In this document: positions 1 to 15,457 of the stretch, piece after piece
Numbering within the stretch: position 1 is the first letter of the stretch
Layout of the letters: each line of letters opens with the position of its first letter
Source: an uncultured archaeon
GTDB lineage: Archaea > Iainarchaeota > Iainarchaeia > Iainarchaeales > JAAZKV01
Direction of reading: 5' to 3'
DNA length: 15,457 bases
Assembly: GCA_964551375.1 (NCBI GenBank)
Contig: CAZKBG010000002.1
Coordinates: 1 to 15,457, forward strand
Position numbers and translations under genes: made by a program
The notes under the pieces: model-generated
Told to the model about the DNA's origin: nothing
Databases searched by the model: none
What the model saw: the letters and a program-made list of their open reading frames with translations, nothing else

Positions 1-3
1 TCT

Positions 4-76
4 GCCACTGTAGATCAGCAGTTAGATCGCCTGACTCATAATCAGGAGGTCGGCGGTGCGATTCCGCCTAGTGGCA
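4..76 (+). tRNA. tRNA-Met, anticodon CAT (elongator Met, or Ile2-type if C34 is modified)
   Basis: Hand-folded cloverleaf. Acceptor 4-10/69-75 (7 bp, one G.U). D stem 13-16/25-28. Anticodon stem 30-34/42-46 with loop CTCATAA (CAT at 37-39, U33 and A37 present). T stem 52-56/64-68. Discriminator A76. No encoded CCA. It does not start AGCGGG as archaeal initiators do. Confidence 0.85.
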
Positions 77-90
77 TTAATATTTATTAA
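77..90 (+). promoter_or_regulatory. TATA-like box for the 114..710 gene (near-leaderless)
   Basis: TTAATATTTATTAA is centred ~30 nt upstream of ATG 114. No SD lies between them. Confidence 0.3.
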
Positions 91-113
91 CTTCAAAAAC
101 ATACTTTTGGCTG

Positions 114-710
114 ATGAATTCATCAAAACAGCTGTTGTTGTTAATAGTTCTGCTAGTTTTAATCGCTCTTTTTTTCGGCTGCTCAAGCAAAGCATCTTAT
201 TGTGAAAGCAGGAAAGGAATGGCAAGAGAGATGTGCTATTCAAATGAAGCAGCTCTAAATCAAGACCCTGCTCTGTGTTATAATATTGAAAGCGAAAATT
301 ACCGGAACTTTTGCATTTTGGGCGCAAACGATCCAAAAAATGCTTTAGATTATGATTTAAACGACACAAATTATTCAGCAGTCCAAACTCAAACTCCAAG
401 CCAGCCTGAGATTGGAATAACAATACACCCTGTTACACAAATGCCAAAAGATGCAGAGTACACATTCAGCGCAAAGATATGCAACAACAGCACAAACGAC
501 CTTAACGGAGTATTCGTTGCAGAAGTCAGCAAAAATATATCTTTTGCTGGTCAGTTTGGAGTAAACAGAGAATTTCCCCTAAAAGCACATGACTGTAAAG
601 TAATTTATGATGTAATAACTCCGACAACCGCAGGGGAAGGAACACTTACAATTAACTACAAGACTCAAAAAAATACTTACTCTGAATCAGTTCCAATAAC
701 AGTTCAATAA
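114..710 (+). CDS. Secreted lipoprotein-like protein: Cys-rich N-terminal region plus a C-terminal Ig/CARDB-like beta domain, function unknown
   Basis: 198-aa ORF. N-terminus MNSSKQLLLLIVLLVLIALFFGC has a hydrophobic h-region ending in a lipobox-like FFGC. The mature part has spaced Cys residues (YCESRK..REMCY..ALCY..RNFCI). The C-terminal half is beta-rich, with an alternating polar/hydrophobic pattern. Confidence 0.6.
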   Translation: MNSSKQLLLLIVLLVLIALFFGCSSKASYCESRKGMAREMCYSNEAALNQDPALCYNIESENYRNFCILGANDPKNALDYDLNDTNYSAVQTQTPSQPEIGITIHPVTQMPKDAEYTFSAKICNNSTNDLNGVFVAEVSKNISFAGQFGVNREFPLKAHDCKVIYDVITPTTAGEGTLTINYKTQKNTYSESVPITVQ

Positions 711-787
711 TTCAAAAACCTAATTTTCACTACTAGCAAATATTATTATAGCCAGCGAAACTTAACTTTGTTAGATAAGTGAGCTAA

Positions 788-1396
788 ATGCCTGATAGTA
801 TTTATGATAAAGTAAGACTTGCAGTAGGAAAAGTAGTGGATGCAAGCGCGCACTTAAACGCAGCCGCAACTGCTGAAAAAATCGGCAAAACGCTTGGATT
901 AAGCGAAGCAATGATACAATTCACTCACATTGAACTAAGAAACTCTGTTTACGAACCTGAATACAAAAAAATTCCTTACTCTGAAAGAATAGTATTCTTA
1001 CCGCACTGCACAAGAAACAATAAAGTGTGCAAAGCAACAGTGGACGGAGAAGGAATTCACTGCAAGAATTGCGGCGGATGCGCAATTGATGAAGTGACAA
1101 AAATCGCAAAAGAACTCGGATACATGGGAGTATTCACTGCGCACGGCGGAAGCATGGTAAAAAAAATAATTGAAAAATACAAACCAAAAGCAGTTGTCGG
1201 CGTATGCTGTTTTCCTGAAGCATTAATGGGGATAGAAGGAGTAAAAGCACTAGGAAGAATACCCCAAGCGGTTCTGCTTCTTAATGACGGGTGCCAGGAC
1301 ACAGTAATGAATATTCCTTTACTAAGAGAAAAAATGCAGATGATTAATGCAACAGTTCTTGAAGAAAGCAAAAAAACAAAAGCAAAAAGAAAATAG
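788..1396 (+). CDS. DUF116-family Cys-rich protein (probable metal/Fe-S binding, function unknown)
   Basis: 202-aa ORF. It shows the pattern I associate with DUF116: FLPHCTR..C..(x)..HCKNCGGCAI followed by VVGVCCFPEAL. The call comes from motif memory, not a search. Confidence 0.6.
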   Translation: MPDSIYDKVRLAVGKVVDASAHLNAAATAEKIGKTLGLSEAMIQFTHIELRNSVYEPEYKKIPYSERIVFLPHCTRNNKVCKATVDGEGIHCKNCGGCAIDEVTKIAKELGYMGVFTAHGGSMVKKIIEKYKPKAVVGVCCFPEALMGIEGVKALGRIPQAVLLLNDGCQDTVMNIPLLREKMQMINATVLEESKKTKAKRK

Positions 1397-1424
1397 CTCT
1401 TAAAAATTTTAATTAAACTAAATT

Positions 1425-2084
1425 TTAATCAATTAATCTAACAAACCGCTCAATTTCCTCAAAATTCTTTGCTAAAAATAGAGGTCTAAATCTTCTCAAC
1501 TGATTTTCAGTAGAAATGCCGGTGGATTTTGCAATAAATTTAACTCCAAGACGCTGGCACATCAAACCATCCTGAATAGAATCTCCAATAAATACAATTT
1601 CGCTTGGTTTTAATTTTAATTTCTTCAACGCAACAACAAGAGGCTCCACATCGGGCTTTTTATGTTCCACATCATCGCTTGTAATGATAAATTTTAACTG
1701 CGATTTTGTTTTCTTATCAAAAACCGTGTCAACAAAAAGGTGCCTTGAGCCAGTAACTACTCCAAGCGGGAATTTTTTAGACATTTTTGCAATAAACTCT
1801 TTTGAATCCTTAAACCACAAAGACTTTGCTTTATTCTTTTTTAGTAGTTTAACAAAATACTTTCTTCTAAATTCAACAAACTTAGGCAAATCAATTACTT
1901 GTTTAGTTGAATCCATCAAATAATACGCAATATCCCTTGAGTGAAGCAAAGACAAATCCCTCATCTTTTGGGGAGTCACTTTAAAACCAAATTCCTTAAT
2001 CGCAGCGCTATCACTTTGCATAATCAGCGGAACAGAATTAATCAAAGTCCCATCAAGATCAATCAAAATAGCCCTAATTTTCAT
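1425..2084 (-). CDS. HAD-superfamily phosphatase (subfamily IA-like)
   Basis: 219-aa ORF with all four HAD motifs: I = LIDLDGTL (DxDxT), II = VVTGS, III = HKKPD, IV = FIGDSIQD. Confidence 0.85.
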   Translation of the reverse strand: MKIRAILIDLDGTLINSVPLIMQSDSAAIKEFGFKVTPQKMRDLSLLHSRDIAYYLMDSTKQVIDLPKFVEFRRKYFVKLLKKNKAKSLWFKDSKEFIAKMSKKFPLGVVTGSRHLFVDTVFDKKTKSQLKFIITSDDVEHKKPDVEPLVVALKKLKLKPSEIVFIGDSIQDGLMCQRLGVKFIAKSTGISTENQLRRFRPLFLAKNFEEIERFVRLID

Positions 2085-2108
2085 ATCGGAAAGATTAAAC
2101 CACTAACC

Positions 2109-2116
2109 AATATAAA
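2109..2116 (-). promoter_or_regulatory. TATA box for the HAD gene (leaderless)
   Basis: The minus strand reads TTTATATT, centred ~28 nt upstream of ATG at 2084. Confidence 0.35.
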
Positions 2117-2173
2117 CCTAACCAGAAGATGAATTCTATAAGCAAGCCAACTAGCTAAGTTAGTTGAACTATT

Positions 2174-2320
2174 GCCCCGATAGTGCAGTGGTCAAGCACG
2201 TCACCCTCTCACTGCCTTTTCTCTTTTAGGAAAAGAGAAAAGCTAAGTTGCCAAAAGAGAAAAACTTTTGACGACTGCAAGAGTGCGGTGGAGACCCGGG
2301 TCCGAATCCCGGTCGGGGTA
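2174..2320 (+). tRNA. tRNA-Glu, anticodon CTC, interrupted by a 74-nt intron at the canonical 37/38 position
   Basis: Acceptor 2174-2180/2313-2319 (G1.U72 wobble), discriminator A2320. D stem GTGC/GCAC with loop AGTGGTCAA. Anticodon stem TCACC (2201-2205)/GGTGG (2287-2291). 5' half-loop CTCTCA (2206-2211) plus C2286. T stem CCGGG/CCCGG. Mature length is 73 nt. Confidence 0.85.
2212..2285 (+). other. Archaeal tRNA intron with a bulge-helix-bulge splice motif
   Basis: 3-nt bulge TGC (2284-2286). 4-bp helix CTCT (2206-2209)/AGAG (2280-2283). 3-nt bulge CAC (2210-2212). Outer helix TGC (2213-2215)/GCA (2277-2279). Cleavage after the 2nd bulge nucleotide gives exactly the 37/38 junction. Confidence 0.8.
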
Positions 2321-2381
2321 TTAGAGAAAATGGTTGTGTATACTCCCTGTTTCTTAAAGTTAACTCCAATGATACGCACTA

Positions 2382-2390
2382 TTTTATATT
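2382..2390 (+). promoter_or_regulatory. TATA box upstream of the 2421..5478 gene cassette
   Basis: TTTTATATT lies ~35 nt upstream of GTG 2421. A partial SD (AGGT, 2411-2414) lies between them. Confidence 0.3.
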
Positions 2391-2420
2391 TTGCCGTAGT
2401 ATTTTAAGCTAGGTAATATC

Positions 2421-3593
2421 GTGCTTTTTGAGGTTTCAACAGGAAGGAATGAAATTCAAGTCATGGGAAATAATGCAGTGCTTAAAAGAAAAAATGGCGA
2501 AAGCATTCCAATACCATCAACAAGCGCGCTTGCAAAGCTTTACAAGGAACTAGCTGCTAAAAATACGCCTGAAGTGCAAAAAAAGCTAAAGGATTATTCT
2601 GATAAGTTCCCAAAAATAATGGAAGGGGACACAATAATTACAGGCGATAATACAATAGTAATTGTCCGCTCTTCATACAACAAGGGAAAAGACAAACCGA
2701 TTGAAGGAATGAAGCAAACTGCATCAAAATCAATTAATTTTGGCCCTGATTCTGAAATACGATTTTTAGGAGTTAAAAAATGGATCCGAGAGGACAAAAC
2801 CGCTCAGAAAAAATACTTTGGCGAAATGATTGAAACAATAGAAGTAAAAAAAGCAGGTTTCTTTTACTGCTCATACAGCAACTGCGAGGACACTTTAATC
2901 ACCCCAACAGCGCTTGTGGACTTTTTAGGTCTTGGAGGAGGCGTAACATTTGATTATTACAACGGAGCGCTTTATAGCGTTCCATGCCCTTCTGAAGGAA
3001 TTGGCGAAAAAGGAAGCATAAAATTCACAAACAAAAACACCAAAAAATTTTTTACCTCAAAAACAATTGAAGAAGTAATTGTCACAAGCAACGCAATTTA
3101 CAAAAAATCCTTTGCCAAGATGGACCAAATAAACTTTTTCTCCGCAAGCCAAATTGGAATGCTCGCAGTGAAAGATTTTATTCCTGATACAAGCGAAGAC
3201 CAGTACGCGCAAATGGCTAAAACAGGGGACAAAATGATGGAAGTATTTGCAAATATTGAAATGTTTAAGCAAATGGATCCAAAAGATATTATAAAATTGG
3301 CAAAGCAGGGAGGCGCCACACCCGAACAACTAAAAGAATTTGAAGACTTGCCTGAAAAACTTAAAATGATGGAAAAACAAATGCCAATGGATAAAGTAAT
3401 CAACGTTGTAGCACAGCAAAAGGCGTTCTATGAAGGAATGGGCGCGCAGGGATTTGCAAGCATGGCAAAAGTGCAAAAAAAAGCCCAAGTCAAAATGAAC
3501 GAACACTTTGACAAGGAATTCAAAGAATTTGCAAACAAGTCAAAAGAACCAAGAAAATACGGACCATTAACAAACGAATTTAAGGTGGCTTAA
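2421..3593 (+). CDS. Hypothetical cytoplasmic protein 'A': beta-rich N-terminal two-thirds plus a Met/Lys/Glu-rich helical tail. No recognisable family.
   Basis: 390-aa ORF from GTG 2421, with an alternative ATG at 2463 (Met15). No signal peptide or TM segment. No nucleotide-binding or catalytic motif that I recognise. Shares motifs with the next gene (see findings). Confidence 0.7.
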   Translation: MLFEVSTGRNEIQVMGNNAVLKRKNGESIPIPSTSALAKLYKELAAKNTPEVQKKLKDYSDKFPKIMEGDTIITGDNTIVIVRSSYNKGKDKPIEGMKQTASKSINFGPDSEIRFLGVKKWIREDKTAQKKYFGEMIETIEVKKAGFFYCSYSNCEDTLITPTALVDFLGLGGGVTFDYYNGALYSVPCPSEGIGEKGSIKFTNKNTKKFFTSKTIEEVIVTSNAIYKKSFAKMDQINFFSASQIGMLAVKDFIPDTSEDQYAQMAKTGDKMMEVFANIEMFKQMDPKDIIKLAKQGGATPEQLKEFEDLPEKLKMMEKQMPMDKVINVVAQQKAFYEGMGAQGFASMAKVQKKAQVKMNEHFDKEFKEFANKSKEPRKYGPLTNEFKVA

Positions 3594-3595
3594 TT

Positions 3596-5137
3596 ATGGC
3601 TGAAAAGAAAAAAATAAAACAGAAAAACATTGTTCAAAAAACTTCGGTCAAAAAAACGGCAAATAAAGAAGAAACTATTATTGATAAGGATCTTGCTGAA
3701 AAAATGATGAAAGCAAAAGAAGATGCAATGAAAAAGTTTAACTCAGTTGCCATGGGAAACTCAAAAGAAATAGAAGAATCAAGAGAAAAAGGAAAGCAAG
3801 TCGGCGCAATTTATAAGGAACTTGAAGAGTGCAACAAAATTGAGGAAGAATTCAAGACAAATCCTCCCTTAATGACAAGCGTTCATATTAATGGAAAACT
3901 CATTTCACAGGTTTATGATAAAGGAGTTATAGATAAAATTGCAATGCTAAAAAAACACTCGATTTCGTTTACTCCTGCTGTACACCACCAGTCAACTTTT
4001 GGAATAGAGTTTAAGGTGTTTGGCAGGGCTTATGTAAAAAGAAGCGGGCAAAAAATTCCTCTTGAAGAAAGCTTTACAGAAAATACTTTCGTTCTAAAAG
4101 ACGGCGATATTATAGGCACTGAAAATTCATCATACGTTTTTGACTTAAAAGAATACAACGAGACAGACAAAAAAAGCACAAGCATTATCATTTATCCAAA
4201 AAGTGAAATGCGCTTTTCGCTTAATGAAACCGTGACAAACCCAGCGCCCGCATTTATGGACCCTTCCAAAGTGTCAAACGCAATAAAAAGCAAGTCAAAA
4301 TCAACTGTTATTAGCCAAAAACTAACGCAAGTTGAACCATTACAGGGATTATTTTTTATTTCAATAAAAAGAGAAGGAAATGATGTGACCAAAATGCTGA
4401 AATTTGGAGCTTCATATCCAAAAATAAAATTTAAATCAGCTTCGGCAATTTATGCTGGCGTAGTAGGAGACTTAATGGAAAAAATGAAAGCGCAAAACCC
4501 AAAACTCGCGCAAATTTACGAAGCAAAGACAAACATGAGCTCAAATATTAAGGGGGCTGCAAATAGAACTTGCGATGAAATAACAGGATTCTTTGAATTA
4601 TCCGGTGACGGCTCAATAGTTATTACAAGAAGCGGGAATTTAATAGTTCATGAAAGCATCGGCAAAGAAACAAGAAAAGTTCCCACAAACGCGCTCAAGC
4701 CGATAAAAGCAACTTTTACTCATGACGCACTCTATGAAACTGATACTGGAAAGAATCCTGACAATAGAGTTGCCAAAATGGTGGAACAAGCTGCCTCCCT
4801 ATCAATATATGCGGGCGCGATAAATATGAAGAAAAGCATAGAAGAAAGGGGGAAAATAATGGGCAAGGCAAGCTCAACAAAAGATGCAAGCGTCCAAAAA
4901 GAAACCGAAGGAATGCTAAGATACGCGCAGGAAAGCGGGGATAAGGAACTCATTGAAGCTGCGCAGGCACAAATGAAATCAATGCAAAGTTATCTAAACA
5001 GCGGAGGAAGCGCGGCTGAAGAAAATGGAATACTAAAGTCCATAGCAGAATATGAAAAACAAATAAGCGCAGTAAAACCAAAACTATTATCAAGTCTTTC
5101 GCCTTATTCAAGTCCTTCGGGAAGCGACAAAGCTTAA
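3596..5137 (+). CDS. Hypothetical cytoplasmic protein 'B', paralogous to protein A. Has a Lys-rich N-terminus and a Ser/Pro tail.
   Basis: 513-aa ORF. SD AAGGTGG (3582-3588) lies inside the 3' end of the upstream gene, and its stop is 2 nt before ATG 3596, which suggests translational coupling. No TM segment or signal peptide. Confidence 0.75.
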   Translation: MAEKKKIKQKNIVQKTSVKKTANKEETIIDKDLAEKMMKAKEDAMKKFNSVAMGNSKEIEESREKGKQVGAIYKELEECNKIEEEFKTNPPLMTSVHINGKLISQVYDKGVIDKIAMLKKHSISFTPAVHHQSTFGIEFKVFGRAYVKRSGQKIPLEESFTENTFVLKDGDIIGTENSSYVFDLKEYNETDKKSTSIIIYPKSEMRFSLNETVTNPAPAFMDPSKVSNAIKSKSKSTVISQKLTQVEPLQGLFFISIKREGNDVTKMLKFGASYPKIKFKSASAIYAGVVGDLMEKMKAQNPKLAQIYEAKTNMSSNIKGAANRTCDEITGFFELSGDGSIVITRSGNLIVHESIGKETRKVPTNALKPIKATFTHDALYETDTGKNPDNRVAKMVEQAASLSIYAGAINMKKSIEERGKIMGKASSTKDASVQKETEGMLRYAQESGDKELIEAAQAQMKSMQSYLNSGGSAAEENGILKSIAEYEKQISAVKPKLLSSLSPYSSPSGSDKA

Positions 5138-5175
5138 GAATTTAAAAGTTATAATTAATGCACGGAGGTGCAATT

Positions 5176-5478
5176 ATGGGAATAATGGATGATGCTTTAG
5201 GAAATATTGTTAATCGAACAAAAGACTCTCTTTCCTACAAAGCAGGCGATTTAATTACTGGCGCTGCTGTTAAAGGAGCAGGAAAAATTGCCAATAAAGC
5301 AACAGGTGCAAAAAGCGCCGTGCTTGATAAATGCCCAAAATGCAAGACAAAACTCCAGCCGGATGCAAAGTTCTGTCCTTCATGCGGACAAGCATTAGTA
5401 GTAACATGCCCTAAATGCAATGTTGCATACCAGTTAGGAACAAAGTTTTGCACACAATGCGGCGGAAAATTAGCATAA
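5176..5478 (+). CDS. Double zinc-ribbon protein (DZR-like)
   Basis: Two CxxC-x(10-12)-CxxC ribbons: CPKCKTKLQPDAKFCPSCG and CPKCNVAYQLGTKFCTQCG. The ORF opens at 5158, but a strong SD (GGAGGTG, 5163-5169) sits 6 nt before ATG 5176, so 5176 is the likelier start. Confidence 0.75.
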   Translation: MGIMDDALGNIVNRTKDSLSYKAGDLITGAAVKGAGKIANKATGAKSAVLDKCPKCKTKLQPDAKFCPSCGQALVVTCPKCNVAYQLGTKFCTQCGGKLA

Positions 5479-5588
5479 CAAAATTGCTTTTGACTGCCCT
5501 GTTGTGCAGATATTATACTGCATGTAATTGTTGCTTCAATTTAGTTGAAAATATGCTTCTAATTGGATTCAAAAGCCGAAATACTTTG

Positions 5589-5597
5589 TTTTATATA
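5589..5597 (+). promoter_or_regulatory. TATA box for the pilin-like/giant-protein gene pair (leaderless transcript)
   Basis: TTTTATATA is centred ~26 nt upstream of ATG 5619 with no SD between them. It lies in a 140-nt intergenic gap. Confidence 0.45.
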
Positions 5598-5618
5598 TTT
5601 CCAAGTTATTAACTTAAT

Positions 5619-6302
5619 ATGCAAAAAACTGGTTTTAGGGCGCGAGAGAAAGAGTTGGTTGCCCAAGGGACAATCGAGTATCTTGTTATTATTGCGGTTG
5701 TTATAGTTTTGGCGTTGGTTGCTTCTTATTTTATGTTTGCTTCTATGGGTTCTGCTTCTCAGGCTGATAAGGCTTCTTTGAAGGCTGCTTGGCAGTCTAA
5801 GGAAGTGGGGATTGCTGATTTTGCGGTTAATGAGGATGGGAATGGGCAGATTGCGATTATGAATAATTCTTCAGGGCTTGCGAGGATAAAAAAAGTTTAT
5901 ATTAATGGGGTTTTGACTTATGATGGGACTTTGCCGCTTTCGCAGTTTGATAGGTATACTATTGGTTCGTTTGCGAGTGCGGTTGCTTCGTGTAGTTCTA
6001 ATGTAAGGTATAGGATAAGAATTATTTATGAGTCTGAGTCGGGTCTTGAGCAGATTGTTGAGGGGGATTTGTATGCGGAGTGTATTCCGAATTTTTTGGT
6101 GAGTGGTTTCTTTTCTTTGGGCGCGGGGGTTGATTTTAATTCTGGTGCTTCAGATAATGTTGCTCTTCAAGATGGGAATTATGCCTTAGTGGATACTAAT
6201 TTGTTTAATTCGGTTGTTCTTGATAATATTTCTGATTTGAGTGTTGTTGATTCTAATACGAGTCATGTTGGTGGGCAAGTAATTTTAGGGCAGGCGAGCT
6301 AA
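5619..6302 (+). CDS. Archaeal type IV pilin-like protein with a class III (prepilin-type) signal peptide
   Basis: 227-aa ORF. The charged N-terminus MQKTGFRAREKELV is followed by AQGTIEYLVIIAVVIVLALVASYF (5661-5730). This matches the class III / DUF361-type motif (A/G)Q(G/A)xxEYL plus a hydrophobic helix. The remainder is beta-rich. Confidence 0.75.
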   Translation: MQKTGFRAREKELVAQGTIEYLVIIAVVIVLALVASYFMFASMGSASQADKASLKAAWQSKEVGIADFAVNEDGNGQIAIMNNSSGLARIKKVYINGVLTYDGTLPLSQFDRYTIGSFASAVASCSSNVRYRIRIIYESESGLEQIVEGDLYAECIPNFLVSGFFSLGAGVDFNSGASDNVALQDGNYALVDTNLFNSVVLDNISDLSVVDSNTSHVGGQVILGQAS

Positions 6303-6303
6303 A

Positions 6304-9300
6304 ATGAAAATGAAGACTGCTTATTGGGTTGTTACAATATTTTTTATTTTAATTTCTTTATCGGTTGCATTTGCTTATAATTGTCCTGGTGGAGATGGAA
6401 GCAGTGACTTAAATATTTCCACAAACACTACTTGGGCTAGCGCGACTGATTATAATTGCAATAATGTTTTCATAACAAATGGCTCCATGTTGACTTTTAA
6501 CTCAAGAACTGCGGGCTCAAAAATAACTCTTTACGCAGCAAGTCTTACAATTGATGAAAACTCAAAAATATCTTCTGATGATTACGGCTCGTTAAACGGA
6601 GCTGGTTCTGGTGCGGGCGGAGCAGCATATGCTGGAGGGGGAGGAGCAGGATATGGTGGAGCTGGAGGCGCTGGTTCTGGGGCTGGAGGAGCCGCTTTTG
6701 GTGTAAGTGATATGAATCAGCCTACTTCTTTTGGTTCAGGGGGAGGAACAAGCACAAACTATAGCTCAAGAGGAGGATACGGCGGCGGAGCAATCAGACT
6801 AATAGTTAGCGGAACAATTACAAATAATGGAATTATTTCAAGCAACGGCGGAATGGGTGCTGGATCCGGAGGATATGTTGGCGGCTCGGGTTCCGGAGGA
6901 AGCGTTTGGATTGATGCAAATATATTAACAGGAATCGGGCGAATTGACGCAAACGGCGGACCAAGGGCAAGCGGTTCAGCAGGCGGAGGGGGAGGAGGAA
7001 GAATAGCAATTTATGTTCAAAACAACTCTTCACTTCCTGCAATAAATGTATTTGGAAGCAGCGGTTCTGGAAGCAACGGCTCAATATTCCTTTCAGCAAA
7101 CAATTCTGATTTTAATGTTCCAAGTCTAAATACAGGCGACTTGAATGTTTTTAGAGTAAAAAACTTTTACAGTTTAATAACTTCAGGAAGCAATTATAGA
7201 TTTGTTGTTGTAAATTTAAGCGGAGACTTTAACGGCTCTGTTTCTGCAGGGCTTCAATCTGACACAAATATTTCGGGAGCAAATATTTATCCTGACAACA
7301 TAACAAGCGGGAAAATAAAAATTGTTTCAACAAACCTCAATCTTGCAAGCGGGAAAAATATTTCAGCAAACGGACTCGGTAATTTGAATGCTGCGGGTGC
7401 CGGAGCTGGCGGAGCAGGATATTGGGGGGCTGGAGGAGCAGGATATGGAGGGGCAGGAAGCGGAGGCTCAAGCGGTGCTGGCGGGGCTTCATTTGGTTTA
7501 AGCGATATGAACCAGCCGACTGCGCTTGGCTCTGGTGGAGGAACAAGCACAAATTACACCACTCCTGGAGGTTATGGAGGGGGAGCTATTAGATTAATTA
7601 TAAACGGGACTCTTACAAATGAAGGAATAATTTCAAGCAATGGAACTCCTGGCTCTGGCTCAGGCAGCGCGGTTGGAGGAAGCGGTTCTGGAGGAAGTAT
7701 TTGGATTGATGCAAATGTTTTAACAGGAACTGGAAGAATTGACGCAAACGGCGGAATGGGAGTAACTAGCGCAGCAGGGGCAGGGGGAGGAGGGCGAATT
7801 GCAGTTTATGTTTTAAGAAATTCTTTTATTTCATCAATAAACACTATGGGGGGTTCTGGCAGCGGAACAGGAAGCCGAGGGTCTGTTTTTATTTCATCAT
7901 TAGGGTATGACTTCAACATTCCTAATGTATATGCTGGAGATGTAAATGTAACTGGAGTTCGCAATTTTTATAGCAGTATTTCATCGAGCGGAAACAGCAG
8001 GTTTGTTGTTTTTAATTTAATCGGAGATTTTAATGGCTCAATAACATCAGGCCTTCAATCAGATGTAAACATTACAGGAGTAAATATTAATCCAAGCACA
8101 ATTATTGGGGGAAGAATAAGAATCACCGCAACAAGCCTTACACTTTCAAGCGGAAATACAATTTCAGCTAATGCCCTTGGCTCAATAAATAGCGCAGGAA
8201 CTGGAGCTGGCGGAGCAGCATATAACGGGGGCGGGGGTGGAGGTTATGGTGGAGCTGGCGGAGCGGGCTCGGGAAGCACTGGCGGAATAGCTTATGGCTC
8301 AATGTCACAGCCAACTGATTTAGGCTCTGGCGGGGGATTAAGTACTAATTATGGTAATATTGGCGGATACGGCGGAGGAGCAATAAGAATTATTTTAAGC
8401 GGAGCTTTGGCAAATGATGGAATAATTTCAAGCAACGGCGGGACAGGAACAAGCAGTTCTTCTTATGCAGGCGGAAGCGGTTCTGGGGGAAGTATTTGGA
8501 TTGATGCGGGTTCTCTTTTAGGAACAGGGCGAATTGATGCAAATGGAGGAGTGCTCGCAACAGGCTGGTCTGGCGGAGGAGCTGGAGGAAGAATAGCGCT
8601 TTATGTAACCGGGGCATCAACAATGGGGGCAATTAATACAACCGCAAGCGGTTCAGGAAGCAACGGCACAGTATATATCTCATCAACAGGATCTGATTTT
8701 AATGTTCCAACAATAATAACAGGAGACACAAACTTTTTAGGAATCAGAAACTTTTTTGGGACAATAACCTCAAGCGGAAGCTCAAGGTTTAATCTAATAA
8801 CAATAAACGGGGATTTTAATGGTTCAATAACAGCAGGGCTTCAATCAGATGTTAATATCACAGGCGGGAACTTGTACCCTGACACTATTATTGGAGGAAA
8901 AGTAAAACTTGTTGCAACAAATATTAGTATCGCAAGCGGAAAATTAGTTTCAACAAATGCGCTTGGAAATGTTAATTCAGCAGGAGCTGGAGCTGGCGGA
9001 GCAGCATATAATGGCGGAGGGGGAGGGGGATACGGTGGAGCTGGCGGAGCGGGCTCCGGAAGCGCTGGCGGAGCAGTGTATGGCGCAAGCGATGCAAATC
9101 AGCCGACCGCACTTGGCTCTGGCGGTGGATTAAGCACAAATTATGGCAACATAGGGGGTTATGGTGGCGGGGCAATTAGAATAATTGCAAGCGGAACATT
9201 TTCTAATAATGGAATTATATCTTCAAACGGCGGACTTGGCACAAGTAATTCTTCTTATGCTGGAGGAAGCGGTTCTGGAGGAAGCATTTGGATAACAACA

Positions 9301-10092
9301 AATAAGTTTAACGGCGCAGGAAGAATTGATGCAAACGGCGCTCCAGGAATAACCGGCTGGGCAGGGTGCGGAGGAGGAGGAAGAATTGCAATCTGGTATG
9401 ATACAAATACATTTAGCGGAAATATTATTGCTTCAGCTGGATGCGGAGGAGGAGGCGCGGGGTCAAGGAACTGGGTTTATAGTTATGCGGGACCAAATTA
9501 CATTTTAAGCGGGAGTTTTACTTCAAAGAAAATTAATTTAGCTTATGGAAAAGATTTTAATGTTCTTAATTTTGATGTGAATTTGCCAAGCGGAACAAAT
9601 GTTTCGTTTAAGTTAAGGACTGCCTCAAACAGCAGTGATTTGGATAATTCTCCTTGGCTTGGTCCAAGCGGAACAACTGCAAGCGATGATAATTACTCAA
9701 CAAGTGGAACAGCAATTTCTGGAGTTCATGACGGTAATTCTTGGGTTCAGTGGAAAGCATTCTTATCAACTGCAAGCGCTACTTCAACTCCCATAGTTTT
9801 TGATGTTAATATTATGGTTAGAAATAAGGTTGATTCGAATGCGGTGTTTGTTTTGGAAAAGGGGGTTCAGTATAATTGGTTGAGTTTAGTGCCAACTCAA
9901 GCGCTTAATGGCGGGACAATTAATTGGTATTATTGTTTGACTCAAAATTGCGCGTCTTGGATATTGCTTGGGCCAAGCGGGGGTTCAATTGGCCAGACAA
10001 ATCAAAATCTTTATTTACTTGCAACAATGCACCCTGATGAAAATAACAATTCCCCACAAATAAGCGAAGTGCTTGTGCACTATTCAAAATAA
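6304..10092 (+). CDS. Giant secreted glycine-rich tandem-module surface protein (putative beta-helical adhesin), without a C-terminal anchor
   Basis: 1262-aa ORF. Sec-type signal peptide MKMKTAYWVVTIFFILISLSVAFA|Y. Four ~265-aa modules, then a ~200-aa non-Gly-rich C-terminal region. No TM segment or sorting signal at the C-terminus (...EVLVHYSK*). ATG 6304 is 1 nt after the pilin-like gene's stop. Confidence 0.85.
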   Translation: MKMKTAYWVVTIFFILISLSVAFAYNCPGGDGSSDLNISTNTTWASATDYNCNNVFITNGSMLTFNSRTAGSKITLYAASLTIDENSKISSDDYGSLNGAGSGAGGAAYAGGGGAGYGGAGGAGSGAGGAAFGVSDMNQPTSFGSGGGTSTNYSSRGGYGGGAIRLIVSGTITNNGIISSNGGMGAGSGGYVGGSGSGGSVWIDANILTGIGRIDANGGPRASGSAGGGGGGRIAIYVQNNSSLPAINVFGSSGSGSNGSIFLSANNSDFNVPSLNTGDLNVFRVKNFYSLITSGSNYRFVVVNLSGDFNGSVSAGLQSDTNISGANIYPDNITSGKIKIVSTNLNLASGKNISANGLGNLNAAGAGAGGAGYWGAGGAGYGGAGSGGSSGAGGASFGLSDMNQPTALGSGGGTSTNYTTPGGYGGGAIRLIINGTLTNEGIISSNGTPGSGSGSAVGGSGSGGSIWIDANVLTGTGRIDANGGMGVTSAAGAGGGGRIAVYVLRNSFISSINTMGGSGSGTGSRGSVFISSLGYDFNIPNVYAGDVNVTGVRNFYSSISSSGNSRFVVFNLIGDFNGSITSGLQSDVNITGVNINPSTIIGGRIRITATSLTLSSGNTISANALGSINSAGTGAGGAAYNGGGGGGYGGAGGAGSGSTGGIAYGSMSQPTDLGSGGGLSTNYGNIGGYGGGAIRIILSGALANDGIISSNGGTGTSSSSYAGGSGSGGSIWIDAGSLLGTGRIDANGGVLATGWSGGGAGGRIALYVTGASTMGAINTTASGSGSNGTVYISSTGSDFNVPTIITGDTNFLGIRNFFGTITSSGSSRFNLITINGDFNGSITAGLQSDVNITGGNLYPDTIIGGKVKLVATNISIASGKLVSTNALGNVNSAGAGAGGAAYNGGGGGGYGGAGGAGSGSAGGAVYGASDANQPTALGSGGGLSTNYGNIGGYGGGAIRIIASGTFSNNGIISSNGGLGTSNSSYAGGSGSGGSIWITTNKFNGAGRIDANGAPGITGWAGCGGGGRIAIWYDTNTFSGNIIASAGCGGGGAGSRNWVYSYAGPNYILSGSFTSKKINLAYGKDFNVLNFDVNLPSGTNVSFKLRTASNSSDLDNSPWLGPSGTTASDDNYSTSGTAISGVHDGNSWVQWKAFLSTASATSTPIVFDVNIMVRNKVDSNAVFVLEKGVQYNWLSLVPTQALNGGTINWYYCLTQNCASWILLGPSGGSIGQTNQNLYLLATMHPDENNNSPQISEVLVHYSK
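6520..9486 (+). repeat. Four in-frame tandem coding modules (6520-7311, 7312-8112, 8113-8898, 8899-~9486; the last is truncated)
   Basis: Module starts KITLYAASLTI, KIKIVSTNLNL, RIRITATSLTL and KVKLVATNISI lie 792, 801 and 786 nt apart. GGYGGGAIR, GGSGSGGS(V/I)WI and GRIDANG each occur once per module (4 times). GDFNGS..GLQSD occurs in modules 1-3. Confidence 0.9.
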
Positions 10093-10150
10093 ATTTAAAA
10101 ATTAATTATTAACTTACTAAGATAGAATTATTTAGGATAAATTTTTTAGT

Positions 10151-11728
10151 TTAAGTTCTTCTTGGCAACTCTTCAATAGCTCCATCAACTACTTTTAGTA
10201 TTCGTTGAGCGATTTTGTCAATGAAATATCTATCATGAGAAACAGCAACAATTGCTCCCTCGTAACTTAAAAACGCTTTTTCAATAATTTCACACGCATC
10301 AAGATCAAGATGGTTTGTAGGCTCGTCAAGGAGCAGAATATTTGGCTTTGTGAGAAGAACTTTCAATAAATTAAGCCTTGATTTTTCGCCAAAAGATAAA
10401 TTTGAAATTGATTTGCTAACTTCTTCATTAGTAATAAATCCAACCATTGACAAACTCTGTCTTGTTTTTGCCTTATCCTTAAGCATTGCAAAAATCTCAT
10501 CATAAAGAGTGGAATGCGCGGTTAAATCCTTTAATTCTTGATCAACATACCCTAATTTTCCCTGCTGGTCAAGAATTGCTTTTCCGCCAAGCGGAGGAAC
10601 TCTTCCCTCAATAGTTTTGAAAAGAGTGCTTTTGCCGATTCCATTCTCGCCGATTATTATAATTCTCTGCCCAACGCAAACGTTAAGATTAATATGTGAA
10701 ATCAGCGGCTTTTTGTAGCCAACTGTCAAGTCATTAAGCTCAAGAACCATGTGCGATTTTATCGGAGATGCCTCAAAAGGAGTTTCAAAATCCGACTGGT
10801 CAAGGTCAGGCTTTTCAATAACTTCTCTTTTCTCAAGAAGCTTAACCCTGTACTTCATCTGCTTAACTTTTTTCGGACTCGTTCCAATTCTTGCAATCTT
10901 GTCTTTTTGCTTCTCTAAATAATCCTGCTCATTTTCATACGCTGTCTGCTGCGCAGCAAAATTAGCTTCCCTGATTTTTAAATAAGTGGAGTAATTTCCG
11001 TTATACTTAGTCAATTTTCCGCTTTCTATTTTTATAATCGAGCTGCAAATCTGATTCAAGAAATATCTGTCGTGAGTAACCATGAGAACAGTTCCCTTGA
11101 AGGATTTTAAATAATCTTCAAGAATTTCAAGTCTCTTAAAATCCAAATGATTTGTTGGCTCATCAAGAAGCAAAAAATCCGCGTCTGAAGACAAAATCTG
11201 CGCAAGCGCAATTATTGCCCTCTGCCCTGTTGAAAGCGAGCCAACTTTTTTGTCAAGCCACTCATCAGTAACATCAAGAGTTTTTAAAACAGATTTAATT
11301 TTATTTGTGGGGGTAGTGTCATTGTGCTTCGCAAGCTCTGTTTGAAGCGCTACATACTTCTCAGTCAATTTATTCAATCTGTCATGATCTTCATAAACTT
11401 CAGGCAAAAGAAGGAGTTTTTCAATTTCCTGCATTTCCTTTTCAAATTTATTTTGATGATGAATTGTGGCTCTTTGAGCGATTACTTCCCATCCTGTTTT
11501 ATTCAAATCAATATCAATATTTTGGGAAAAATAAGCCGCTTTGCCGTTAAAATTAATGTGCCCGTGATAATCAACCATTCCCAAAATCGCTTTTAAGAGA
11601 GTAGTTTTTCCAACACCGTTTCTTCCAATAAGCCCAACTTTTGCGCCGTCCTCAATTCCAAAGCTTTCATCAAGGAGAATCTCCTGCTTTCCAATAGTAA
11701 TTCCAAGGTTCTTAACAGTCAGAGCCAT
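10151..11728 (-). CDS. ABC-F family ATPase (two ABC domains, no TM domain; EttA/YbiT-like translation-factor type)
   Basis: Walker A GRNGVGKTT and GENGIGKST. Signatures LSTGQ and LSFGE. LLLDEPTNHLD occurs twice. A charged ~80-aa interdomain linker is present (YLKIREANFAAQQTAYENEQDYLEKQKDKIARI...). The track ORF starts at TTG 11734, but ATG 11728 (MALTVKNL) is the likelier start. Confidence 0.85.
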   Translation of the reverse strand: MALTVKNLGITIGKQEILLDESFGIEDGAKVGLIGRNGVGKTTLLKAILGMVDYHGHINFNGKAAYFSQNIDIDLNKTGWEVIAQRATIHHQNKFEKEMQEIEKLLLLPEVYEDHDRLNKLTEKYVALQTELAKHNDTTPTNKIKSVLKTLDVTDEWLDKKVGSLSTGQRAIIALAQILSSDADFLLLDEPTNHLDFKRLEILEDYLKSFKGTVLMVTHDRYFLNQICSSIIKIESGKLTKYNGNYSTYLKIREANFAAQQTAYENEQDYLEKQKDKIARIGTSPKKVKQMKYRVKLLEKREVIEKPDLDQSDFETPFEASPIKSHMVLELNDLTVGYKKPLISHINLNVCVGQRIIIIGENGIGKSTLFKTIEGRVPPLGGKAILDQQGKLGYVDQELKDLTAHSTLYDEIFAMLKDKAKTRQSLSMVGFITNEEVSKSISNLSFGEKSRLNLLKVLLTKPNILLLDEPTNHLDLDACEIIEKAFLSYEGAIVAVSHDRYFIDKIAQRILKVVDGAIEELPRRT

Positions 11729-11780
11729 ACACAATTAACAATTAGGCAAATTCTTAAATGATGCTAAAGAAAGGGGGTTT

Positions 11781-12266
11781 TTATAAAATATTGCAGGCTT
11801 TAGCCCCTTTTTTCTTCAAATACTTCTGATGATACTCTTCAGCAGGGTAAAATTCGCTTGCTTTTCTAAGCTCTGTGACAATTTTTCTTGACTGGTGAAT
11901 CTTTAACGCGCCGTACTTTTTAATAAAATCCTCCGCTGACTTTTTTTGCTCCTGATTGTGATAAAAAATAATTGACTTGTACTGAGTTCCAATATCAGGG
12001 CCCTGCCTGTCAAGCGAAGTGGGGTTATGCATTTTAAAAAATTTGTCAAGAAGCTTATCATAATCAATTATTTTTGGGTCGAACTCGAGCTGAACAACTT
12101 CAACATGCTCTGTTTCTCCAGTGCAGACTTCTTCATAAGTAGGATTTTTAGTATTTCCTCCTTCATAGCCAACTTTTGTTAAAACAACACCTTTTGTTTT
12201 CATAAACTCATCTTCAACATGCCAAAAGCACCCTGCTCCAAAAGTCGCTAATTGATTTTTGTTCAT
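11781..12266 (-). CDS. msrA: Peptide-methionine (S)-S-oxide reductase
   Basis: 161-aa ORF with the catalytic GAGCFWHVE (GCFW) motif and the conserved GY.GG......YE.V..G.T.H.E.V core. SD GGTGA lies just upstream. Confidence 0.9.
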   Translation of the reverse strand: MNKNQLATFGAGCFWHVEDEFMKTKGVVLTKVGYEGGNTKNPTYEEVCTGETEHVEVVQLEFDPKIIDYDKLLDKFFKMHNPTSLDRQGPDIGTQYKSIIFYHNQEQKKSAEDFIKKYGALKIHQSRKIVTELRKASEFYPAEEYHQKYLKKKGAKACNIL

Positions 12267-12299
12267 AAATTCACCAAAAAATATTTAGATTATGTAATT

Positions 12300-12635
12300 C
12301 TACTTCAGCTCTTCTTTAAAATCAAGCGCGCAAGAGTTTAAACAGAAGCGCTTTTTTGTTTCTGTCGGGCCGTCATCAAAAACATGCCCTAAGTGAGAGC
12401 CGCATTTTGCGCAAATTATTTCAGTTCGAGTCATGAACAAGTCTTTGTCAGTTTTAAGCTTTAATGCCCTATCATTTATGGGGCGGTCAAAACTCGGCCA
12501 GCCCGTTCCTGACTCAAATTTGGCTTCTGAAGAGAATAATTTATTCCCGCACGCAGCGCAGCGATAAATGCCGTCCTTTTTATTAAATAATAATTTTCCA
12601 GTAAAAGGAAGCTCAGTGCCCTTCTTTCTAAGCAC
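12300..12635 (-). CDS. msrB: Peptide-methionine (R)-S-oxide reductase. The conserved N-terminus is displaced into another frame (12636-12703).
   Basis: Two Zn-binding CxxC pairs (CAACG, CAKCG), GTGWPSF, HLGHVFDDGP, and catalytic RFCLNS. The ORF as tracked begins at GTG 12635. An ATG-initiated N-terminus (MNSKKLPKNEEEWANTL) lies upstream in a different frame. Confidence 0.85.
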   Translation of the reverse strand: MLRKKGTELPFTGKLLFNKKDGIYRCAACGNKLFSSEAKFESGTGWPSFDRPINDRALKLKTDKDLFMTRTEIICAKCGSHLGHVFDDGPTETKKRFCLNSCALDFKEELK

Positions 12636-12820
12636 TTTATACTGCTCTTGGGTAAGGTATTAGCCCATTCTTCCTCATTTTTAGGCAGTTTTTTTGAGTT
12701 CATAAGCGGAAATTGTGATTAGTAGTTAGTTTAAATTTAACTTTGAAATTAAGGCACTTATTTATATTACATGATTAGATTTGGATATATTAAAGGTTAG
12801 TTTTTTTAAAGGTGAACTAA

Positions 12821-13390
12821 ATGGACGCAGTATTAATCGGAGTTTCGGATAGGAGCCTTCTTTGGCGCGCTGGGCAAATCAAAGAAATTGATTATAAAAA
12901 ATTTGTAAATGATTATGCAAAATTCTTTGCGGAAAACTTTGAAAATGTGATTGTGACTCCTGACGACGGGGTGTATACTGACATTGCAATTGAATTTGGG
13001 AAATTAAAAGGAAAAAAACCAATTGCATACTATCCTGATAAAGACACTTATTATGGGACAAGCCATATTGAGAAAAATTATCCTAATTATGACTTGCGCA
13101 AAATTGACGGTGACTGGTATAAACTCAACGCAGACCTCACAAAGCAGGCTCTGTGCGTTGTATGCCTTGGAATTTCGCCAGGAGTTTTAATAGAAGCGTC
13201 ATACATCAAGTACCACCAATCATACGGCGCGTACAAAAATCCAAAACTAAAAAATATTCACTTATTTTTCGACAAAAGAACAGCAAAAAACGATTTGCCT
13301 CAAGGATTTGTTGAGCAGATAAAAAATTTTTATTATTTTGATAATGTTAATGAACTAAAAAAACTGATTGGAAAAATAAATTTATTTTAA
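12821..13390 (+). CDS. Hypothetical protein, possibly a degenerate LOG/TIGR00725-like Rossmann-fold protein
   Basis: 189-aa ORF with SD AGGTGA 5 nt upstream. Its layout resembles TIGR00725/LOG proteins: VLIGVS..., NVIVTPDDGVYTDIAIEFGKLKGKKPIAYYP, CVVCLGISPGVLIEAS. However, the glycine motifs (TGGGxG, GGxGT) are replaced. The similarity was judged by eye only. Confidence 0.3.
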   Translation: MDAVLIGVSDRSLLWRAGQIKEIDYKKFVNDYAKFFAENFENVIVTPDDGVYTDIAIEFGKLKGKKPIAYYPDKDTYYGTSHIEKNYPNYDLRKIDGDWYKLNADLTKQALCVVCLGISPGVLIEASYIKYHQSYGAYKNPKLKNIHLFFDKRTAKNDLPQGFVEQIKNFYYFDNVNELKKLIGKINLF

Positions 13391-13402
13391 TTCTACTTTA
13401 TT

Positions 13403-13456
13403 TGTGAATAAATTTGAACATTGTGAACTGTGAATTTTCATAGTTCATTTTTCACA
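13403..13456 (+). promoter_or_regulatory. Cluster of TGTGAA / TTCACA motifs upstream of the TATA box (candidate transcription-factor operator)
   Basis: TGTGAA at 13403-13408, 13422-13427 and 13429-13434. Inverted TTCACA at 13451-13456. TGAAC at 13415-13419 and 13424-13428, with inverted GTTCA at 13443-13447. Confidence 0.3.
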
Positions 13457-13462
13457 ATTCCT

Positions 13463-13469
13463 TTATATG
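13463..13469 (+). promoter_or_regulatory. TATA box for the 13554 surface-protein gene
   Basis: TTTATAT lies ~88 nt upstream of ATG 13554. SD GAGGT (13542-13546) lies 7 nt before the ATG, which implies a leadered mRNA. Confidence 0.4.
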
Positions 13470-13553
13470 CTTTTCGGTAGTAATCTATTCAGTTATTCGT
13501 TTTTTGGTGTTTAGCAAACACTAATTGATGGGCTGACATGAGAGGTAATCTTG

Positions 13554-15457
13554 ATGGGTTATAGTTTGGGTAAAAAAGTTGTTAATGTATTTTTGATTTT
13601 ATTTTTAGTCATGTTTTTAGTTGGCGCTGCAAGCGCTGCGCACTCACAAACAACAACAATTACACCTGAATCGTCTGTAGCCTCTGTTTCAACTTTATTT
13701 AATGCAGCTGTTGCCATTGACGGGGCAAATTCAGTGGATTATGTGCGAATTGTGATTCCTACAAACGGTGCTGGTTATAGCGCATTAACTTGCGGAGCAG
13801 CTCCTGCTAATTGGAGTCTTGCTTCAAGTGACGCAACAACTTGTGTTTATACAACTTCTTCCGCTCCAATAACTCCGGGGAATCACTTGGATTTTTCTTT
13901 AACTGCAACTACTGCTGGGGATACTGGAACTTACACTTGGGCAGTGAGAACAACAGATAGTGCTGCCGCAATAGTTAATACAAGCCCAACAACAGCTGTT
14001 GATGGGGATGCTCCAACTGCTGGAATAGAGTATTCAAAAAATGCTGGTGTTGATTACTACTCAACAATCAAAGTAAAAGACGCTGATACATTGTTAATTA
14101 AAGCAACTTTTAACGAGCCAATGGCTGATTCACCAGTTGTTAAAATAGCAGTTGATAATGATGTTTTAGTTGCTACTGCAATGACAAAAGTCAGCTCAAC
14201 AGTTTACACTTATTCGTTAAATGTCCCTGCGGGGAATGTTAATACTGCAACAGTTTCCCTTAGTGTTGGGACTGACATTGCGGGCAATGTTATTACATCT
14301 GCACCAACAAGCGGAGCAACATTTACTATTGACAATTTACCGCCTACAACACCAACTTCAGTTCATATTACTTCAAGTAACGCAAATCCGACTTTAGCAA
14401 AAGTAGGAGATACTGTTACAATTACAGCAACTGTTGATTCAGGAACTACAGTAACTGGAACAATTGGCGGAAAAGCAACAACTACTAATGTTGTAAGCGA
14501 TACAACTGCCACTCTTACTCGAATCTTAGATGGTTCTGAAACTGAAGGCGCTGGACTTAATTTTACATTGGTTTCTACTGATGCTGCAGGAAATGATGCA
14601 ACTACAGTAACCAAAGCAGACATATTGGATGCCTCTGCTGTTCAAACAGATTTTACTGCTCCCTCATTTAATGCTGAAAATGGTGTTGCTGCTGGTCCGG
14701 TTAAAACTGATGTTATAAAGGTTATAATTACTGACGCTGCTGGGGGATATTTTGGTTTTAGTGCGAATGCTACTTGTGATGGTAGTGATACTATAAATCA
14801 GGAGTTTACATCTGAAGTTGAGTTTAATGTTGTTGGTGATCATACTGATTATTTGTGTGTGAAAGCTACTGATGCAGCAGGAAATATAGGTTACGAAACT
14901 GTTGGGCAGTTGAATACAGATAATACGCCGCCTACTGTTGAGTTAACTCAAGCTCATGCGGATTTAATTGTTAAAGATGCTGATGCTGATGTTACAATAA
15001 CTGCGACATTTAATGAGAATATGGCTGATACACCAACTATTTCAATTGATGGTCCTGGTGAATGCGATATTACTAGTCAAGCAATGAGTGGTTCTAATAA
15101 AGTTTGGACTTATGCTTGGAATGTTCCTGCTTTGTGTGATGGGGATGCAACAGTAACAGTTTCAGGAACAGATGTTGCAACAAATGCATATGCTGGGGCA
15201 ACAAATTTAGTTTTCACAATTGATAATACAGCTCCGTCATTCACTGATACTGATGATGTTGCTGCTGGTCCAGTTAAAACTGATATTATAAGGGTTACAA
15301 TTACTGGCGCTTCTGGGGGATATTTTGGTTTTAGTACAAACGCTACTTGTGATGGTGACGATACAATAGATCAACCATTTGGATCTACAGTTCCTTTTGA
15401 TGTTGCTGGTGATCACACTGATTATTTGTGTGTGAAAGCTACTGATGCAGCAGGAAA
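13554..15457 (+). CDS. Large secreted surface protein with Ig-like (SbsA/Big_5-like) domain repeats; S-layer or adhesin candidate; 3'-truncated by the window end
   Basis: My own translation is open from ATG 13554 to the window end (634 codons). This ORF is absent from the supplied track because it has no stop. Signal peptide MGYSLGKKVVNVFLILFLVMFLVGAASA|AH. Thr/Ala/Val/Asp-rich beta domains carry recurrent ...ATFNE(P/N)MAD.P..., TD(A/I/V)AGN and FTIDN..P motifs. Confidence 0.8.
   Translation, partial: MGYSLGKKVVNVFLILFLVMFLVGAASAAHSQTTTITPESSVASVSTLFNAAVAIDGANSVDYVRIVIPTNGAGYSALTCGAAPANWSLASSDATTCVYTTSSAPITPGNHLDFSLTATTAGDTGTYTWAVRTTDSAAAIVNTSPTTAVDGDAPTAGIEYSKNAGVDYYSTIKVKDADTLLIKATFNEPMADSPVVKIAVDNDVLVATAMTKVSSTVYTYSLNVPAGNVNTATVSLSVGTDIAGNVITSAPTSGATFTIDNLPPTTPTSVHITSSNANPTLAKVGDTVTITATVDSGTTVTGTIGGKATTTNVVSDTTATLTRILDGSETEGAGLNFTLVSTDAAGNDATTVTKADILDASAVQTDFTAPSFNAENGVAAGPVKTDVIKVIITDAAGGYFGFSANATCDGSDTINQEFTSEVEFNVVGDHTDYLCVKATDAAGNIGYETVGQLNTDNTPPTVELTQAHADLIVKDADADVTITATFNENMADTPTISIDGPGECDITSQAMSGSNKVWTYAWNVPALCDGDATVTVSGTDVATNAYAGATNLVFTIDNTAPSFTDTDDVAAGPVKTDIIRVTITGASGGYFGFSTNATCDGDDTIDQPFGSTVPFDVAGDHTDYLCVKATDAAG
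14685..15457 (+). repeat. In-frame 573-nt (191-aa) period duplication inside the surface-protein gene
   Basis: 14685-14884 aligns without gaps to 15258-15457 at roughly 85% identity by eye. The final 41 nt are identical (actgattatttgtgtgtgaaagctactgatgcagcaggaaa). The intervening Big_5-like domain (14930-15240) also resembles 13995-14340 at the protein level. Confidence 0.85.

Follow-up and report, generated by a model that had tools for sequence, protein, structure and literature searches.

A patchily distributed three-gene module of DPANN archaea and CPR bacteria encodes two paralogues and a double zinc-ribbon protein

The window analyzed here is a 15,457-nucleotide stretch of DNA from an uncultured archaeon of the Iainarchaeota, and it carries three genuine, closely coupled genes on the forward strand, designated A, B, and Z. 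Gene A (positions 2421 to 3593) has a GTG start and codes for a 390-amino-acid protein, the N-terminus of which, (M)LFEVSTG, agrees with the MLFDVSTG of its homologues. Gene B (3596 to 5137) starts with ATG and codes for 513 amino acids; the junction of the two genes reads TAA-TT-ATG, leaving a gap of 2 nt, and a Shine-Dalgarno-like AAGGTGG for B (3581 to 3587) is embedded in the 3′ end of A, 8 nt ahead of the ATG at 3596. The zinc-ribbon gene Z (5176 to 5478; 100 amino acids) follows after 38 nt. Its start is fixed by the alignment of Z homologues, which begin MG(I/L/F)xD, and by a perfect GGAGGTG Shine-Dalgarno sequence (5164 to 5170) placed 5 nt ahead of the ATG at 5176; a longer open reading frame from 5158 is probably unused. 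The original prediction gave both gaps and both ribosome-binding sites correctly, and the start that it implied for Z matches the homologues. A TATA-like box read from the sequence (ATTTTATATTTT, 2381 to 2392, forward strand), which precedes the start codon of A by approximately 30 nt, is a candidate promoter of the A-B-Z unit.

A and B had been proposed to share four co-linear motifs, reflecting a tandem duplication of a beta-rich domain. Pairwise BLASTP finds no significant similarity between the two proteins (best E-value, 0.099), and the motifs by themselves are therefore no better than chance. Profile comparison, in contrast, links them strongly: hhalign gives 95% (E = 2.7e-8) with 13 A and 5 B sequences, and 99.0% (E = 6.3e-18) with 28 A and 12 B sequences in a local alignment of 196 columns that covers the entire beta domain, and a global alignment of the A and B profiles (E = 3.5e-25) extends to the C-terminal Tyr-Pro tails of both. 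The four motifs are precisely aligned columns in these comparisons, but a further match put forward with them, ITGFFELSGDGSIVITRS, is not equivalent (alternative match, E = 0.22). The duplication is thus borne out, and A and B are full-length paralogues rather than proteins with a domain in common.

The two proteins are built alike, with a head rich in beta structure, then a long stalk of alpha-helices, and finally a short Tyr-Pro tail that is conserved, and AF2 models both confidently (A: pLDDT 84.6, pTM 0.73; B: pLDDT 86.1, pTM 0.73). In A, the head occupies residues 1 to 238 and is followed by a strongly Met-rich helical stalk (residues 239 to 375) and then, in the family alignment, by the conserved C-terminal tail PRxYGPLxxxFKVA (residues 377 to 390; positions 3549 to 3590, forward strand). 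Y380 is the same in all 28 family members, with P382 and L383 almost as strictly conserved. The tail has a pLDDT of 91, compared with about 80 for the helices just before it, a profile that suggests it docks back on the head. As had been noticed in the sequence, the helical region is rich in Met: this residue makes up 8.6% of the domain in the A protein here, and the mean across the 28 family members is 10.2% versus 2.3% in the beta domain, with seven alignment columns having at least 50% Met. B begins with a disordered Lys-rich tail (residues 1 to 29; 30% of the first 30 residues are Lys) and a 58-residue helix (31 to 88), followed by a head that is homologous to that of A (residues 126 to 392, approximately) and contains a helical insert at 282 to 322. 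Long helices are predicted at 390 to 497, ahead of the tail LPxYSxPxxSD. The Lys-rich N-terminus expected of B is thus seen, and these predicted helices lie where a coiled-coil-like C-terminus had been noted. Z is a small basic protein in which a conserved N-terminal helix region (MGxxDxxxNxxKDxLSYKAG) precedes two Cys4 zinc ribbons formed from eight Cys in four CxxC pairs (CPKC, CPSC, CPKC, and CTQC). Its score for DZR (PF12773) is 47.2 bits (cut-off, 27.3; E = 2.4e-12) and for Zn_Ribbon_1 (PF13240) 46.7 bits, and the proposed double zinc ribbon is secure.

No Pfam, NCBIfam, PADLOC, PHROGs, or PDB sequence match was found for A or B in searches that included 28 A-family members and consensus sequences, in agreement with their initial description as family-less. 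The likewise predicted lack of signal peptides, transmembrane (TM) segments, and catalytic signatures holds for all three proteins, with a maximum 19-residue Kyte-Doolittle mean of 1.41. When proteins were searched by indexed words for a third time, starting from the B alignment, no further sequence was added, as low-complexity words swamped the candidates. By elimination over the known families tested, the module appears to be novel and matches no described family.

Comparison of 19 independent loci shows that B comes immediately after A in every one (gap of −8 to +46 nt), and that Z is present in 17, in the order Z-A-B or A-B-Z. No further gene recurs nearby, and A-B(-Z) as the sole conserved unit fits the alternative offered in the original prediction, that of an independent novel system. 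The hosts are mostly archaea (tiny DPANN genomes) with a few CPR bacteria, and the distribution is patchy: the module is found in 5/215, about 14/401, and 3/371 genomes of three DPANN phyla (0.8 to 4%), in 1/401 Patescibacteria genomes (about 0.25%), and in 2 of the 22 genomes of the genus represented in the window, including the present one. Module trees intermix phyla, and there are clear signs that the module moves horizontally across phyla and between archaea and bacteria. It occupies an interval between HAD and ABC-F genes that is hypervariable within the genus, and a same-genus genome has a highly divergent version at the same position, with A about 26% identical compared with 65% for the flanking HAD gene. 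Variant modules have extra components, namely a second copy of B, DUF4352, or a helical 250-amino-acid protein. We considered whether the gene for this last protein, a fourth gene, corresponds to the N-terminal extension of B, and rejected this (hhalign E = 0.25); a NifU-like assignment for the small open reading frames between B and Z at loci L001 and L005 was similarly rejected for want of Pfam support. A provirus was also considered and rejected, because there are no viral matches (no relative of A in IMG/VR contigs, no PHROG for A or B, and nothing at E <= 0.001 for the A model against the viral structures of BFVD) and the flanks are housekeeping genes.

The module is an accessory trait in a variable genome region, separate from the pilin-like and giant glycine-rich genes that lie downstream of it in the window. 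We put at roughly even the chance that A-B-Z stands alone as a three-gene module, passed on by horizontal exchange and encoding a soluble, non-enzymatic complex. A and B would be produced in similar amounts from a single transcript, their stalks may pair to give a hetero-oligomer, and their tails would fold back on the heads. Z would be a third subunit, with its N-terminal helix probably held by the helical bundle of A, which is plastic and lined with methionine, while the ribbons of Z and the basic surfaces could touch a target, whether a protein, a nucleic acid, or an acidic membrane. We infer the stalk pairing, the tail docking, and the contact of the Z helix with the Met groove from secondary-structure prediction, from pLDDT profiles, and by analogy. 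Lacking any catalytic motif, such a complex would be expected to work through binding and to serve as a sensor, an adaptor, or a scaffold. High pI (9.0 to 9.3) is weak evidence for a target, since high values are common among AT-rich small genomes. The original view was of a cytoplasmic structural, scaffold, or regulatory complex, and the proteins are soluble and without catalytic signatures. DUF4352 Ig-like domains, however, are usually extracellular, and their occurrence in variant modules is a poor fit to a purely cytoplasmic reading.

Several known systems resemble parts of this module. A common design of bacterial envelope proteins links a zinc ribbon in the cytoplasm through a TM helix to an outer domain (DUF4352, for example), and the parts list is similar here, with Z belonging to DZR and variant modules adding DUF4352; however, Z has no TM segment and has a family-specific N-terminal helix, and the parts are separate soluble proteins. 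Conserved Met enrichment in a helical bundle is a hallmark of plastic hydrophobic peptide-binding surfaces, and the helices of A, with Met at about four times background, may by analogy be likened to the SRP54 M domain, the Get3 groove, and the calmodulin lobes, although no Pfam match to SRP54 M or such families is seen (E <= 1) and the module has no GTPase or ATPase partner. A beta head beneath long helices is also reminiscent of the Hsp70 substrate-binding domain, and many DnaK chains of this domain are among the weak fold matches to B; these are non-significant (E = 0.14 to 0.7, probability <= 0.5, TM < 0.2), however, and no nucleotide-binding domain is present.

The genomes of DPANN archaea and CPR bacteria are tiny, and unannotated genes account for much of the biology of these organisms; the module is well defined, comprising linked genes with two confident models, no database family, signs of transfer, and a hypervariable site adjoining surface-protein genes. 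It is therefore a tractable target for study, helped by the small size and solubility of all three proteins, and working out its role would reveal which accessory function DPANN and CPR symbionts exchange. Since these modules are rare accessories, it is a good lead and not yet a discovery.

Several alternative readings were also weighed. The position of A-B-Z on the same strand as, and directly upstream of, the pilin-like and giant-protein genes had suggested that it is their dedicated cytoplasmic assembly machinery, substituting for a missing ATPase and platform, and we now consider this highly improbable. In phmmer searches of the 18 other loci, no homologue of the pilin or of the giant protein turned up within 6 to 10 kb of the module, the neighbors there being unrelated housekeeping genes, and the appendage link is unsupported for this reason; neither is there a credible class III signal-peptide gene nearby at any of the 18, a regular-expression scan giving one spurious antisense open reading frame. 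In the window, a spacer of 140 nt that carries a separate TATA-like box lies ahead of the pilin gene, GC skew leaps from about 0.08 to 0.35 at this spacer, and composition changes sharply at 5500. A, B, and Z have neither NTPase nor membrane-platform features (no P-loop or T2SSE match and no TM segments), and the module is also present in CPR bacteria, which are not known to use class III signal peptides. Pilus assembly machinery was thus rejected, as there is no co-occurrence with pilin genes. A conflict or defense module is unlikely. In such a module, the beta heads would detect a protein from an invader or a partner cell, upon which the Met-rich, helical parts or Z would respond through membrane perturbation or a block of translation or transcription. 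Rarity and patchiness (0.25 to 4% of genomes), exchange across phyla and domains, the hypervariable interval with its divergent version in the same place, and the modular extras are all consistent with such a role. Against it, PADLOC-DB v2 yields no convincing match: the best are ZorC for A (E = 0.026, 11 bits) and DruE for Z (E = 0.36), and B has none. There is also no sign of a nuclease, ATPase, protease, TIR, SIR2, or pore-forming component, the module is absent from IMG/VR contigs, and its flanks are housekeeping rather than defense genes. We regard as quite unlikely a structural polymer or cytoskeleton-like scaffold, in which A and B heads would assemble head-to-tail, each tail inserting into the next beta head, with Z and the Lys-rich tail of B tethering the resulting lattice to DNA or a membrane. 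The shared head, stalk, and conserved tail of both paralogues, with the tail modelled at high confidence, would suit such a polymer, as would the coupled expression of A and B through a ribosome-binding site inside A, the absence of enzymatic parts, and weak fold matches to proteins whose coiled coils emerge from a head (Rad50/SMC heads and the colicin R-domain, for example). A structural element would nonetheless be expected lineage-wide, and the module is in only 2 of the 22 genus genomes; there is no similarity to bactofilin, crescentin, ESCRT-III, or SepF; and a free C-terminus is dispensable, because some members (P0030, P0050, P0057, and the B′ proteins with a DUF4352 extension) continue past the conserved tail. 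It is possible, and we offer this tentatively, that A/B/Z is a previously unrecognized non-enzymatic cytoplasmic device traded among ultrasmall archaea and bacteria, either a sensor-effector conflict system with FecR-like heads and methionine-rich helices or a self-assembling head-to-tail scaffold, in each case with swappable accessories (a second B copy, DUF4352, or the helical 250-amino-acid subunit).

The comparison of the heads with FecR derives from Foldseek, in which the beta head of A is the only part of the module with a significant structural neighbor, the C-terminal periplasmic domain of FecR/PupR anti-sigma proteins (PF04773), and this by fold alone. The A model matches 4m0h and 4m0n at E = 1e-4 (best, 1.3e-4) and PupR 6ovk at E = 2.6e-3, with probability 1.0 over about 150 columns, at a TM-score (TMt) of 0.40 and an RMSD of 8 to 10 Å. 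Together with the conserved Met columns of A, the eight Cys of Z, and a cupredoxin gene (L001) and a Zip transporter gene (L005) a few genes from the module, these matches raise the prospect of a divergent soluble FecR-type signaling pair, or a metal-handling set with Met-rich Cu(I) and Cys4 Zn sites. We judge this to be very unlikely, as the metal-related neighbors do not recur and every sequence test for FecR is negative. The B model retrieves no FecR structure among its top 50 PDB matches and nothing significant overall; PF04773 (gathering score, 24 bits) matches neither A nor B nor any of the 28 A-family members at E <= 1, does not match a joint A+B head consensus at E <= 10, and has no match at E <= 0.01 in the whole genome from which the window comes, whereas control genomes do match. 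Unlike FecR systems, the module occurs in archaea, which to our knowledge do not have sigma factors, and it has no N-terminal anti-sigma domain, TM helix, or periplasmic location. Neither an ECF or other sigma factor gene nor one for a TonB-dependent receptor or transducer is near the module at any of the 19 loci, and an anti-sigma system was rejected because of the archaeal hosts and the missing TM helix and sigma factor. A literature search found no paper connecting FecR with DPANN, or a FecR domain with a zinc ribbon. Comparing the A4, A5, and joint head alignments by hhalign with a FecR profile, a thin one of six sequences (E. coli FecR and five plasmid-borne FecR proteins), gives E = 0.19 to 0.37 at a probability of < 1%; with so thin a profile, a deep relationship is still conceivable. 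The best of these non-significant alignments place a hairpin of the family, K-l-x-D-G-D-x-I-x-T-G, over the FecR segment L-x-D-G-S-x-l-x-L-N.

The A, B, and Z genes, found here in a DPANN archaeon (assembly 1.09 Mb, 93% complete), form a self-contained, rare, and laterally exchanged module whose proteins, two of them paralogous, are soluble and carry no catalytic signature. Gene A (2421-3593, + strand) has a GTG start and codes for 390 aa, and gene B (3596-5137, + strand) codes for 513 aa; the junction reads TAA-TT-ATG, with the 2-nt gap originally described, and the SD said to be embedded in A is present as AAGGTGG inside the end of A, ahead of B. Gene Z (+ strand) most likely starts at 5176 rather than at the first ORF ATG at 5158, because MG(I/L/F)xD opens every homologue and the GGAGGTG motif is at 5164-5170; this is the start implied by the previously noted spacing of 38 nt. 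Z is clearly a double zinc ribbon, as had been proposed (DZR, 47 bits vs a 27-bit cut-off). An intron-bearing tRNA-Glu with a long intron (about 2179-2322), noted earlier just upstream of A, is missed by ARAGORN, which reported only tRNA-Met at 3-77; a predicted ORF (2183-2407) that overlaps the tRNA is not a gene.

All ORFs at 19 independent loci, drawn from metagenome contigs and from species-representative genomes, were scored with our own A, B, and Z profiles. B directly follows A in 19/19 loci, with gaps of -8 to +46 nt (median about 6), and Z is present in 17 (eight Z-A-B, eight A-B-Z, and one with Z divergent upstream); of the two loci without Z, one breaks off within B. No further recurrent gene emerged when the flanking ORFs of these loci were clustered all against all, and the neighbors elsewhere are genes such as those for tRNA synthetases, DNA repair, and transporters.

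The original prediction was that A-B-Z may be dedicated machinery for the downstream pilin-like gene (class III signal peptide, start 5619) and giant glycine-rich protein gene. No homologue of either was present at any other module locus. The 140 nt between the module and the pilin gene contain a run of T and, 22-29 nt ahead of the pilin ATG, a TATA-like box, and GC skew jumps there from about 0.08 to 0.35. Taken together, the missing homologues, the spacer with its TATA-like box, and the compositional shift leave the appendage hypothesis unsupported. The pilin-like and giant genes (region 5500-10092) have a GC content of 0.43-0.46 and a skew of 0.23-0.35, against 0.34-0.40 and about 0.07 for the A-B-Z genes.

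BLASTP of A against B gives no significant match (E 0.099), so the four shared motifs put forward previously would by themselves fail a chance test. Family profiles, by contrast, align well: hhalign gives 95% (E 2.7e-8) for 13 A against 5 B homologues, and 99.0% (E 6.3e-18) over 196 columns for 28 A against 12 B sequences. These columns span the whole beta-rich region (A 6-233 vs B 108-368), motifs 1-4 falling in aligned columns, and a global profile alignment (E 3.5e-25) extends into both C-terminal tails. The A protein of a divergent relative, L014, also matches the B profile (E 3e-15). Judged from the profile alignments, A and B are full-length paralogues, a relation that includes the predicted duplication of the beta-rich domain and reaches the tails. 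Relative to A, B additionally has a helical insert (282-322) and an N-terminal extension, in which the Lys-rich N-terminus seen earlier precedes a 58-residue helix.

AlphaFold models of A (pLDDT 84.6, pTM 0.73) and B (pLDDT 86.1, pTM 0.73) are confident, and both have a beta head, then long helices (A 259-375, one of 53 residues; B 390-497), and finally a short tail that is conserved (A, PRxYGPLxxxFKVA; B, LPxYSxPxxSD). The tails may dock back onto the heads, because that of A is predicted at pLDDT 91 vs about 80 for the preceding helices, and the C-terminal region of B at 84-94. The reported Met-rich helical tail is a family trait: in 28 members of A, the helical domain averages 10.2% Met (range 6.9-13.6%) vs 2.3% in the head, with seven alignment columns at least half Met. 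None of A, B, and Z has a signal peptide or TM segment (maximum 19-residue hydropathy, 1.41), as had been stated for A and B; the basic pI of all three (9.0-9.3) is a weak indication in an AT-rich genome.

A and B were originally described as family-less, and neither matched Pfam, NCBIfam, PADLOC, PHROGs, or PDB sequences whether queried singly, as 28 individual members, or as a profile consensus; a literature search found no paper describing the module. Across 1.84 billion representative proteins, searched exhaustively by HMM, only 37 relatives of A emerged (E <= 0.001). The sole significant structural neighbors are FecR-like anti-sigma domains, matched by the A model (4m0h and 4m0n, E 1e-4; PupR, 6ovk, 2.6e-3; TM 0.40 on target, RMSD 8-10 A); the structure search with B retrieved no FecR structure. 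PF04773 has no match in the window's genome and does match control genomes, and a profile of six FecR sequences (E. coli FecR and five plasmid-borne relatives) reaches only E 0.19-0.37 against the A, B, and joint-head profiles. Since the fold matches are confined to A and the sequence and profile tests failed, the head appears to resemble FecR in fold, as seen in one of the two models, and FecR membership is not demonstrated. The TM helix, sigma partner, and transducer of a FecR-type anti-sigma system are all absent.

Among named organisms, the module occurs in Micrarchaeota (with the complete genome of Ca. Fermentimicrarchaeum limneticum among them), Iainarchaeota, Woesearchaeota/Nanoarchaeota, Pacearchaeota, and one Paceibacterota (CPR) bacterium, and two further contigs have plainly bacterial neighbors (UvrABC, Ddl, FemAB, a PG-binding protein, and MacB). 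A is found in 5/215 genomes of the window's phylum, 2/22 of its genus (including the window's genome), about 14 of 401 (strong matches) of a Micrarchaeota-type phylum, 3/371 of a Nanoarchaeota-type phylum, and one of 401 sampled Patescibacteria, plus one weak match; IMG/VR viral contigs yielded none. Phyla are intermingled in the A and B trees. The Z-A-B loci group together, with the exception that the B tree places an A-B-Z locus (L022) in their midst; the B proteins from the three bacterial contexts make up a single clade (support 100/100). The A proteins of L012 (in G005, a same-order genome labelled Ca. (I)ainarchaeum) and L021 (labelled Woesearchaeota) are nearly identical (branch lengths 0.058 and 0.056); the cause is either a recent transfer or an error in binning or labelling.

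The interval that separates a conserved HAD hydrolase from the previously flagged ABC-F type twin-ATPase (ABC_tran x2 and ABC_tran_Xtn; 10151-11734, - strand) is hypervariable within the genus (1425-11734 in the window; loci L051-L061). It holds only two genes (about 2 kb) in one genome and, in others, pilin-like genes and differing giant or unrelated proteins (1000-2100 aa), and in G121 it houses a strongly diverged module; the interval resembles a hot spot for surface-protein genes and other accessory cargo. The window's ABC-F protein is 77% identical to the copy in a same-genus genome.

We infer co-translation of A and B and their pairing via the stalks, with Z as a third subunit, plausibly held by its own conserved N-terminal helix on the methionine-lined bundle of A, and that the complex acts through binding. 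A conflict or defence role would suit the patchy, mobile, and island-borne distribution, and we consider it unlikely; a polymer role, suggested by the head-stalk-tail design of A and B, seems to us more doubtful still.

Extended forms of the A-B-Z module occur in G121 and several Micrarchaeota, some with a second B copy and some with DUF4352 (Ig-like) fused after the B tail or encoded separately. This usually extracellular domain is seen at L014 (119-4644), L069 (12052-12570), and in protein P0053. Five loci in Micrarchaeota-type genomes (L069-L073) have a conserved all-helical protein of ~250 aa between A and B, with no Pfam family and a hydrophobic C-terminal end, and Z on the opposite strand; this protein shows no homology to the N-terminal extension of B. 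Small ORFs between B and Z at L001 (12657-12917, - strand; 86 aa) and L005 (12838-12984; 48 aa) are loosely similar, match no Pfam family, and may be an optional fourth component or spurious.

What the first reader, a model, noticed from the sequence alone, without database searches (positions are those of the whole stretch)
5589..10092. Pilin-like gene coupled to an anchorless 1262-aa glycine-rich giant: candidate undescribed archaeal appendage/adhesin module
Seen in sequence: a 140-nt gap with its own TATA box (5589-5597) drives a leaderless gene. Its product carries a class III signal motif (AQGTIEYLVIIAVVIVLALV). That gene's stop (6300-6302) is followed 1 nt later by ATG 6304 of a 1262-aa protein. 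The giant has a Sec signal peptide (AFA|Y) but no C-terminal TM helix, PGF-CTERM-like or other sorting tail. Established knowledge: class III signal peptides mark archaeal type IV pilin-like subunits, which are processed by PibD/EppA-type peptidases and retain an N-terminal hydrophobic helix for filament or membrane insertion. Inference: the giant cannot hold itself on the cell, and the co-translated pilin-like protein is the obvious tether, for example as a tip or minor pilin that presents the giant. No assembly ATPase, platform protein or prepilin peptidase lies in the window. For a host-dependent small archaeon this could be the cell-cell contact device. I do not recognise the pairing as a described system.
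Basis: partly seen in the sequence, partly recalled or inferred. Interest (0 to 1): 0.8.

Follow-up and report, generated by a model that had tools for sequence, protein, structure and literature searches.

The report
Pilin-like adaptor plus exchangeable secreted adhesin
A small archaeal pilin-like gene is tightly coupled to a 1262-residue secreted, anchorless glycine-rich repeat protein; the pair recurs in related DPANN (Iainarchaeota-type) archaea with different large proteins that share one C-terminal domain, so it is probably a two-part device for displaying adhesins on the cell or on a pilus.

Summary
TTTATATA lies at 5590-5597, 21 nt before ATG 5619. The 227-aa product has an AQGTIEYLVIIAVVIVLAL class III-type N-terminus. 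Its stop (6300-6302) is followed one nt later by ATG 6304 of a 1262-aa protein with a Sec signal and no C-terminal TM helix.

The giant is a signal peptide, an N-cap, four ~265-aa Gly-rich repeats and a 200-aa C-terminal domain (CTD) modelled as two beta-sandwiches. The repeats are 40-47% identical to modules of ~2000-aa bacterial surface proteins.

The new result is synteny. Every signal-peptide-bearing protein ending in this CTD whose neighbourhood I could read (7 of 7; two partner genes seen only in part) sits beside a class III pilin-like gene. Flanking genes differ between loci. The passengers also differ: Gly-rich repeats, GLUG beta-helix, three LamG domains, a Cys-rich domain. In one relative the pair lies next to a FlaI-like assembly ATPase.

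The tether idea is therefore supported by gene context but remains unproven, and "no sorting tail" is misleading because the CTD tracks the pilin. PilY1-type adhesins with archaeal pili have already been proposed, so I rate this a new variant of a known kind. Caveat: the window's pilin scores below Pfam's threshold and lacks a basic residue at position -2.

The parts
5590..5597 (+). TATA box TTTATATA, 21 nt upstream of ATG 5619 (promoter of a probably leaderless transcript)
   Evidence: same box and spacing before the orthologue in L007. That it acts as a promoter is inferred from consensus and spacing.
5619..5663 (+). Pilin-like gene: leader peptide, aa 1-15 (MQKTGFRAREKELVA), with the predicted class III cleavage after A15
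   Evidence: Alignment to orthologues with RGQ/KGQ/KAQ|GTIEYL. This copy has V at -2 and a 7-aa insertion relative to P0122. Cleavage is inferred.
5664..5795 (+). Pilin-like gene: conserved hydrophobic N-terminal helix, aa 16-59 (QGTIEYLVIIAVVIVLALV...)
   Evidence: Invariant columns in A1; Kyte-Doolittle maximum 2.98; AF2 helices 17-43 and 46-59.
5805..6086 (+). Pilin-like gene: globular beta-sandwich, aa 63-156, with conserved Cys125 and Cys155
   Evidence: AF2 block pLDDT 70-92. Foldseek hits to archaeal T4P pilins 8fk7, 8q30 and 6nav, to archaellin 9eq7 and to FlaF 4p94.
6096..6299 (+). Pilin-like gene: subfamily-specific C-terminal tail, aa 160-227 (motif ..G-Y-x-x-L-x-D-S/T-N..L-D-N..), the candidate docking segment
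   Evidence: pLDDT below 50 when modelled alone. It is conserved in the subfamily. An HMM of it hits only cassette pilins among all the loci then held, L001-L072.
6304..6375 (+). Giant: Sec-type signal peptide, aa 1-24 (MKMKTAYWVVTIFFILISLSVAFA|Y). The ATG lies 1 nt after the pilin stop.
   Evidence: Partner proteins in relatives have equivalent signal peptides.
6376..6498 (+). Giant: N-terminal cap, aa 25-65, with Cys27 and Cys52
6499..9486 (+). Giant: four tandem ~265-aa Gly-rich repeats (aa 66-330, 331-595, 596-859, 860-1061), 52-62% identical to each other; probably a beta-solenoid
   Evidence: Autocorrelation peaks at lags 265 and 529, with a weak one at 29. Repeat alignment. 40-47% identity to repeated modules of P0002 and about 900 other, mostly bacterial, ~2000-aa proteins. 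No Pfam, NCBIfam or PDB sequence match. The solenoid fold was not modelled.
9487..9828 (+). Giant: CTD-a, the first beta-sandwich (aa 1062-1175); a widespread extracellular module
   Evidence: AF2 mean pLDDT 90.4. 823 representative proteins at E<=1e-3; in the 150 listed most matches cover only CTD-a, often at internal positions or as several stretches.
9829..10089 (+). Giant: CTD-b, the second beta-sandwich (aa 1176-1262), ending at the C-terminus. The a+b unit at the extreme C-terminus marks the pilin-linked partners.
   Evidence: synteny
10142..10147 (+). T6 run in the 58-nt convergent intergenic spacer; a possible archaeal terminator of the two-gene unit
   Evidence: inference only

Best explanation
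This is a two-gene surface-display cassette of a DPANN (probably Iainarchaeota-type) archaeon. [quoted passage not shown] After cleavage before Q16 it keeps a hydrophobic N-terminal helix, an Ig-like beta-sandwich and a roughly 70-aa tail that is disordered when modelled alone. Gene 2 is translationally coupled to gene 1 and is exported by Sec. It is a passenger of four Gly-rich solenoid-type repeats ending in a conserved double beta-sandwich CTD. I propose that the CTD and the pilin tail bind each other outside the membrane. The pilin's helix would then hold the passenger either at the tip of a type IV pilus-like filament (as a minor or tip pilin) or directly in the membrane. This would work like PilY1/PilC with minor pilins, or like a dockerin with a cohesin, and the passenger would be exchangeable.

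Shown: gene anatomy, domain architecture, homologies and conserved adjacency.

Inferred: signal cleavage, co-transcription, physical binding, filament incorporation and an adhesive function.
For: (a) Junctions are tight in all lineages: 1 nt in the window and L066, 5 nt in L012, L007 and L068, 4 nt in the P0125 contig, a 4-nt overlap in L070, 0 nt in the P0145 locus and 22 nt in L005.

(b) Seven of seven signal-peptide-bearing CTD proteins with readable context adjoin a class III pilin-like gene. Flanking genes differ: zinc ribbon and ABC-F; aCPSF1; FlaI-like ATPase and archaeosortase; RuBisCO; ferredoxin; HEAT. The partners in L005 and L007 are cut off by contig ends, so their C-termini are not visible.

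(c) Only the CTD is constant. Passengers are Gly-rich repeats (window), GLUG beta-helix (L004, L012, L066, L068; also the contig-truncated L005 partner, whose CTD is not visible), three LamG domains (P0145) and a Cys-rich domain (P0149).

(d) An HMM of the pilin tail hits only cassette pilins, whereas 86 class III genes were counted in the related loci L004-L067.

(e) The pilin model resembles archaeal T4P pilins.

(f) In L068 the cassette lies next to a FlaI-like T2SSE ATPase (NCBIfam FlaI E 3e-46) and an 802-aa (813 aa as an open reading frame) polytopic membrane protein.

(g) A bacterial relative of the passenger, P0002, ends in a dockerin, and other relatives carry other known C-terminal or accessory domains. 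This fits a 'passenger plus docking tail' design.

(h) PilC/PilY1 is retained on minor pilins by C-terminal beta-strand complementation (PMC12918778). Archaeal T4P loci with Sec-dependent PilY-like adhesins have been proposed (PMC4858521).
Against: The CTD's last strand is confidently packed inside its own sandwich, so a PilY1-style donated strand is not evident. CTD-a is a general extracellular module. Among the other 149 listed proteins carrying it, 17 have their own C-terminal TM helix and 1 has its own class III signal. Its weak fold matches are to phage tail or receptor-binding proteins and CBM-like tandems, so it could be a ligand-binding head rather than a dock. The window's pilin copy scores below Pfam's cut-off and has V rather than K/R at -2. 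No peptidase, ATPase or platform gene lies in the window or in the 4.4 kb further upstream. P0151 is a CTD protein without an adjacent pilin, but it also lacks a signal peptide and carries a NUMOD3 nuclease-like N-terminus, so it looks like a disrupted copy.
Confidence: 0.5

Rival explanations
1. A non-filament membrane stalk with a canopy, similar in logic to an S-layer. The pilin-like protein is not polymerised. It stays in the membrane through its N-terminal helix and anchors the large protein as a surface coat, as SlaB anchors anchorless SlaA in Sulfolobus.
For: The giant is anchorless and Sec-exported. The promoter is a strong canonical TATA with leaderless spacing. No pilus machinery lies in the window. 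Class III N-termini in these archaea are fused to proteins of 150 to over 1300 aa, which suggests they often serve simply as anchors. The SlaA/SlaB comparison rests on established knowledge.
Against: Passengers differ widely between relatives, and one MAG (STF1_169) has two cassettes. That is unusual for a lattice-forming S-layer protein. There is no homology to SlaA or SlaB. The L068 cassette adjoins a FlaI-like ATPase.
Confidence: 0.2
2. The two proteins are co-expressed but not physically coupled. The CTD is a lectin- or receptor-binding module that attaches the giant to glycans on its own cell or on a host, or the giant is released. The pilin is simply a co-regulated surface or filament subunit.
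For: The CTD is a tandem jelly-roll fold with weak similarity to phage tail or receptor-binding proteins, CBM22 tandems and HA3. CTD-a occurs in hundreds of multidomain proteins, often at internal positions or as several stretches.
Against: This does not explain why the a+b CTD at the extreme C-terminus co-occurs with one pilin subfamily carrying a special tail across changing passengers and changing genomic contexts. It also does not explain the 0-5-nt junctions.
Confidence: 0.2
3. Pilin-assisted secretion. The pilin-like protein is a pseudopilin or tip pilin that pushes or escorts the large protein across the envelope, and the giant is then released. This would resemble the T2SS, or TcpF/CofJ with TcpB/CofB.
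For: The giant is anchorless. It is genetically coupled to a pilin. A FlaI-like ATPase lies beside the cassette in L068. The mechanism itself is known only from bacteria (established knowledge).
Against: The giant has its own Sec signal. These archaea are not known to have an outer membrane that would require a second secretion step. Beta-helix, GLUG and LamG passengers are typical of adhesins rather than of soluble effectors.
Confidence: 0.07

Closest known systems
PilY1/PilC tip adhesins with minor pilins of bacterial type IVa pili, and the DUF2341 'PilY-like' proteins proposed for archaeal Epd-type loci (PMC12918778; PMC4858521)
   Same: A large, Sec-exported, non-pilin protein is encoded next to one or more pilin-like genes. 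The proposed logic is that the pilin holds the adhesin through the adhesin's C-terminal region.
   Different: There is no PilY1 beta-propeller and no DUF2341 (no Pfam hit). The CTD is a double beta-sandwich. A single dedicated pilin with a special tail replaces the PilIJK-type set. The cassette is usually a stand-alone pair away from the machinery. Binding is untested.
Modular type IV pilins with grafted adhesive domains (for example Streptococcus sanguinis PilB and PilC, PMC8179133), and the many Iainarchaeota class III proteins of 400-1300 aa seen here
   Same: A pilin N-terminus is used to display a functional extracellular module.
   Different: Here the module is supplied in trans by a second, Sec-dependent gene rather than fused to the pilin. 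L070 is an intermediate: its pilin is fused to Gly_rich_2 domains and is still followed by a CTD protein.
Interchangeable minor-pilin 'Tips' of Myxococcus Kil/Tad pili (PMC12075869)
   Same: Variable domains are exposed by exchangeable tip components. Several cassettes can occur in one genome.
   Different: The Myxococcus tips are complexes of minor pilins. Here there is one pilin plus a non-pilin partner. The system is archaeal and there is no sequence homology.
Cohesin-dockerin docking of secreted modular proteins
   Same: A portable C-terminal module is attached to many different passengers. A bacterial relative of the giant's repeat, P0002, ends in a dockerin.
   Different: There is no sequence or fold relationship to dockerin. 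The comparison concerns design only.
Sulfolobus SlaA/SlaB S-layer pair
   Same: A large anchorless Sec protein is paired with a small membrane-anchored partner in one operon.
   Different: No homology. SlaB uses a C-terminal TM helix rather than a class III N-terminus. The passengers here are variable.
Uncharacterised 'beta strand repeat-containing' giants of Verrucomicrobiota and Planctomycetota (P0002-P0120)
   Same: They share the same Gly-rich module (..PTxLGSGGG..GGxGGGAIxL..GxLTxxGxIsAnGG..GGGSGGSIWidA..GRIAvYy) at 40-47% identity.
   Different: They are bacterial, about 2000-2200 aa long, have other C-terminal or accessory domains (Ig, dockerin, CarboxypepD_reg, Big_5, DUF11) and are not known to be linked to a pilin.

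Membership tests
Archaeal type IV pilin-like / class III signal peptide proteins (Pfam PF04021) | Pfam Class_IIIsignal score at or above the gathering threshold | tested here: not met
   The window copy scores 19.2 bits against a cut-off of 23.7. Orthologues P0124-P0128 carry precomputed PF04021 hits (listed as weak for P0126 and P0128), and the L068 pilin scores 23.8. The family qualifies, but this copy is borderline.
Archaeal type IV pilin-like / class III signal peptide proteins (Pfam PF04021) | A short charged leader ending in [K/R][G/A] immediately before the cleavage site (FlaFind-type rule, recalled from memory) | tested here: inconclusive
   Position -1 is A, which is allowed. Position -2 is V here and S in P0122. 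It is K or R in the nine other cassette pilins aligned. Basic residues lie at -5, -7 and -9. FlaFind itself could not be run.
Archaeal type IV pilin-like / class III signal peptide proteins (Pfam PF04021) | A conserved hydrophobic helix of about 20 aa directly after the cleavage site, with Q at +1 and E at +5 | tested here: met
   QGTIEYLVIIAVVIVLALV. Q16 to L22 are invariant in 8 of 8 and 20 of 20 sequences. Kyte-Doolittle mean 2.98.
Archaeal type IV pilin-like / class III signal peptide proteins (Pfam PF04021) | Pilin fold: an extended N-terminal alpha-helix followed by an Ig-like beta-sandwich | tested here: met
   AF2 gives a helix at 17-59 and strands at 63-156 with block pLDDT 70-92. Foldseek hits 8fk7, 8q30 and 6nav at E 1.6-3.6e-4. 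Generic beta-sandwiches score similarly.
Archaeal type IV pilin-like / class III signal peptide proteins (Pfam PF04021) | A cognate class III peptidase, assembly ATPase and platform protein in the genome | not testable with these tools
   None lies in the window or in L001, and the rest of the 97-kb contig was not retrievable. In relative L068 a FlaI-like ATPase and a polytopic membrane protein adjoin the cassette.
PilY1/PilC-type pilus tip adhesins | A C-terminal PilY1/PilC beta-propeller, or DUF2341 in the proposed archaeal versions | tested here: not met
   No Pfam hit to the giant or its CTD, even at E<=10. The CTD model is two beta-sandwiches.
PilY1/PilC-type pilus tip adhesins | A large Sec-dependent non-pilin protein genetically linked to one or more minor pilins | tested here: met
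   and synteny
PilY1/PilC-type pilus tip adhesins | The C-terminal peptide beta-strand-complements a minor pilin | not testable with these tools
In the monomer model the last strand is packed within CTD-b at pLDDT about 96.
Archaeosortase / PGF-CTERM-type sorted proteins | A C-terminal tripartite signal: motif, TM helix and a basic tail | tested here: not met
   There is no hydrophobic segment beyond the signal peptide, and the protein ends ...SEVLVHYSK.
GLUG-motif beta-helix proteins (PF07581) | A Pfam Glug hit | tested here: not met
   The window giant has none. The partners in L004, L005, L012, L066 and L068 do, at E 1e-12 to 1e-16.
Gly_rich_2 / ALK-LTK glycine-rich domain (PF21722, PF12810) | A Pfam hit | tested here: not met
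   The giant's repeats give no hit at E<=10. The pilin-fusion protein of L070 does hit (E 6e-22 and 4e-7).

The most novel reading that the evidence does not exclude
A previously unrecognised plug-and-play docking system of DPANN archaea. One dedicated pilin subfamily, through its disordered tail, recognises a portable double-beta-sandwich CTD. That CTD has been shuffled onto at least four unrelated passenger types, one of which shares its repeat module with bacterial giant surface proteins. A genome-reduced archaeon could then re-arm a pilus tip or membrane stalk with new adhesins by exchanging cassettes. This would be an archaeal counterpart of PilY1-minor pilin or cohesin-dockerin docking, and a candidate determinant of host or substrate specificity.
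Probability: 0.3. Interest if true: 0.75.

Novelty: new variant of a known kind. Interest (0 to 1): 0.58.

Why it matters
How DPANN archaea attach to hosts or surfaces is largely unknown, and few of their large surface proteins have an assigned mode of attachment. A conserved pair of pilin adaptor and CTD-tagged passenger gives a concrete hypothesis that can be tested by structure prediction or pull-down. It also gives a simple genomic signature (the pilin tail HMM plus a terminal a+b CTD) for finding displayed adhesins in metagenomes. It would extend to archaea, with unrelated parts, the principle that pili are functionalised by a non-pilin adhesin held by a minor pilin. If the proteins do not bind, the result is still useful: the giant is an ordinary modular secreted repeat protein with bacterial relatives.

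Tried and rejected
**Look-ups and searches that gave little**
- Exact-sequence look-ups of the giant (both start codons), P0124 and P0183 found nothing. The full 97-kb source contig could therefore not be inspected for pilus machinery.
- The word-indexed homology search with the CTD returned only P0148. The exhaustive representative search was what revealed the family.
The narrower alignment gave two short loci, of which L066 was informative and L067 was not.
- Pfam, NCBIfam and PDB sequence searches gave nothing for the giant, its repeats or the CTD.

**A pseudo-multimer that was not run**
- I built a pilin-linker-CTD fusion alignment but did not submit it.

**Hypotheses considered and rejected**
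- Recent horizontal transfer as the cause of the GC rise at 6000-10000. The giant's GC3 (0.28) matches its neighbours, and the rise comes from codon position 2, that is from Gly, Ala and Ser content.
- The upstream 390-aa, 513-aa and zinc-ribbon genes as part of the system. They are absent from every other cassette locus.
- P0151 as a counter-example. It is a copy without a signal peptide, fused to a NUMOD3 nuclease-like region.
- Chance adjacency. The repeated pairing in different contexts excludes it.

Full report
**1. Setting**

The window is archaeal. It holds a tRNA-Met and a second tRNA with a long intron. A Logan contig that extends it upstream encodes Rpb7, Spt4, S24e, S27, Kae1 and ribose-5-phosphate isomerase. 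The nearest relatives of both focal proteins come from MAGs labelled Candidatus Iainarchaeum/ainarchaeum or 'uncultured archaeon'. I therefore treat the host as a DPANN archaeon, probably Iainarchaeota. This is not proven.

**2. The observation**

- The zinc-ribbon gene ends at 5478 and is followed by a 140-nt gap.
- TTTATATA lies at 5590-5597. It is the only exact copy in the window. The looser TTTAWATA is not enriched (3 found, 4.1 expected), so position is what counts.
- It ends 21 nt before ATG 5619, the spacing expected for a leaderless mRNA.
- The orthologue in L007 has the same box at the same distance. L012 has ATTATATA 22 nt before a TTG start.
- The 227-aa ORF stops at 6300-6302 and ATG 6304 follows after one base. 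NCBI's deposited protein starts at the next Met, at 6310.
- The 1262-aa product has one hydrophobic segment, an N-terminal signal ending in AFA|Y, and none at the C-terminus. It is 22% Gly and 14% Ser, with 29 sequons.

**3. The small protein**

Eight orthologues (41-84% identical) share an invariant QGTIEYL.II..VIVLAL block, Cys125 and Cys155. The same N-terminus heads a very large paralogous set in Iainarchaeota. I counted 86 such genes in the related loci L004-L067, on proteins from about 150 to over 1300 aa.

Orthologues carry precomputed PF04021 hits (listed as weak for P0126 and P0128), and the L068 pilin scores 23.8 bits against the 23.7 cut-off. The window copy scores 19.2 bits, below the cut-off. 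It has a 7-aa insertion and V rather than K/R at -2.

The AF2 model, built from 20 sequences, gives:
- a helix at 17-59;
- a beta-sandwich at 63-156, with block pLDDT 70-92;
- a tail at 160-227 with pLDDT below 50.

Foldseek places archaeal type IV pilins among the top four hits: Pyrobaculum 8fk7, Sulfolobus Aap 8q30 and S. islandicus 6nav, at E 1.6-3.6e-4. Archaellin and FlaF follow. Unrelated beta-sandwiches score similarly. No sequence relative has a solved structure.

Verdict: a pilin-like class III protein. Efficient cleavage of this particular copy remains an open point.

**4. The giant**

Its architecture is:
- signal peptide, aa 1-24;
- N-cap, aa 25-65;
- four repeats of about 265 aa starting at aa 66, 331, 596 and 860, which are 52-62% identical to each other;
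- a C-terminal domain (CTD), aa 1062-1262.

Pfam and NCBIfam give no hit to the giant, and a PDB sequence search gives none apart from a chance-level one (E 0.13).

The repeat is a genuine homologue of modules repeated in proteins of about 2000-2200 aa. The few of these that carry a source name are from Planctomycetota, Verrucomicrobiota and other bacteria. Scores reach 584 bits, with 40-47% identity over about 190 aa under composition-adjusted scoring. The recurring pattern GGGxIxL...G.I.AnGG and a weak 29-residue periodicity suggest a beta-solenoid. I did not model it.

Its codon third-position composition matches its neighbours (GC3 0.28). The local GC rise reflects amino-acid content, not foreign origin.

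**5. The C-terminal domain**

AF2, with 40 sequences, gives a confident model (mean pLDDT 90.4) of two consecutive beta-sandwiches. Fold matches are weak and generic: a Haloferax virus HFTV1 tail protein, the two-domain PHM, CBM22 tandems, botulinum HA3 and phage tail or baseplate proteins, at TM 0.3-0.45.

An exhaustive search found 823 representative proteins.
- Among the 150 listed, most matches cover only the first sandwich (CTD-a), often at internal positions or as several stretches.
- Of the other 149 listed proteins, 17 have their own C-terminal TM helix and one has its own class III signal.
- Fourteen listed proteins match nearly the whole a+b unit, and in eleven of them it lies at the extreme C-terminus.
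- In those, it follows different passengers: GLUG beta-helix (P0143, P0144, P0153), three LamG domains (P0145) and a Cys-rich region (P0149).

**6. Synteny, the decisive result**

| Locus | Arrangement | Neighbouring genes |
|---|---|---|
| Window | pilin, 1 nt, Gly-rich giant with CTD | zinc ribbon; ABC-F |
| L012 (Ca. Iainarchaeum STF1_169) | 215-218-aa pilin (depending on start codon), 5 nt, 670-aa GLUG+CTD (34% identity to the window CTD, E 6e-30) | aCPSF1, proteasome |
| L007 (same MAG) | a second pilin, 5 nt, partner of at least 577 aa, cut by the contig end | not seen |
| L005 and the P0125 contig | pilin (55-58% identical), 22 nt or 4 nt, GLUG partner cut by the contig end | AcnX / mevalonate genes |
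| L066 | last 11 codons of the upstream gene (...TGDNNISLGEA*) match the family's C-terminus; TAA, one base, then ATG of the 663-aa GLUG+CTD protein P0143 | not seen |
| L068 | 232-aa pilin (PF04021 23.8 bits), 5 nt, P0144 (GLUG+CTD) | divergent FlaI-like ATPase and 802-aa (813 aa as an open reading frame) polytopic membrane protein; archaeosortase-family protein and a 2729-aa protein downstream |
| L070 | 831-aa class III protein with a pilin domain fused to Gly_rich_2 / ALK-type glycine-rich domains, overlapping by 4 nt the signal-peptide-bearing CTD protein P0149 | RuBisCO |
| P0145 locus | a 214-aa gene without a Pfam hit abuts the LamG+CTD protein with no gap; DNA unavailable | ferredoxin |
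| L004 | reversed order: GLUG+CTD protein (CTD 28% identical, E 7e-13), 56 nt, pilin P0128 with a Shine-Dalgarno-like GGTGAT | HEAT-repeat gene |

Every signal-peptide-bearing protein with a terminal a+b CTD and readable context therefore has a class III pilin-like neighbour. That is seven of seven, two of them with the pilin only partly verified or unverified. The partners in L005 and L007 are cut off before their C-termini.

The one exception, P0151, has lost its signal peptide and first ~340 residues to a NUMOD3 nuclease-like segment and looks disrupted.

Conversely, an HMM of the pilin's roughly 70-aa tail hits only cassette pilins among all the loci then held, L001-L072.

The upstream 390-aa, 513-aa and zinc-ribbon genes of the window do not travel with the pair.

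**7. Interpretation**

The constant elements are a pilin subfamily with a special tail that is disordered when modelled alone, and a terminal double-sandwich CTD on a Sec-exported protein without an anchor. The passenger is freely exchanged. The most economical reading is that tail and CTD form a docking pair, so that the pilin's N-terminal helix provides the attachment the partner lacks.

Whether the pilin enters a filament, as a tip or minor pilin in the manner of PilY1/PilC, or stays in the membrane as a stalk, in the manner of SlaB, is undecided.
- The FlaI-like ATPase beside the L068 cassette favours the filament version.
- The usual stand-alone location, and the general use of class III N-termini on large proteins in this phylum, favour the stalk version.

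A non-binding reading, in which the CTD is a lectin-like head and the two proteins are merely co-expressed, is not excluded. It explains the subfamily-specific co-occurrence poorly.

My confidence is 0.5 for docking and display, 0.2 for a stalk or coat, 0.2 for no physical coupling and 0.07 for pilin-assisted secretion.

**8. Relation to what is known**

Large Sec-dependent adhesin-like proteins have been described computationally in archaeal type IV filament loci. They include PilY-like, beta-helical and Ig-rich types, and a tip location has been proposed by analogy with Pseudomonas PilY1 (PMC4858521; bioRxiv 10.64898/2026.04.22.720090). In bacteria, PilC/PilY1 is held on PilK-type minor pilins by a C-terminal beta-strand (PMC12918778), and Tad pili carry exchangeable tips (PMC12075869).

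The kind is therefore known. The parts here are not members of those families. There is no PilY1 propeller and no DUF2341. The CTD and the Gly-rich repeat have no Pfam family. A single dedicated pilin replaces the minor-pilin set. Full-text searches found no description of this cassette.

I rate it a new variant of a known kind, with interest 0.58.

**9. Limits**

- No complex prediction, transcript, proteome or whole-genome data were available.
- The pilin tail's low pLDDT may partly reflect a shallow alignment.
- The synteny sample is small and partly truncated.
- Lineage independence is argued from the differing flanking genes, not from a phylogeny.

Noticed in passing
window 13554-15455 (+): A second Sec-signal protein (MGYSLGKKVVNVFLILFLVMFLVGAASA|AHSQ...) of at least 634 aa runs off the 3' end of the window. 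It has no Pfam hit. It is another uncharacterised large surface protein about 3.5 kb from the cassette.
   Followed up: partly
window 5619-6302: The pilin gene has an extreme third-codon-position bias: A3 0.09, T3 0.56, G3 0.32, C3 0.03. No other gene in the window, including the coupled giant, shares it, and neither do the orthologous pilins. Unexplained; possibilities are a recent replacement or inversion, or selection on the leaderless mRNA.
   Followed up: partly
window 2174-2320 (+): An intron-containing tRNA. The Rfam tRNA model scores 47.5 bits across 147 nt, but ARAGORN did not call it.
   Followed up: no
L068 7873-8478 and 9233-13782: Directly downstream of the L068 cassette lie an exosortase/archaeosortase-family protein (201 aa; TIGR04178 E 7e-10) and a 2729-aa protein with an N-terminal TM helix. 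The sortase's substrate was not identified. The CTD proteins lack a sortase-type tail.
   Followed up: partly
L070 5509-8004: A class III pilin-like domain is fused to Gly_rich_2 (E 6e-22) and ALK/LTK-type glycine-rich domains in an 831-aa protein. Glycine-rich modules thus occur on either partner of the cassette.
   Followed up: partly
L071 766-4026 (P0151): A CTD protein whose first ~340 residues are replaced by a NUMOD3 / treble-clef nuclease-like segment. It has no signal peptide and no adjacent pilin. It is probably a cassette disrupted by a mobile endonuclease gene, or a fused gene call.
   Followed up: partly
window 2421-5137 (+): Two adjacent Lys/Glu-rich proteins of 390 and 513 aa have no family assignment. 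The only hit is a sub-threshold match to Caudo_TAP, E 0.004. They are followed by a double zinc-ribbon protein. All three are conserved in the same strain's Logan contigs but absent from the other cassette loci.
   Followed up: no
P0145 locus (JGI 3300072015, no DNA): About 5 kb upstream of the LamG+CTD cassette, on the opposite strand, there is another gene whose product is exactly 1262 aa with no Pfam hit. The length is the same as the window's giant.
   Followed up: no

Follow-up and report, generated by a model that had tools for sequence, protein, structure and literature searches.

Several kinds of extracellular protein invite comparison with the locus described here. The hallmarks of chlamydial Pmps (PF02415) are an autotransporter barrel and numerous GGA(I/L/V) and FxxN repeats. 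Adhesins of the beta-helix or solenoid type, such as the tapirin C-terminal domain (6n2c), VacA p55 (2qv3), FHA (1rwr), IcsA (5ke1) and SRRP (5nxk), stack parallel-strand rungs into long extracellular shafts of surface proteins. PPII/PGII bundles, represented by the ALK/LTK glycine-rich domain, phage S16 gp38, snow-flea AFP and Obg and predicted for PE_PGRS proteins, are glycine-dominated, RTX beta-rolls consist of GGxGxDxUx nonapeptides, and GLUG-motif repeat proteins (PF07581) carry VGGLxG units. We analyzed a stretch of 15,457 nucleotides of archaeal DNA (the window) in which a single open reading frame encodes a glycine-rich repeat protein. The features of the locus, in coordinates of the window, are:

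5619-6302, + strand: upstream gene, 227-aa protein with a class III (archaeal pilin-type) signal peptide
6304-10092, + strand: CDS of a putatively secreted repeat protein of 1,262 aa, stop codon TAA at 10090-10092
6304-6375, + strand: predicted Sec-type signal peptide, aa 1-24 (MKMKTAYWVVTIFFILISLSVAFA), read from the sequence with a putative cleavage site
6376-6519, + strand: N-terminal cap, aa 25-72, with Cys27 and Cys52 and short beta strands in the array model
6520-7311, + strand: module 1, aa 73-336 (264 aa), conserved core plus lineage-specific linker
6589-6705, + strand: Gly/Ala/aromatic tract of module 1, aa 96-134
7312-8112, + strand: module 2, aa 337-603 (267 aa), the module used for the AF2 model
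7384-7500, + strand: Gly/Ala/aromatic tract of module 2, aa 361-399, pLDDT ~95, no helix or strand by DSSP except two isolated bridges
8113-8898, + strand: module 3, aa 604-865 (262 aa)
8179-8295, + strand: Gly/Ala/aromatic tract of module 3, aa 626-664
8899-9486, + strand: module 4, aa 866-1061 (196 aa), core only, without the GDFNGS linker tail
8971-9084, + strand: Gly/Ala/aromatic tract of module 4, aa 890-927
9487-10089, + strand: C-terminal non-repeat domain, 201 aa

From its second Met onward the protein is identical to P0001 of a public protein collection. The genome is archaeal, because Rpb7, Spt4, S24e, S27e and Kae1 lie upstream in the extended locus (L079), which was reached via the upstream gene.

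A sequence-only reading had placed four modules of about 265 aa in tandem at nucleotides 6520-9486, each running through eight elements in a fixed order. These nucleotides correspond exactly to aa 73-1061, and a motif scan confirmed the array: (N/S)QPT occurs at aa 138/403/668/932, GGYGGGAIR at 157/422/687/951, GGSGSGGS at 193/458/723/987 and RIDANG at 213/478/743/1007, which gives a period of 265/265/264 aa. GDFNGS, part of the eighth element, is found only three times (aa 307/574/836) and module 4 is therefore truncated. Pairwise identity between modules is 59-66% at the amino acid level and 62-66% at the nucleotide level, with dN of 0.28-0.38 and dS of 1.05-1.47 (NG86), the latter near saturation. 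As dS exceeds 1 while omega lies at about 0.25 (~0.2-0.35), the copies are old and under purifying selection, as had been supposed, rather than products of recent slippage. At the DNA level Tandem Repeats Finder picked up no repeat of long period; its only finds were 24-nt units, present in 2.2-2.5 copies within the Gly tracts of three modules. The suggestion that modules 1/2 and 3/4 are the closest pairs is weakly supported: informative sites favor this grouping by 8 vs 3 vs 2, and the identities of the two pairs are 0.656 and 0.661 vs 0.59-0.645 for the others.

The module belongs to a very large family, made up of giant surface proteins from bacteria and archaea, that stands outside Pfam, NCBIfam and the sequences of the PDB. 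A module profile retrieved 15,108 cluster representatives, overwhelmingly bacterial, so that the archaeal specificity implied earlier did not hold. Most are seven-module proteins of about 2,000 aa from Verrucomicrobiota and Planctomycetota, joined by CPR and DPANN members. Homologs carry 4-12 modules, the largest having up to 12 in 6,562 aa; among the 120 top homologs, seven modules were counted in 77, six in 25 and eight in 11. The profile recovered the window protein with an E-value of 2.3e-228 in 4 stretches, and the module HMM gives its four modules 297-436 bits, bacterial instances scoring 44-122 bits each. An archaeal clade was rejected: the modules of the window share a median core identity of 40% with other archaeal modules vs 42% with non-archaeal, non-CPR instances. 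At the ends of homologs we found extracellular domains (dockerin, Ig, CarboxypepD_reg, Big_5, DUF11 and TSP3).

When the full-length protein, a single module, its C-terminal domain and four bacterial homologs were scanned against Pfam and NCBIfam, nothing was returned over the module (Pfam thresholds E<=1 for the full-length protein and E<=10 for module 2), in line with the initial impression that the combination is not known from a described archaeal family; Beta_helix, NosD and PbH1-type models did not match the protein or the module. Phmmer with the protein and the module profile found nothing relevant among PDB sequences at E<=10. A species-genome collection scanned with the single protein contained no close relative, and neither did tblastn of module 2 against GenBank phages and PLSDB plasmids or a module-profile scan of IMG/VR reveal relatives. 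A full-text literature search did not find a description of this module; a preprint on Omnitrophota giant genes concerns a different, antiparallel helix.

Across 813 aligned instances the family consensus begins ..I.ADG.G(Y/F)..G.GPGAG..GGGG(H/Y)GG.GG..GG..YGS...P..GSGGG and continues after GSGGG as ..GG.GGGAIRL..G.L..DG.ISANG..GGGSGGSIW....L.G.G.ISANGG.G..GGGGGGRIAIY...N.F.G...A.GG.G..GGAGTIY. All invariant columns are Gly except one Pro, one Ser and one Ala, and one Arg is nearly invariant. The conserved residues (Gly, Asn, Ala and aliphatics) are repeated rung by rung and do not form a catalytic constellation.

We predicted the structure of a single module (module 2) with AlphaFold2 from a 38-sequence module alignment. 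The model is a confident beta-solenoid (pLDDT 90.9, pTM 0.90) in which long-strand/short-strand rungs recur in the pattern of stacked rungs. The module is thus predicted to fold as a beta-solenoid, in line with the beta-helix rungs that had been proposed. In an array model built with 40 full-length bacterial homologs the four cores were again confident (blocks mostly 80-95), and since the linkers fell below pLDDT 50 and the pTM was 0.44 we do not claim a rigid continuous rod. Foldseek with the module model gave 0 matches in the PDB at E<=1e-3 (best E 0.11, best TMq 0.33). The weak matches were all beta-helix, beta-roll or solenoid proteins, including the five adhesins named above, with three exceptions (an LRR solenoid, a betaglycan domain and a putative lipid-binding protein). 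The best structural matches anywhere were the BFVD models A0A6H1QWC9, S4VX73 and A0A7S6NY19 from giant viruses and prasinoviruses (E 8e-6 to 3.5e-4, TMq 0.32-0.41, 18-23% identity); these 'collagen-like' or uncharacterised proteins are themselves predicted models only, and the match may be driven by Gly composition. A collagen-like (G-X-Y)n character of the window protein was rejected, as G..G..G..G matches no more than 14 positions, which overlap and group into five short clusters, and the longest uninterrupted in-frame Gly-X-Y run comprises five Gly (positions 382-394).

The Gly tracts consist of 47-51% Gly and 17-29% Ala. The intervals between their aromatics are 8 residues and then 15-16, following an octapeptide register in which the skipped position is a Ser. 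In the AF2 module model residues 38-110 reach a pLDDT of ~95, and DSSP assigns them nothing but four isolated bridges and one 3-residue turn; the tracts of all four modules likewise show isolated bridges only and no helix in the predicted models. GPGAG, GGGG(H/Y)GG, YGS, P and GSGGG are conserved across the 813 instances from many phyla. The tracts are thus not disordered linkers, which agrees with the sequence-only reading. A tract predicted to be ordered with neither helix nor strand would be compatible with PGII-type packing and also with irregular arcs. That the Gly subdomain is so strongly conserved in all modules might point to a specific activity, which would speak against a mere scaffold.

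We consider it somewhat probable (roughly 0.55) that the protein is secreted as a surface fibre or adhesin without enzymatic function, with the four modules as its shaft. If so, the conserved core of about 190 aa would stack long and short beta strands (AIRLIINGTLTN/GIISS, SIWIDANVL/GRI and RIAVYV/SF/SIN) as solenoid rungs, each closed by glycine arcs of the type GGGSGGS or GGGGGG, with the turn motif I-S-A-N/D-G-G recurring in the core. The first arc of each module would be expanded to an almost side-chain-free subdomain of about 70 residues, comprising the Gly/Ala tract and the QPT and GSGGG motifs, predicted to be ordered and probably pinned by a few conserved aromatics. Successive cores are connected by lineage-specific linkers of about 75 aa. 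We infer that the repeat protein is secreted; the Sec signal would export it in this archaeon, where it would be made together with the pilin-like protein, and the C-terminal 200-aa domain would be the likelier part for specific binding or anchoring. Rod-like assembly of the array and an adhesive or structural role are presumed. The lack of a C-terminal membrane anchor or recognised cell-wall anchor in the repeat protein counts against the surface-fibre reading, and so does the absence of conserved gene neighbors across 78 related loci.

The stop codon of the pilin-like gene ends two bases before the start of the repeat-protein gene. In seven other archaeal loci no pilin-like gene lies beside the module gene. 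On related archaeal contigs, a homologous pilin-like gene adjoins genes for GLUG-repeat proteins, and the proteins at the equivalent position in loci L081 and L082 match the Glug model with E-values of 5e-14 and 6e-12. The C-terminal domain of the repeat protein (~201-202 aa), for which Pfam gave only a chance KH_BICC1 match, also ends the GLUG-repeat protein of L082 and the fragment P0257. Because the pilin-like gene is conserved beside large genes of beta-helix repeats, which are of GLUG type on the related contigs, and the same C-terminal domain recurs in L082, the repeat array behaves as an exchangeable scaffold, and the best reading of the solenoid array is that of an interchangeable shaft.

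Other readings assign the glycine tracts or the whole modules a different nature. The proposal of one beta-helix stack per module, with the Gly/aromatic tract arranged as a PGII (PPII) lattice, a putative face for binding a ligand, ice or a partner, agrees with the composition and predicted order of the tracts in all four modules; the register G-x-x-G-x-x-aromatic-x would bring both Gly and the aromatic to the same side of a helix with three residues per turn, and known PPII bundles tolerate grafting to other domains (bioRxiv 10.1101/2023.11.25.568672; PMC13243192). We nevertheless regard this lattice as unlikely: the Foldseek PDB matches at E<=10 include no PGII protein, neither PDB chains nor Pfam, glycine-rich models included, gave a sequence or profile match, the octapeptide fits a two-residue beta periodicity as well (G1, G3, A5, Y7), and Ala at 17-29% is too bulky for a hexagonal PGII interior. 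The opposite reading, in which the tracts are slippage-made, disordered low-complexity spacers and the modules structurally meaningless, could draw on the 24-nt tandem units and the strongly biased composition, and is hardly credible given the inter-module dS above 1 with dN/dS of ~0.25, the tract motifs kept in 813 instances and the tract pLDDT of ~95.

One might suspect the modules to be catalytic beta-helices, similar to pectate lyases or glycoside hydrolases, that act on polysaccharide or cell wall, since the weak Foldseek matches include a pectate lyase, a tailspike and a polysaccharide-lyase-like protein and some homologs have carbohydrate-related or dockerin domains. These matches, however, all lie at E>=0.1 and TM<=0.33, enzyme families of Pfam and NCBIfam gave no match, the single nearly invariant Arg is not accompanied by an invariant cluster of acidic or basic residues, and 7-12 identical active sites per chain would be unusual; we judge an enzymatic function improbable. 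The modules had also been called Pmp-like, and GGAI once per module in a predicted beta-helix surface protein is indeed reminiscent of Pmps. Membership in the chlamydial Pmp/autotransporter passenger family is refuted by a mere 5 GGA[ILV] and 6 F..N sites in 1,262 aa (the latter at aa 23, 56, 966, 1037, 1090 and 1166, none of which is a conserved position of the module), by the lack of a Chlam_PMP, autotransporter or other Pfam match at E<=10, by the missing C-terminal beta-barrel and by a host that is an archaeon without an outer membrane, which leaves it a negligible chance.

More speculatively, the module may be a hybrid fold, a beta-solenoid with an aromatic-pinned PGII-type lattice making up part of every repeat, present in 4-12 copies per chain and common to >15,000 protein clusters of PVC bacteria, CPR, DPANN, other archaea and possibly giant viruses; we advance this tentatively. 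If true, this would make it far larger than any other natural family of PGII-containing domains. Should the model be right, thousands of giant surface proteins in Verrucomicrobiota, Planctomycetota, CPR and DPANN are dominated by a domain of ~190-265 aa that has neither a Pfam or NCBIfam entry nor a solved relative. A definition of this domain would provide an annotation for much environmental-genome sequence now labelled 'hypothetical', and a single module would be a tractable structural target for a possibly new Gly-lattice/solenoid architecture. For small episymbiotic archaea, a pilin-linked surface cassette with swappable repeat shafts would, if true, be a candidate for host attachment.

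Compared with the beta-helix and solenoid adhesins, the modules share the stacked parallel-strand rungs (in the predicted model), a recurring Asn-containing turn motif and the presumed extracellular setting in long shafts, and differ in structural matches no better than E 0.11 and TM <=0.33, in having no sequence or profile relation to them, in rungs closed by long all-Gly arcs and in a 70-residue Gly/Ala subdomain per module that has no counterpart in those structures. With PPII/PGII bundles they have in common runs of ~50% Gly that are broken by single larger residues, and may share with them the order without alpha or beta structure that the models predict, whereas the tract sits inside a solenoid, recurs 4-12 times in each protein and contains more Ala. 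The short Gly-rich unit with one hydrophobic or aromatic position resembles that of the RTX beta-roll, and the two-unit spacing of 16 recalls its two-repeat rung; the period is 8 rather than 9, however, there are only about four units per module, and GG.G.D occurs 0 times in the window protein, which therefore lacks the Ca2+-binding Asp of RTX. GLUG-motif proteins differ in their repeats, as the window protein did not match the Glug model and its repeat sequence is unrelated to VGGLxG units, but they occupy the same position beside the pilin-like gene, and the one in L082 carries the same C-terminal domain.

The four ~265-aa glycine-rich modules were found to lie within a single ORF. The sequence-only reading had placed them at 6520-9486, which is exactly aa 73-1061 of the encoded protein. 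A hydrophobic Sec-type signal (MKMKTAYWVVTIFFILISLSVAFA) forms the N-terminus of this protein, and no membrane segment is present at its C-terminus. The motifs of that reading are present in four copies each with a period of 265/265/264 aa, with the exception of GDFNGS, which occurs only three times; module 4 is therefore a core without a tail. RIDANG lies at aa 213/478/743/1007 and GGYGGGAIR at aa 157/422/687/951, and four copies each of GGSGSGGS and (N/S)QPT follow the same periodicity.

Layout of the repeat protein.
6304-10092, + strand: repeat-protein ORF, 1,262 aa
48 aa, 5' of module 1: N-terminal cap
aa 73-336: module 1
aa 337-603: module 2
aa 604-865: module 3
aa 866-1061: module 4, core only, without tail
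201 aa, after module 4: C-terminal non-repeat domain

We compared the modules with each other and with their relatives. Because they are 59-66% identical among themselves (62-66% at the DNA level), their duplication took place within this lineage. With dN of 0.28-0.38 and dS of 1.05-1.47 between modules, the duplications are old and the copies have been kept under purifying selection, as had been suspected. The proposed pairing of modules 1/2 and 3/4 is weak (informative sites 8 vs 3 vs 2). The median core identity of the window modules was 40% to other archaeal and 42% to bacterial modules (best 52%); judged by these identities, they are no nearer to archaeal than to bacterial modules. Tandem Repeats Finder detected no long-period DNA repeat. 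The Gly tracts carry 24-nt tandem units at 6608-6668, 7405-7458 and 9022-9074 (2.2-2.5 copies, 79-86% matches), which correspond to the octapeptide register G-x-G-G-x-x-(Y/S/F)-x. Aromatics thus recur every 8 or 16 residues, with observed spacings of 8, then 15-16 residues and Ser filling the skipped position.

Module 2 and its flanks (aa 318-632) were modelled with AlphaFold2 using an alignment of module 2 with the other three modules of the array and 34 instances from bacteria. The model (m4a5445f24a90) reached a mean pLDDT of 90.9 and a pTM of 0.90. From GGGAIRL on, it consists of regular rungs, each running from a long strand through a turn into a short strand and then a Gly arc, with strands such as AIRLIINGTLTN/GIISS, SIWIDANVL/GRI, RIAVYV/SF/SIN and SVFISS. 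Both the linker and the lead-in to the following module are likewise all-beta in the model (pLDDT 78-90). In the family consensus this rung pattern occurs three times, the turns having the form I-S-A-N/D-G-G and the arcs being GGGSGGS or GGGGGGG; the Gly tract is therefore most readily understood as an expansion of the first arc. Within the tract GPGAG, GGGG(H/Y)GG, YGS, P and GSGGG are kept across the family. A tract stretch of ~70 residues has a pLDDT of ~95, and DSSP found nothing in it beyond four isolated bridges and a single turn of 3 residues; the tract is predicted to be ordered and neither alpha nor beta. We also modelled the array (aa 25-1075), using an alignment to 40 full-length homologs in which the modules were in register. 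All four cores were reproduced, the blocks mostly with pLDDT 80-95; the window-specific linkers were below 50 and the pTM was 0.44. Going by the single-module model, a continuous rigid rod would be plausible.

No Pfam or NCBIfam match was obtained for the whole protein, for one module or for the module region of bacterial homologs, and neither the whole protein nor the module profile retrieved any PDB sequence. A word-indexed search of 5.8 billion proteins returned at least 932 relatives (E down to 1e-169), most of ~2,000 aa and from Verrucomicrobiota and Planctomycetota. Their names are 'hypothetical', 'beta strand repeat-containing' or taken from an unrelated terminal domain. According to the module HMM, 77 of the top 120 carry seven modules, 25 carry six and 11 carry eight, each consisting of a ~190-aa conserved core and a ~80-aa variable linker. 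An exhaustive profile search covering 1.84 billion cluster representatives gave 15,108 matches at E<=1e-3, 10,311 at E<=1e-10 and 5,410 at E<=1e-30, with at most 12 modules and 6,562 aa. Among species genomes, carriers were bacterial (PVC phyla, Desulfobacterota, Myxococcota, Bdellovibrio, Anaerolineae), CPR (Saccharibacteria, Paceibacteria, Shapirobacteria) and archaeal (Aenigmatarchaeota, Woesearchaeota, Nanohaloarchaea, Iainarchaeum, 'Nanobdellati' and Methanosarcinales, the last with a module ORF of >4,374 aa). GenBank phages, PLSDB plasmids and IMG/VR contained no relatives. The terminal domains of homologs are of extracellular types (dockerin, Ig, CarboxypepD_reg, Big_5, DUF11, TSP3). 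The family is large and covered by no curated database. Being unannotated yet large, and with a possible Gly-lattice architecture, it deserves attention. In the complete genomes of Bdellovibrio sp. HCB209 and HCB185ZH (loci L012 and L042) only the rung part was matched (query residues ~111-224, 39-51% identity). Cultured Bdellovibrio strains could offer an experimentally tractable way into the family.

The genes surrounding the repeat gene were inspected as well.

Other features of the window.
3-77: tRNA-Met (CAT), at the left window edge
114-710: 198-aa ORF, lipoprotein-like N-terminus (LIALFFGCSS), no family match
2421-3593, + strand: Lys/Glu-rich ORF, 390 aa, no significant Pfam/NCBIfam match
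3596-5137, + strand: Lys/Glu-rich ORF, 513 aa, no significant Pfam/NCBIfam match
5158-5478, 3' of the Lys/Glu-rich ORF pair and on the same strand: double-zinc-ribbon protein
5619-6302: pilin-like gene, 227 aa, class III (pilin-type) signal
10151-12635, - strand, directly 3' of the repeat gene: housekeeping genes, putative ABC-F type ATPase (527 aa), then two ORFs
13554-15455, + strand, running past the window end: second secreted protein, at least 634 aa, signal MGYSLGKKVVNVFLILFLVMFLVGAASA, no Pfam match

On a longer contig with the same locus (L079), Rpb7, Spt4, S24e, S27e and Kae1 lie upstream, and the genome is therefore archaeal. The housekeeping genes at 10151-12635 place the repeat gene in an ordinary chromosomal context with no obvious mobile element. 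By eye, the two ORFs after the ATPase resemble MsrA (161 aa) and MsrB (111 aa). L079 and L080, which are independent Logan contigs, both show this order of Lys/Glu-rich ORFs, zinc-ribbon and pilin-like gene. The product of 13554-15455 has Thr/Ala/Val-rich ~190-aa repeats, with NATCDG(S/D)DTI at aa 405 and 596 and a recurring YLCVKATDAAG, and is probably another cell-surface protein.

The stop codon of the pilin-like gene lies two bases 5' of the repeat-protein start. In Pfam the class III signal of its product scored E 1.2e-3, and that of a 58%-identical homolog E 1.3e-6. A large gene directly follows the pilin-like homolog in three other contigs and directly precedes it in a fourth. Where DNA was available, these neighbours encode GLUG-motif repeat proteins and not members of the Gly-rich family; GLUG-type cassettes (PF07581) are located at 8889-12681 of contig L081 and 1-2123 of contig L082. 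The window protein shares its C-terminal domain with the L082 GLUG protein (~200 aa, 28% identity, E 4e-14) and with a fragment protein, P0257 (43% identity). The conserved archaeal unit is therefore the pilin-like gene plus an adjoining large secreted repeat protein of the beta-helix kind, whose middle repeat array is exchangeable. Across the wider module family no conserved neighbours were found.

Our preferred reading, with a probability of roughly 0.55, is that the array serves as a beta-solenoid shaft, without catalytic function, in a secreted fibre or adhesin of the cell surface. Its Gly arcs would let wide rungs close tightly, free of side chains, and conserved aromatics and Asn turns would pin the stack. 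Specificity would probably reside in the terminal domain, perhaps also in the pilin-like partner. The main rival is the sequence-only proposal that the tracts pack as a polyglycine-II (PGII) lattice forming a binding face. Such a putative lattice is structurally plausible for a tract predicted to be ordered and neither alpha nor beta, and we consider it possible but doubtful. When the module 2 model was searched against the PDB using Foldseek, no match reached E<=1e-3, and the weak matches listed (E>=0.11, TMq<=0.33) included no PGII protein. They were almost all beta-helix or solenoid proteins, among them tapirin, Cthe_2159, VacA p55, SufD, MpAFP, FHA, IcsA, SRRP and pectate lyase. An enzymatic beta-helix, of which the last might be reminiscent, seems improbable to us.

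The earlier comparison with Pmp adhesins did not hold up. The protein has five GGA[ILV] and six FxxN motifs, and no FxxN occupies a conserved module position; it matches nothing in Pfam and lacks an autotransporter barrel, and its host is archaeal. Pmp membership is thus poorly supported and very improbable. The same is true of a disordered slippage product, to which the short 24-nt units might point but not the purifying selection on the modules. An RTX roll (no GG.G.D in the window protein) and a collagen-like protein (no long G-X-Y runs) were also rejected.

The best structural matches of the module 2 model anywhere came from BFVD, a set of predicted viral structures, and belong to giant viruses of eukaryotes and to prasinoviruses. 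Prasinovirus, pandoravirus and orpheovirus proteins matched with E 8e-6 to 2e-3 and TMq 0.32-0.41, reflecting either homology or similar Gly composition, and the top match was A0A6H1QWC9 of Ostreococcus mediterraneus virus 2 (E 8e-6, TMq 0.41). Some of these proteins, from Pandoravirus and Orpheovirus, are annotated 'collagen-like', and a PA14 protein of a Bathycoccus virus is also among the matches. The module, its Gly subdomain and the family appear to be undescribed in the curated libraries and literature searched; the beta-solenoid surface repeat is itself a known fold class.
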